From the NCBI RefSeq assembly GCF_001194135.2, contig NC_069000.1, forward strand, positions 46,500,755 to 46,564,754: a stretch of DNA of 64,000 nucleotides, given 5' to 3'. A program made the position numbers and the translations under genes. The notes beneath the pieces were generated by a model that ran no database searches, was not told where the DNA came from, and saw only the letters and a list, made by a program, of their open reading frames with translations. Of the stretch, positions 1-64,000 are shown in pieces (the first letter of the stretch is position 1; the number at the start of each line of letters is the position of its first letter). Source of the DNA: Octopus bimaculoides. Its lineage: Eukaryota.

Positions 1-180
1 AAATGCCTTGTGGTGTTTTCTTCTGTCCCTTTATGCTCTGAGTTCAAATTCTTTCAAGGTCAGCTTTTCCTTTAATATTTCCAGGGTTGAAAAAGTAAGG
101 TACCAGTAATTACTGGATCAGTGGTATCGGATGTTCCCCCATCCCCTGGAAATTGCAGTCTTTGAGCCTGAATCAAAAAA
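1..180 (+). mobile_element. tRNA-derived SINE, family A (5'-truncated by window edge)
   Basis: Shares the tctgagttcaaatt...ttt(g)cctttcat...taccag...ttgtgcct core with many other copies in the window. Confidence 0.75.
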
Positions 181-231
181 TGTTGTTGATTTTTTTTTTT
201 TTTTTACAATTTCTTTTCATTTCTGTTGCAG

Positions 232-306
232 CCAGAAAAAGAAATCCCCAACACCCCCACTGAACTCTTGTACCAGGCCCTTCTTCCAAGTCTACCACAG
301 TATAGT
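232..306 (+). CDS. STRIP1: STRIP1/2 (FAM40) homologue, first exon visible in window (gene starts upstream of window)
   Basis: Acceptor ttctgttgcag|, donor |gtaagt; encodes PEKEIPNTPTELLYQALLPSLPQYS, matching the STRIP motif ETLYQGLLPSLPQYM; 75 nt, phase 0-0. Nearby alternative AG at 234-235 makes the 5' edge slightly uncertain. Confidence 0.88.
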
Positions 307-374
307 GTAAGTATCAACACCTTTATTGGTTTTACAGACATTACACAGCATATATGTGTGTGTGTGTGTGTGTG

Positions 375-431
<57 letters not shown>

Positions 432-676
432 GCTATTATGTTAAACTGTCGTATGTCCAAAATTGGCCAAATGTGTTTCTTTCAATATTTACTTTTGCTT
501 GCAATAGCCAGTTCTTTTGGTCAAACTATCGTATCTCCAGTTGCTTCAGATGCCAAGATAATCAAAAATTGTCAAAGCGTAGTAAAACAGTTTTGCTATG
601 GAATGGTGAAACTATTTTTTTTGTTTTTTGAAAAAAGGCAACATTTTGGACTTACGACACTTTTGCATAATAGCAA

Positions 677-710
<34 letters not shown>

Positions 711-848
711 ATATATATATATACCTTAACTGGTTATATATAGTTATTTCTCTCTCCCCCCTCCTCCTACACTGGCATACAGTTACTGTATCCCAAAGTT
801 TCTATCCAAACCTAACATATATATACTCACGTGTTTTATCTCTTCCAG

Positions 849-934
849 ATTGCTCTCCTCAAGATACTCCTGGCAGCTTGTCCTACTTCAAAAACAAAAT
901 CAGAATCCATCAATATCCTCACTGATGTTCTGCC
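849..934 (+). CDS. STRIP1: STRIP exon
   Basis: tcttccag| ... cc|gtgagt; IALLKILLAACPTSKTKSESINILTDVL(P), matching STRIP IALLKILLAAAPTSKAKTDSINILADVLP; 86 nt, phase 0-2. Confidence 0.95.
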
Positions 935-1558
935 GTGAGTTTAAAAATTTTATGATTTGTCTGTCTTTCATCTGGAGTTGATTAAACCATCTACCAGTAA
1001 TATACTGGGCTATCAATATAAATCCCTACTTTTTATTTCATATCTCATCTTTTTCTGGTTGTTACATATATTCTACAACACTAAAACTTTTCTCTTACCT
1101 TAACATTAGCACTGTCATGAAGCCCACCACATCACCATTCAGCTGTTAAACTGGGCAGCAGCAGCAAGAATATAAACTAGCCAACCACCACCACTATCAC
1201 CATCACTACAACTATTACTACTACCACTTCAATGTTACTATTACTTGTATAAGCACACTGCTGAACCAGCTCTGTAATCCCTACTGTCATTACTACCACC
1301 ACTTACACACTCTCTCTCTCTAACTAACAGTCATACCCTCATGAAGCCCACCACATCACCACCATCCACCACCATTTATCTGTATATCATTGTATGTTCA
1401 TTAACTTTCCTTCCTTCCTTCCATTCCAGCCACCTCACAAATGATCAAGAGCCAGATGCCCAAAACATAAGGTTGCCACCTTTTTTTTTTACCTCTCTCT
1501 CTCCTCATGTTTCTTTTGTCTGTATCATTATTATTATTGTTATTGTTATTGTTATTAA

Positions 1559-1715
1559 GGCAGGCGAGTTGGCAAAATTGTTACCTTGCCAGGCAAAATG
1601 CTTCACAGCATTTCGTTCATTTTTATGACCTGGGTTCAACTTCCGCTAGTGTCAACTTACATCCCCACCCCTCACATTTTCTGACCATGTGCCCAAAATG
1701 AGAAAGTGTTGTTAT
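1559..1715 (+). mobile_element. SINE family A
   Basis: Head ggcaggcgagttggcaaaattgtta, B-box-like gggttcaacttcc; preceded by (TTA/TTG)n. Confidence 0.75.
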
Positions 1716-2147
1716 TATTATCATTTATTATCCTATGCTATCAGCTAGACAACATAATTCCTGCTGAATGGCAACCAGTCACACAGAGCAGGCATTGTAG
1801 TGTAATGTTATTGTTCAAAACAGCTTCAAGTTCTGTTGGCCTTCTTTTCTCAGTTCAAAACCAAAAAAAAACAAATGGTTTTGAGAATATAGGTTGCAAA
1901 GACAAGAATTTATGTAGAATGTGAGTTGTTGTGATTAGTATTTTCTGGATTTCCTGTTAGGTTTTCCTGTTATTTTTTTTTTCAAGGAAATCGCTCTTTT
2001 TTTTTTTTTGATTCCTGGTGCTTCAGTCACTGCTCGTATTATTTGTCTTCCAGTGCCACATCCTGCTTATTTCAATTTCTAGGTCTTTATATTTGGCAAA
2101 TTTATCATATTCTTGGCTGGCATCATCATCATCATCATTATTAATAT

Positions 2148-3185
2148 GTCAAGCCAGCAGAACCATTGGCGCACTGGACAAAATGCATCCATCTCTGTAT
2201 CCTGAGTTCAAATTCCACTCATGTCCAGTTTGCCTTTTGTCCTTTCAGGGTCCATGAAATAAATACCATTTGAGTAATGGGCTCAATATAATTATCTAAT
2301 GTCCTCCCCTAAAATATTTTGGTCCTAATTTCTATAGTAGAAAGAATTGTTATTGTTGTTATTTGTTACCTTTTATACCTCCAAGCTTGATAAAATAAAT
2401 ACCAGTCAAATACCTCGCCCCCCCCCCCAATATTTACTAGTCATGTGTCAAGATGGCACATTTGTAAGGGTATGAGATAAAATGCTGTGTCATCTTTCTT
2501 CCAGCTCTCTTCATCCTGAGTTCAAATTTGACCAAGGTTGTTTTGCCTTTCTCCTCTCAGGGTCCATAAAAAAACCCCATTTGAGTGCTGCAGTTCAGTT
2601 GGTTTGCCCTTTCCCTCCAAAATTTCAAGCTTTGTGCCTATGGTAGAAAGGATTATTGTTGTTGTTGTTATTGTTGGTGAGCTGGCAGAACTGTTAGCAC
2701 GCTGGGTGAAATGCTTAGTGGCATTTAGCCTGTCACTACATTTTGAGTTCAAATTCCGACGAGGTTGACTTTGCCTTTCATCCTTTTGGGATCGATGTGG
2801 TCACCCCCCCCCCCCAAATTTTTTTTCAGGCCTTGTGCCTATAATAGAAAGGATTCAGAATTGTCTGTGTGTGCTGAGTGTACTTAGTTATCTCCCTTTA
2901 CGTGAAACACTGGGGTCAATGTAAGTGACTTGCCCCTTCCCTCCAAATTTGAGGCCTTGTGAGCTGGCAGAATTGTCATTGCTGTGGGTAAAATGATCAG
3001 AGGCATTTCTTGAAGCTTAACATTCTGAGTTCAAATAGCATGGAGGTCGACTTTGCTTTTTATCATTTTACGGCTGATAATATGTGCCAATTAAGCACTT
3101 GGGGGTCAATGTAATCAAGTAAGTGCCTCCCCCCAAATCTCATGCCTTGTGCTTATCCTAGAAAAGATTATTATTATTATTAATA
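2148..3185 (+). mobile_element. Cluster of ~4-5 same-orientation SINE family A copies/fragments
   Basis: Repeated gagctggcagaa...tgagttcaaat...gactttgcctt(t)catcc...gccttgtgcct...agaaaggattatt units. Confidence 0.85.
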
Positions 3186-3338
3186 ACAGCAGCAGTCATC
3201 GCATAGGGTTGCCAGCAGTTGCAGTGGTGATTGCAATTCAGTTGTTCTTTATTGTTAACAAAGTATCAGGTTATCACTAAAATATGTCTGGTGTACAGAT
3301 TGCATATGACAGTGTATAACATAAAGTGCATGTGACAA

Positions 3339-3402
<64 letters not shown>

Positions 3403-4393
3403 GTTATGTATGTGTGTGTTGTAGTTGGTAACTTTAGTTATCCAGGTAACCTGATTGTCAGTGGCAGCAGGTGTTTCCAACACCTAATAATCAGAATTGA
3501 AACTGGATAGACAAAGTTTAAGGAGTTGTAACCTCTACTGGTAATAAAGGGTCTCTCTGTCAGTGAAGGACCAATTGTATGATACTTATGTATGAAATGT
3601 GATGCTGCAGGGTAGTGAGACAGAGGACTTGAATGCTGAGGATTTAAAGTGAGTAGAAAGAAATGAATTGTAAAAACAAACATTGAGGTTCACCTCACAA
3701 AGTAAGTTCTACTTATTTAAATGTTTCTATTTTAATTTTATGTAAATTAGTGACCAATAACAGTATGCAACACCTAAATTCACTAATTGAAGTTAGTGTT
3801 TCTTAAAAAAAAAATACAATCTGATCTAATTAAAGACCTATCATTCTGGCTCCTAGAAAATTCAAACCTAGGGACAGCAGAAAGTCAACATCATAACAGT
3901 CTAACCTTCCTCCCTCATCCTTTGCACTCAAAAACTCGTCCCCTGCCAAATATGTCCCTAGCAAAATCTACATACGCCTAGTTTGCTTCAGTCCATGTCA
4001 GTGGGTGGACCTTGAATTAAGATGCTTAGATTAATGGCTTGTTAAAAAGTAAACGGATGCAAATGCAATTACTACATGTCTCTGCAGTAGAAACATGTGT
4101 TGGACAAATTTAAAATCAAAAATGCTGTAATTGGTTGCAGAAATAACCAAAAATAATTTTATAGATGCATTAATCTCTGTATTCATTGTTAGAGTATTGG
4201 ATATAAACTTAGTTAGATATTCATAATCCAGAGAAGTGAGCCTAGGATTTGCCCATCAGATATAATACAGTGGAATTGCTTAACTCAAGTAATTCTAGGT
4301 GTTCATTACAACTTGGTACAGTTAACCTTAACCTGGATTATAACTAAGTTCTTGAATGGTAACCACCAGGATATTGTATCCCTCTCTATTCAC

Positions 4394-4427
<34 letters not shown>

Positions 4428-4488
4428 TATGTATATATACACACATATATGTATATATATTGCAGTGTTGTGTGTTTATGTTTTGCAG

Positions 4489-4615
4489 GACGACAGTTTT
4501 ACAGTCAGTGAAATTAGAAATTGATATTAATCGTCACAAAGAGATTATCACTAAAGCAATTTCAGGGCTGTTGTTGTTGCTTCTGAAACATTTTAAACTG
4601 AACCATATTTACCAG
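4489..4615 (+). CDS. STRIP1: STRIP exon
   Basis: ttttgcag| ... cag|gtaag; TTVLQSVKLEIDINRHKEIITKAISGLLLLLLKHFKLNHIYQ; 127 nt, phase 2-0. Confidence 0.96.
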
Positions 4616-4644
4616 GTAAGATACAATCATTTATCCATCATCAT

Positions 4645-4778
4645 CATTTTATGTCCTTTATTTCCGACTTTAATGCTGTCGGGGTCGATAAATAAAGCAC
4701 CAGTGAAACAGTGGGGGTCAATGTAATCAACTATCCCCCTCTCGCCAAATTTCAGGCCTTGTGCCTTTAGTAGAAAGG

Positions 4779-4820
<42 letters not shown>
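4645..4820 (+). mobile_element. SINE family A 3' half with (ATT)n tail
   Basis: ggggtcgataaataaagcaccagt...ggccttgtgcctttagtagaaagg(att)n. Confidence 0.85.
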
Positions 4821-4848
4821 GATCTGTTTTTCTCTTTGTCTTTTCCAG

Positions 4849-4949
4849 TTTGAGTTTTTGAGCCAACATTTAGTGCTTGCTAACTGCATTCCACTTGTTT
4901 TAAAGTTTTTCAACCAGAATATTATGTCGTATGTAGCCACCAAAAACAG
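4849..4949 (+). CDS. STRIP1: STRIP exon
   Basis: cttttccag| ... ag|gtgagt; FEFLSQHLVLANCIPLVLKFFNQNIMSYVATKN; 101 nt, phase 0-2. Confidence 0.96.
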
Positions 4950-5104
4950 GTGAGTCTTTCATTAATTCTATACCTGCAGTGTTTCTTCCTTCCCTGCACA
5001 CCTTTCTAAACACTTGAACCATTGCAGAACTGATAGATACCCATCCCTCCTCCCCACCGCTCTCTCCCTGTCTTCATTTTTCTCAGAGATTGCTATTTCT
5101 TTCT

Positions 5105-5142
<38 letters not shown>

Positions 5143-6553
5143 GATATCCATGTCTCCCTCTTTATCTCGTGTGGTTATTCAGTCTCTCTCTCTTTCTCTC
5201 TCGATTCCTCTCATAGACATCTATGTCCCCTCTCGCTCATTAATCAACCAGTTGACTAATTACTTCAATATAAACAGTTTGATGTGTCTCAATGAATTAT
5301 TACATGGAACTCTGTGGTGGACATCAAACACAACAACCTGTATTTTACGATGTCTGTATTAAGATTTCAGTATCTCTGTGTTTGCTATATATCCCACACT
5401 AACTATATAATATACACGTGCTAACTATATGATAACTCTTGGTCTGCTGTTCCTGAAATGACTTGTGACTAAATGAAACCAACCTTAGGAACGGTGCCAT
5501 TCTGAAATCCATGTCGACAGTGGGTTAACTCCCTTGGATAATTTTATGAAGATGGTGCATTACTAAAGTATAAGATAGATAAAACATGTCTTGTCTGGAG
5601 TCAATAACCACACACGATGTGCTACAACAGATGTACACATGGCGTTTATACAATATGCTGGTGGAGAGAAAAGCAGTGGACATCTGTCCTTGAATGTATT
5701 GTATGGTCGAATGATTTACATTTGTCACAACACATAGTATTGGGTGTTAAATCTATTGAAGATGTAAGGTACAGTGTTAAAGGAATGAAATGAAACACTG
5801 TTAACATGGCAGCTGATATATGAGAGAGAGAGACAGACAGAAAGAAGAGAGGTTATTAATGTGGATGGTTGAGATAGCACCAACTTTGAAGATGCTGGGA
5901 GCTGACAAGGGGCAGCAAATATCCAGCAGGTTTTATGTGTTTTGAAGGAGTGAGTTTTTTTTTTTACCCCAGACCTAAAATATTTAAACCAGAAACAAAA
6001 CTCATTTTGTTGGGATTAAAATATGAGCAGGAGGACTGCATTGTGCTCCAGTATATGCTTTGGTAGGGTTTCTACTGTGTGTACAGGGAGCTTTATCCAT
6101 GGTGCCAGCACTAACGAGGTTTCCATGTGGCTTGCAAGATGAAACGTCAATAGATTCAACTGGTTTTTATTCTTGGTGTTGTGAGGTTAGAGTATGAAGG
6201 GAAGTGTCACAACGGGTTTCTTGTTGTAGAATAGGTAGATGGCTATTCACATTATACACGAGTGGGTGGGAGTGACCAGGGTAGAACTGGAAAAAGATTA
6301 AGAGGGTGGTGATGATGTGTCAGGGTAGGCCCTGAAGGGTAGGAGAACAGGAAGGGTGGCTGGGTATTACCTATGAATCTGATTAATGGTGGGTGTCTTT
6401 GTGTGTAGCAAGTGGTGTGTGTGTGTGTGTGTGTGCACTTGAAAGTTTGTATTTGCCATATCAGAGTGTGTGAGTGTGTGTGTCTGTGTTTGGCTTTCTT
6501 CTTTATTTTTCGTTTGGTGCCACTAAAAGTGTCGTTCTCTTCTTCTCTTTCAG

Positions 6554-6620
6554 TATTGTAGCTTTAGATTTCCCCTCCTGTGTTATTGGTGAACAAATTG
6601 AAATAACTGGGGAAAATCTG
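6554..6620 (+). CDS. STRIP1: STRIP exon
   Basis: ctctttcag| ... ctg|gtaagt; (S)IVALDFPSCVIGEQIEITGENL, aligning to SISVLDYPHCVVHELPELTAESL; 67 nt, phase 2-0. Confidence 0.92.
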
Positions 6621-6843
6621 GTAAGTTCCACTGAAATATATCCTAAGACAAGGACCAGAATTTGTTGTTGTATAGAATTGGTCACTAATGATAGAACAGG
6701 TCTAATGAAGAGGAGTAATTACGTGAACATAATCTCAAGAACTTAAACGTCTTATAGACTTATTAGACTTAAGTCAAGTCACTTGTATAACATTTCCATG
6801 ATTGGGGATCCTTAATTTTTTTACCAGGATTTTTGAACTCTGA

Positions 6844-7061
6844 CCCTTTTGTGCAGAACCACTTGGAACTGTCTGTGGTTGTGGGATTGCAACTTCTTAT
6901 TTAAAAGTGATCTACATTTAAACCTTCCTACAAAATTTCATAATATACTTTCTAAGTATCCGTTTAATAATGATGAAATTAATGCATTAAATTCTTCCTT
7001 AATTTCAAAATTAAGCGAAATGAAAGTGATGTATTTCAACTGAAATATGGTATCGAAAGGG
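6844..7061. mobile_element. piggyBac-like MITE (CCCTTT...AAAGGG ends, TTAA at right flank)
   Basis: Left ga|cccttttg, right cgaaaggg|ttaa; AT-rich interior. A related right end (aaaagggttga) occurs at ~10877-10887. Confidence 0.5.
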
Positions 7062-7254
7062 TTAAATATGCATCCCACTTAAAAATTGACTTCAGTTTAA
7101 TGTTTGTCTAACAAAGCAGTTGGAGTGTCTCAGTAAAAGATTTGCTAAGTTTCATTTAAAATTTGACACGGCACTTACACTTTGGAAATTTTTTGTTAAC
7201 ACTTTGGATAATTTCTGCTGTGGGGATGTATCTTGTGTATTTTCCTTTTTGACC

Positions 7255-7495
7255 TGGTAGAAGAGTTCATCTCCATCCAAGTCTGATCACGGTCAATCCT
7301 CCTAGAGAAAAAAAGAAAGACAAAGAGGAGAATAATTGCACCCAGTACAGGGCTGATAGTTTATTTATTAACTTTGGAGGGATGAAAGATAAAGTTGACT
7401 TCAATGGGTTTTGAACTCATGGAGCCAAGGGCCAAAGTAAAACAACACAGTGAGTTTTATCTGATGCTCTAACAACTCTGCCAGCTTTCCACCCT
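7255..7495 (-). mobile_element. SINE family A, reverse orientation
   Basis: Reverse complement reads ggaaagctggcagagttgttag...tgagttcaaaa...gtcaactttatctttcatcc. Confidence 0.75.
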
Positions 7496-7796
7496 CCATA
7501 TAGCACCACAGATACCCACCCCTTTGCCAAATATGTTACTTTGTGCTAATATAAGAAATTATTACAACTAAACATTAAGAAAAGGTTGTGGAATGGTCAG
7601 GATGGTAAAGCATCTTCATTTCGGTCCATTTCTATGGATTTTGAGTTCAAATTCTGCAAAAACTGATTTTATATTTTATCTCCCTACAGTTGGTACCAGT
7701 GATAAACTATGGTTGTGTCAATATGGCAAACTGCTGACAGCATTTTTATCATTCTTTATTCTGAAATGTTTTTTTGTTTCTTCATATTTTCTTCAG

Positions 7797-7901
7797 GAAA
7801 ATGGTGATGACCAAGTGTTCTGTTGGCGCAACTTGTTTTCCTGTATCAATCTTCTGAGAATTTTGAATAAATTGATCAAATGGAAACATGCCAGAACTAT
7901 G
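7797..7901 (+). CDS. STRIP1: STRIP exon
   Basis: ttttcttcag| ... atg|gtgagt; ENGDDQVFCWRNLFSCINLLRILNKLIKWKHARTM; 105 nt, phase 0-0. Confidence 0.97.
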
Positions 7902-8315
7902 GTGAGTCAGTGCTTCTCTCTTTCCTCCTTCATCTGGGATTCTCATTCCTTTAGACACCATTATTCTAGGAATATCCTCCTCCTCCTACTCCTCATTTTA
8001 ATGTTCACTTTTATCCGCTTGTGTGGTTAGATGGAATTTCCTGCAACCAGCTCTCACTTGTTTACATGCAAAGTAATATTTCTCGGTGTCTAGACATGTT
8101 TTTTCACATAAGATTGGACACTGCTTGTATGACAGGGGTGCTCATTTACAACTATTACATGATGCTAAGCCATGTTTACTGCTGCACCATACTGTAATAA
8201 CTCGCCAGTGTGGTGGTCAAGGTCAGGACGGCATTCGTTGATATATTCTCTGCAAATTGACACTGTGTTGTTGTTGCTGTAATGGGTTTTGTTTTGTGTG
8301 TGTGTTTTTCTTCAG

Positions 8316-8520
8316 ATGCTGGTTGTGTTCAAGTCGCACCCCTTCCTGAAGCACGCCCTTACAGTCAAGCAGTCTATGATGCAGCTTTATGTGCTGAAAC
8401 TACTTAAAATGCAAACCAAATACCTCGGACGACAATGGAGGAAGAGCAACATGAAAACCATGTCTGCCATTTACCAGAAAGTCCGACATAGACTCAACGA
8501 TGACTGGGCTTTCGGAAATG
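8316..8520 (+). CDS. STRIP1: STRIP exon
   Basis: tttttcttcag| ... g|gtgagt; MLVVFKSHPFLKHALTVKQSMMQLYVLKLLKMQTKYLGRQWRKSNMKTMSAIYQKVRHRLNDDWAFGN; 205 nt, phase 0-1. Confidence 0.97.
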
Positions 8521-8681
8521 GTGAGTTAGTTCCAACGCCAAACGCTATCTGTTGTCTGTGTGTCTCCTTCGTCTCCTCCAATGTTTTGTTGACTACAACC
8601 ACTTCACACTGCAATTTATATGTCACACTACACATTACACACCCATACATTACACATATTCTCTACTTCTAAACACTGCAT

Positions 8682-8716
<35 letters not shown>

Positions 8717-8972
8717 CTACTACTAGGAACTACTCATAAACTTCATTACACATGCACACACACACACATTACACATGCTGTACAAACACACTACCATACA
8801 ACCACACACAAACTCTTTTCATACCATCACATACACTACTACTACTACGACACATTACGTACCATACATTACTCACACACACACTCTACCACTACACACA
8901 TACACATAAACTATCATTACACACACAAACACACTACACATGCATGTACTGAACACATACATTGCCTTACCA

Positions 8973-9007
<35 letters not shown>

Positions 9008-9057
9008 AAGCCTTGTCTATTTTAATGTTGTTTAAGATTTGCTTTCTGTGCTTGCAG

Positions 9058-9308
9058 ACCTGGATACGAAACCGTGGGATTTCCAGGCTGAAGAGTGTGC
9101 GCTTCGGGCATGTGTCGACCGGTTCAACAACCGGCGGTATGGCACCAATGGAACGGACGTGAACTTCACACCAGTAGACAACTGCATACTCAGTGTTCTC
9201 GGACAGAATCTGCAGCTGAGTGATGACTTCAAGCATAACTACGAGCTTTGGTTGGAACAAGAGGTGTTCTCGAACCAGGTCGATTGGGACCAGATCCTTC
9301 ACCAGTGA
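9058..9308 (+). CDS. STRIP1: STRIP terminal coding exon (to TGA)
   Basis: ctgtgcttgcag|; (D)LDTKPWDFQAEECALRACVDRFNNRRY...PVDNCILSVLGQNLQLSDDFKHNYELWLEQEVFSNQVDWDQILHQ*, the canonical STRIP C-terminus; phase 1. Confidence 0.97.
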
Positions 9309-9672
9309 AATGTGTCGCTGACTGCAGAAGAAGGGAGGCATCGGACCCTTCGTTGGTGGACTGTCGACTAGGATCAAACACCTGTGGGGTACTGTAACCC
9401 CACCTCTTTAATTTTGGGCTGTAGGGTGGGGGGATCAGTCGAAGTGAAAGGGTGCCCTTAGTGTGTTGTGTGTTTGTAAGGGAATGAAATGCAGACATTG
9501 ATGATGTTGGGTTGGGAAGGTTTGGTAAAGCTGAGATACAGTATTAGGCTCCTGCCCTGATATTGGGGGGGTCAGATGATGTGGGGTGGGTGGTGGTGGT
9601 GGAGGACAGGGAGGTGGAGTCAAAGACTGAGGGTGACTAGATTTTCTTTTAACTATTTTAATGCTTTTCAGC

Positions 9673-9728
<56 letters not shown>

Positions 9729-9762
9729 TGTTTATACATATATACACACATTCACTAAACGA

Positions 9763-9801
<39 letters not shown>

Positions 9802-11231
9802 CACACACACACACACACACACCCACAACACAGATTTGTATACTTATAAATGTATAAGCTATATATAGATTAAATGAGCAACACAAAGAAACAAGTATGC
9901 ATGTGTGTGTGTGTGTGTATACAAATGGGGATTGAGCCCTCCTTCCCTCCTTCCTACATGCCATGTTGAAACATGTCTATAACTTATTAAACTAAACAAT
10001 AAAATAGTCCTTGAAATATTTCAAATTTTGCCGATTCCATATTTGCTGCTCCAACACCTGTCTGAAACATTTCCATAGGAAACTGATCAGCAGTTCCTCA
10101 CAACACTTAGTGTAGAATTATTCCTGTGTTTGGTCTTTTATTGCTAGTTTGAATATTCATCAGACATTGGTCCTGTTTGGTGCTGTTTGATGGAACCTAC
10201 CAGTAATAGAAAGAACAACAGTTAAATTGAAATTTTAAGAATGAATGTTAACCATTTCGTGTTAGGCCTCTGTCAGTTAAGGATAACTTGCATCTGTGTG
10301 TGTGTTGGCGTGTGTGCAAGGTTGTTTTGCAGAAGGTTAGAACTTGCTCCTGCATGCAAATCTACCTCTCTATACCACTCATGCTTATCCAAGAGAAAGG
10401 CTACGAATTTAGAATTGATGTGGTCTGGCACCAATGTCATTGTGCAAAAAACCAGATCCAATTCTCCAAGACATCTCAGGTTTTTCTCTAACACAATCTC
10501 TGCCAATCCTTTCCCGTAGGTTGGTGGTTGTTTTTCAATCAACCCATGACAATATGAAAGGCAAAGCTGTCCTCTTGTGCAGCAAACCAGAACAAGTAGT
10601 CTGTGAAGTGCACTTTCCGAAATTCTAAAAACTCTGCCATTTCTTTGTTTATTTTGTTTTGTTTACTCTGTTTCTGTTGAAAATTCACTGCCTTTATTTC
10701 AATTAATTTTGAAAATAACGAAGAAATTAGTAAAATAATTTTGTCATTAATTAATCTTGTGTTTGGGCCATGAATTAACATGAAATTTTGATGGAATAAG
10801 TTTCATAATTTTAGATCACTTTAAAATGAGGGATGTGTATCGTGGAATAAAGGGCTATCTTTGGTGGAATGGTATTAAAAGGGTTGAATATGGTTATTGA
10901 TTTTGAACAAATTGAGGATGTTATTGCTTTGACCCCCCACTTTCCTGTTCCTCCATGGGTCAGACAGAATTTGTTGAGTCTGATTTTCTATGGCCAGATG
11001 CCCTTCTTGTTACCAATCTTCATCTGCTTCCAAGCAAGTTAATAATTCTGTCAGTCCTTCAAACACAAATAGCACAATGCAGTGGGGGGGGGGCGTGATT
11101 TTGCAAGTGAACGACACCATTCGTAAGACAGTAATGCTTCTTTTTCACAATTAGTGCACATTGTCAAGACAAGGAGACACAAACACAAATGCAAAGAGCA
11201 CATATCGTTTAACCTGTCTTGNNNNNNNNNN

Positions 11232-11271
<40 letters not shown>

Positions 11272-12134
11272 CACGTACATACACATACTCACACCATATA
11301 TCTACACATACAAACACAAATGCAAAGAGCACATATCGTTTAACCTGTCTTGTGTAGACATAAATATTTAATATCCTGCATATTCCACCTGTAAAGCTAC
11401 TAAGCTACAGGTGGTCAAGCCTGTTGTCATTTCCTCTATCAACAAATCCCTCTTTGGCCCCATACGGATTCCTTACTTGAATAATAGATAATGAGGGTTA
11501 GCAACAGGAAGGGCAACCGACTGTAAAACAATGCCATGATAATATATTCCTCTAACTCATACTAGCAGGAAAAACAGATGGTAAAACTTAATCCAATGAA
11601 TAATAAATCCATGTATATTCTGGTCCTTATTTCGTCTTTCTGCTTGGTTTTCAAATAATCTGGGACTCATTGAACAACCAGGGTTTATAGTTTTCTTCTT
11701 AGTTTAAATAATAACAACCTTGTTATTCCGATTATCAAATCAAACTTTCTTTTTACATTATTTAAGATTAATTTATCTCTGCCCTTCCCTCTTCACAAAA
11801 TGTGGTTTTCACTTCATTAAGCTCTCTCCTATCAAAGAAGAACTAAACGGTTTGCATGAAATATGCTAGTGTTGTTAAAAACCCACATATTTTTTGAAGA
11901 AAAATAATGATTTAAATAATGTAAAGATAATGAAATGAATAGTCATTTGATTTTAAAAAACGGATACTCTCTTCCCCACCTAGCTGGCTATTGTGAGCCT
12001 CCTGGCTTAGCCAACAGACTGAGGCAAAAATATGTTTGTTGAAAATGTAACTTGAACAGTTTAATTGCTTTCATGCTGTCTTGGTGCTTCAGTTTTTATG
12101 TATAATTATGTGTGTGCGTTTGTCTTGCGAGTAA

Positions 12135-12330
12135 CATGGCAACCTCACTAGTACTGGTGCCACAAACATAGTACCCTGTACATTCTGTAAAGGGATTTGG
12201 TATTATGGCATTAGGAAGGGCATTAAGCCATAGAAAAGTAAACATTGGAGCATGAACCAGTCCTCCAATTCGTCGGATCCTGTCAAACCGTCGAACCCTT
12301 CCTAGCATGGAAGATGGACGTTAAATGGCG
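12135..12330 (+). mobile_element. SINE 3' portion with ggcattaggaagggcat motif (MetaSINE-like central domain)
   Basis: Motifs ggcattaggaagggcattaagccatagaaa and tcctgtcaaaccgtcgaacc...agcatggaagatggacgttaaa; related pieces at ~11495-11580 and ~15520-15620. Family name from memory. Confidence 0.55.
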
Positions 12331-12411
12331 ATATATTGTTCATTCATTTTGTTTAATGCCTGTTTTCGATGTAGGCATGGCTAAGCATGAGAAAACTGAA
12401 AATAGATTTTG

Positions 12412-12466
<55 letters not shown>

Positions 12467-13329
12467 TGCTGAACAATTTGTGTTTACAAAGGAAAATGTA
12501 CTCTGTACATAAAGTGTAATTTCTATATTTTATTAGAAGCTGAAACTTTTTGAATCATTACTTTAAGTTTCAAGATGATGTTTTTCAGACAATCGAAGCA
12601 GGAAAGCAGCATGACAATATATAAGCAAAAATATTCGTTAACCCTTTGAAATATTAGTTTTTGAAATTTGATTAGTTGCCAAAACAAATGTTTCACACTC
12701 ATCCGTTCCTGTGTCATCTGCAGAACACTTGCTCTCGTCGTTGAAACATGTGGTTAGGGTGTTGGATTCATGATTCTCAGGTCGTGGGTTCCATTCTTGG
12801 ACCTAGCAACATGTCTGCCAGCAAGGTTTCATATTACTCAAGTTTACTCAGCTGTAAATTTAAAGCAACTTGCAAAAATGTTGTATAATCTACTGGGTTA
12901 TATTTGTTTGTGAGTGATGGCTAAGGCCGTTCAAAAATATATTTTTGTCCTCAGTACCACATGTGTAAAACACACAAGACCCAGGAAGGTGACTCTTCAG
13001 GCAGTTTTAGTTTTGATGAGAAACATTTTTTGTAAAGATTTTTATCTTTCAGTATATGATGAATCCTAAACGTGGCAAATAAACTATTTCAACCAATTGG
13101 TATTTGGAAATGTCTCGTCAAATATCAATAGAGTAAGCTGAAAGAATTTAATAATTTCAATCTTTTGTGCTAAATTGTGAAAAACTTGTATCCTATGTTG
13201 TATTTCTCTCAGCGACAAAAATTACTACTTCTGGAGCAGTTACTACAGGGTTGTATTTGTTATGGATTAAATGAGTTTATATTTGTTAGTATAGGCTGGA
13301 TAAAAATCCTTAAAAAAATATTCCTCACA

Positions 13330-13600
13330 GTGTACGTATCTATTTAGATTCTCAGAAAGACATCTCACTGCTTCATTCTCCAAACATATTTGGAGTTTAA
13401 AGGATGACAATATTTAATATTAACGATTATAAACTCGATTGGTTCAATATAGAGCACACGTCATCCTACTGTAATGGTTCCAGAAGCTGCCATCTTTGTT
13501 TCTTGGAGAAATATGGCACTCTGTTATAGACCATTACAATTTGGAATTGATAAGTTCTGAAAGTCACTTTCATTAATATTTGTTAAGGAATTTTCAAATT
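13330..13600 (+). mobile_element. Penelope-like element, GIY-YIG region remnant
   Basis: Translates HLTASFSKHIWSLKDDNI*Y, resembling the PLE endonuclease motif T.LSK(H/Y)IW.LK..N; stops present. Confidence 0.5.
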
Positions 13601-14350
13601 GCAATGGTTAAAATAGTTTAGTTCCCACATATTGAATTTATCATACTCTGAAAGATAATTACATATTGCGGAAAAAAATAACCCTGAAATTGCCTAAATA
13701 ATATCCAGCTTGCTTTGGTGCCTTTTACACGTATGACGCTGAAGCCAAGATGATAATAGGTGTTGATAAATAATTCTTTCATGTGTTACGCATATAACAG
13801 TTGGATGATTGTGTGATGCAATCAAACAAAACGATCAGTTGTATTTCGATGGGATTTACGAATACTTTTGATTATATATTGTCACGCTACTTTCTTTCTT
13901 GAATCGTTTGAATAAAAGGCAAATGAGAGAGTAACTGTTCATACTACAAATACTGCTAATAAAAATAACATATCCAATTGCTACAGTCTGTAGATGAAAA
14001 ACAAGATGGTACTTAAAGCAAAGTGTATAGTTTATTCATATATTTTTAAAACTGAGATTGTGGTCAGTACTCCCAATTTCATGCTCTTACTGTGTGTAAT
14101 CTGAGTAGTGTTAAAGTCTCATGTATTCATTTGAAGCTTAGGCTTTCCTCTGTCGCTGCTCCGAGATTATTCATTTCTTCAAAGTAATTTACAAATACGT
14201 TATATATTGTGGAGAATGTGATAGAAACAGGAAACTCAGAGTAGCGACTGAGTAAAACTTTGCTTTAAATGAATGTACATATTTTACGACATGTGTTGAA
14301 TATTTTTCTCTTTTGTTTGTCCAGCCAAATGGATACATATGTGTGTACGC

Positions 14351-14395
<45 letters not shown>

Positions 14396-15839
14396 CATAA
14401 TCGATTGCACATAATGTATGTGCTTTGTTCGCCGGATTCGCTGCGGAATAATGCTTGGGGATGACACCCTTATGACGCTGGGTGTTAAAACACCCGAAAG
14501 TCAGCATTATAAGGGAGTCATCCCCAAGCGCTATAACGCAGCGAGTCCGGCAAACAAAGAAAGCACGTACATTGAATATGGGCGATCGATAATGTTTACA
14601 TGACTAACGCTCCTTTTAATTCATTATTGAATACACACACACTCATACGACGCACATGCATCGATGTGTGTGAATAATGCAGATACATTGTCAGATAGTA
14701 TTGGTAAACCAATGCCAACCAACTTTGATGAGTTTCTCTGCAAAAAAAAAAAAATTAAGAATCTACCATTTTCTCAACTTTGCTGCCGCAGAACTCTGCA
14801 TAAAGGCTCTCACTTGTTCCATGCTGCATTTAACGATTCCAAAATAAAAATGGTGGTTTTTTAAATAATAAAAGAAAAAAAACTAAACTCGAAGTCGTTT
14901 GTCTCTGATCATTTGTTGAATTGTCTTCGTGTTTTTTTAATTTTATTTTATTTTATTTTTTGTACTTGTGTCTGGGCAAGGAAACAGACCCCATGGCCAA
15001 CTTATTGGTACATGGCGAAGGCAGTGTCTATCGATGGTGTTGACCATGCATGGGCTGACTTTATCGAGAAGCGGGCCGCACTACTAAAAAAAAATTCAAG
15101 CTAAGTTTTCGTTAGGCACGCCATTCAGAAAGTCCCACGGGCTGCAGTTTACTCGTGACTGGCGTAGACGGTCTCTGTCGATACACGACGATAAATGTGT
15201 CTGTGGATACTCAATGAAGACGGTTTCCATCGATTTAGGGTGACGATGGTCTCTTGGACAAAACAAGGAATGAGATTAGAAGATGTTTAAGTAGAAATAA
15301 AAGCAGGTGTTTGGAGAATTATGGAGAGAATTGTGTTGGGTAAAAAGCAAAGAAAATATTGTAAATTGGAATTGTCCAAATAGATAAAACCTTTCTGTTT
15401 TGCAGAGGATGGTTGGTCAGGACTGACTTGCAATTAAACTACCGATATATATTATCGAACTGAGAGATATAAAGATTAATCGCCCCCGCATAATTCTTTG
15501 AGGTTTGTTGTTTTGTAAGCTGCATGGCAACCTCACTGGTGCAACCTTTGGAGCCATCGGATTCTACTAGATCTTCCAACCCATGTCAGCATGGAATATG
15601 GTCGTTAAAGGATGTTCGTGACGATTTAACCCCACATATTAAAAGATAAACAGGAAAGACTACCCCCATCGGGGTCTGTCTTAACACAAATAAGTAAGCG
15701 CCGGTAATATTCACAGAGAATTTCTGTGATGGCCTTCAACGAAATGAGATTATGAAGAACGTTTTGTTGTTTGCGAGGAAGATTTTTGATGATTTTAATC
15801 TAAGAATCCGAAGATAAAAAGAACGAAATTAAAGACATC

Positions 15840-16075
15840 CGACATGGTTATCTTCTGGCCTGCTGCCACCGGATATAAAGCAGTGTTTGTTGCACCGATT
15901 CTGGCAACATAATGCCATGTTTCAAGATGATACCTGCCTCTAATTTCAGATTTATTTCTATGATGACTGGGTGTTAATCTCAGTCTATTCTTGTTCCCGT
16001 AATGTTTATATATTTTGGTAATTGAAGATAACCGAACTAATTGTTCTCTGTCGACTCCTCCCATCTTATTAGAAG
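15840..16075 (-). mobile_element. piggyBac-type transposase C-terminal remnant
   Basis: ORF 15795-16118 contains NKMGGVDREQLV, similar to piggyBac YNK.MGGVD..DQ. Confidence 0.45.
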
Positions 16076-16202
16076 ACGCGCATGTGTGTGCATATTGTGT
16101 ATATCTACACACATACATACATGTATGAATGTATATATTATATATAGGTATATATACACATACGTAGATACATACACCAAATACGTAAAACTTATATTTG
16201 TG

Positions 16203-16277
<75 letters not shown>

Positions 16278-16506
16278 AAATATATGTATATATATATATA
16301 TGTATATGTACATTTTGTGGATACATTCATACATACAATATACGCATACAACTTATACGTACATATCAGTGGATTATATAACCTTTCCTTACAAAATAGT
16401 AAATGGCAAATAATTTACTTCTTTAACTGCCCTCATATATTATATACATACATACACACATGCATACATACATACACACATACATACATACATACAGTTA
16501 GTTATT

Positions 16507-16716
16507 TGGCAGAGGTGTTAGGGCATCAGAGAGATTGCTTTACGTAATCATACAGGTGCCCTGCGATCTGGTTTCAAATGCCACCGAACTCAACTTCATC
16601 TTTCATCCTTTTGGTGTTAATAAAAAAAGAAACACCGACCCAATTCTGGGGTCAATGATTCTTCTCTTTTTCTCACTCATTCTTTCTTCTTCTTCTTCTT
16701 CTTCTTCTTCTTCTTC
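16507..16716 (+). mobile_element. SINE family A followed by (TTC)n
   Basis: ttggcagaggtgttagggcatc...gtttcaaatgccaccgaactcaacttcatctttcatccttttgg. Confidence 0.7.
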
Positions 16717-16863
16717 TCGAATATTGATTGCATTCAAACGTGAGAAGGCATCATAGGATTGGCCAAGTATAAAAAGGTTTAAGATACACTCTATGTTCCC
16801 ATGACTCCATTAACGCATTAAGGGCCCTATACTATCTATCTATCTATCTAATCTATCTATCTT

Positions 16864-16895
<32 letters not shown>

Positions 16896-17631
16896 ATGTA
16901 TATGTATATAGTTTATTTAATCCAGGGTCTGTTACTCCGGAATTTTGACGGCATACTGCCGTTTCTTCAGACAGGTAGATACTCCAGAGTAACAGGCACC
17001 ACTCTAAGTTTGTGCTGAGTACTTTCTCCGGATCAATACCGAAGAACAGTATACACACACACACACACACATGCGCTCGTACACATGTGGATAAGTATGT
17101 ACGTATATAAACATATATAGCCTCTGTGTGTGTGTGTGTGTGTACGTTGTCTATGCCAACGAAGTTGGTGCTAAACAGTGTCTAAAGCTGTTATACAAAG
17201 AAGCACGTGAACGGCTAATTCCTCCCAAATTCTAAACTCATCCATCACGTGGGCCACCAAAGTTATTTGGCACCAACATTCAGGATGAGTTCTGGTGATC
17301 CAAATGCTTTAAGTACCCATCCCACTGCCAGCCACACTTCACTTTCCCAACCCAAAATCTTTATTTTATTATTATTATTATTGTTTTGTTTTTTCTTTAT
17401 GATGTCTTATATTTCAATTTCCGTCCGTGAATCTTTGCGTGTCTGTATGTGTGTGCTGCTCTCTCTTCCCAGCTCACAGATGTGTGTGTGTGTTCTTGTA
17501 TGCGTGTACGTGTCTATGTGTTATGTATTTTTAGCTTAGCATATGATTGAACAGCGAACATATTTTGAAAATACGAAATGAGATATTGCACACACATGCA
17601 CACACACACACATTCTTATAGAAATAATTTA

Positions 17632-17721
17632 CTATATTTATTCGTGTATTAGTCGTACTATTTTATACTTAATTTTATTTGAAAAAAAAATGGGGTGCGA
17701 CCTATACATGAGTAAATACGG
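17632..17721. mobile_element. 90-bp Tc1/mariner-superfamily (Tc2/pogo-like) MITE
   Basis: TA-flanked on both sides (17630-31, 17722-23); imperfect inverted repeats of 30 bp including the TA: tactatatttattcgtgtattagtcgtact vs revcomp taccgtatttactcatgtataggtcgcacc (22/30). Confidence 0.7.
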
Positions 17722-18224
17722 TATCATAAAAATAGAATAAAAAGCAGAAAAGCATAAATTTCACATATAGTTCATAATGTTATTGCGCTCTACAGCTGTT
17801 TCACTGACATAAAACATCGTTATTTATCATTATTTATCGAAACTATGTAGACAGCACAAGAAGAAGCGACCTTATGGTCGCTTCCAAGTGTGCTGTCAAC
17901 ATACCTTCGATTAACCTCTGCCCCTTTCGTCTATCTACTGCGCATGCGCTCTCTAGTAGTAACAGAAATAATTTTTTTCATATAACGTAATGGATGTTTT
18001 TTTTCTTTATATAATGTAATGTGTAAGTTTGTGTGTGTGCGTGTGTGTGTTAATGCATGCTAATATATGTATGTTACATAATATGGGTGCTATTCTGTGT
18101 GTGCGTGAGTACGGTGTATGTGTGTATGTGTGTGTGCGTGCATGTGTTGCGTGTAGGTGTGTACATGCATGTTTGTGTGCGTGTGTGTGTTAATGTATAT
18201 TAGTGCGAGTTATATAACGTAGGT

Positions 18225-18540
18225 GCTGAGAGGTTCGGGCGTTCGGTTCACGATTGCAAGGTCGTGAGTTCGAATCCCGGCGGTGCATCTTGTCCTTGAG
18301 CAAGACTCTTTATTTTCCCGTTGCTGCAGTCCGCTCGACTGGCAAAAATGAGTGGTACCTGTACTTCAAAGGGGCCTTTCTTGTCACATTCTGTATTACG
18401 CTGATTCTCCCTGGGAGCTATGTCAAGTGTACGCGTGGCTGTGGAGTACTCAACCGCTTGCACGTTAATCTCACGAGCAGGCTGTTCTGTTGATCGGATT
18501 AGATCAACCGGAACATTCCTCGTCATAACCGACGGTGAGT
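18225..18540 (+). mobile_element. tRNA-derived CORE-type SINE (family B)
   Basis: tRNA-like head (gttcgaatccc B box) then CORE-like tgtccttgagcaagactctt...ggcaaaaatgag; related heads at 12740, 27770, 53547, 57945(-), 60890-61175(-). Confidence 0.75.
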
Positions 18541-18689
18541 CAGACATGTATGTATGTGTGTGTGTGTGTGTATAGAAGTAAAATGACCAATATATCAACA
18601 CAATGGACCACTTCCTTTTTCTTGGAACGCCATCTGGTGAGATGAGCAGCTCCCTGTGAGAGACTAGTGTTGGGGTGGGGGGTTGATCT

Positions 18690-18840
18690 ATTATATTGAA
18701 CCCAGGACTTGACTGAGACTTTTTTTCATCGACCCTGAATAGATGAAAAACAAAGTTGACCTCAGCCGGATTTGAACTCAGACCATAAAAAGCTGGAACA
18801 ATTACCTCTAGACATTATGTCCAACACTCTAATTCTGCTC
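18690..18840 (-). mobile_element. SINE family A, reverse
   Basis: aaagttgacctcagccggatttgaactcaga = revcomp of the family A core. Confidence 0.75.
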
Positions 18841-19015
18841 CAGTCATCATCACCATCACCATCATTATCACACCTACCATCTTCATCATCATCATCATCA
18901 TCATCATCACCACCACCCTCATCAGCTCCCCCTTCTACCTCTACCCAACACTTCTTTTTGTTTCCTTTCTCCTCTTCATTCTTCTCATTATGATCGTCAG
19001 CACCACGACGACGAC

Positions 19016-19069
<54 letters not shown>

Positions 19070-19821
19070 GATGATGATGATGATGATGATGATGNNNNNN
19101 NNNNNNNNNNNNNNNNNNNNNNNNNNNNNNNNNNNNNNNNNNNNNNNNNNNNNNNNNNNNNNNNNNNNNNNNNNNNNNNNNNNNNNNNNNNNNNNNNNNN
19201 NNNNNNNNNNNNNNNNNNNNNNNNNNNNNNNNNNNNNNNNNNNNNNNNNNNNNNNNNNNNNNNNNNNNNNNNNNNNNNNNNNNNNNNNNNNNNNNNNNNN
19301 NNNNNNNNNNNNNNNNNNNNNNNNNNNNNNNNNNNNNNNNNNNNNNNNNNNNNNNNNNNNNNNNNNNNNNNNNNNNNNNNNNNNNNNNNNNNNNNNNNNN
19401 NNNNNNNNNNNNNNNNNNNNNNNNNNNNNNNNNNNNNNNNNNNNNNNNNNNNNNNNNNNNNNNNNNNNNNNNNNNNNNNNNNNNNNNNNNNNNNNNNNNN
19501 NNNNNNNNNNNNNNNNNNNNNNNNNNNNNNNNNNNNNNNNNNNNNNNNNNNNNNNNNNNNNNNNNNNNNNNNNNNNNNNNNNNNNNNNNNNNNNNNNNNN
19601 NNNNNNNNNNNNNNNNNNNNNNNNNNNNNNNNNNNNNNNNNNNNNNNNNNNNNNNNNNNNNNNNNNNNNNNNNNNNNNNNNNNNNNNNNNNNNNNNNNNN
19701 NNNNNNNNNNNNNNNNNNNNNNNNNNNNNNNNNNNNNNNNNNNNNNNNNNNNNNNNNNNNNNNNNNNNNNNNNNNNNNNNNNNNNNNNNNNNNNNNNNNN
19801 NNNNNNNNNNNNNNNNNNNNN

Positions 19822-19878
<57 letters not shown>

Positions 19879-20182
19879 CGCACTTGCATTCACACATAGC
19901 TGCATAAATATTCACACACACACACACACATCTACACGGCTTATTTACATCGACACGTTTATACGACTAATGATTCGCATTACCTACATATATAGAAGTA
20001 CACTTCACACTAATATACACTCGCTTCGCCACACAGCATTTACACACTCACAGTGCAACACAGAATACTCATGACCGCATAGGTACGCGGTGTATATACA
20101 CTGCAAAGAATATATACATTCGAATCGGTTTACACCTACCCAAGGTTTCACGCAGTGAGATTGAAACCGGAACCATGTGGTG

Positions 20183-20410
20183 AGAAGTTTGCTTCCCAGC
20201 CGTATGGTTCCAGGTTCAGTCCCACTACGTGACATCTTGGGCAAGATCTTCTACTGTAGCCTCGTGCCGACCAAAACTTTGTGGATTTGGTAGACGGAAA
20301 CTAAAAGAAGCCTATCGTATATATGTGTATATATATGTGGGGGGGGGGTGTTATCTGTGTTTTCTCCCCTCACCGGTGTTGGTGTGCTCACGTCCCCTTA
20401 ACGGTTTGGA
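20183..20410 (+). mobile_element. CORE-type SINE (second subfamily)
   Basis: gttccaggttcagtcccactacgtgacatcttgggcaag...ggatttggtagacggaaac; same family as 28425-28575(-) and 32605-32790(+). Confidence 0.7.
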
Positions 20411-21146
20411 TGTTTGATTCATACGTCATCAATCAGATGTTTATTTCTGTTTTTGATCAGTCTCTTTTGAATTATTGATTTCAGATTTGACGTGAAAACA
20501 AATTGGAAGCTCGCTATGCAATTAAGCTTTGTGTTAAATTGGGCAAAAACACCACAGAAACAGTCTGTGAAATGCTCCAGACTGTTTATTGGATAAGTTG
20601 TGTGAGCCAAGCAATTGCTTTTCACTGGCACAAAAGGCCAGGCAAAGCAAATCCAATGGGAAGGTCATGATGATCCTCTTTTTCGATGGCAAGGGCATCA
20701 TCCGCATCCACTGGGTTCCCTCTAGCCAGACGGTCATCAAAGAGTACTTTGAGGAGGTTTTGAGGGAGTTCAGGAAGAGAATTCGTTGCAAAGGGTCAGA
20801 GATCTAGCACTAGACGGTGTCACTTGCACCAGTCCACAATTCCATCCAGGTAATCAACAATTTCACAGAGATGGACATCAAGACTGTCTCCCATCCTCAC
20901 TACAGACCAGTAACTCTTGGTTGTTTCCCAACCTGAAAGAGAGGATGAAGGAGGCCGTGATAAAGGACTTGGACACCATCACTTTGGAGAGCCTCCATGG
21001 GGCCTTCGCGAAGTGACTGGGATACTGCAACAAGTAGATTGAAGTCAGATGTTGTTACTCTGGAGGAGACAAGAATTTTGTACTTCTTTGAAATTAATAA
21101 GTGTTTCTCTTGAAAAAGTCTGGAAACTTCTAGAATGCACCCTGTA
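20410..21146 (+). mobile_element. Internally deleted, decayed mariner transposon
   Basis: N-terminal RYAIKLCVKLGKNTTET; catalytic region KARQSKSNGKVMMILFFDGKGII..WVPSSQTV.KEYFEEVLREFRKRIR; APVH, SHPHYRP (cf. HPPYSP) and WLFPNLK motifs; 3' TIR-like aaaaagtctggaaactt...cctgTA. Confidence 0.9.
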
Positions 21147-21795
21147 TACCGTGTTACTAACCATACAATATAGCATTTTGCTTTGAGAAATAACAAATTG
21201 GTTACACAATATACATACATACATGCATACATACACACATGCATACATACACACACACACACATACGCATATACTTCATATGAACGCACACACGCATATA
21301 CCACATTATTGAAGGCTGCAATATTACAATGTTGCACCATAACACAATGCAGCATTGCATGCCGGGACCGGTGTGAAGATTTGGCTTTGCTTTTGCAGAA
21401 CTTAAAATATTGCAGCCTTGGAATATCGCTCTGGCCCCTCGGAAAGTGTGGGTCTGGCCTACGTTATTACACAGTTTATACACCTAGGGAGGTGTTACCC
21501 TTTCTGATAACCCAGAGCCCCTACCAATCCATAAAATATGTTCAACCACTTGTCTCAGAGATAGGGAGAAAAAGGGATCCAGTTCTCTCTCTCTCTGTCC
21601 CTATGACCACTACCACTACCAGAGACTCTCCTCCCTTTCATTTGCTGGTTGTATACACCCACTTTTGTATAAACTGATAGGTTTCTCTTTCCTCTCCGTC
21701 ATTCATGCATTGTCTCTTCAATATCTGGTGCCCTCTTCAAGCATATCCAGCCGTCCGTCCGCCCGTCTGCTTATCTATCCATCCACTCATCTATC

Positions 21796-21829
<34 letters not shown>

Positions 21830-22420
21830 GATCGATCGATCTATCTATTTATCTATCTGTCTGTCTGTCTGTCTGACTATTTGTCTGTTTATTTGTCTGT
21901 CTATCTGTCTATCTAATTGCTTATCTATAAATCTTTCCATCCATCCAAACAACCAGCCATCCAACCACCCACCCATCCATCCATCAACCCACCCACCTAA
22001 ACAACCACCCACCCTTCCATCCATCTATCCATTTATCTATCTATCTATGTTTGTGCGCGCGCACACACACACACACGCACATACATATCTACATTGTTCG
22101 CAAGCTCGTTAGTCAGCTGCCTGTCCGTCTTTCTCGTATATTAAACACATAAATACATCTCTACATCTACATCCTCATATACATATACAAATACGTATAT
22201 ACCAATAGGTGAACACATAAACACATAAACGCATTCCTGAATAAATTTAGTTCACTTCTGCCTGACAGGTATGTGCACAGCGCACGCAGGCACACACACA
22301 CACGTGTACATACGCACGTACGCACTCACATACGTATACACATACATGTGCATACGCAATGTTTTGCCTTCCTAATACTGCAAATGTTTGCATGCACATG
22401 CATATGCGGACAGTGCTTCA

Positions 22421-22495
<75 letters not shown>

Positions 22496-22709
22496 GCAGT
22501 GCCGTATATATGCGTGTTTGCACTCCCTGCATGTAAGCTGTCAGAATTCACGTCTTCACATGAATATAAATAGATGATAGCAAAGAGATATTATGCAGAT
22601 ATATCCTTATGTGTATGTATGATGTATGTATGCATGTGTGTGTGTGTGTGTGTGAGTGTGTGTGTATTACATACCACACGCGTACACACAGAAGCATATA
22701 TGTAGAGCG

Positions 22710-22767
<58 letters not shown>

Positions 22768-23356
22768 GCAACAAGTGAAGGGCCACCCGGGCCGCACACA
22801 CTCTAGCTATTCCACTGGATGCATTACGAGCTTAGCTAAACATCGAAGTATTTGGAAAACAAAAAACCTCGAAGTTTATACGCTAGCAATATCCAGGAAT
22901 GAAAGAAAGGAGCCTGAAAGAGTAACTTCTTGTCCTTGAATAGATTGGGACATCACTGTTAGAGATTCAGCTGCTCTATCACCGATCCCTAATGTTGCAG
23001 CAGAGACGGGGTTTTGTATGTCACAGGTCCCAAGCTGAACGAAATGAAATCCTGAAATATCACAATATATACTGCTTAAAAGAAACCTGATGGATTCTGT
23101 CTACGTCTTTGAGCTACAGGAAAATTCTTCACGCATTGGGCAACATGACTAACGACTTATTCATTCCATAACACTACATAACACGCTCGCAGCTGAATAT
23201 ACTAAGACCCTAAAATATTGGTAAATTGATCTCCAGCTTAACGGGGACGTTCCATTATATTCCTTAAGAAGATCTCTCATATGGATCCATGGTTCATAAA
23301 AGCACTCGTAATTATATCGTTGACAGACGAGAACAGTCTACAACGGTCGCGGAAAT

Positions 23357-23401
23357 TGCCAGATCACATGATTTCGCCCTGCTATGGGCTCGTCAGTGAC
23401 A
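23357..23401 (-). ncRNA. Minimal type I hammerhead ribozyme motif (Penelope/retrozyme type)
   Basis: Minus strand: TGTCA CTGACGA GCCC ATAGCA GGGC GAAA TCATGTGA TC TGGCA. Core CUGACGA/GAAA intact, 4-bp stem II, AUC triplet, 5-bp stem I, near-palindromic stem III. Confidence 0.8.
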
Positions 23402-24997
23402 GGTATCCAACAGCGACACAATAGCCGAGTCCGTTTCTTTGAAGTATCCATTCGTTACTGACAGGTTTCAGTACCTCAGCCATCATAATCCTATGTGTAC
23501 ATAGGCGTAGTGGAAGAGGACTCGTGGGGTCGGCGCTAAAACCTGTTCTCCTGCCTCATTTTATGTTTGTCAGTTTGTTTTGTGAACTGTATTACCATTC
23601 GTATTATCATTCGATTTCATTGTAAATTTTAAAACTCATTTTGTGTGTCTGACCCCAAATCGGGCTGTATTGTCCCCTCTATGTTGGCCCCGTGTGGGCA
23701 ATAAAGAAACCAGGCGTATATGTATAAATGCATGGATGTATATATTCATTCAAACAAACCATATATTGTGCAACCATCTCTATTTACCCACCATCCAATA
23801 GTGAATTTGTCTGAAACAGAAGACATTACAAACCCACCAGCCAGACCATCCAACTCGCAAATCGTTCCCATGGTGATACAGCGAACCAATTGCTGTAGAT
23901 ATGCTTTACAGCTACCTGAGGTATTTATAGATCTACCTACACGGCAGCTTGGGTAGGCTTGCTGCCACCGTGTACTTAGCTTCGCTTGGAACTGCTGATG
24001 TTGCTGTTGTTGTTGTTGTGGTTACTGGCGGTGGTGGTGGTACTGTAAAACTTTTCTCTTTGTTACATCTATCTAAAATAAAAAAAACCCCAAATACCAA
24101 TCATACCAAATGTACAACGAAAGTTTAATTACGTGCACGCACATATTATAAATGTAGATCTATAATNNNNNNNNNNNNNNNNNNNNNNNNNNNNNNNNNN
24201 NNNNNNNNNNNNNNNNNNNNNNNNNNNNNNNNNNNNNNNNNNNNNNNNNNNNNNNNNNNNNNNNNNNNNNNNNNNNNNNNNNNNNNNNNNNNNNNNNNNN
24301 NNNNNNNNNNNNNNNNNNNNNNNNNNNNNNNNNNNNNNNNNNNNNNNNNNNNNNNNNNNNNNNNNNNNNNNNNNNNNNNNNNNNNNNNNNNNNNNNNNNN
24401 NNNNNNNNNNNNNNNNNNNNNNNNNNNNNNNNNNNNNNNNNNNNNNNNNNNNNNNNNNNNNNNNNNNNNNNNNNNNNNNNNNNNNNNNNNNNNNNNNNNN
24501 NNNNNNNNNNNNNNNNNNNNNNNNNNNNNNNNNNNNNNNNNNNNNNNNNNNNNNNNNNNNNNNNNNNNNNNNNNNNNNNNNNNNNNNNNNNNNNNNNNNN
24601 NNNNNNNNNNNNNNNNNNNNNNNNNNNNNNNNNNNNNNNNNNNNNNNNNNNNNNNNNNNNNNNNNNNNNNNNNNNNNNNNNNNNNNNNNNNNNNNNNNNN
24701 NNNNNNNNNNNNNNNNNNNNNNNNNNNNNNNNNNNNNNNNNNNNNNNNNNNNNNNNNNNNNNNNNNNNNNNNNNNNNNNNNNNNNNNNNNNNNNNNNNNN
24801 NNNNNNNNNNNNNNNNNNNNNNNNNNNNNNNNNNNNNNNNNNNNNNNNNNNNNNNNNNNNNNNNNNNNNNNNNNNNNNNNNNNNNNNNNNNNNNNNNNNN
24901 NNNNNNNNNNNNNNNNNNNNNNNNNNNNNNNNNNNNNNNNNNNNNNNNNNNNNNNNNNNNNNNNNNNNNNNNNNNNNNNNNNNNNNNNNNNNNNNNN

Positions 24998-25050
<53 letters not shown>

Positions 25051-25689
25051 GTATATACATATGTATGTATGTATATAAAATGTGTGTATATATACATATG
25101 TTTTATATAAAAGTTAATTATATATACACACACATATATATGTAAGGTTTATAATTATATATAATGTTTCGTGTTATATATATAGATATATATATGTATG
25201 TATGTATAGTGTTTCTTAAAGCCGAAAACATCTTAACAAACTGTATTCAGTTCACGTTACCGTTCGTCGGACTGTTGTGATGAATACTGAATTAAAACTG
25301 CGATGGTACACGTAATGTAATGTGATGTAATACGATGTAGGTATTACAAATGTAATGACTACATTGTGTTACATCATATTATATTGCATGTAGAATCACA
25401 ATTGTAATAACTGTCCTTGTTTTGCAGTTATGTGCTAGCTTGTGTATGTGTGTGTGTGTGTGTGTGTGTCTGAGCATACACGCACACATTAGGTAATAAA
25501 TCGTATGATATACATCGTATGATATAAATCGTATGATATGTTTATCGATCACTACAATTGTTTCAACCCATCTAGCATCGATCCCTCAAGGGTAAGATAT
25601 CGAAAAACTGATTTAGGAGTATCCGTCGGTGTAGATGTGTCTCTTCGGATACTTCTAAGTCAGTTGTTAGATATTCCACCTGCGAGGGA

Positions 25690-26010
25690 TTCAAGTCGAG
25701 TAGCTCATCCCTGAATAAGATTTGTTTAAGGATGTTGAACGAAACGCCTATGTTTCCAAAGGTGAATTATTCAAGCACCAAAGAATTCCTCTTGACACAT
25801 GGCTATGACGCTCCCCCACTACTTCTGCTTGTGATCAGAGATGCACATATCGTCAGCCACCAAGGGACATGCTCAACTGGTTAAGGACAAGCAAATCTGT
25901 GGTATTGAGCAGAATATTTGCTGTAGCCCATCTTTTATACCAAGACAAAACATGTACATGATAACACTTCCATTCAGCTAAGATCAGAAGTCATGGTACT
26001 GCACTAGGGC
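25690..26010. mobile_element. Interspersed repeat (SINE-like), remembered as common in octopus
   Basis: aagggacatgctcaactggttaagg...caaatctgtggtattgagcagaatatttgctgtagccc; single copy here, so only memory-based. Confidence 0.4.
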
Positions 26011-26041
26011 ATATATTGTTATTATTATTATTATTATTATT

Positions 26042-26240
26042 CATATATACACAACAGATTTGACTGCTGGAAAAGAAAAACTCCTAACATCAAGCAACAA
26101 CAAGTAACCTTAGATGCCAAGAACCCTCCTAAGTATTCTAGTTGTCCCTAATAACAGTTTTCCGCAGCTCTACTAAGCTGGCCTTTATGCCAATTTCCTC
26201 TATCCATCTGTTCAAACCTTTAGGGACATCTCTAAAGAAT
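26042..26240 (-). mobile_element. 3' end of an R4/Dong-type (RLE) non-LTR retrotransposon
   Basis: Translates VPKGLNRWIEEIGIKASLVELRKTV-/-LGTTRILRRVLGI*, the typical QK..LLGTARILR.VL terminus; (AAT)n on its sense strand at both flanks. Confidence 0.75.
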
Positions 26241-26265
26241 TCTTCTTCTTCTTCTTCTTCTTCTT

Positions 26266-26370
<105 letters not shown>

Positions 26371-26673
26371 TGCCCTTTTNNNNNNNNNNNNNNNNNNNNN
26401 NNNNNNNNNNNNNNNNNNNNNNNNNNNNNNNNNNNNNNNNNNNNNNNNNNNNNNNNNNNNNNNNNNNNNNNNNNNNNNNNNNNNNNNNNNNNNNNNNNNN
26501 NNNNNNNNNNNNNNNNNNNNNNNNNNNNNNNNNNNNNNNNNNNNNNNNNNNNNNNNNNNNNNNNNNNNNNNNNNNNNNNNNNNNNNNNNNNNNNNNNNNN
26601 NNNNNNNNNNNNNNNNNNNNNNNNNNNNNNNNNNNNNNNNNNNNNNNNNNNNNNNNNNNNNNNNNNNNNNNNN

Positions 26674-26717
<44 letters not shown>

Positions 26718-26898
26718 GAGAATGTACGAAAAAAACAACAACGAGACACAGACACACACACATAGCGCACATGTACACATACATACATACGCATGTGTAC
26801 ATATGTATACATAATACGCTTTTTGTTTCACGAATGAGAGAAAGATTACTAAATAAATGCTTTAAAGTATATTATTTCAGCTTCATATATATCGCACG

Positions 26899-26930
<32 letters not shown>

Positions 26931-27170
26931 CACACACACACACTATAATCCTACACGTACGCTCACACATACACTCCACGCACACAGAGAATAACAGGTA
27001 TGTTTACTGGTCCAGAAGTGTCTGGTTGTGTGTCGAGGTGTACGTATCAGACTCTATCAGTTGCGTCTGTATATAAAAACGAATTTGGTATCTTAAACCA
27101 GAAATTATTCCGCTGGATCCGAATAATGGAACACTGTGTTAGAATAGAACACCCCTTCTCAACCCACACA

Positions 27171-27213
<43 letters not shown>

Positions 27214-27584
27214 NNNNNNNNNNNNNNNNNNNNNNNNNNNNNNNNNNNNNNNNNNNNNNNNNNNNNNNNNNNNNNNNNNNNNNNNNNNNNNNNNNNNNNN
27301 NNNNNNNNNNNNNNNNNNNNNNNNNNNCACAGAATTTTAAATAAAGACCAACTAATAGTTTCATGTTGTAGAGATGCAATAAATTGGCAGATTTATATAA
27401 TATGCCAAGTGTCTCCAAGAATCTTCCAGGCTCAGTGCGCAACGTTAGACGTATTTAAAAACCAGGACGTTGCTCAACGAGAAGACAATAAAAACTAAAA
27501 ATAAAAATACTAGAAGAAAAAAAGTGGAACTAAAAGAAAGAAAATTAAAAAAAAACCATGATCTGCGTTCTCTCTGTAGAAATT

Positions 27585-27630
<46 letters not shown>

Positions 27631-28029
27631 TCACTATATATATATATATATATATAGTCTTTTATTCTTTCGATGTGTAATTCCGTGTACTCTTCGCTGG
27701 ACGGTAAAAATTGTCTGGAATATATATTAATATTAATACTAATAAAGAGTATGGAGGCATACATATGTGAAGGCTTATGGCAAGCGGTTAGAGCGTTGGG
27801 CTCACAATCTTGAGGTAGTGAGTTCATTTCCTGGTCCGAGCTGTTTGGGCGATTGCTGGTCTTCCACAAACAACCAGGACTTGTGCCTCGGAGGGTAACC
27901 TTCTAGATGCAATCCCACGGATTTTACTAATGTAAAATTCACGTTGCAAAATAATTCTACCAAATTGGGAAACATTTCTCGAAGCGAGCTACAATCCCTT
28001 GAAAATTTGTCGGGTGCTATCACCATCTA

Positions 28030-28310
28030 CATTATGAAAATTATTGCCACCAAATGTAAAGAAAGCCGGTATGCAAATGGCGAAATAGATCTTCCAGAGC
28101 TTTGCTCTCTGAAGAGATGGAAGTGATATCTCAAACCAGCATCAACATCAACATGTTGTATACAAGGATTACAAAACATTCTCTCAAGATTCGCCTACAT
28201 CAGTGCAGCAATTCGTTCCATCATCACCAAGAAATCATCACAGAACTTTCAAAAGAGACCAATTGCATCACGTACACTAGATTAGGCCTAAACATTTACG
28301 AGTAACTATG
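28030..28310 (+). mobile_element. Penelope-like element, GIY-YIG remnant
   Basis: YTRITKHSLKIRLHQCSNSFHH..ITELSK resembles YIG.TE..FK.R...H..SF.H....TELSK; upstream C-rich piece (ELCSLKRW / EVISQ). Confidence 0.55.
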
Positions 28311-28895
28311 GATTAAGTAACCTTGTCTTCACAGAGAAGTTTCACATCATTCAGCATCCTTGAACCATCGCAAATATAAGAAACTAATTTGCAACTTGTA
28401 AATATAAAACAAATCCTTTAGAGTTTCTTTGACTTGTTATAGTCATTGGACTGCGGCCATACTGGGGCACCGCCTTGAAGGTTTAGATGAACAAATCGAC
28501 CGCAGAACTTAGTTTTTAAGCCTACACTTATTTTGTCGGCCACTTTTGCCGAGCCACCATGCTACGGGGACGAAAGGAAGTCAGTCTTGTCGATACATTT
28601 TCTTTGAGAATTTCAAGCAAAACCGTGCTTAGTGGCAGACACTAACCAAAGAACAACACTACTAACGCCGCTTAATGTTATCTGATTACTGTTGAACCTA
28701 CAGACGTGAACAGTGGGATGATAAAATGCAATAGCAATTCCTTAGGGATATTGTCCGTTACTCTCATTCACACACACACACACACATTCGTGTGTGCATT
28801 TGTGTGTGAATTTAAATGCATACATACATACATACATACATACATACATACATACATACATACACACATATGTGTTTATATATATACACACACTC

Positions 28896-28950
<55 letters not shown>

Positions 28951-29026
28951 GGGAGAGATAGATAGATAGGGTGTATGTGTGTGTGTAGTAAAATGTGTAT
29001 GTGTAAAGTGCAATATCCATCCATCC

Positions 29027-29073
<47 letters not shown>

Positions 29074-29596
29074 GTGAGTAACAAGGAAATGTCACAAAGT
29101 AAGAACACACTTCGACATTTAGGGACCAATATCTACAGACTCGCAGACATTTCTTAGGTAAGTAGTTTCCTCTTCCTCAGTCTGTTATAAGGAATGCGAT
29201 AATGGTATTTAGAGAAACAGGCATCAGCACAGGTGGGGGGAGGGAGAGGAGGACGGGAAGCGGAAAACTACTCATACACCTACTCCCACACACACACACA
29301 CACGTTAACAAACACATTCACACCCATACTCATACATTCAATCACACTCACACACACACACACACACACACGTGTATTTTTGTGCATGTAAAAAAGATCA
29401 GTGGTTGTTTACTTATATATATATGTATATATATCGATAGACGAGTAGGTAGATAGAAACACGCATATGCATATATATATGTGTGTGTGTGTATTTATAT
29501 ATACCCAGATATGCATCTATATATACATGTAGATGTAGGTATGTACATACATGTACGTATATATGCATAGACTCATACATACATACATACATACAC

Positions 29597-29670
<74 letters not shown>

Positions 29671-30599
29671 GTATGTATGTATGTATATATATAAATCAAG
29701 GATACAGATCCTCTTAAAGGGATGTCAGCATCCAAGTTTTCCAGTTATATCCAGTGTATCAGTGAAAGCTAAAGATGTTAGCTTCACATATTAAAAGTTA
29801 GGATTATTCCACAGTAGCAATAGAACGAACGTCTTTAATTCTGACAGCGCTACTAATTTGTCTTTTTATTGGTTTATTAGGTCTCTACTTATTGATGCTT
29901 AATACATATATATATAAAGTAAAATTAAGAATGAACTTGCGATGATAAATATGTCGAAAATATAGGCATTCGTAAATGTGTGATGGTGAAAACAAATCGC
30001 AACCTCTTCATAAACCACTCTTGCGGACTATGTCATCAATGAGCCGGTGTTACGGCCGCTGTAACAGCCCAGAATGTACCCCTGTCCAGACTATATCCCA
30101 TGCTTGCAGACAAGCATGTACCTCACTTATAAAAGTTGCCTCAGAACATATTCAAAATTTAATATTGATCGATGAAGAATTAAAAAAGTTATATGTAAAT
30201 TTCGATTTAAACATAGCAATTTAGAATTATCAAATGCAAATATTCAACATTGCAAAATAAACTCAATGTTTAAGTAAATTGGAGAAAAATTGACGACTCG
30301 TGCATGTTGCGCAACGCACCTGTATTACGAGTCGTAGCCTTGACTCGCGCAAATGTGGCTATTCGTGTTGGACTTATATTGGTACATTTTAAAGTATTTT
30401 GCATTTGGTAATTCTAAATTGCTATGTTTAAATCGAAATTTACATGTAACTTTTAATTCTTCATCAATTGATATCAAATTTTATATATGTTCTGAGGCAA
30501 CTTTTATAAGTGATGTACATCTATGTTATTTGTCCGCAAGCACGGGGTATATTCTGGCCTGGTTGTCTGGTTGTCTAAATGTATCAATCTCTATTAACC

Positions 30600-30845
30600 T
30601 GTGATTATGTATGGCTACCTGTATTTACCTCTACTTACTGATACTTAGGTAAGTACAAGCTATGTCTACCTGTATCTACCTGTATCTACCTGTATCTACC
30701 TGTATCTACTGACATTTACTCGTACCTATATTACCTACCTTAATCTACCAATACTTACTTATATGTGTCTATACCTACCTTTAGCTACTTATGCCTACCC
30801 ATATCTACCTGTACTTACCTGTATGTACCCATACCTACCTGTACG
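30600..30845. repeat. 10-bp minisatellite (TGTATCTACC)n with degenerate flanks
   Basis: Three perfect units 30671-30700 plus degenerate tacctac/tacctg units either side. Confidence 0.85.
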
Positions 30846-31089
30846 TCGCTGATAACACGTCAAAGTAAAATATAGTCTACAAAATTTGGACGCTGGCAGC
30901 ACAGCTATCAGCTTTACCAAAACTTAGTAACTTTGAGGTGTGTGGGGGGGAGCAGGTGTGTCTGTGTGCATGAATGTGTTGCGAGAGCCCCAGCTGGGAC
31001 AATAACATCTACAAAAGGTCGGGACAGCGGGACAGAGAAGTAGCAGCAAAAACGACAATAACAACAACAATTTCATTATCTGCGTGTGC

Positions 31090-31132
<43 letters not shown>

Positions 31133-33662
31133 GCAGGTTAGAGAATATACATCTATGTTGACAGCAAATTGAGTTAACAATGAGATATTGAGGTGTATTT
31201 AATTTGGGAGATGGAGCGTATACGGTTCATAGCCTTTTACATATATATACATATATATTATGTGCGCGTATNNNNNNNNNNNNNNNNNNNNNNNNNNNNN
31301 NNNNNNNNNNNNNNNNNNNNNNNNNNNNNNNNNNNNNNNNNNNNNNNNNNNNNNNNNNNNNNNNNNNNNNNNNNNNNNNNNNNNNNNNTATATATACATA
31401 TATGTATACATATGTGTGTTAAGTATTATATTTATAATAGAAATGAAGTCAGGAACAACATTCTTGTGTTAATTAGAAATCCATCATGTGTGTGTATATG
31501 TGCGTGTATATATATATATATATATATGCATATATATATAAATAATATGAGCGTCTATCAGCGCCACCTGTGCACATGTGATGGCAATGCGTAACATGGT
31601 GGTAAACAGATTGCTATGATTATTATTATTAATATTGTAAGCCAGCTCATACTGCGTTCAAATACTTGGACAACATTTACCTCTTTATTATGAATCATCT
31701 TCTGAACAAACCAGACACCTACACACCACCAGTTTCCATCCAGATTCTCACATTCCATTACCATATAGTTTTTGAGACTCATCACCCTCTCACCTTTCCT
31801 TCTTTCCCTTTCTCCCTGACGCTCTCTCTCTCTCTCTTTCTTCGTCTCTTTTCTGTCTATCAGCTTTTGCATTTGAAATATATTACAGAGCAAAAGAACG
31901 GTAGGAAGAGGAAGAACAAACTGTTGTTTCTGCGTGTCTAGTTTAGCGTTTCTCAACCATTCTTTCTTCTGTTCTTGGGGAACTCTTAAACTACATTCCA
32001 TGTCTCGGGGAACCCCGACATCAAATTTATTATATATCTTCATAAATCATTTTCCTTTCTCTTTCATAAGGTAAAATCTGAGAAGCGGGCTCAGAAAGTT
32101 CGCCGTGAACATTTTCGCCCTGAGAAAATTTGCCGTAGGAAACTTCACTGTAAGAAATTTCGCCGTATAGGGAAATTCGCCGAATAGTCAATGATAAAGC
32201 GTATTATATCAATATTTTAAAAATAACAATAATATAAAAGAATGATAAGAGGTTTTATAAGAGCATTAAATAGGTAAATAATTAAAGGTATTCAACATCA
32301 AACATTAAAAACCGGGATAAAGTGATTTAAAACGTATGAAAATTGCAAGCAACGCCATGTATTTTACTACGGCAAAAATGTTTACGCTGCTTTTTCTGTA
32401 ACTCTTTGAAAGGTTTGGCAATGCTAAACTCTATTAGACACCACAATATAAAAACAGTTTAACTAAGACTTTCTTTATATCAAATCCCCCTACAATTCCC
32501 TGTTAAAAGGTAATTTTCCCCTTTGGGGGTGGGGGATCTCCTTACTAGCAAAAGACGTTAGCATTTCTTAACTTGGGGGAAATATTCTGCGCGTGGTTGT
32601 GTATAGGTGCAGGCAAGGCTGTGTGTTTAAGAAGCGCGTTTTGCAAACAGATGGTTTCAAGATCAATCCCACTGCGTGGCACCTGGAACATATGTTTCCT
32701 ATTACTGCCCCGGACCGAATATGAAAACCGTTCAAGGTGGTGCTCCAGCATGGCCACAGTCCAATTACTGAAACAAATAAAAGATTATATATATATATAT
32801 ATATAAATTACGTATAAAAGTCATAAGCAATTCATGGGTTTGTTAGCAAATGATTGAAACAAGTAAAAGAATAAAAGAATATGCATAGATTTATTTGTTT
32901 ATTTTTCTCAATTTCTCACAGAACCCCGATGGAGGATTTATCTGTTATCTCTAAGACACGGAGAGTACCTACTTCCATAATGCTATCATCACTGAGTTGT
33001 CATCTTTGTTTTTGCTTCCCTCTGCTCTCATATCGTTAGATAATTAGGTCTTACTTCGAGAATACCCCATCCCCTTTATCAAGCCATCACGACCCCCTAT
33101 CATTCTTCTAATGTCTTCTATTCTTGTTTATCAATATCTCTGAAATACTTTCCTTCCTGCTGCAATAAAAACATTGCAAAAATAACAAGAGCATCCTCAC
33201 CACCACCACCACCACCTCCACAAGCATTACAATCTGTAAGCGCAACAGTAAAAATACGAAAGACTTTCTTAAAGTTCGGTATGTAACATTTATCATTGCT
33301 GTTATCTAAATTCCAAAGATGGCGCTTTTATTTCTTTGCTAGAGACCAATTCCTTCCTTCTAGTTTCAATAAATAAAAAGATAAGATATATACATACATA
33401 CATACATGCATACACGCATACATACACACTAACATACATACACACATCCGCACATACATACATACAGACATACATCCACACATAAACACATAAACANNNN
33501 NNNNNNTACAGACATACATCCACACATAAACACATAAACACAAGCATACACGTACACATACCTTACAGCTTATTGGTGTCTGTCTACCTATTGGTCTGTC
33601 TCTTTATTTGTATGTGTCTACCATCAATGTCTGTCTGTGGGTCTGTAGATAGGATGATAGGA

Positions 33663-33729
33663 TGACGTCAGCAATGTTTTGATTCAACCAATGAAATCTA
33701 CCCGATGTCTTACGTCATCGATGACGTAA
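33663..33729. promoter_or_regulatory. CRE / CCAAT / bZIP-palindrome cluster
   Basis: TGACGTCA 33663-70, CCAAT 33688-92, perfect palindrome TTACGTCATCGATGACGTAA 33710-29. Confidence 0.5.
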
Positions 33730-34525
33730 TGCATCCACCTAAACTGATATAAACTTAACTTTTCACTAAATTCTAAAGAAAATGGAAATTTTTTTTTTTT
33801 TGTATTGTAAAAAATGTTATTCCAGTAAGCGACGACGACAATAGGAACAACACGATCACCACCACCGCCACCGCCGCCACCACAACCACCACCACCACCA
33901 CNNNNNNNNNNNNNNNNNNNNNNNNNNNNNNNNNNNNNNNNNNNNNNNNNNNNNNNNNNNNNNNNNNNNNNNNNNNNNNNNNNNNNNNNNNNNNNNNNNN
34001 NNNNNNNNNNNNNNNNNNNNNNNNNNNNNNNNNNNNNNNNNNNNNNNNNNNNNNNNNNNNNNNNNNNNNNNNNNNNNNNNNNNNNNNNNNNNNNNNNNNN
34101 NNNNNNNNNNNNNNNNNNNNNNNNNNNNNNNNNNNNNNNNNNNNNNNNNNNNNNNNNNNNNNNNNNNNNNNNNNNNNNNNNNNNNNNNNNNNNNNNNNNN
34201 NNNNNNNNNNNNNNNNNNNNNNNNNNNNNNNNNNNNNNNNNNNNNNNNNNNNNNNNNNNNNNNNNNNNNNNNNNNTCATCATCATCATCATCACCACCAC
34301 CACCACCACCATTATCATCATCACCACCATCAACATTGTTGCATTTAATTTATCAGTAAATTTATCTAATTTCTCAGGTATTTCTAGTGTTTTCTCTTTC
34401 TTTTTCTCTCTTTCATTCTCTCTTTCTCTCTCTCTCTCTCCTATACAATACACACACACCCACCCGCACACATACTTTCCCTTTATAATTTCTTTCCTTA
34501 CTTCCTTCATCTCAATCTGCCTCTC

Positions 34526-34560
<35 letters not shown>

Positions 34561-34812
34561 TTCTCTCTCATCCACCCCCTCTTTCACTCTCTCATTTCCT
34601 TCACCTCTCTCTCTCTCTATCTCCTTCCGTCCCCTCCCCCCTCTAACATGACACATCAACTAGTTTGTTGAACTAGCAAAGATATTAAATTCTTCTAACA
34701 CCCACTTCATATAAGTATATACATGCGTACATACATATATATACATATACACAAGCATACATACATATATATATATACAAATAAGTACATACACATAAAT
34801 ATATATATGTAT

Positions 34813-34843
<31 letters not shown>

Positions 34844-35629
34844 GTTTAGAAACATATACATGCGTACTTGTACACCTATGTACTCACGCACACACAAGTA
34901 CTTATATATGCACATATACATAAGCATGCCTAAACACACACACACACACACACACTCCTCAGCACATCCCAGCAACATTAAATAACTAAATATTTGGAAA
35001 ACATCCAAAGTGAAAAAAGTTGTTAAATTTGGAAGATTCTAAGTCTGCCACAGAATGCGCGCGCGTATGTGTGTGTGTGTGTGTGTGTGAGTTATTAATA
35101 CCATCGTTTTTGTGACTGTTTGGTGATTCTATTAATATTGTTGTTGTTGATGTTGATGTTTTTGTTATTCATTTCATTAAAAAATTACTTCTGCTTCTCT
35201 GTTTAGTCGTAGACAAATGTGGAATGATCTGTAAAGCTGCCACAATCAGGCGAGACAATTATCTCCAAAAACAGTGAAATGTTTCCACTGAAAGAATTTG
35301 CTTAAACACGACAAAACCGAAAAGTTGCACTCAATATACACAGAAATACGGAAATATTTTAGCAGAAGTAACTAATATATCCAGAAATTCTTCGAAAATT
35401 ACAAAAACATATTTACTACTAAACATTGCAGAATGGATGATGGTGCTACCAAAGAAGTCAAAGATATAAAACAGACCACACAAGAATATCAACACTTTTG
35501 AGCATGAAAGCTCTGTACAGACAACTCCAAAAAACGATTAAATAAGATAGATCTGATTCCAAGGAATCCCTCTGAAAGTGGAGCCTGAAGGTCTGATGAA
35601 TGGGATTTAGATTCCACCGGATGTTATGC

Positions 35630-35960
35630 CAAGTGCAGTTTCATCCGTTTGACCATTCCCTACTTCTCAACATAGTCACCGTTTCTCTCAATAGCAATAT
35701 TCCACCTTCGAATGAGAGCATGTATCTCTGCCCCGTAAAATTCTGTTGACTGTTCTTTAAGCCACTTCTTCACTAAAGTTTTCACTTCCTCGTCACTGGA
35801 CTGTCATCTCTTCGGCCCCATAAAAGAGGGTTTCAGAGGCAAACATTATTCGGTTGCCACATTTTACTGCTTTTCATGCATCTCTGTCCCTTTTGTGTAT
35901 CGGGTATTTGGTTGATATTTCCTGTTCCTAGATTGCAAATGCACACCCTTCAAAGTGAGA
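35630..35960 (-). mobile_element. Internally deleted mariner remnant
   Basis: SDEEVKTLVKKWLKEQSTEFYGAEIHALIRRWNIAIERNGDYVEK* (stop 35660-62), classic mariner C-terminus; N-terminal-like piece ~35880-35920. Confidence 0.85.
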
Positions 35961-35989
35961 GGTGGTTATCCGGTTGTTGGTCCATGATC

Positions 35990-36410
35990 AATGTTACTAT
36001 CACCTCGCAGCTTTCCATGCATAGTCTTCTACTCATATATGATCATCCTTTCATCTGATGATATGTTGCGATAGAGTCGTGCGACTTCTTTGGGAATGTA
36101 TCTAAGGTTATCAGACAAGGAATGCTGCTCAATGAGCTGCCTTCCAAGTTTTATGATGTTGTTATCAGCCTCATACATACAAACTTGGTCAAGGGATGCA
36201 CTTCGACACTTGGTAGCTAAAAGATGTTACCGAAAGGATATGGAACGACATTCAGAAGCAGTTTGGAACGATGTTAAGCTTTTGGTGCCTTGTTTTCGTT
36301 TTAGGCAGAGGCGGTCTGCATCACTGTTGATGTGGAAATTATGTGTGCTTGTTAGTATTTTCCAGGTTTTTACATCAATGGCCCGGATCTCATCAAGCGT
36401 CTAATCTATG
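35990..36410 (-). mobile_element. R4/Dong-type RLE LINE remnant (post-RT region)
   Basis: LDEIRAIDVKTWKILTSTHNFHINSDADRLCLKRKQG...KTMHGKL, cf. IDRKTRK.LT....HPKSDVDRLY.PR..GG and KPLHG. Confidence 0.75.
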
Positions 36411-37199
36411 TATGTATGTATGTATGTATGTATGTATGTATGTATGTATGTTTTTTGGGGAAATGCATTATGGTATTAGAAGCTGAAACTAAAATGGTTA
36501 ACGAACCGAATTGTGGGAATTCAGATTCGTATTAGAAGAGATACTATTTCATATATTTTACTTCATGTATTGCGTACTTTTACTTGTGTCTACATTCACT
36601 AATGCATATTACATACGAACACACACACACACACACGTACATATACGCACACATACTCACACACACACACATTCTCACGTACTTTTGCAAATAAAGTCGA
36701 TAATCTAAAAACTAAAGAGATAAGCTGATTCTAACATACACACAGTTTACGTTTGAAATTCGCCACCTGCAGCCTTAGAACCACCGGATTCTATGTTTCA
36801 CTTTCGTAGTCACGTGGTTACTTGTGTGTCTCGCAGAAACGCTCATGTTAACTCTTATTGCTCATAGCCACACATGATATATAAACACACACCAATACAC
36901 ACGCACACGTACACACGTATTTATATACACGTGTGTATGTGTGTGTGTGTGTGTGATTGGGATTGCTTTCTTTAACGTGAGCATGATGCTAAACGTCGAC
37001 AGGAAGAGCAGGCAGTAGGTTTCGAACTTGTAACCGTTGCATTACGTCACATATCGGCGGGTGTGCTTTCGCAATCCACGAGAAGAGAGAACAGCAAAAT
37101 ACACAGAAAATCAAAAATCTTCCATAATGTGACCAAAAATACCTTATGAGTAGATGCGTATGTGTGTACGCATTATGTTATGTCACTTATGAGGCCTCT

Positions 37200-37690
37200 C
37201 TTGAGAGCTACTGCTAGCATGGAATCCATTACAACCTATTGCATGGTCCGCCTTTGGCGACTAAACCGGTACCCGCACTAGATTTGCCTGGTGAGGAGGA
37301 TTGCTAGAAACCCGGCAAGACTGAAAACAAAACCTGTCAAAAGGACGGACGAACACAGTGTAGGTTCAACTCTTATCTAGCTATAGCACGGGCCCTCAGA
37401 AATTCCGGAGTTGGGGTCCGGTGTGCTGGAAGACCCGTAGGAGTGAGGTACCCTTCAGTTTTTATTGAATCATGTCTCTAGGTGGTCACTCTGATATTAA
37501 ACCAGATATGCAGGGAATTGCGTTCGACATTTTGGGAATCTTTTGCTTGCACTTGAGATTATGGAGTTCCCATATTCCTGAGTCTGTTACTCATATTGGT
37601 ACTATTTTTGGATCATGTCAATAGGACAGAGAGGGTCTATGAGGTGCCGAGTAATCCTTATTGGACCTAAAATGTTGCACGGGTATTGCT
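37200..37690 (+). mobile_element. Probable RTE LINE 5' UTR and start of endonuclease
   Basis: ggtgaggagg...aaaacctgtcaaaaggacggacgaac motif typical of RTE leaders; degenerate IG(T/W)NV near 37660; same strand as the RT fragments at 38.9-40.1 kb. Confidence 0.45.
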
Positions 37691-37925
37691 GACATTTTAA
37701 CATGGGCAATGCACGACGCCGAGTGTTAAAACACACTGACTGTCCCAGACAGGTGAGACAACTCCGCTTCCAGATGATCAAGAACGATAGATATCAATAT
37801 TTCGCTATTATTTTGGCTCTTCGGTACCATGTACTCGAAATACTTCGAAGCAAAATGAATCGCCGGAATTGGACATTTCTACAAATAGTATGGAGTTTAT
37901 TTGCTGCTGTACTGCGGCGTAGCGC

Positions 37926-37974
37926 ACGAATTAAAGTACGAATTAAAGTACGAATTAAAGTACGAATTAAAAGT
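37926..37974. repeat. 12-bp tandem repeat (ACGAATTAAAGT) x4
   Basis: Three perfect units plus one with a 1-nt insertion. Confidence 0.95.
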
Positions 37975-38927
37975 ATCTCGATTAATGGAGGCATTATCGG
38001 TTGAACATCATGCCACCCAAACAATAATAATCCTCAGATTACCTAAAATTCAAGAAATTGTCTCTGTTTACTCATTTGGATGCGTGGATTTAATATACAC
38101 AGCAACTCTTTGTGGTACCTTATTTTATCGACCACAAGAGGATGAGAAACAAACTTGAGTATCGGTCAGAATTGAACTCTGTATGTAAAGACCTGAAACA
38201 TCTACGGATTCTTCTAATTAAACATAGATAACATAGACATGTAACGAGCTGGATTCGAAACCTCATTTCTTGATCTACTGCTAAATGGGTAACCAATTAA
38301 CCTATTTAGTTTTTGCCAAGCGATCTTCTTGTTTGGTACCCTTATAAGCTTACATCCATCCGTCGCTCCCTCCTTATCTCTATATGTACATAAATAATAC
38401 ATACATACATAATACATACATGTGTATATGCATGCATACACACATATAAATATGTGTGCGTGTGTGTGTGTATATGCACTTTGTTGTCGAAAGATACTTT
38501 TGTAAATCTATCTCTCAGTGAACATACTTCACTGAAAATGCAGTCGGTGCCTATTCTTTTGGCAGCAAGTAGTTATTATATACTGTCTTTAGAATCAATT
38601 AGAGTATAGACATCGCCTGTGAAATCATTAACAAAATTACTGTCTATTTATGTTTTCAACCAATTAATTAATTAGTCTATTTATTATTATTATTAATGAG
38701 TTTGAGTGTTCTGGTCTTCTAAATGATACATTAAATGAAAACTTATAAGGATTTTCGTTTCCTATGTACATGTGAATGCTTGCATCTATGTACTCGTATG
38801 TATAACGTACATATATATATATATTCGTATGTATGCATGTGAATATGTGTGTGTTTGTGTGTGTGTGTGAGAAAGAGAGAGAGTGAGAGAGAGGAGAAGG
38901 AGAGAAAGAGAAAGAGAGGGAGAGAGA

Positions 38928-40100
38928 AAGAGATGCAGCTATAATTACCATCTTCAAGAAGGTAGACAAATCAGTGACAACTACAGAATTGCCTCACGTT
39001 TGTCCAATGCTGGAAAAGTTGTGGTATGAATCCTATTCGACCGACTGAAGCTCTTATCGGTAATTCGCCCAACTGGATCACATTATTTTTTCGATCTTCC
39101 TGAGGCATTATTAATGTGATCTGTACTCACAAACCGTTTTACCCGGCTTTCTTTGATTCTGCAAATCGTCAAGTTCTGAAGAATGCCCTAACTAAACATA
39201 ATTATCTGCAAAATTTCATTAAAACCACGCGGGTTCTTTCGCTGCAACATGAAACCCGAGGAACAATACAAGTTTTTCACAACAGATCCGACTGACGTAA
39301 AATCTGAATTTAGGAACGGTTATGTAATAGCTCCTTAGCTTTTTTCAAGCTTCCTCTCAGCAGGTTTTGAGCTTATTATAGTGTAAACTGCCACGGGGTG
39401 CCCAGATCTCATATTGTGCAGATGGAAAGATAATCAACCTTCGCAGAGTCTGTGCCAGAATAAAGGCCACCACTACATCGGTCATTGAACTTCAGTTCGA
39501 TGTTGCCACAGTTAATGTGGCTTCAATAGAATAATTCCTGATAATCAGCTTTTAAACTGAAGCATATGCGATCGTGTAAAAAAGGAAAGAAAAAAAGAAT
39601 TACATAACAAGCAGGAATCTGGTGAAGCCATTTGGGTGCAGGAACAGAGGGTATAAAATGTAGAGTGCTTTTAATATGTGGTTTGTCACCTCTTACAGAA
39701 CACAGATTCTAAATGTGGAGATTCAGCAGCACATAAAATGTACCAAAGCAATTCTTAATCATTTGACGACGAATGTATGAAGATCATGAGCTGAGACTAA
39801 GGAACAAATTTATGATGTAGAAAGTACTTATGGTGCACAAACGGCAGTTGTCGTAGCCAGGCTTCTATATTGCTCACAATCTCGGGCAAGTTAAAGGCAG
39901 CATTTTCTCCTCACGAGAGATGTTTGATAAAAATTATATGCATTCAGTGAGAGAACGAATGAAATCTGTTAGATCGCTTAAAATATGGAAATCAATGGGA
40001 AATAGGTTTCGCATTACAGAATTCAGTATTACGCCAAGATTTTAAAGAATGCGAGGCTTCCAAAAGGTTGCATTTCCCTGGAGCAGTGTGGTGGAGTGGC
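38928..40100 (+). mobile_element. Decayed RTE-clade LINE reverse transcriptase
   Basis: RDAAIITIFKK..DNYR..LSNAGKVV..ILFDRLK; GKIINLRRVCARIKATTTSVIELQF; EIQQHIKC; frameshifts, stops and an internal insertion. Confidence 0.8.
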
Positions 40101-41274
40101 TGACATATCTTCTATTATATTAGATATAGTCTTGTATATACATCTGCACGACTTTCTTACCACCTCTCTCTATATATACGAATGTGTGTGTATACACACA
40201 CACACATATATAGAGTTCGTGAATGCATACACACATATAATATTTAGTATTTAGTTTGTTTTGGTACAAAAGCTAAAAGTGCTCAATACACCTTTGTATT
40301 AGATTAACATACACTCAGCTGTATGCCAAACGATTCAGCATAACGATCGATCCAGCCATTATTCATATTTTCTTCACATTCTTGTGAAGAGTACACAGCC
40401 GACCATAACTGTTGATCGTACAAAATATTCAGAGACGTTTCTGTCGCTTTGTTTACCTTACACGTAACACACTCACGCTCCCACTCATTCCTCCCGGTAG
40501 AAACACACACGTTGATTATGCAGCGCGGCGGCATGCACAGCGACGATGGTTATGATGATGATGACGATGATATTCACGATTGTCGTGATTACGGCGGTTC
40601 TGATAACTAATATGTTGCTGTTGTTGTTGTTGTTGGTTGTGGTGGTGGGGGTGGGGGCGGGGGTGATAGCGATAGATGGTAAAGGTGACGAGTAGAGGGA
40701 ATGTTGACAGGTAGATGGCGGTGGTGAGGGCTAAAGGTAACGAATGCGTTATTTTTGTCAATATAGCTGCACAGATATTTTGCTGGCATAGAGTACAGAC
40801 AACAGTATGCTGAGGTTCTTTTCACCATATTACACCACTGAAATTAACCCTAAAAATTCTCCCCAACCAATCAACGCACCTTAATGAAACAGAACACCTT
40901 ACAGGTGTCAATGATATTACAACAATGATTGCTAACAAGATTAATAAGAAAATTCAGCAGAATTATTATAGTTTAGAATATAACCATGCCACATATTTAT
41001 GGTGGCTGATATTGCGTCTCAAAAATTATCTCTTTTGTTGAAATATTCATACTCATATATACAAACTTACAGAAACACAGACGCAGTTCAAATAATGTTA
41101 AGGTCTTTGTCTACATTTGTGATTTAATTTCGAAGAATCCAGAGACAAAGAGGAATCATTGAAAAGAAAAGGGTACTGAAGAGATACCATTTGGCGAACC
41201 AATAAATAAATAAGAAGCGAAATACAACCAGTGTGCATGTTTTTATTGACTGAATGACTCTCCCAAAACACCAT

Positions 41275-41310
41275 ATAATAATATTATTATTATTATTATT
41301 AATAATAATG

Positions 41311-41369
<59 letters not shown>

Positions 41370-41470
41370 CCTTTCTATTATAGGCACAAGGTCTGGGATT
41401 TGTGAGGAAGAGGATAGTCGACCACATCAATCACAGTACTTGACCGGTACTTAATTTATCGACTCCGAAA
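41275..41470 (-). mobile_element. SINE family A 3' half, reverse, with (TAA)n tail on +
   Basis: ctttctattataggcacaagg...ggtacttaatttatcgactccgaaag. Confidence 0.8.
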
Positions 41471-41479
41471 GTAGTCCTT

Positions 41480-41986
<507 letters not shown>

Positions 41987-43616
41987 ATTCAAAAGAAACT
42001 CCCACGCATCCACCGCGTTACAGAAACGCCGCATTCGTCACAACATTTCAGTAACGTGGAATTCTGCAACGCGAAGCCTATCTTCTTATTCACTTCCTTT
42101 GACGTCCATGTATACGGAAGTCAACGGGAAGTACGTTCCGCGTTGCAGAATTCCAGGTTAAAGCAATATTTTCAGGAATGCAACGCTTCTGTAACTCAAG
42201 GAATGGTTATATTTTGATAGAATATCTGGGCAGGACTTTAAGAGATTATGGAATGGGAATTAATGGCCATTACTGATGACTAATAACACCAATGTTAATC
42301 ATCAGTGACGGCAGTTGATGGCATTTGTATCCACAGACACAACAGACTATTTCTGCCTTCAGATATGTGAGAGTGTATCTATGCGCGGATGTACGTGTTA
42401 CCGCTGTGCCTTCGTTATTGAAATACCTTGATTCAATCGGTTCCTGAAAATTACACACACACACACACACACACACACATGGTGATGATGGTGATGATGA
42501 TGATGATGATTAAATATCTTCGTGCATAGAATTGAAACAAAAATGTTCTTGTGTTTGTATGTTTTGTGTTTATTCGTTTGGTAATTTCGGTGAGAATCAA
42601 GAGAAAGAGAAGAAAGCAAGAGTTACATCCTTGGTGCCCCGCCGCTACTGTGCCATATTCGCTTGCCAGTGACGGCTAAGGTTTATACATGTGAGTGCGT
42701 TCGTTTTGTGTGTATGCATGTAGGAAATGATGTCCCCTGGTGTGAATGCATCGCGTGTAACATGTGTCTGAGTTACGCAAATGAATGCAACGAATAAATC
42801 CGATTTGAATATAATAAACCTCTCATCTTTATGAGAGACCTCAATAAACGGGGTACATACACATTCTATGTACCCTACTGTACCCTACTTCAGTTATATA
42901 CCTTTGCAATTTAACATTGCAACCGTTGGCTTAAGTACCACCATTCGCCGCTGATGCACGTGCATCCGTGCGTGCGTGTGTGTGTGTGTGTGTTTATTAT
43001 ATATTTATGTATGTGTGTGTATATATATAAATATATATAGATGCATATATGAATGTATGTATATAGATATATATGCATGGATGCATGGATACAGAGGGAG
43101 TGTGGAAAGAGATAGTGCGAGATAGCTGCGTAGATAATGGAGTATATTATTACATACAACCTGTATTTCATAAACAAACTACCACCAACACCATCACTAC
43201 CACCATCATCATCATCGTCGTTATAACCACCACCAACAACAACAACAGCAACAAGAAACCCATCACCACCTCTTCTAGCCCAATACCCTCCACCCTCACC
43301 GCTGTACTACCAATTCCACCACTAATACTACATTCGTCAACACTATCACACTGTCTCTGCTGCCACCACCACCATCACCACTGCTACCAATACTACTACA
43401 ACTATCAATACAAGCATTATTAAAACTACCACCACCACCACCACCACCACTACAAATACCCATCCCCCGTCCTCTCCCTCGCTATCTTCTCATTGACTCA
43501 CTCCTTCCGTAAACTTGTAAAACTTTCCCCCTCATTCGACTCACTCTTTTACCTCTCTGTCTGTTCGTCTTAGCTCTCTGCCTGCCTGCCTGTCAGCCTA
43601 CCTGTCTGTTTGCGTG

Positions 43617-43701
<85 letters not shown>

Positions 43702-44232
43702 ACCGTCGCCATCTTAACGATTGCTGCCCTTCACCATCCCTATACGTGCATCACGCACACTGTTCTCACACTTCTACTCGCTCGCTCACATCTACTCTCT
43801 CTCCCACTCTCACTCCCTCTCCCCCTCTCTCTGTCTCTCTCTCTCTCTGCGCCTTCCATCTGACTGACGTCTCATCTACTGAAATACATCACACTGCTTG
43901 GAGTACCCGTTCAGCTCCTTAAATATCCATGCAGTTACAGACCGCCATCGCGCACCATTTTTAGTCAGAGACGTCGGTTGTCAGTCGTAGCAATCGTGGC
44001 ACATACCATTCCTCAGTTCAACACTCTTCACAAGCTTCTGCTGGACGTTTGGTAGACCGGGGTAAGCCGAACACTAACTTTCTTCTCTTTCTCACGATTT
44101 CCAACAATTTTTCCAAACAAACACAAAACGAACGACAATATCAGTTTCAATTCTATACACAAACATATTCAACCATCATCACCATCAGCATCATCAACAT
44201 CCTCAGCACATTATTACTACTACTACTACTAC

Positions 44233-44269
<37 letters not shown>

Positions 44270-44277
44270 GAAATACT

Positions 44278-44686
44278 GAAATGCTTAGCGGTATTTCGTC
44301 TGCCGCTACGTTTTGAGTTCAAATTCTGTCGAGGTCGACTTTGCCTTTCATCTTTTCGGGGTCGATAAATTAAGTACCAGTTAAACACTGGGTCGATGTA
44401 ATCGACACATCCCCTCCCTCCAAATGACTGCCCTTGTGGCAAACTTTGGAACCATTATTATTATTATTATTATTTATGCGGCGAGCTGGCAGAATCGTTA
44501 GCGCATCGGACAACATGTTTAGCACCATTACTTCCGAGTATTTAAGTTCTGAGTTCAAATTCAGCCGAGGTCGGCTTTACCTTTCATTCTTTTGGGGGTC
44601 GATAAAATAAATACCAGTCGAGCACTCGATTCAATGTAACCGACTAACCCATCCTCCGAAATTTCGTGCTTTGTACCTAGAGCAGA

Positions 44687-44717
<31 letters not shown>

Positions 44718-44941
44718 CCTTGTGCCTATAATAGAAAAGCTCATTATCATTATTGGTGGTGAGCTGGTAGACTCGATAGCCTGACGGGCAAAGATGCTTT
44801 GCCCGTCATTCTGTTCGTCTTTACGTTCTGAGTTCAAATTCCACCGGAGTCGATAGAATAAGTACCAGTCAAGCACTAGAGGTCGATTTAATCGACTTCC
44901 TCTCCCCGGAAATTGCTGGCCTTGTGCCTAAATTTGAAGTC

Positions 44942-44985
<44 letters not shown>

Positions 44986-45215
44986 CATTAATATTGTTGT
45001 CATCATTAAGGCGGCCAGGTGGCAGAGTCGTTAGCGCGCCGGACGAAATGCTTAGCGGTATTTTGCCCGTCGCTACGTTCTGAGTTCAAATACCACCATG
45101 GTCGACTTTGCTTTTCATCCTTTTGGTGTCGGTAAAATAAGTACCAGTTGAACACTGGGGTCGATGTAATCGACTAATCCCACAAAATTGCTGCCCCTGT
45201 GGCCAAATTTGAAAC

Positions 45216-45271
<56 letters not shown>
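44278..45271 (+). mobile_element. Head-to-tail array of four SINE family A copies separated by (TTA)/(AAT)n
   Basis: Copies start ~44278, 44478, 44755, 45009. Confidence 0.9.
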
Positions 45272-45273
<2 letters not shown>

Positions 45274-45879
45274 ATGAGAAATTGTATATGTCTGAATGGA
45301 CGGATTCCGTGAGTCGCTCGTAATGGTTGTGGGACTTACTACCTGTGCCGTGTGGTGGNNNNNNNNNNNNNNNNNNNNNNNNNNNNNNNNNNNNNNNNNN
45401 NNNNNNNNNNNNNNNNNNNNNNNNNNNNNNNNNNNNNNNNNNNNNNNNNNNNNNNNNNNNNNNNNNNNNNNNNNNNNNNNNNNNNNNNNNNNNNNNNNNN
45501 NNNNNNNNNNNNNNNNNNNNNNNNNNNNNNNNNNNNNNNNNNNNNNNNNNNNNNNNNNNNNNNNNNNNNNNNNNNNNNNNNNNNNNNNNNNNNNNNNNNN
45601 NNNNNNNNNNNNTATATATATATATATGTATGTGTATGTGTGTATATGTATGTATGTATGCATGTATGTATGCATGTATGTATGCATGTATATGTACGTA
45701 TGTGTGTGTATATGTAAAAATATACATGTAATGTGGCAGATTAAGTATGATTTGATAGAAATGTATGTATATAGTTGCATGAATACATACGTATATATAT
45801 ACATAAAGAAAATTAGTATATATATATATATGGACATGTGTATGCTATAATATGCATATATATGTATAATTCATATACA

Positions 45880-45914
<35 letters not shown>

Positions 45915-46180
45915 AGAGCTTTGCTCGAAACGTAAAACCACCTTTCGTTCCTTCCTTGAGCGTCTGCTAATACTTTGCATGTACCACGTCCTCGCGTTAT
46001 TGTTATCTTTTTCTTATTTTTTATACACACACACACACTCACACACACACTCACACATACACACATAATGTATTAGTATAAACTGACAGTTCCCTTCACT
46101 CACAAATCTGTGGCTTTGTGTCTTTTACCTTAATATTTGTATAATTACGCTGAAATTATGGCTAATAATCCTTTATTATA

Positions 46181-46214
<34 letters not shown>

Positions 46215-46344
46215 ACGTAAGGGTAACGTTAACCTTGATGTCATTTGAACTCGGAGTGCAGAGAAACGGATCAAATAATGCATTGCATTCCATGCGACTC
46301 CCACACGACTCGCCACTTCGCTTCCTCTATCAGTTAGCAACAAC

Positions 46345-46700
46345 AACAACAACAACAATTTCATCTCAGAATGCAGAGACGGACGAAATGCCGCTAAGCA
46401 TTTTGTCCGACACGCTAACGATTCTACCAGAATAATAGTAATAATTGGGAACAATAACAATAACAAAATCAATAATAATAATAATAATAATTATTATTAT
46501 TATTATTATTATTATGATGATGATGATGATAATGATAATAGTTTCTGATGTGGGTACAAATTCAACAATTTTGAGGGGAGAGGGAGGCTAATTGATTATT
46601 ATCAACCCTATGACTGGAACTTAATTTTATTGATCCTCAAAAGAATGAAAGCAAAATCGACTTCGGAGAGATTTGAACTCAGTGCATAAAGAATGCCACT
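46345..46700 (-). mobile_element. Two reverse SINE family A pieces around a compound AAT/TTA/TGA microsatellite
   Basis: gacgaaatgccgctaagcattttgtccgacacgctaacgattctaccag (head); ggaacttaattttattgatcc...atttgaactcag (body). Confidence 0.75.
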
Positions 46701-47762
46701 CTACACAGATAGAAACAACTGAACGCCATGCCTCTGCTCATCTACCACTATGAGCACTGGGATTCGGTGCTCCCAGAAATCTCCATAAACATCGTTTGAA
46801 TGGGGCGAAACCACAAAAACGTACTTCACTCCGGATATATCTGCCTTAAGTTATAATGATATTCTGGTATCATGTTTACCAAAATCTGCTCATTTTCGTG
46901 TCTTTCGTATCCCAGCCCTATTTGCTCTTCGGTAACTGGTCCATCAATGTAATATCCTTCACACAAAATAAGCATTATTTTCTTCACGAAGTACTGATCC
47001 CTCTTTCGAACGTCTGCGAATTTCATGTCATCTTCACCGCCTTCGTCGTCATCTTTGTTGTAATTTACGCGGTTGTATTTCGGAATCGCCTGTCTTTTCC
47101 GATTGGATATCCCTCTTCCTTTTTCCTGTCTTCTGTTTCTATCACACCACCTCTCATAGTCACAATACGATAGTCTAGTTGGTTGTGTATAATTTTCTAT
47201 AGTAAAAATGACAATAATGTATTAACACTAACAAATTGATACTGCAAAACTAAATAATTATTTTACAGCTAATATTGTTACGCATTTGTATATATGTTAT
47301 AAATGTTATACACGCCGGTATTTCATCTAAGAGTGTTATAGTCACTTTTATATTAATTGCATAAATTAATTTAGTTATTACCTGGTTATCTTTCGCACAA
47401 GATGTTCCGTTTAATGAATTTTACATCAGAACAAGCATTTTCGGCTTAGCTTAAAACGTCGGAGGTATTTGTCACTGAGGGGACCAAATAATTTCGAAAC
47501 TAACGAATTACATTGTCTTAACTATTGAAATATTGAAAATTAAGGTGGTGAGATGTTAATGAATGTAGCTATCCTTCTGTTGCTAATTTGTACAATTGGA
47601 GTGATACAGAACGATTTCTGAAAAGATATTAATAGATTACCAAATAATAATAATAATAGTAATAATAATAATAATAACAACAACAATAATAATAATAATA
47701 ATAATAATAACAACAACAGCAATAATAATAATAATAATAATAACAACAACAACAACAACAGC

Positions 47763-47811
<49 letters not shown>

Positions 47812-47815
<4 letters not shown>

Positions 47816-48185
47816 GAGCACTCAGAGATCGCAAACCTCCGCCAGGGCAACATCAACATCCTCTCAATGATTAGCCGGAGATGATTTCTTTCAATGAGAA
47901 TATCTGAAATAAACTCGATTGACCTCACAAACGAGAATACTAAAAACAAACCCGACCGCTCTCAAAAATTAAGTAAAAAAACCCGGAAAAATAATCCAGA
48001 ATCCTTGTCCAGTACCAGGTTGATCCCAAAATCTAATCAGTTCGTGCCAGTCACGTGGCCAAACATCCCTGAAAGTTTCATCCGAATCCATCCAGCAGTT
48101 CTGGAGATATCTTGTCCATGGACAAACAAACAAACAGACAAACACGACTGAAAACAATACCTCCGCCTTCGCTAAGGCGGAGGTA
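47812..48185. mobile_element. Non-autonomous Helentron/Helitron2-like element inside (AAT)n
   Basis: acctccgcc at 47835-43 recurs in a terminal 12-bp-stem hairpin tacctccgcctt-cgct-aaggcggaggta (48158-85); (CAAA/GACA)n just upstream of the hairpin. Confidence 0.65.
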
Positions 48186-48708
48186 ATAATGATGATTTCA
48201 TTTATTTCCCACCAGGGCGAAGGATAATAACAACCACCACCACCACCACCATCATCGGTTACATAGATACATGCGCATTCTCGCAGATATAGATAGCTGA
48301 ATATATACGTATATGTGTGTTAGTATATATNNNNNNNNNNNNNNNNNNNNNNNNNNNNNNNNNNNNNNNNNNNNNNNNNNNNNNNNNNNNNNNNNNNNNN
48401 NNNNNNNNNNNNNNNNNNNNNNNNNNNNNNNNNNNNNNNNNNNNNNNNNNNNNNNNNNNNNNNNNNNNNNNNNNNNNNNNNNNNNNNNNNNNNNNNNNNN
48501 NNNNNNNNNNNNNNNNNNNNNNNNNNNNNNNNNNNNNNNNNNNNNNNNNNNNNNNNNNNNNNNNNNNNNNNNNNNNNNNNNNNNNNNNNNNNNNNNNNNN
48601 NNNNNNNNNNNNNNNNNNNNNNNNNNNNNNNNNNNNNNNNNNNNNNNNNNNNNNNNNNNNNNNNNNNNNNNNNNNNNNNNNNNNNNNNNNNNNNNNNNNN
48701 NNNNNNNN

Positions 48709-48765
<57 letters not shown>

Positions 48766-49189
48766 GGCACATACATAAGCAAGCACATACATACATGCTT
48801 ACATGTAACTTCCGTCGTTCGATCAACTGAACTATCAACCCTTGTTATAGTATAAATGGCTGTGTATTCCACAGATATTTGTACCCTTAATTCAGTGGCC
48901 ATCATCCCGGGTGGTAGCCCACTTCTGCTTGGGAACGTTGTGGTTTCATTAGGTAGCGTTGTGAGGGTCCTGGATGCTATAAGAGAAGTCGTGTTTTTTC
49001 TCAAAAATAATATATCTTAACCAGATACGATACTTTTAATTTAAACACCTTTTAAAAAAAATCTTCGTCAGGATTTAAATTTGAGTAGGAAGGATATTGT
49101 ATTGTCAATGAGCAGAAACATGACTGACAATGTACCAAGGCCCAATATAATTTCATTATAAAAATCCTCGCCTTCTTTAGTAGTTTAGC

Positions 49190-49247
<58 letters not shown>

Positions 49248-49809
49248 GCAAAAAAATAAAAATTTCCCTTTGTTTTTAACGGTCATTTTTCACAGGAATT
49301 TTCAAAGGCCAGATAGCTGAAGAGNNNNNNNNNNNNNNNNNNNNNNNNNNNNNNNNNNNNNNNNNNNNNNNNNNNNNNNNNNNNNNNNNNNNNNNNNNNN
49401 NNNNNNNNNNNNNNNNNNNNNNNNNNNNNNNNNNNNNNNNNNNNNNNNNNNNNNNNNNNNNNNNNNNNNNNNNNNNNNNNNNNNNNNNNNNNNNNNNNNN
49501 NNNNNNNNNNNNNNNNNNNNNNNNNNNNNNNNNNNNNNNNNNNNNNNNNNNNNNNNNNNNNNNNNNNNNNNNNNNNNNNNNNNNNNNNNNNNNNNNNNNN
49601 NNNNNNNNNNNNNNNNNNNNNNNNNNNNNNNNNNNNNNNNNNNNNNNNNNNNNNNNNNNNNNNNNNNNNNNNNNNNNNNNNNNNNNNNNNNNNNNNNNNN
49701 NNNNNNNNNNNNNNNNNNNNNNNNNNNNNNNNNNNNNNNNNNNNNNNNNNNNNNNNNNNNNNNNNNNNNNNNNNNNNNNNNNNNNNNNNNNNNNNNNNNN
49801 NNNNNNNNN

Positions 49810-49884
<75 letters not shown>

Positions 49885-50910
49885 GCATACACACACACAC
49901 ACATATTAGTTGTGTCGTTACATTATTCTTTAATGCATTCTGTTTAATGGTCGCCCCAAATAATATACAATTCTAAAACACCTATCCCAGCGTACTTTGT
50001 TTTAACGTGGTTCAACCCTAATATTATTAATTAATACGACGACCTTCAAGGTACCAAGAACAGTTAGGTAGGTTGCATGTATTATCTACTCGAGGGTAGC
50101 ACTAAGTTTCAACCTGCACTGGTAATTGATACGATCTTCAAGATATCTGTACCAGCTATTAATATTCCAGCTTCCCTCGTATTAGGTAATTGGATAGATT
50201 CTATAAGGAGTCGGTATATGTATATTGATGGTGGAGGCTGGCGGTAGATGATATACGTATGTTGGTACAGGGGCTGGCGTGGGATATCAATATCGGCGGG
50301 GAGGGCGATATCACTATTGTCAGCTGATAGTTGTATAATGTATGTAAATCTAGGACGGCAATTAACATACTATTCGTTCCTTGCAGTCAGTGATGTAGTG
50401 TGATGGTAATCTCACACCTTGCTAAATCTGCAGCCCGGTTTCGATTCCCAGTTGGATTGTATTCAGTTTATTTATATCACAAATAGTTTTAGAGAATACT
50501 GTGAAGAATTCCGGTCAGTGGGCTTTGTTGCATCATAGATCTAATTTCAAATTCCATCAGGGAACATGAAATTTTTCTTTTTTCTCAATTTGGGGATAAT
50601 ATCTGAACCAGCTTTTCAAGTGACCCTAAACCTTCCACACCTGTGCCAATTGGCAGAGGTCCTAGAAAAATGATGACGATATCATAGCCTACGTGGTCTA
50701 ACTACATAAGTCGGTATTTTGGTTGCGTTATTTGTAATGCGTCATCTTTACTGGGGAGGAGAGGGAATGTTGTAGACGGGTCTATAGGAAAGGTCCCTCT
50801 TTAATTTTTTCCGTGTTAGTATTTGAAAACACCACTGAAATCAAGGAAACACTCATCGACAATCCACGACGCCGTCTCCTCCCTCTGCCTCCATTCAAAA
50901 ACTCTCTCTA

Positions 50911-50967
<57 letters not shown>

Positions 50968-50997
50968 GCCTGTCTCTCTTTCTCTGTCTCTCTCTAC

Positions 50998-51028
<31 letters not shown>

Positions 51029-51536
51029 CGCATTTGCGCGCGCGTGTGCGTATGTGCGTATGTGTTTGTGTGTGTGTGTAGTTCAACTTCAAACACTTCA
51101 TCTGCCTGTTGCGGTTCAGCATCCATTTGCATTTGGAACATCCATTTGCATACGATGCAAAGAACCACAATGGCGAAATGTACATAGGAGACGTGATATA
51201 AACTGCATTTACTATGTATCATATATATATATATATATANNNNNNNNNNNNNNNNNNNNNNNNNNNNNNNNNNNNNNNNNNNNNNNNNNNNNNNNNNNNN
51301 NNNNNNNNNNNNNNNNNNNNNNNNNNNNNNNNNNNNNNNNNNNNNNNNNNNNNNNNNNNNNNNNNNNNNNNNNNNNNNNNNNNNNNNNNNNNNNNNNNNN
51401 NNNNNNNNNNNNNNNNNNNNNNNNNNNNNNNNNNNNNNNNNNNNNNNNNNNNNNNNNNNNNNNNNNNNNNNNNNNNNNNNNNNNNNNNNNNNNNNNNNNN
51501 NNNNNNNNNNNNNNNNNNNNNNNNNNNNNNNNNNNN

Positions 51537-51585
<49 letters not shown>

Positions 51586-52435
51586 TATATAAGGTTATGC
51601 ATGAAGACCAATCATGCAATATCATTATGTGTAATCACACTAAGCCTTGAACCTATGAACATGTATATGTATACATACACACACACATACACCCCCACAC
51701 CCACTCACACACCCATATAAAAAAATTTTGGAAATAAATATTTTTTTTAAATATCGAAGTTTAAAAGAAAGGCTGAAATATGTCATCAGCGAAATCTAAA
51801 ATGTTTTTGAAAAGTTTTGTATAAGTTTGTATTGTTATATATGTGTTAATGGGTATGAATGTCAGTGGGCACGCGTTTTCAAGCGTGCCTGTACGTTCGT
51901 ATAACTCCATGTATGTGTGTGCGCGTGACTGTCTTTGTGTGTGTGTGTGTGTGTGTGCGCGCGCGCGTGCATGTGTCTGCACATACAGACATGTGTGTGC
52001 GTACGTGTGTGCTGATATACTGCAGGTTTAACAAAGCCTTTGAAATCCAAGCCACAGAATGACATGTAATATGTGATAAACAGTTATAGACACCCACACT
52101 GAGAGAGAGGTGGGTGTGGGGAGGTAAGGGAAGAGACATGATATCCAGTAACCCACAGCTGATATCTAATTTGTCACCACCACATGTACTGATATCTAAA
52201 AATATCTGCACACCGCTTGAACGCGTGCCTCAGTCTCTCTCACGGTCACTTTATTTCTCATTTGATAACAGAAAACTGCTTACAAAACAGATTCACTCCC
52301 AGACTAGTATAATTAGAGATACATGCACGCACACGCGCGCGCGCACGCACACACACACACATATGTATATGTACATCTATATATATATGTATATGTATAT
52401 GCATATATATATATATATGTATATATATATGTATG

Positions 52436-52467
<32 letters not shown>

Positions 52468-55028
52468 TATATGTATATGTATATGTATATGCATATATAT
52501 ATATATATGTGTGTGTGTATGTATATTTNNNNNNNNNNATATTTTAATTGTTAGTATAATATATGTATATATTAATTATAATTATAAGGGGTGAATATAG
52601 TATAACATATATATATATATATGGGAGAATTTACGAAAAAGACAACAACAGACGAGGACAGGTGGTGTAAATAACAATATATATATGCAGAACCTCACAA
52701 GGCTTGAACCTTTGGATTAGATGTTCAATCTCACGAGAAAGAAATTTGAAACGAATCTGGAGAGAAATAGAAGAATCAACTCTGAAACTGTTCTGGTATT
52801 TTATTAATCAATCCTGAAAGGATAAAAGACAAAGTTGATCCTGGCGAATTTGAACTCTGAACGTAGAGAGCTGGAGTAAAAGTCACAGGGTATTCAATAC
52901 GATGTTCTGATGATTCTACAAATTTCCAGCCCTGATGTTCATATGATGCATGTGGTGAAAGGAAGTGAAATATTTTTGAGCCGGGATTTAAACCGTGACT
53001 CACTATTTGGTTTGCAGAGAGCGAGCTCAACTCTTGTTCTACGTCATTTGTCATTCAACAACACATCACCATTAAGATAACCATTTGCCAGAATGGTTAG
53101 AACGTCGAATACATTGATGTGCTGTAATAGTTGTGGCTCTTTATGTTATGGGTTCAAGTCCCACCGACGTCAACTTTACTTTTTATCATTTCGGCTCCGA
53201 TAAATAAAGTACCAGTGCCGTTCTGGGGCTGATATATATATATATATATATATATTAGTCTGTATTTTAGTTTATTCATCTGTCGCATCCTGTCGAGCAA
53301 TAACTATGGTATTTAAAGTCAGGTATGTCTACTGCCTCTGGGGTTGTTTTTTTTCCCAAGTTCACTTTTTCAAAGTTCCGAGTTGGCCAAAAATGCCGAA
53401 ATCAATGTAACCAATTATATCCCTAAAAGCGTTGCCCTGATATGGCCACGAAATAATTAGAGAGGTCAATGTAACTCGTGCTCCAGCACGGCCATATTTC
53501 ACTGAAAACTTCACCAAGAATGGAAATAATATAATGTAATATTGGTGATGGCGCGTGGCCTAGTGGTTACAGTGTTGTACACATGATCAAGCGATCGTGG
53601 GTTCGTCCCCGGACAGAACAGCGTGTTGTGTGCTTGAACAAGACACTTCATTTCATGTAGCTTTGCGGGTGGGAGATCGGCAGAATCATTGGCACATCGA
53701 CAGAGGTGCTTTGCGGTATATTTTCCGGCTCTCTACATTCTGAGTTCAAATCCTATCTGCCTGGAGAATGCAAAGCGATACCTCTTCAGTATTTATCCCA
53801 AGTCTAGTCATGGATGACCGTAGCTACAGTAGTCTACTTAACGGTGACAAGGGAGGGTACGGGTCCTCTCACGTCGTATAGAGCGTGCTGGAGAAGGTTC
53901 ACATGTACAGGGCCTGATCAAGGGAGGACCGCCGTTGGATATCATATTGAACAAAACTGATATTTTAAAGTTATTTAAAATGGACTAAAATCAAAATTTT
54001 AGGGTGTTATTCGTTCTGGTAATGAAACTAAGTTTTAAATTAGTTTTTATTGATTTGATAACATTTGAGAAATTTATTAATAAGTAATCAGTGTCACCGA
54101 CTTTTGGTTCAGAAACCTTGCACTTTAATTCGAAGGGAGTAGAAGAATACTGAAAGATCCCATAGTTTTTTGTTTTTTTAAGTGGGGCGAGAAAATCCTG
54201 GAGGAGAATTGAACTCACAACATTGAACGAAGTAATACAATATCATAACTGTTCGACCATTGCACCTGTGAAGTTCTAAATTACTATGAGTAAACAAACG
54301 CCTTAAAAACACGCTAAATATAACCAGAGGTAGAGACTGAGAGGATGTATATATTATATATCAGCCGAATGGATATTATCAGTCATAAAATGACTATTAA
54401 TAGCGAGCAGATACAGTGACTGATGTACATCAATGGCTGTTTGTATACGCGCGTGTGTGTATGTGTTTATATATATATATATCCTGTACGAAAAGGACTA
54501 TTTTTAGTGTGAGGTTAAAGAGCCGAGCTAGAGAAAGATATTTGATATTAAGAGAAGATAAACTAAAATACGATAAACAGATGAGCTGTGATGTAAGTGG
54601 GGATCTATGTTAAACGTTCGCTTCGGCCCTGATGTGTAGGTGTCCGGTTTATGTAAATAATATGATAATTAGGCTTAAGGTGTATCTCAATGAAATTGGT
54701 CTTACGTACCAACAGACGTCACGCATATACCACAATCTATACATTTTACATATGTGTGTGTGTGTGTGTGCATGTGTGTGTGTGTGTGTCTGGAAGAAAA
54801 TAACAATAGATTTGTTGTTGATAAATGTTTTATATTTAAAAATATATATTCTATCAATCCTCTTTATAAGAAGTATTCGCTTGTATATTTGCTTATCTCT
54901 ACGCAATTATAAATATGGGTGTCTTATATTTGTATGGCTGAGAATGTGAGTGTGTTTGCATGTTTCTGTGTGCGTGTATATATATATATATATATATATA
55001 TANNNNNNNNNNNNNNNNNNNNNNNNNN

Positions 55029-55066
<38 letters not shown>

Positions 55067-55249
55067 AAGAGAGAGAGAGAGAAAAAGAGAGAGAGAGAGA
55101 AAAAGAGAGAGAGAGAGAAAAAGAGAGAGAGACATGCATATATATATATATCTATATATATATATATATATATGCGGTTATCTTCATAAGCTTTGGTTCT
55201 GTTCACAGCTGATCGCTACAGACTGTGGTCCTTTGCTGACTCTTCCCAT

Positions 55250-56030
55250 TTCCTTTAATCGATGGAGAATTCTTTAAGGATATTTTTAATATTGGGCCGT
55301 AAAGCGCAGCTTTCGATGTTCTATTCTCCTTCTTTCTTCTACTTGTTCTACACGCAACACTTGTTTGAGAATTCAGGAGTTATCCTTTCGTGTAACATTC
55401 CTTATAAAAATCTGTGTCATCTTCATCTAAGTATCGTGTAGAGTGAAGAGACTTGTGCTCTTCGGAGTTCATTTTTTTTTTTTTGCTATTTGAGGCAAAG
55501 GATCTTTCTTAAAGAGCGCACTTGGAAGCTGTCTTCTCTCTCTCACTTTCATTATAACTTTAGAGAACACATGTCGAGTAGATTAGAATCATCGAAGTCT
55601 TTGTTATAAGCTTGTCATTTTTACACAGCGTTTTGTGAAGTTTCCCGAATACTGATGCAACTTTGCCAATTCTTCCGTTCATCTAGAGATAACGTACTGG
55701 ATATTTCAGATCGCATCACAAGAAAACAAACTTTCTAACATTATTTAGAATATCTCCACGCAGTTGGACAACCGGAGCTGACTCTATTCCATCGATATCA
55801 CCTCCGTTCTCTTGATATTAATGGTCAACGTGAAAAGACCACAAGGTGTGGTGAGGTTATCAGTTTTTGGAATGCAGCATCGCTATGGGAAGTGAGTGCA
55901 GCAGCATCGACAAAAAATAATACATTTATTAAAATTTCCGTGGTCAGTCGTTCGATTCCGACATCGCAAGTTCAACGGAGAACAATCCCCTATAGGCCTA
56001 ACATAGATTCTATCATCTTTTCCTTTGAAT
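55250..56030 (-). mobile_element. Decayed RTE LINE RT and downstream region
   Basis: ILINVLFFVDAAALTSHSDAAFQKLI (FADD box); RIGKVASVFGKLHK; FQVRSLRKIL; LRRAQVSSLYTIL. Confidence 0.8.
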
Positions 56031-56210
56031 TTATGTTACCTTCACCTGAATACATGATGAAAAAAGTAGTCTAAATTATATATATGTATATTCTCAGACA
56101 GAATACATTTTGTCGGAATAACGATTATTTATTTCATAGAAAAATAAATACCAGTTAATAGACATATATAATTAATTTGGCAAACATTTACTGATAAATG
56201 AATACACTAA

Positions 56211-56301
<91 letters not shown>

Positions 56302-56524
56302 TGTGTGTGTATCACATGCGTACTATATATAACGAGAGATTGTGTATTTGTATCGAAATGATCCAACCATCTGTTGCTGGTATATTGCATTAAGATTCTC
56401 TGTATGTGGGTATAATATAATACATCTATGCCTGTATGCATGTGTTTGTATATACATATGTATGTGAGCGTGTGTGCATGTGTGTGTGTGTGTGTGTCTA
56501 TAGATATATACATACACGCGCACA

Positions 56525-56585
<61 letters not shown>

Positions 56586-57589
56586 CTAGGATGCTATATA
56601 TCTTAATACTGTTCTGCTTCTGCAATCAGCAGCTTCCCGGTGATGCTGATTCCAGTTCAGGTGTTTCAACATACAAACAACATCAACAACAACAATATTA
56701 ACAACAACATGAACGTACTTAAGATAACATGAAACGGATCGAGAAACGTTGTCAACATCAAAGGTTTTGGGAATTTAATACCCTGAACTTTGAGGAATCC
56801 AGGTCTTCGCACATGCGCGTGCGGGCAAACACACACATCACGGGCGTACGTGCAAGCAGATAGAGGCATGCTCCCGGGACACACAGACACACACACACAC
56901 ACACACACACACATCCAAGTAGTCGAGGAGGCATATGATCCAACAATCAACTCAGTAGCATTTTCTGTGAGTATTTGGTTAATAAGGTACTCTAAAAGAA
57001 TGCCAGCGATACTAATTTTCCATCAACCAATCAATAAAATAAATAATACAATGTTAACTTCTTTATTCTGATATTAAACACTCTGTAAATCTAATTTATA
57101 TAACAAGACGCTGCGAATTTATCGTTGAGTAATAAATTAATATGATTGGAGAGTATTTAATTAAGTTACGTACGTTTCCATAGAATGGTTACTTATTCGC
57201 TTATTAATATATTACATAATAGAATAAAATAAACAGTCCATTTCGTCAGACATCAATTTACATTCAAAATATAGTTAAAATACATTTTGCTAATAAACTG
57301 ATATCTGAAGAAATGGTTTAGTTATAGTGTTCTTGTATGTAATATAATTATAAACAAGATAAATTCCGATTCTATGGAAATGTATATAACATAATTAAAT
57401 ATTTGACCCTATTCATATTCATTTATACACACACACATTTCCAATCTATCAGATCTGTATACATAAGATAGTTGTCAACGGCCATCACCTTTCGTGACCT
57501 TCAAATCTATTCTTCACTCTGTAACCGACAGCTTGAACTCTACAGACACATAACCAATGAAGTCCTAGTATCCTACATCACATTCCAGT

Positions 57590-57775
57590 TAGCTGTTGCT
57601 TTTCAGAACTTCTCCCAAAGTAATTTTGTAGTTCTTCACTCATGTAGATCCTTCTGCTCTTCCACCCTCCGATTCTCAGAATTCCCTCGTTAGTCCTAAG
57701 CTAATTAAGATATCCCTGTATTTCTTATCTCTGCGTATTTGCAGTCTGAATTGACAAGCTGTATATTCCTCTTTA
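57590..57775 (-). mobile_element. Possible DIRS/Crypton tyrosine-recombinase C-terminal remnant
   Basis: EYTACQFRL...LGLT / GILRIGGWKSRRIY resembles YSSHSFRIG...I.R.GRWKS..Y; frameshifted. Confidence 0.4.
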
Positions 57776-58789
57776 TTTTATCAACTCAGACTTAGAAGTC
57801 TGTCTCTAAGCTACGCAGTTCATGAGGCCAGACCCTGTCTGGGTTTTCAGGCTGTTTAGAACGTCTCCTAATCGTGATGGCAGTCCATCGCAAGTATAAA
57901 CCCTAGATTCCGCCGGCACCGATGTTGAGATAAATCAAATCGAACACCGTGGACTGAAGTACCTTATTCAAAGACACACAACTTTCCTGCCGGCCCGTGA
58001 ATTGAACTCACAACCTAACGATCGTGAGTGCAACATCCCAACCCCTAAGTTACGTGCCTTCCCTCTTTCAACTCAGATGTACCAAAAATAAGTCCCTCCC
58101 CAATGATGTCATCCGAATTCTAACTCAGAAAATACTTAAACTCTCAGAAGTCAACAGACTTCAGCAAGGCAATAACTGTGCTCCAGAATGGCCGTTGGTT
58201 ATGCTAATATTATTGAGGATAACTGTTAAAAGAAGACAAAACTTCATTCACCAATACACTACAAGCGCTAACTTTCCTACACAGTTCGTCCTTTCCTTGT
58301 ACGCTCCATTGGTGTTTCATCCGTCGACGATTAACTGAACACACAGATTATGTTGATCTCGTTTAAACCATTGGGATTACATTGGATTCATTTCATAAAC
58401 CATTTTGGAATTCCTAGTTATGTATGTAGAAACGTATTTTACGAATGAACGGTTCCAATATGGAATAAATTGGTTTGCCAAGGGGAAGATGGAAACTCAG
58501 ACGTTTCCGGCAGAACCACTCGTCGGAATAAGACAAATGGTTTCTGTTTATAGTCACTAATTGCCAAAACAGACGATTGTATGATTCTTTGGATCCTATT
58601 GCACGCGCACTTTACCATTCCATCATTGTTTTATAGATTTCAAGATACTTTAAGAATATTGGCAACAGGTGTGTGTGGCAATATAAAATCGTATTAGTTA
58701 TATATATTATAACATCTGATTTTATGCCAAATTATATATGAAAGCAATTTAATATTAAACTGAACAATCGTTTACATCTTTTGAGCCTG

Positions 58790-59215
58790 AGAGCTGGCAG
58801 AATCGTTAGCACGCCGGGTGAAAAAGCTTAGCGGTATTTCGTCTGTCTCTACGTTCTGAGTTCAAATTCCTCCGAGGTCGACTTTGCCTTTCATCCTTTT
58901 GGGGTCGATAAATTAATTACCAGTTGTGGACTGGGGTCGATCTAATCGATTAGCACCCTCCCCCAAAATTTCGGGCCTTGTACCGAGAGTAGAAAAGAAT
59001 ATTAAAACTGAAGGCAAGCTGGCAGAATCGGTAGCACGCCGGGTAAAATGCTGAGCGGCGTTTCGTTTGTCTTTACGCTCTGAGTTCAAATTCCGATGAG
59101 GTCGACTTTGCCTTTCATCCTTTCGGGTCAATAAAATAAGTACCAGGGCCGATGTAATCGACTTAACCCCGCCCCCGAAATTGCTGGCCTTGTGCTGAAA
59201 TTTGAAATCAATATT
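58790..59215 (+). mobile_element. Two tandem, well-preserved SINE family A copies
   Basis: gagctggcagaatcgttagcacgccggg...tctgagttcaaattcc..gaggtcgactttgcctttcatcc at 58790 and 59010. Confidence 0.9.
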
Positions 59216-60353
59216 AACCTGAAGGATTATTCCATAAGTTTTTGTGAAATATATATCTTTAAAATTTTTACAAGAGTAACTTCGAAGTTTCTGCATGCTC
59301 TCCTTCATTAGACTGTCTAATAAAGGTGAGCCAGCCGAAACTTCGAAGTCACTGCCAATAATTTTCTTCAAACAGTTAAGACATCTCCACATAAGAGTGT
59401 ACACGAACGTGTTGAATATAATTGTACACACCTATATTTCAATCAACTCCTCTTCGTGTTTCTCCAGTTAATATATGTGTGCGTGTGTGTGTATGTGTGT
59501 ATGTGTATGTGTGTGTATGTGTGTATGTGTGTATGTGTATGTGTGTGTGTATGTGTGTATGTGTATGTGTGTGTGTATGTGTGTATATGCGTATGTGTAT
59601 GTGTGTGTATGTGTATGTGTGTGTGTATGTGTGTATATGCGTATGTGTATGTGTGTGTGTGTGTGTATNNNNNNNNNNNNNNNNNNNNNNNNNNNNNNNN
59701 NNNNNNNNNNNNNNNNNNNNNNNNNNNNNNNNNNNNNNNNNNNNNNNNNNNNNNNNNNNNNNNNNNNNNNNNNNNNNNNNNNNNNNNNNNNNNNNNNNNN
59801 NNNNNNNNNNNNNNNNNNNNNNNNNNNNNNNNNNNNNNNNNNNNNNNNNNNNNNNNNNNNNNNNNNNNNNNNNNNNNNNNNNNNNNNNNNNNNNNNNNNN
59901 NNNNNNNNNNNNNNNNNNNNNNNNNNNNNNNNNNNNNNNNNNNNNNNNNNNNNNNNNNNNNNNNNNNNNNNNNNNNNNNNNNNNNNNNNNNNNNNNNNNN
60001 NNNNNNNNNNNNNNNNNNNNNNNNNNNNNNNNNNNNNNNNNNNNNNNNNNNNNNNNNNNNNNNNNNNNNNNNNNNNNNNNNNNNNNNNNNNNNNNNNNNN
60101 NNNNNNNNNNNNNNNNNNNNNNNNNNNNNNNNNNNNNNNNNNNNNNNNNNNNNNNNNNNNNNNNNNNNNNNNNNNNNNNNNNNNNNNNNNNNNNNNNNNN
60201 NNNNNNNNNNNNNNNNNNNNNNNNNNNNNNNNNNNNNNNNNNNNNNNNNNNNNNNNNNNNNNNNNNNNNNNNNNNNNNNNNNNNNNNNNNNNNNNNNNNN
60301 NNNNNNNNNNNNNNNNNNNNNNNNNNNNNNNNNNNNNNNNNNNNNNNNNNNNN

Positions 60354-60389
<36 letters not shown>

Positions 60390-60889
60390 TGTATATTTAT
60401 ATGCATACAGTCACAGACATACATTTGTCTGTGATTGTATATGTGTGTGTGTGTGTGTTTCTATACATATACATAGAGATTTATACATACATAATTTCCC
60501 ACATCCATGCATACATACTTAAGTCCATATGCAAATGTCTAAACACGCAACTGTATGTAATCATACACATTCATAAGCAAAATATACAGATCTGCACAAA
60601 CTTTTGAACATATACACACATACATGCACAAATTCCCTGCTAATGTTGGGATTCTAATGGAGGAACCATGGATCTGGGCTACAAACTGGATCTTCCTTCA
60701 TTGGTAAAGTATCTAGAAATAAAACTAAATGATAACACACGTATATATATATATGTATGTATGTATGTATATATATATATANNNNNNNNNNNNNNTATAT
60801 ATAAGCATAATAGGGTTACTCTAAACTTTTGAAGAGTATGAATTTATAGTAAAGATAGTGACTTCCAAGTTTCCGTCAGCTAAGCCAAC

Positions 60890-61175
60890 ATTGACAGTGC
60901 CATGACCCCCTTCGGTCATGAAAGATCATGGGGCTGCACCTCGAAAGTTTCCCAACCAGCCTTCCCTCTCCACGTCACCGATGTTATCCAAGGGGAAAGG
61001 CAAAAGGGGGCCGATACAGTTTGGCGCCAGTGACGTCGCAATTCGTTTCTGCAACTGAGTGAACTGGAGCAACGTGGAATAAAGTGTCTTGCCTAAGAGC
61101 ACAACTCACAACCTGGTCCGGGAATCGAACTCACTACCTCGTGATTGTGAGACCGATGCTCCAACCACTAAAGCC
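60890..61175 (-). mobile_element. Near full-length CORE-type SINE, reverse
   Basis: Revcomp: ggcttagtggttggagcatcgg...gagttcgattcccggacc...aggcaagacactttattccacgttgctccagttcactcag. Confidence 0.8.
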
Positions 61176-61401
61176 TTACTTGTAGTGTGCGAAATTCCTA
61201 TTTTGCACTTATGTATTGCACATAAAAATGAAGAGATTATTTTCGTTACTGAATAGAAAATTAAAATATGTGCAGTTTACTTGTTTATAGAGACACGATG
61301 TCGTAATCCGGAAGCTAGGCGTGACATAAAGAGAATCACAGCCATTGTTTCGAATATCGTTAATTCAGTTATTATTATCATTATCATCATCATCATCATC
61401 A

Positions 61402-61436
<35 letters not shown>

Positions 61437-61464
61437 GTTATTATTATCATCATTATTATTATTG

Positions 61465-61679
61465 AAGGCGGCGAGCTGGCAGAGTCGTCTGCACGCCAGG
61501 CAAAATGCTTAACGGTATTTCACCCGTCTTTAATTTCTGAGATCAAATTAAACCGAGGTCGACTTTGCTTTTGATCCTTTCGGGTTCGATAAATCAAGTA
61601 CCAATTGAGTACAGGGATCGATGTAATCGTCTACACCCCTCCCGCCAAATTTCAGGCCCTTGGGCCTATAGTAGAAAGG

Positions 61680-61738
<59 letters not shown>

Positions 61739-61755
61739 CATTATTATTATTATTA
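61465..61755 (+). mobile_element. SINE family A flanked on both sides by (ATT)n
   Basis: (att/atc)n gaaggcggcgagctggcagag ... cctatagtagaaagg (att)n. Confidence 0.9.
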
Positions 61756-61885
61756 CCTAAACTCTCACACAAAATGATCGACGTAACCGAATATGAAATT
61801 TAAAAATCGGAACCGATCTGTTATAAGACTAAATATATTCTTCGAATAGAGTCAGAACGTATTTCCAGGCAAAAATTTTAGTAAC

Positions 61886-61917
<32 letters not shown>

Positions 61918-62015
61918 GTGTGCGTGTGTGTGTATGTGTGTGTGTGTGTGTGTGAGTGTGAGTATGTGCATATATATGTATATGTGTGCATATACACGTA
62001 TATACATATACATAG

Positions 62016-62047
<32 letters not shown>

Positions 62048-63070
62048 CCACACACACACACACACACACACACATATTACAGAGTCGGTATATAAAACCC
62101 TATGAAATATCTGGCTGAAGCATTACTCAACACCAACAGAAGTTTGCTTTCCCTCAATTCTATATTATTACTCTTAGAATTTCACTCTTTCTTCCACATC
62201 CTGTATGTTGTTAGCATTTCGAATTATCTGTGTGTGTATGATTGTGTGTACGTGTGTGAGTGAGCGAGTGTGCGCATGCGTGATTGAGCGGAGATACGAT
62301 AACAGAAACCAGGAATGTTTAGTTTAAGAACCAGGTATGCAGCTGATGTGTGTGTGAGAGGCGAGGTGGTTGCGGTGGGGGCTAGGAAGCGATGCGGAAT
62401 GGGGCTTGTGTGTGNNNNNNNNNNNNNNNNNNNNNNNNNNNNNNNNNNNNNNNNNNNNNNNNNNNNNNNNNNNNNNNNNNAGGTGTATAAATTTCGAAGC
62501 TGCTAGGTGTGTGTTGCAAACCCGCCAAAAATAGCGAGTGTGCAGCGCACACCTAAGCTTTCTCACATAATAATAGTATCAGCGATCTTAATGAGGGACT
62601 AATTTTTCTGTCCCCTCTTATGAAATATTAGGCAGCAATTCTGAAACAGCACTGTACACCCTACAACTAATTCTCTTAAAATACTGGGTGCATCACGGTT
62701 TAATGAGAGACTGATAGATGTATAGGAGAGAAGTGTGGTAACATTTCACAAGTATAAATCTTCTGTTTGTTTTCGAGGTGGGAATTTGGATGTATAAATT
62801 CATTGGAAATTCTTTAACTGCAAAGAATTGTTTTTATACCGATTCTGTAGTTGCAGTAACATGAAAGAATCTGGGAGTTAACCATAATAATTGAGACTAA
62901 CTGAAGTTAGTTTGGGTTGAGAAGAGGGCGCGAGTGTAATACTTGTGGAGACGAAGATTAATTCAAGTCTTCGTTGTCCAGCGCAGGCAAATCATGCAGA
63001 CTTAAGGGTATGCATATGTTGGGGCATGTGTGTATGTTTACGTGTATATGTGTCTGTTTCTGTGCGCGCA

Positions 63071-63105
<35 letters not shown>

Positions 63106-63955
63106 GATGATTGTTTGTGTCCAACACTCCGACTGCTTCATTTCAATCCGTCTCTGAAACTTGATTTCTNNNNNNNNNNTGCCACCGATTTTGGTGACGC
63201 GGACTGTCCCGAATTCAGTTCTAATCAGGGAAGAGTAACTGAAAATTTCTACTTCCTGAAACTCAATGAGTCGTTGGTTCACCAATTAAGACTTGAGATT
63301 CATATAGCAAAAAGAAATCTTTGGGGTTAAGTGACTTTTGCATAACCCCGTAGTCACCGAACGCTACTTAGGGGAGGAAACGAAATCGGAATCGCAGGCT
63401 GAGTTACCATTTAATAAAGTGAACAACGGGATCTGATGAAATCGGCGATGATGATCTGTATCAGTAATTAGGGAGTATAAGCAGTTTAAAAGAGGAGCTG
63501 ATGAAACTAGTAATGATATCTATCAACAATTAGTAAGTTGATACAGTTTAAAAGTAGCAGAAGTCGGTTTACAGTAAGGAAGAGAAAATGTCTGAAGTTT
63601 TTATCAATTTCCTACGAAACTACAAAGTTTGGTTTTTGTATAATGCTGTCTGTCATTGTTTAAGGTTGTAACTTGCTTCGAACTTCTGGAAGCTATTAAT
63701 ACAGATATTGATGTGGATATTAGCAAACTTTCTTCTGATTTATAGTCGACTGTGTTGTCCTATCGATAAATATTTAATCTTAACGATGTTTGTAAAAGTT
63801 CATCCAGTCACTTCTCTATCAGAGATTCAATCATTCATTTCACACATTTATTCATGTGCATGCACACTCACGCATACACACACACACGCACACACACATA
63901 CAGACTCATAAATGTATTTTTGATGCTAAGTACAAAATATCTTGTTAATGATATG

Positions 63956-64000
<45 letters not shown>

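What the first reader, a model, noticed from the sequence alone, without database searches (positions are those of the whole stretch)
23357..23465. Intact minimal hammerhead ribozyme with a decayed tandem partner
Minus strand 23401>23357: stem I tgtca/tggca (one G.U), CUGACGA, stem II GCCC-AUAGCA-GGGC with the G-C closing pair, GAAA, stem III A-UCA-ug-UGA-U, cleavage triplet AUC (cut between 23362 and 23361). Stem III is one transition from the perfect palindrome ATCACGTGAT. This is the hallmark of minimal hammerheads in Penelope-like elements and retrozymes, which are thought to cleave as dimers. 62 nt upstream on the same strand, cctgtca-gtaacga-a-tgga-tac-ttca-aa-gaaac looks like a decayed second copy. 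No transposase/RT ORF is evident around it, so it may belong to an undescribed non-autonomous, possibly circRNA-forming element. At least three other hammerhead-like sequences of different families occur within 25 kb.
Basis: partly seen in the sequence, partly recalled or inferred. Interest (0 to 1): 0.85.

Follow-up and report, generated by a model that had tools for sequence, protein, structure and literature searches.

The report
Solitary canonical animal hammerhead ribozyme copy
The sequence is a real, intact-looking self-cleaving hammerhead ribozyme motif of the ordinary animal type that retroelements scatter through animal genomes, so it is a genuine but unsurprising find, and here it stands alone rather than in the tandem array needed to make RNA circles.

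Summary
The hammerhead motif is on the minus strand exactly as described, with the cut between 23362 and 23361. It is the only intact hammerhead in the window. Shuffles give 0.003-0.06 chance hits per window, and Rfam HH9 scores 27.2 bits (below the gathering score of 52).

It is not "minimal". Helix I continues to 23417/23346 through a UAC internal loop, helix II is 4 bp with a 6-nt loop, and helix III is 3 bp plus a near-palindromic tetraloop. That is the published canonical metazoan type-I architecture, not the Penelope min-HHR.

A model built from it finds a second, decayed copy of the same architecture 14.4 kb away (37851>37766, E about 4e-5), with fully covarying stems. Two weaker hammerhead-like relics lie at 16974>16929 and 47463-47511.

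The "decayed tandem partner" is only a 15/18-nt direct repeat and has no helix III, cleavage site or helix I return strand. The window holds no tandem array, no homologous flanks and no RT or GIY-YIG ORF.

Best reading: a solitary copy left by a hammerhead-bearing retroelement (non-LTR retrozyme or Penelope-related). It may still self-cleave if transcribed, but it cannot make circles here. This is a new member of a known kind, of low interest.

The parts
23346..23417 (-). HH1: complete type-I hammerhead with extended helix I. Distal helix GUCGC 23417-23413 / GCGAC 23350-23346; GGA 23408-23406 / UCC 23353-23351; loop-1 UAC 23405-23403.
   Evidence: Sequence. Rfam HH9 alignment over 23418-23339, 27.2 bits. 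Hammerhead fold evaluates at -18.7 kcal/mol.
23390..23396 (-). Core box CUGACGA (C3 23396, U4 23395, G5 23394, A6 23393, C7 23392, G8 23391, A9 23390).
23376..23389 (-). Helix II GCCC/GGGC (4 bp, G10.1-C11.1 closing pair) with 6-nt loop 2 AUAGCA (23385-23380).
23362..23375 (-). GAAA (23375-23372); helix III A-U, U-A, C-G (23372-23370 with 23365-23363) and loop AUGU (23369-23366); C17 at 23362. Predicted cut between 23362 and 23361. AUCAUGUGAU is one CpG>TpG transition from the palindrome AUCACGUGAU.
   Evidence: Self-duplex of 10 bp at -10 kcal/mol. Window CpG o/e 0.70.
23356..23402 (-). Proximal helix I: UGUCA 23401-23397 with UGGCA 23361-23357 (5 bp, one G.U), plus a C23402.A23356 mismatch at the sixth position.
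23452..23469 (-). Short direct repeat of the helix I 5' strand and core box (GAAACCTGTCAGTAACGA against GATACCTGTCACTGACGA, 15/18), 62 nt upstream.
   Evidence: Not reported by models R1 or R2 at E<=10.
37766..37851 (-). HH2: decayed canonical type-I hammerhead of the same architecture. UCGAG-UAC-AUGGUA-CCGAAGA (U4>C, 37824-37818)-GCCA-AAAUAA-UAGC (C.A mismatch)-GAAA-UA-UUGA-UA-UC (C17 at 37790)-UAUCGU-U-CUUGA. Outer helix GCUUC/GAAGC.
   Evidence: Model R1 26 bits, E 4e-5. Rfam HH9 16.9 bits. Sequence. Covariation with HH1.
16929..16974 (-). Weak min-HHR-like relic: CUGU-CUGAAGA-A-ACGGCA-GUA-UGCCGU-C-AAAA (G12>A)-UUCCGGAG-UA-ACAG. It has a long helix II, a 4-bp helix I and a UCCGGA palindrome.
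   Evidence: A descriptor written after seeing it expects 0.005 hits per shuffled window. Not found by R1, R2 or Rfam.
47463..47511 (+). Very weak hammerhead-like remnant: UUGUCA-CUGAGGG-GACC-AAAUAA-UUUC-GAAA with no helix III.
   Evidence: Model R2 13 bits, E 0.35. Sequence.

Best explanation
HH1 (23417>23346, minus strand) is a solitary genomic copy of a canonical metazoan type-I hammerhead ribozyme. It was most likely left by a hammerhead-bearing retroelement: a non-LTR retrozyme, or a related non-autonomous element mobilised by Penelope-like elements. Such elements appear to have seeded this chromosome region repeatedly.

Shown. The catalytic core, all three helices and the extended helix I are intact. 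A second, mutated copy of the same architecture lies 14.4 kb away on the same strand.

Inferred. If the minus strand is transcribed, the RNA folds into the three-way junction, with loop 1 (UAC) docking on loop 2. The 2'-OH of C17 (23362) then attacks its 3' phosphate, giving a 2',3'-cyclic phosphate end and a 5'-OH at U23361. Helix III is short, so cleavage could also run through an intermolecular or tandem dimer using the near-palindrome AUCAUGUGAU. No second intact copy is nearby, so at this locus the result would be a single cut and not an excised, ligatable monomer.

The copy is probably evolving neutrally. Signs of this are CpG>TpG in loop 3, the C.A mismatch at the top of helix I, and a loop 2 that departs from the HH9 and HH2 loops.
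For: - Exact core and helices. Low chance expectation: 0.003-0.06 per window.
- The Rfam HH9 model aligns end to end, including the UAC loop and the distal helix: 27.2 bits, E 5e-5 to 5e-3 depending on the span searched.
- The architecture matches the published definition of canonical metazoan HHRs: helix I 6 bp, helix II 4 bp, short helix III with a small palindromic loop (PMC4209133).
- A second copy of the same architecture, HH2, was found with a model built from HH1 plus the HH9 consensus: 26 bits, E 4e-5. Rfam HH9 independently gives the same alignment at 16.9 bits.
- Across HH1, HH2 and the HH9 consensus, 8 of 13 stem pairs change on both sides and 94.9% of cells pair. None of 500 shuffles reaches this, and slid registers pair only 20-46%.
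- Both helix III palindromes carry a central CpG>TpG, in a window with CpG o/e 0.70, as expected for ageing insertions.
- Published work says most such motifs occur as single elements, probably truncated copies, and that retrozymes and PLEs coexist in invertebrate genomes (PMC4209133, PMC7229834).
Against: - No homologous flanks, target-site duplication or element boundaries could be defined. HH1 and HH2 share no flank similarity, and 22800-24166 is unique in the window.
- No RT or GIY-YIG ORF is present in the window.
- The score is below every Rfam gathering threshold.
- The AUC triplet is described as essentially absent from natural hammerheads (PMC1636495).
- The nearest-neighbour MFE (-25.2 kcal/mol) is an alternative fold that pairs GUCACUGA with UCAUGUGAU, against -18.7 for the hammerhead fold.
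- Loop 2 (AUAGCA) shares only 2 of 6 positions with the HH9 and HH2 loops.
- The flanks are not unusually structured (z -1.4).
- The source genome could not be searched, so membership of a family rests on two copies.
Confidence: 0.72

Rival explanations
1. Chance motif: an 11-nt core plus short stems arose at random in a large AT-rich genome, and it neither is nor was a ribozyme.
For: The score is below the Rfam gathering threshold. Only a single intact copy exists, and no flank homology was found. At 0.003 strict hits per 59 kb, a gigabase-scale genome would still hold on the order of a hundred chance matches to the bare descriptor. The MFE fold is not the hammerhead fold.
Against: Features outside the descriptor are also present: UAC placed exactly six positions from the core, a 4-bp helix II with a 6-nt loop, distal helix I pairing, and a palindromic helix III. 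The HH9 E-value divided by the 4227 families is about 3e-6 per 64 kb (derived). A second copy of the same architecture with covarying stems lies in the same 64 kb.
Confidence: 0.1
2. One reading: HH1 and the upstream stretch 23465-23433 are a tandem pair belonging to a non-autonomous element that cleaves as a dimer and releases circular RNA.
For: There is an 18-nt direct repeat, 15/18 identical, 62 nt upstream, with p about 0.003. A near-palindromic helix III could form a 10-bp dimer helix. Dimeric cleavage and circRNA formation are documented for tandem type-I HHRs (PMC7229834).
Against: The spacing is 62 nt, whereas described retrozyme units are 170-400 nt. The upstream stretch lacks helix III, the cleavage site and the helix I return strand, carries C3>G and G5>A, and is not detected by either covariance model at E<=10. 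No tandem repeat is present in 22000-24166. With one cleavage site, no monomer can be excised.
Confidence: 0.06
3. Domesticated single-copy ribozyme: HH1 is kept intact by selection, like the amniote intronic HH9 and HH10, and processes a minus-strand transcript downstream of the STRIP1-like gene.
For: The core and all helices are intact, while the neighbouring copy HH2 has inactivating changes. The best Rfam match is to HH9, a domesticated family.
Against: It is intergenic, about 14 kb beyond the last STRIP1-like exon and on the opposite strand. No minus-strand gene was detected nearby. It shows signs of neutral decay: CpG>TpG in loop 3, a C.A mismatch and a divergent loop 2. No orthologous sequence was available to test conservation.
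Confidence: 0.05

Closest known systems
Canonical metazoan type-I hammerheads of non-LTR retrozymes and satellite-like repeats (Schistosoma Sm-alpha, newt satellite 2, coral, mussel and axolotl retrozymes; PMC7229834, PMC4209133)
   Same: Type-I topology. Helix I of six positions followed by an internal loop with UAC. Helix II of 4 bp with a 6-nt loop. Short helix III with a small near-palindromic loop. G10.1-C11.1 closing pair. Low-GC animal genome context.
   Different: It is a single copy, not a 170-400-nt tandem array. Loop 2 (AUAGCA) departs from the A-rich loops of HH9 and HH2. The cleavage triplet is AUC. Circular RNA cannot arise from this locus as it stands.
Rfam Hammerhead_HH9 (RF02275), intronic hammerhead of amniotes
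   Same: It is the best-scoring Rfam family. The alignment runs end to end with the same helix lengths and the same UAC loop.
   Different: The score is 27.2 bits against a gathering score of 52. The motif is intergenic, not in a conserved intron, and conservation could not be tested.
Penelope-like element min-HHRs in pLTRs (PMC4209133)
   Same: Animal retroelement-associated type-I hammerheads with palindromic helix III positions, thought to act as dimers. A weak relic of this kind may exist at 16974>16929.
   Different: [quoted passage not shown] No RT/GIY-YIG ORF or flanking repeat is present in the window.

Membership tests
Hammerhead ribozyme (core definition) | Conserved core: CUGANGA, GAAA, A15.1-U16.1, and H17 not G | tested here: met
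   CUGACGA 23396-23390, GAAA 23375-23372, A23372-U23363, C17 at 23362.
Hammerhead ribozyme (core definition) | Three helices around the core, in type-I order | tested here: met
   Helix I 5 bp plus C.A, helix II 4 bp, helix III 3 bp.
Hammerhead ribozyme (core definition) | Site-specific self-cleavage | not testable with these tools
   Needs in vitro transcription. Thermodynamic prediction favours an alternative fold by 6.5 kcal/mol, which is common for hammerheads but unresolved here.
Rfam hammerhead clan CL00010 | Score at or above a family's gathering threshold | tested here: not met
   No gathering-level hit. Best is HH9 at 27.2 bits against 52.
Canonical metazoan type-I HHR (PMC4209133) | Helix I of 6 bp and helix II of 4 bp | tested here: met
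   Helix II is exactly 4 bp. Helix I has six positions, five paired and one C.A.
Canonical metazoan type-I HHR (PMC4209133) | Conserved interacting nucleotides in loops 1 and 2 | tested here: inconclusive
   UAC of loop 1 is invariant in HH1, HH2 and the HH9 consensus. Only 2 of the 6 loop-2 positions are shared.
Canonical metazoan type-I HHR (PMC4209133) | Short helix III capped by a small palindromic loop | tested here: met
   3 bp plus AUGU, one transition from the palindrome AUCACGUGAU. This is slightly longer than the 1-2 bp quoted.
Non-LTR retrozyme (PMC7229834) | Tandem repeats of about 170-400 bp, each carrying an HHR | tested here: not met
   No tandem or dispersed repeat of 22800-24166 in the window. 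Only an 18-nt repeat at 62 nt.
Non-LTR retrozyme (PMC7229834) | Expression as linear and circular RNAs; highly self-paired monomer | not testable with these tools
   No transcript data. Folding of the flanks gives z -1.4 with unknown boundaries.
Penelope-like element min-HHR (PMC4209133) | Helix II 7-8 bp, helix I 4-5 bp, an extra nucleotide 5' of helix II, and little or no helix III | tested here: not met
   HH1 has a 4-bp helix II, no extra nucleotide and a 3-bp helix III.
Penelope-like element min-HHR (PMC4209133) | Location in pLTRs flanking an RT plus GIY-YIG ORF | tested here: not met
   No RVT or GIY-YIG Pfam match among the 150 longest stop-free segments of the window. The six-frame translation of 19822-24166 shows none.
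Hammerhead_HH9 (amniote intronic) | Conserved intronic position, sense to the host gene | tested here: not met
   About 14 kb past the last STRIP1-like coding exon and on the opposite strand. Conservation could not be tested.

The most novel reading that the evidence does not exclude
HH1 and HH2 may represent an uncharacterised lineage-specific family of animal type-I hammerheads. The family would use the AUC cleavage triplet, reported as essentially absent from natural hammerheads, together with a CpG-centred palindromic helix III. HH1 would be a still-active and possibly exapted solitary copy that cuts an intergenic minus-strand transcript.
Probability: 0.07. Interest if true: 0.45.

Novelty: new member of a known kind. 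Interest (0 to 1): 0.22.

Why it matters
Type-I hammerheads occur in thousands to more than 100,000 copies in many animal genomes and mark retrozyme or Penelope-type retroelements. Finding one intact and one to three decayed copies in 64 kb mainly says that this genome belongs to that group, and it gives a seed for annotating the family genome-wide. The only mildly unusual trait is the AUC triplet shared by both copies. If that holds across a large active family, it would qualify the view that AUC is selected against in natural hammerheads.

Tried and rejected
- Rfam at gathering score: nothing.
- Rfam at permissive E-values: the output is dominated by microsatellite-driven miRNA false hits. 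The only hammerhead-clan hit across 1-49000 at E<=0.4 is HH1.
- Type II and type III descriptors, and type I with one core mismatch: no further hits.
- Self-BLAST of 22800-24166 and of 37300-38300 against the window, and HH1 flanks against HH2 flanks: no shared element.
- Tandem-repeat and direct/inverted-repeat searches: only microsatellites and the 18-nt repeat.
- Exact look-up of small ORFs spanning HH1 in the protein collection, as a route to other copies: none present.
- Pattern scan of viral contigs: 0 hits.
- Pattern scan of metagenome contigs: 3 hits. Two are mutually similar GC-rich motifs and one is truncated at a contig end. None is homologous to HH1.
- Literature search for the HH1 sequence string: nothing relevant.
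- Identifying the organism: the STRIP1-like exon finds only relatives of 80% identity or less, without organism names. Searching papers for their accession numbers found nothing. The source species stays unidentified; I only infer an animal genome, from the STRIP1-like exons, a mariner remnant, microsatellites and assembly gaps.
- Third hit of model R1 (38996>38928): inspected and rejected, since it has no GAAA and no helix II.
- Folding of the flanks for a rod-like retrozyme body: z -1.4 and -1.6, not informative.

Full report
**Context.** The window looks like an animal nuclear scaffold.
- It has 18 runs of N and about 36% GC.
- It is rich in (CA)n, (TA)n and similar microsatellites. These swamp permissive Rfam searches with false miRNA hits.
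- Two exons of a STRIP1/FAM40-like gene (Pfam DUF3402) lie on the + strand at 8316-8570 and 9060-9299. The second ends in a stop codon, as it does in the nearest relatives.
- A frameshifted mariner transposase remnant lies at about 20400-21000.
- The species could not be identified. The closest ORFs in the protein collection are at most 80% identical and carry no organism names.
- The finding therefore sits in intergenic DNA, about 14 kb beyond the STRIP1-like gene and on the opposite strand.

**Observation.** Read on the minus strand, the sequence is 5'-GUCGC UGUU GGA UAC C UGUCA CUGACGA GCCC AUAGCA GGGC GAAA UC AUGU GA U C UGGCA A UU UCC GCGAC-3', spanning 23417 to 23346.
- My descriptor scans for type I, II and III hammerheads, and for type I with one core mismatch, find this site and no other on either strand.
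- Dinucleotide-preserving shuffles of the window give 0.06 loose and 0.003 strict matches.
- Rfam reports nothing at gathering score. Hammerhead_HH9 aligns end to end at 27.2 bits against a gathering score of 52. Its E-value is 4.9e-5 for 221 nt, 6.7e-4 for 3 kb and 5.4e-3 for 24 kb, each counted over all 4227 families.

**The motif is canonical, not minimal.** The HH9 alignment shows that helix I does not stop at 5 bp.
- A sixth position (C.A) is followed by an internal loop with UAC on the 5' side. Then come GGA/UCC and a 5-bp distal helix GUCGC/GCGAC.
- Helix II is 4 bp with a 6-nt loop.
- Helix III is best read as 3 bp capped by AUGU. A 2-nt loop is not feasible.
- Cervera and de la Pena define canonical metazoan HHRs as helix I 6 bp, helix II 4 bp, interacting loops, and a short helix III with a small palindromic loop. 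They contrast these with the Penelope min-HHR, which has helix II of 7-8 bp, helix I of 4-5 bp, an extra nucleotide 5' of helix II and no helix III (PMC4209133).
- HH1 fits the first definition and fails the second.
AUCAUGUGAU is one CpG>TpG transition from AUCACGUGAU. It can still form a 10-bp self-duplex with two central G.U pairs, at -10 kcal/mol.

**A second copy.** I built a covariance model from HH1 and the Rfam HH9 consensus and searched the window with filters off.
- Apart from HH1, it finds one significant match at 37839>37774 on the minus strand (26 bits, E about 4e-5).
- That sequence reads UCGAG UAC AUGGUA CCGAAGA GCCA AAAUAA UAGC GAAA UA UUGA UA U C UAUCGU U CUUGA. An outer GCUUC/GAAGC helix extends it to 37851>37766.
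- It has the same architecture block for block as HH1: UAC loop, six-position helix I, 4-bp helix II with a 6-nt loop, 3-bp helix III with a 4-nt loop, and an AUC triplet.
- It carries a U4>C core change and a C.A mismatch in helix II, so it is presumably dead.
- Its helix III, AUAUUGAUAU, is again one CpG>TpG step from a perfect palindrome. The window's CpG o/e is 0.70.
- Rfam HH9 independently gives the same alignment at 16.9 bits, which is not significant on its own.
- On a gap-free alignment of HH1, HH2 and the HH9 consensus, 8 of 13 stem pairs change on both sides and 94.9% of cells pair. No shuffle out of 500 reaches this, and slid registers pair only 20-46%.
- Caveat: HH2 was found with a structure-aware model, so these counts lean towards the structure.
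- A broader model (R2) finds nothing further that is significant.

**Weaker relics.**
- At 16974>16929 (minus) a motif has an exact CUGAAGA, a 6-7-bp helix II, AAAA in place of GAAA, a UCCGGA palindrome and a 4-bp helix I. That resembles a min-HHR with G12>A. A descriptor written after seeing it expects 0.005 hits per shuffled window. It is not found by any covariance model.
- At 47463-47511 (+) there is a 13-bit, E 0.35 remnant.
Only HH2 is supported.

**The 'decayed partner'.**
- The quoted letters are at 23465-23433, but only 18 nt align with HH1 (23469-23452 against 23407-23390, 15/18).
- The score is unusual against random window segments (p about 0.003), but the segment was chosen after the fact.
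- The stretch has C3>G and G5>A, and it has no helix III, no cleavage site and no strand to close helix I.
- Neither model reports it at E<=10.
- A 62-nt period is also far below the 170-400 nt of described retrozyme units (PMC7229834).
- I treat it as a short local duplication or coincidence.

**What the element is.**
- Nothing around HH1 defines an element. The stretch 22800-24166 is unique in the window. There is no tandem repeat apart from microsatellites. The flanks of HH1 and HH2 are unrelated, and the flanks are not unusually structured.
- No reverse transcriptase or GIY-YIG domain appears in the 150 longest stop-free segments of the window.
- Attempts to find copies elsewhere failed because no collection at hand holds this genome.
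- The literature states that most classical animal type-I HHRs sit in non-LTR retrozymes and that these coexist with Penelope-like elements in invertebrates. It also reports that many motifs occur singly, probably as truncated copies, and that retrozymes appear to derive from PLE pLTRs (PMC7229834; PMC4209133; bioRxiv 10.64898/2026.07.22.740005).
- The best-supported reading is therefore a solitary retroelement-derived copy, in a region that has received several such insertions.

**Likely mechanism and activity.**
- All positions known to be essential are intact, so self-cleavage after C23362 is plausible if the minus strand is transcribed. This is inferred, not shown.
- Three points argue for caution. 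AUC is reported as essentially absent from natural hammerheads because of co-transcriptional misfolding (PMC1636495). The predicted MFE is an alternative fold that pairs GUCACUGA with UCAUGUGAU, 6.5 kcal/mol below the hammerhead fold. Loop 2 shares only two positions with the HH9 and HH2 loops.
- With a single cleavage site, the locus cannot release a monomer for circularisation.

**Verdict.** It belongs to a well-known class, is canonical rather than minimal, stands alone rather than in tandem, and does not point to an undescribed kind of element. It is a new member of a known kind and of low interest. Its main value is as a seed for annotating the family genome-wide. The shared AUC triplet is the one feature worth a second look.

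Noticed in passing
window 37766-37851 (-): Decayed canonical type-I hammerhead (HH2) with U4>C and a helix II C.A mismatch. It has the same architecture and AUC triplet as the finding, and its helix III palindrome also carries a central CpG>TpG.
   Followed up: yes
window 16929-16974 (-): Min-HHR-like relic: exact CUGAAGA, 6-7-bp helix II, AAAA instead of GAAA, UCCGGA palindrome, 4-bp helix I. A descriptor written after seeing it expects 0.005 hits per shuffled window.
   Followed up: partly
window 47463-47511 (+): Very weak hammerhead-like remnant (UUGUCA-CUGAGGG-GACC-AAAUAA-UUUC-GAAA) without helix III. Model R2 gives 13 bits, E 0.35.
   Followed up: partly
window 8316-8570 and 9060-9299 (+): Two exons of a STRIP1/FAM40-like gene (Pfam DUF3402). 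The second ends in a stop codon, as in relatives. The closest ORFs in the protein collection are only 76-80% identical.
   Followed up: partly
window ~20400-21000 (+): Frameshifted mariner-type transposase remnant (Pfam Transposase_1, E 5.7e-6).
   Followed up: partly
window 41573-41935 (+): A stop-free segment resembling, by eye only, the C-terminal part of a non-LTR retrotransposon ORF (ILWDFPIQTG...PDLVV). It has no Pfam match.
   Followed up: no
window 38113-38187, 45074-45146, 58845-58916: A short dispersed repeat (about 73-75% identity), possibly SINE-like. One copy lies about 300 nt upstream of HH2.
   Followed up: no
window 37927-37975 (-): A 12-nt unit (TTAATTCGTACT) repeated about four times just upstream of HH2.
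   Followed up: no
L004 5566-5595 (-) and L006 1585-1614 (-): Two GC-rich metagenome contigs carry mutually similar hammerhead-like motifs (UGUCA-CUGAYGA-GCCC-6 nt-GGGC-GAAAC) preceded by a hairpin. They may be prokaryotic or phage hammerheads and are unrelated to the window.
   Followed up: no
whole window: Permissive Rfam searches return well over a hundred sub-threshold miRNA 'hits' (mir-297, mir-466, mir-3149 and others) that all fall on (CA)n/(TA)n microsatellites. They are artefacts.
   Followed up: partly
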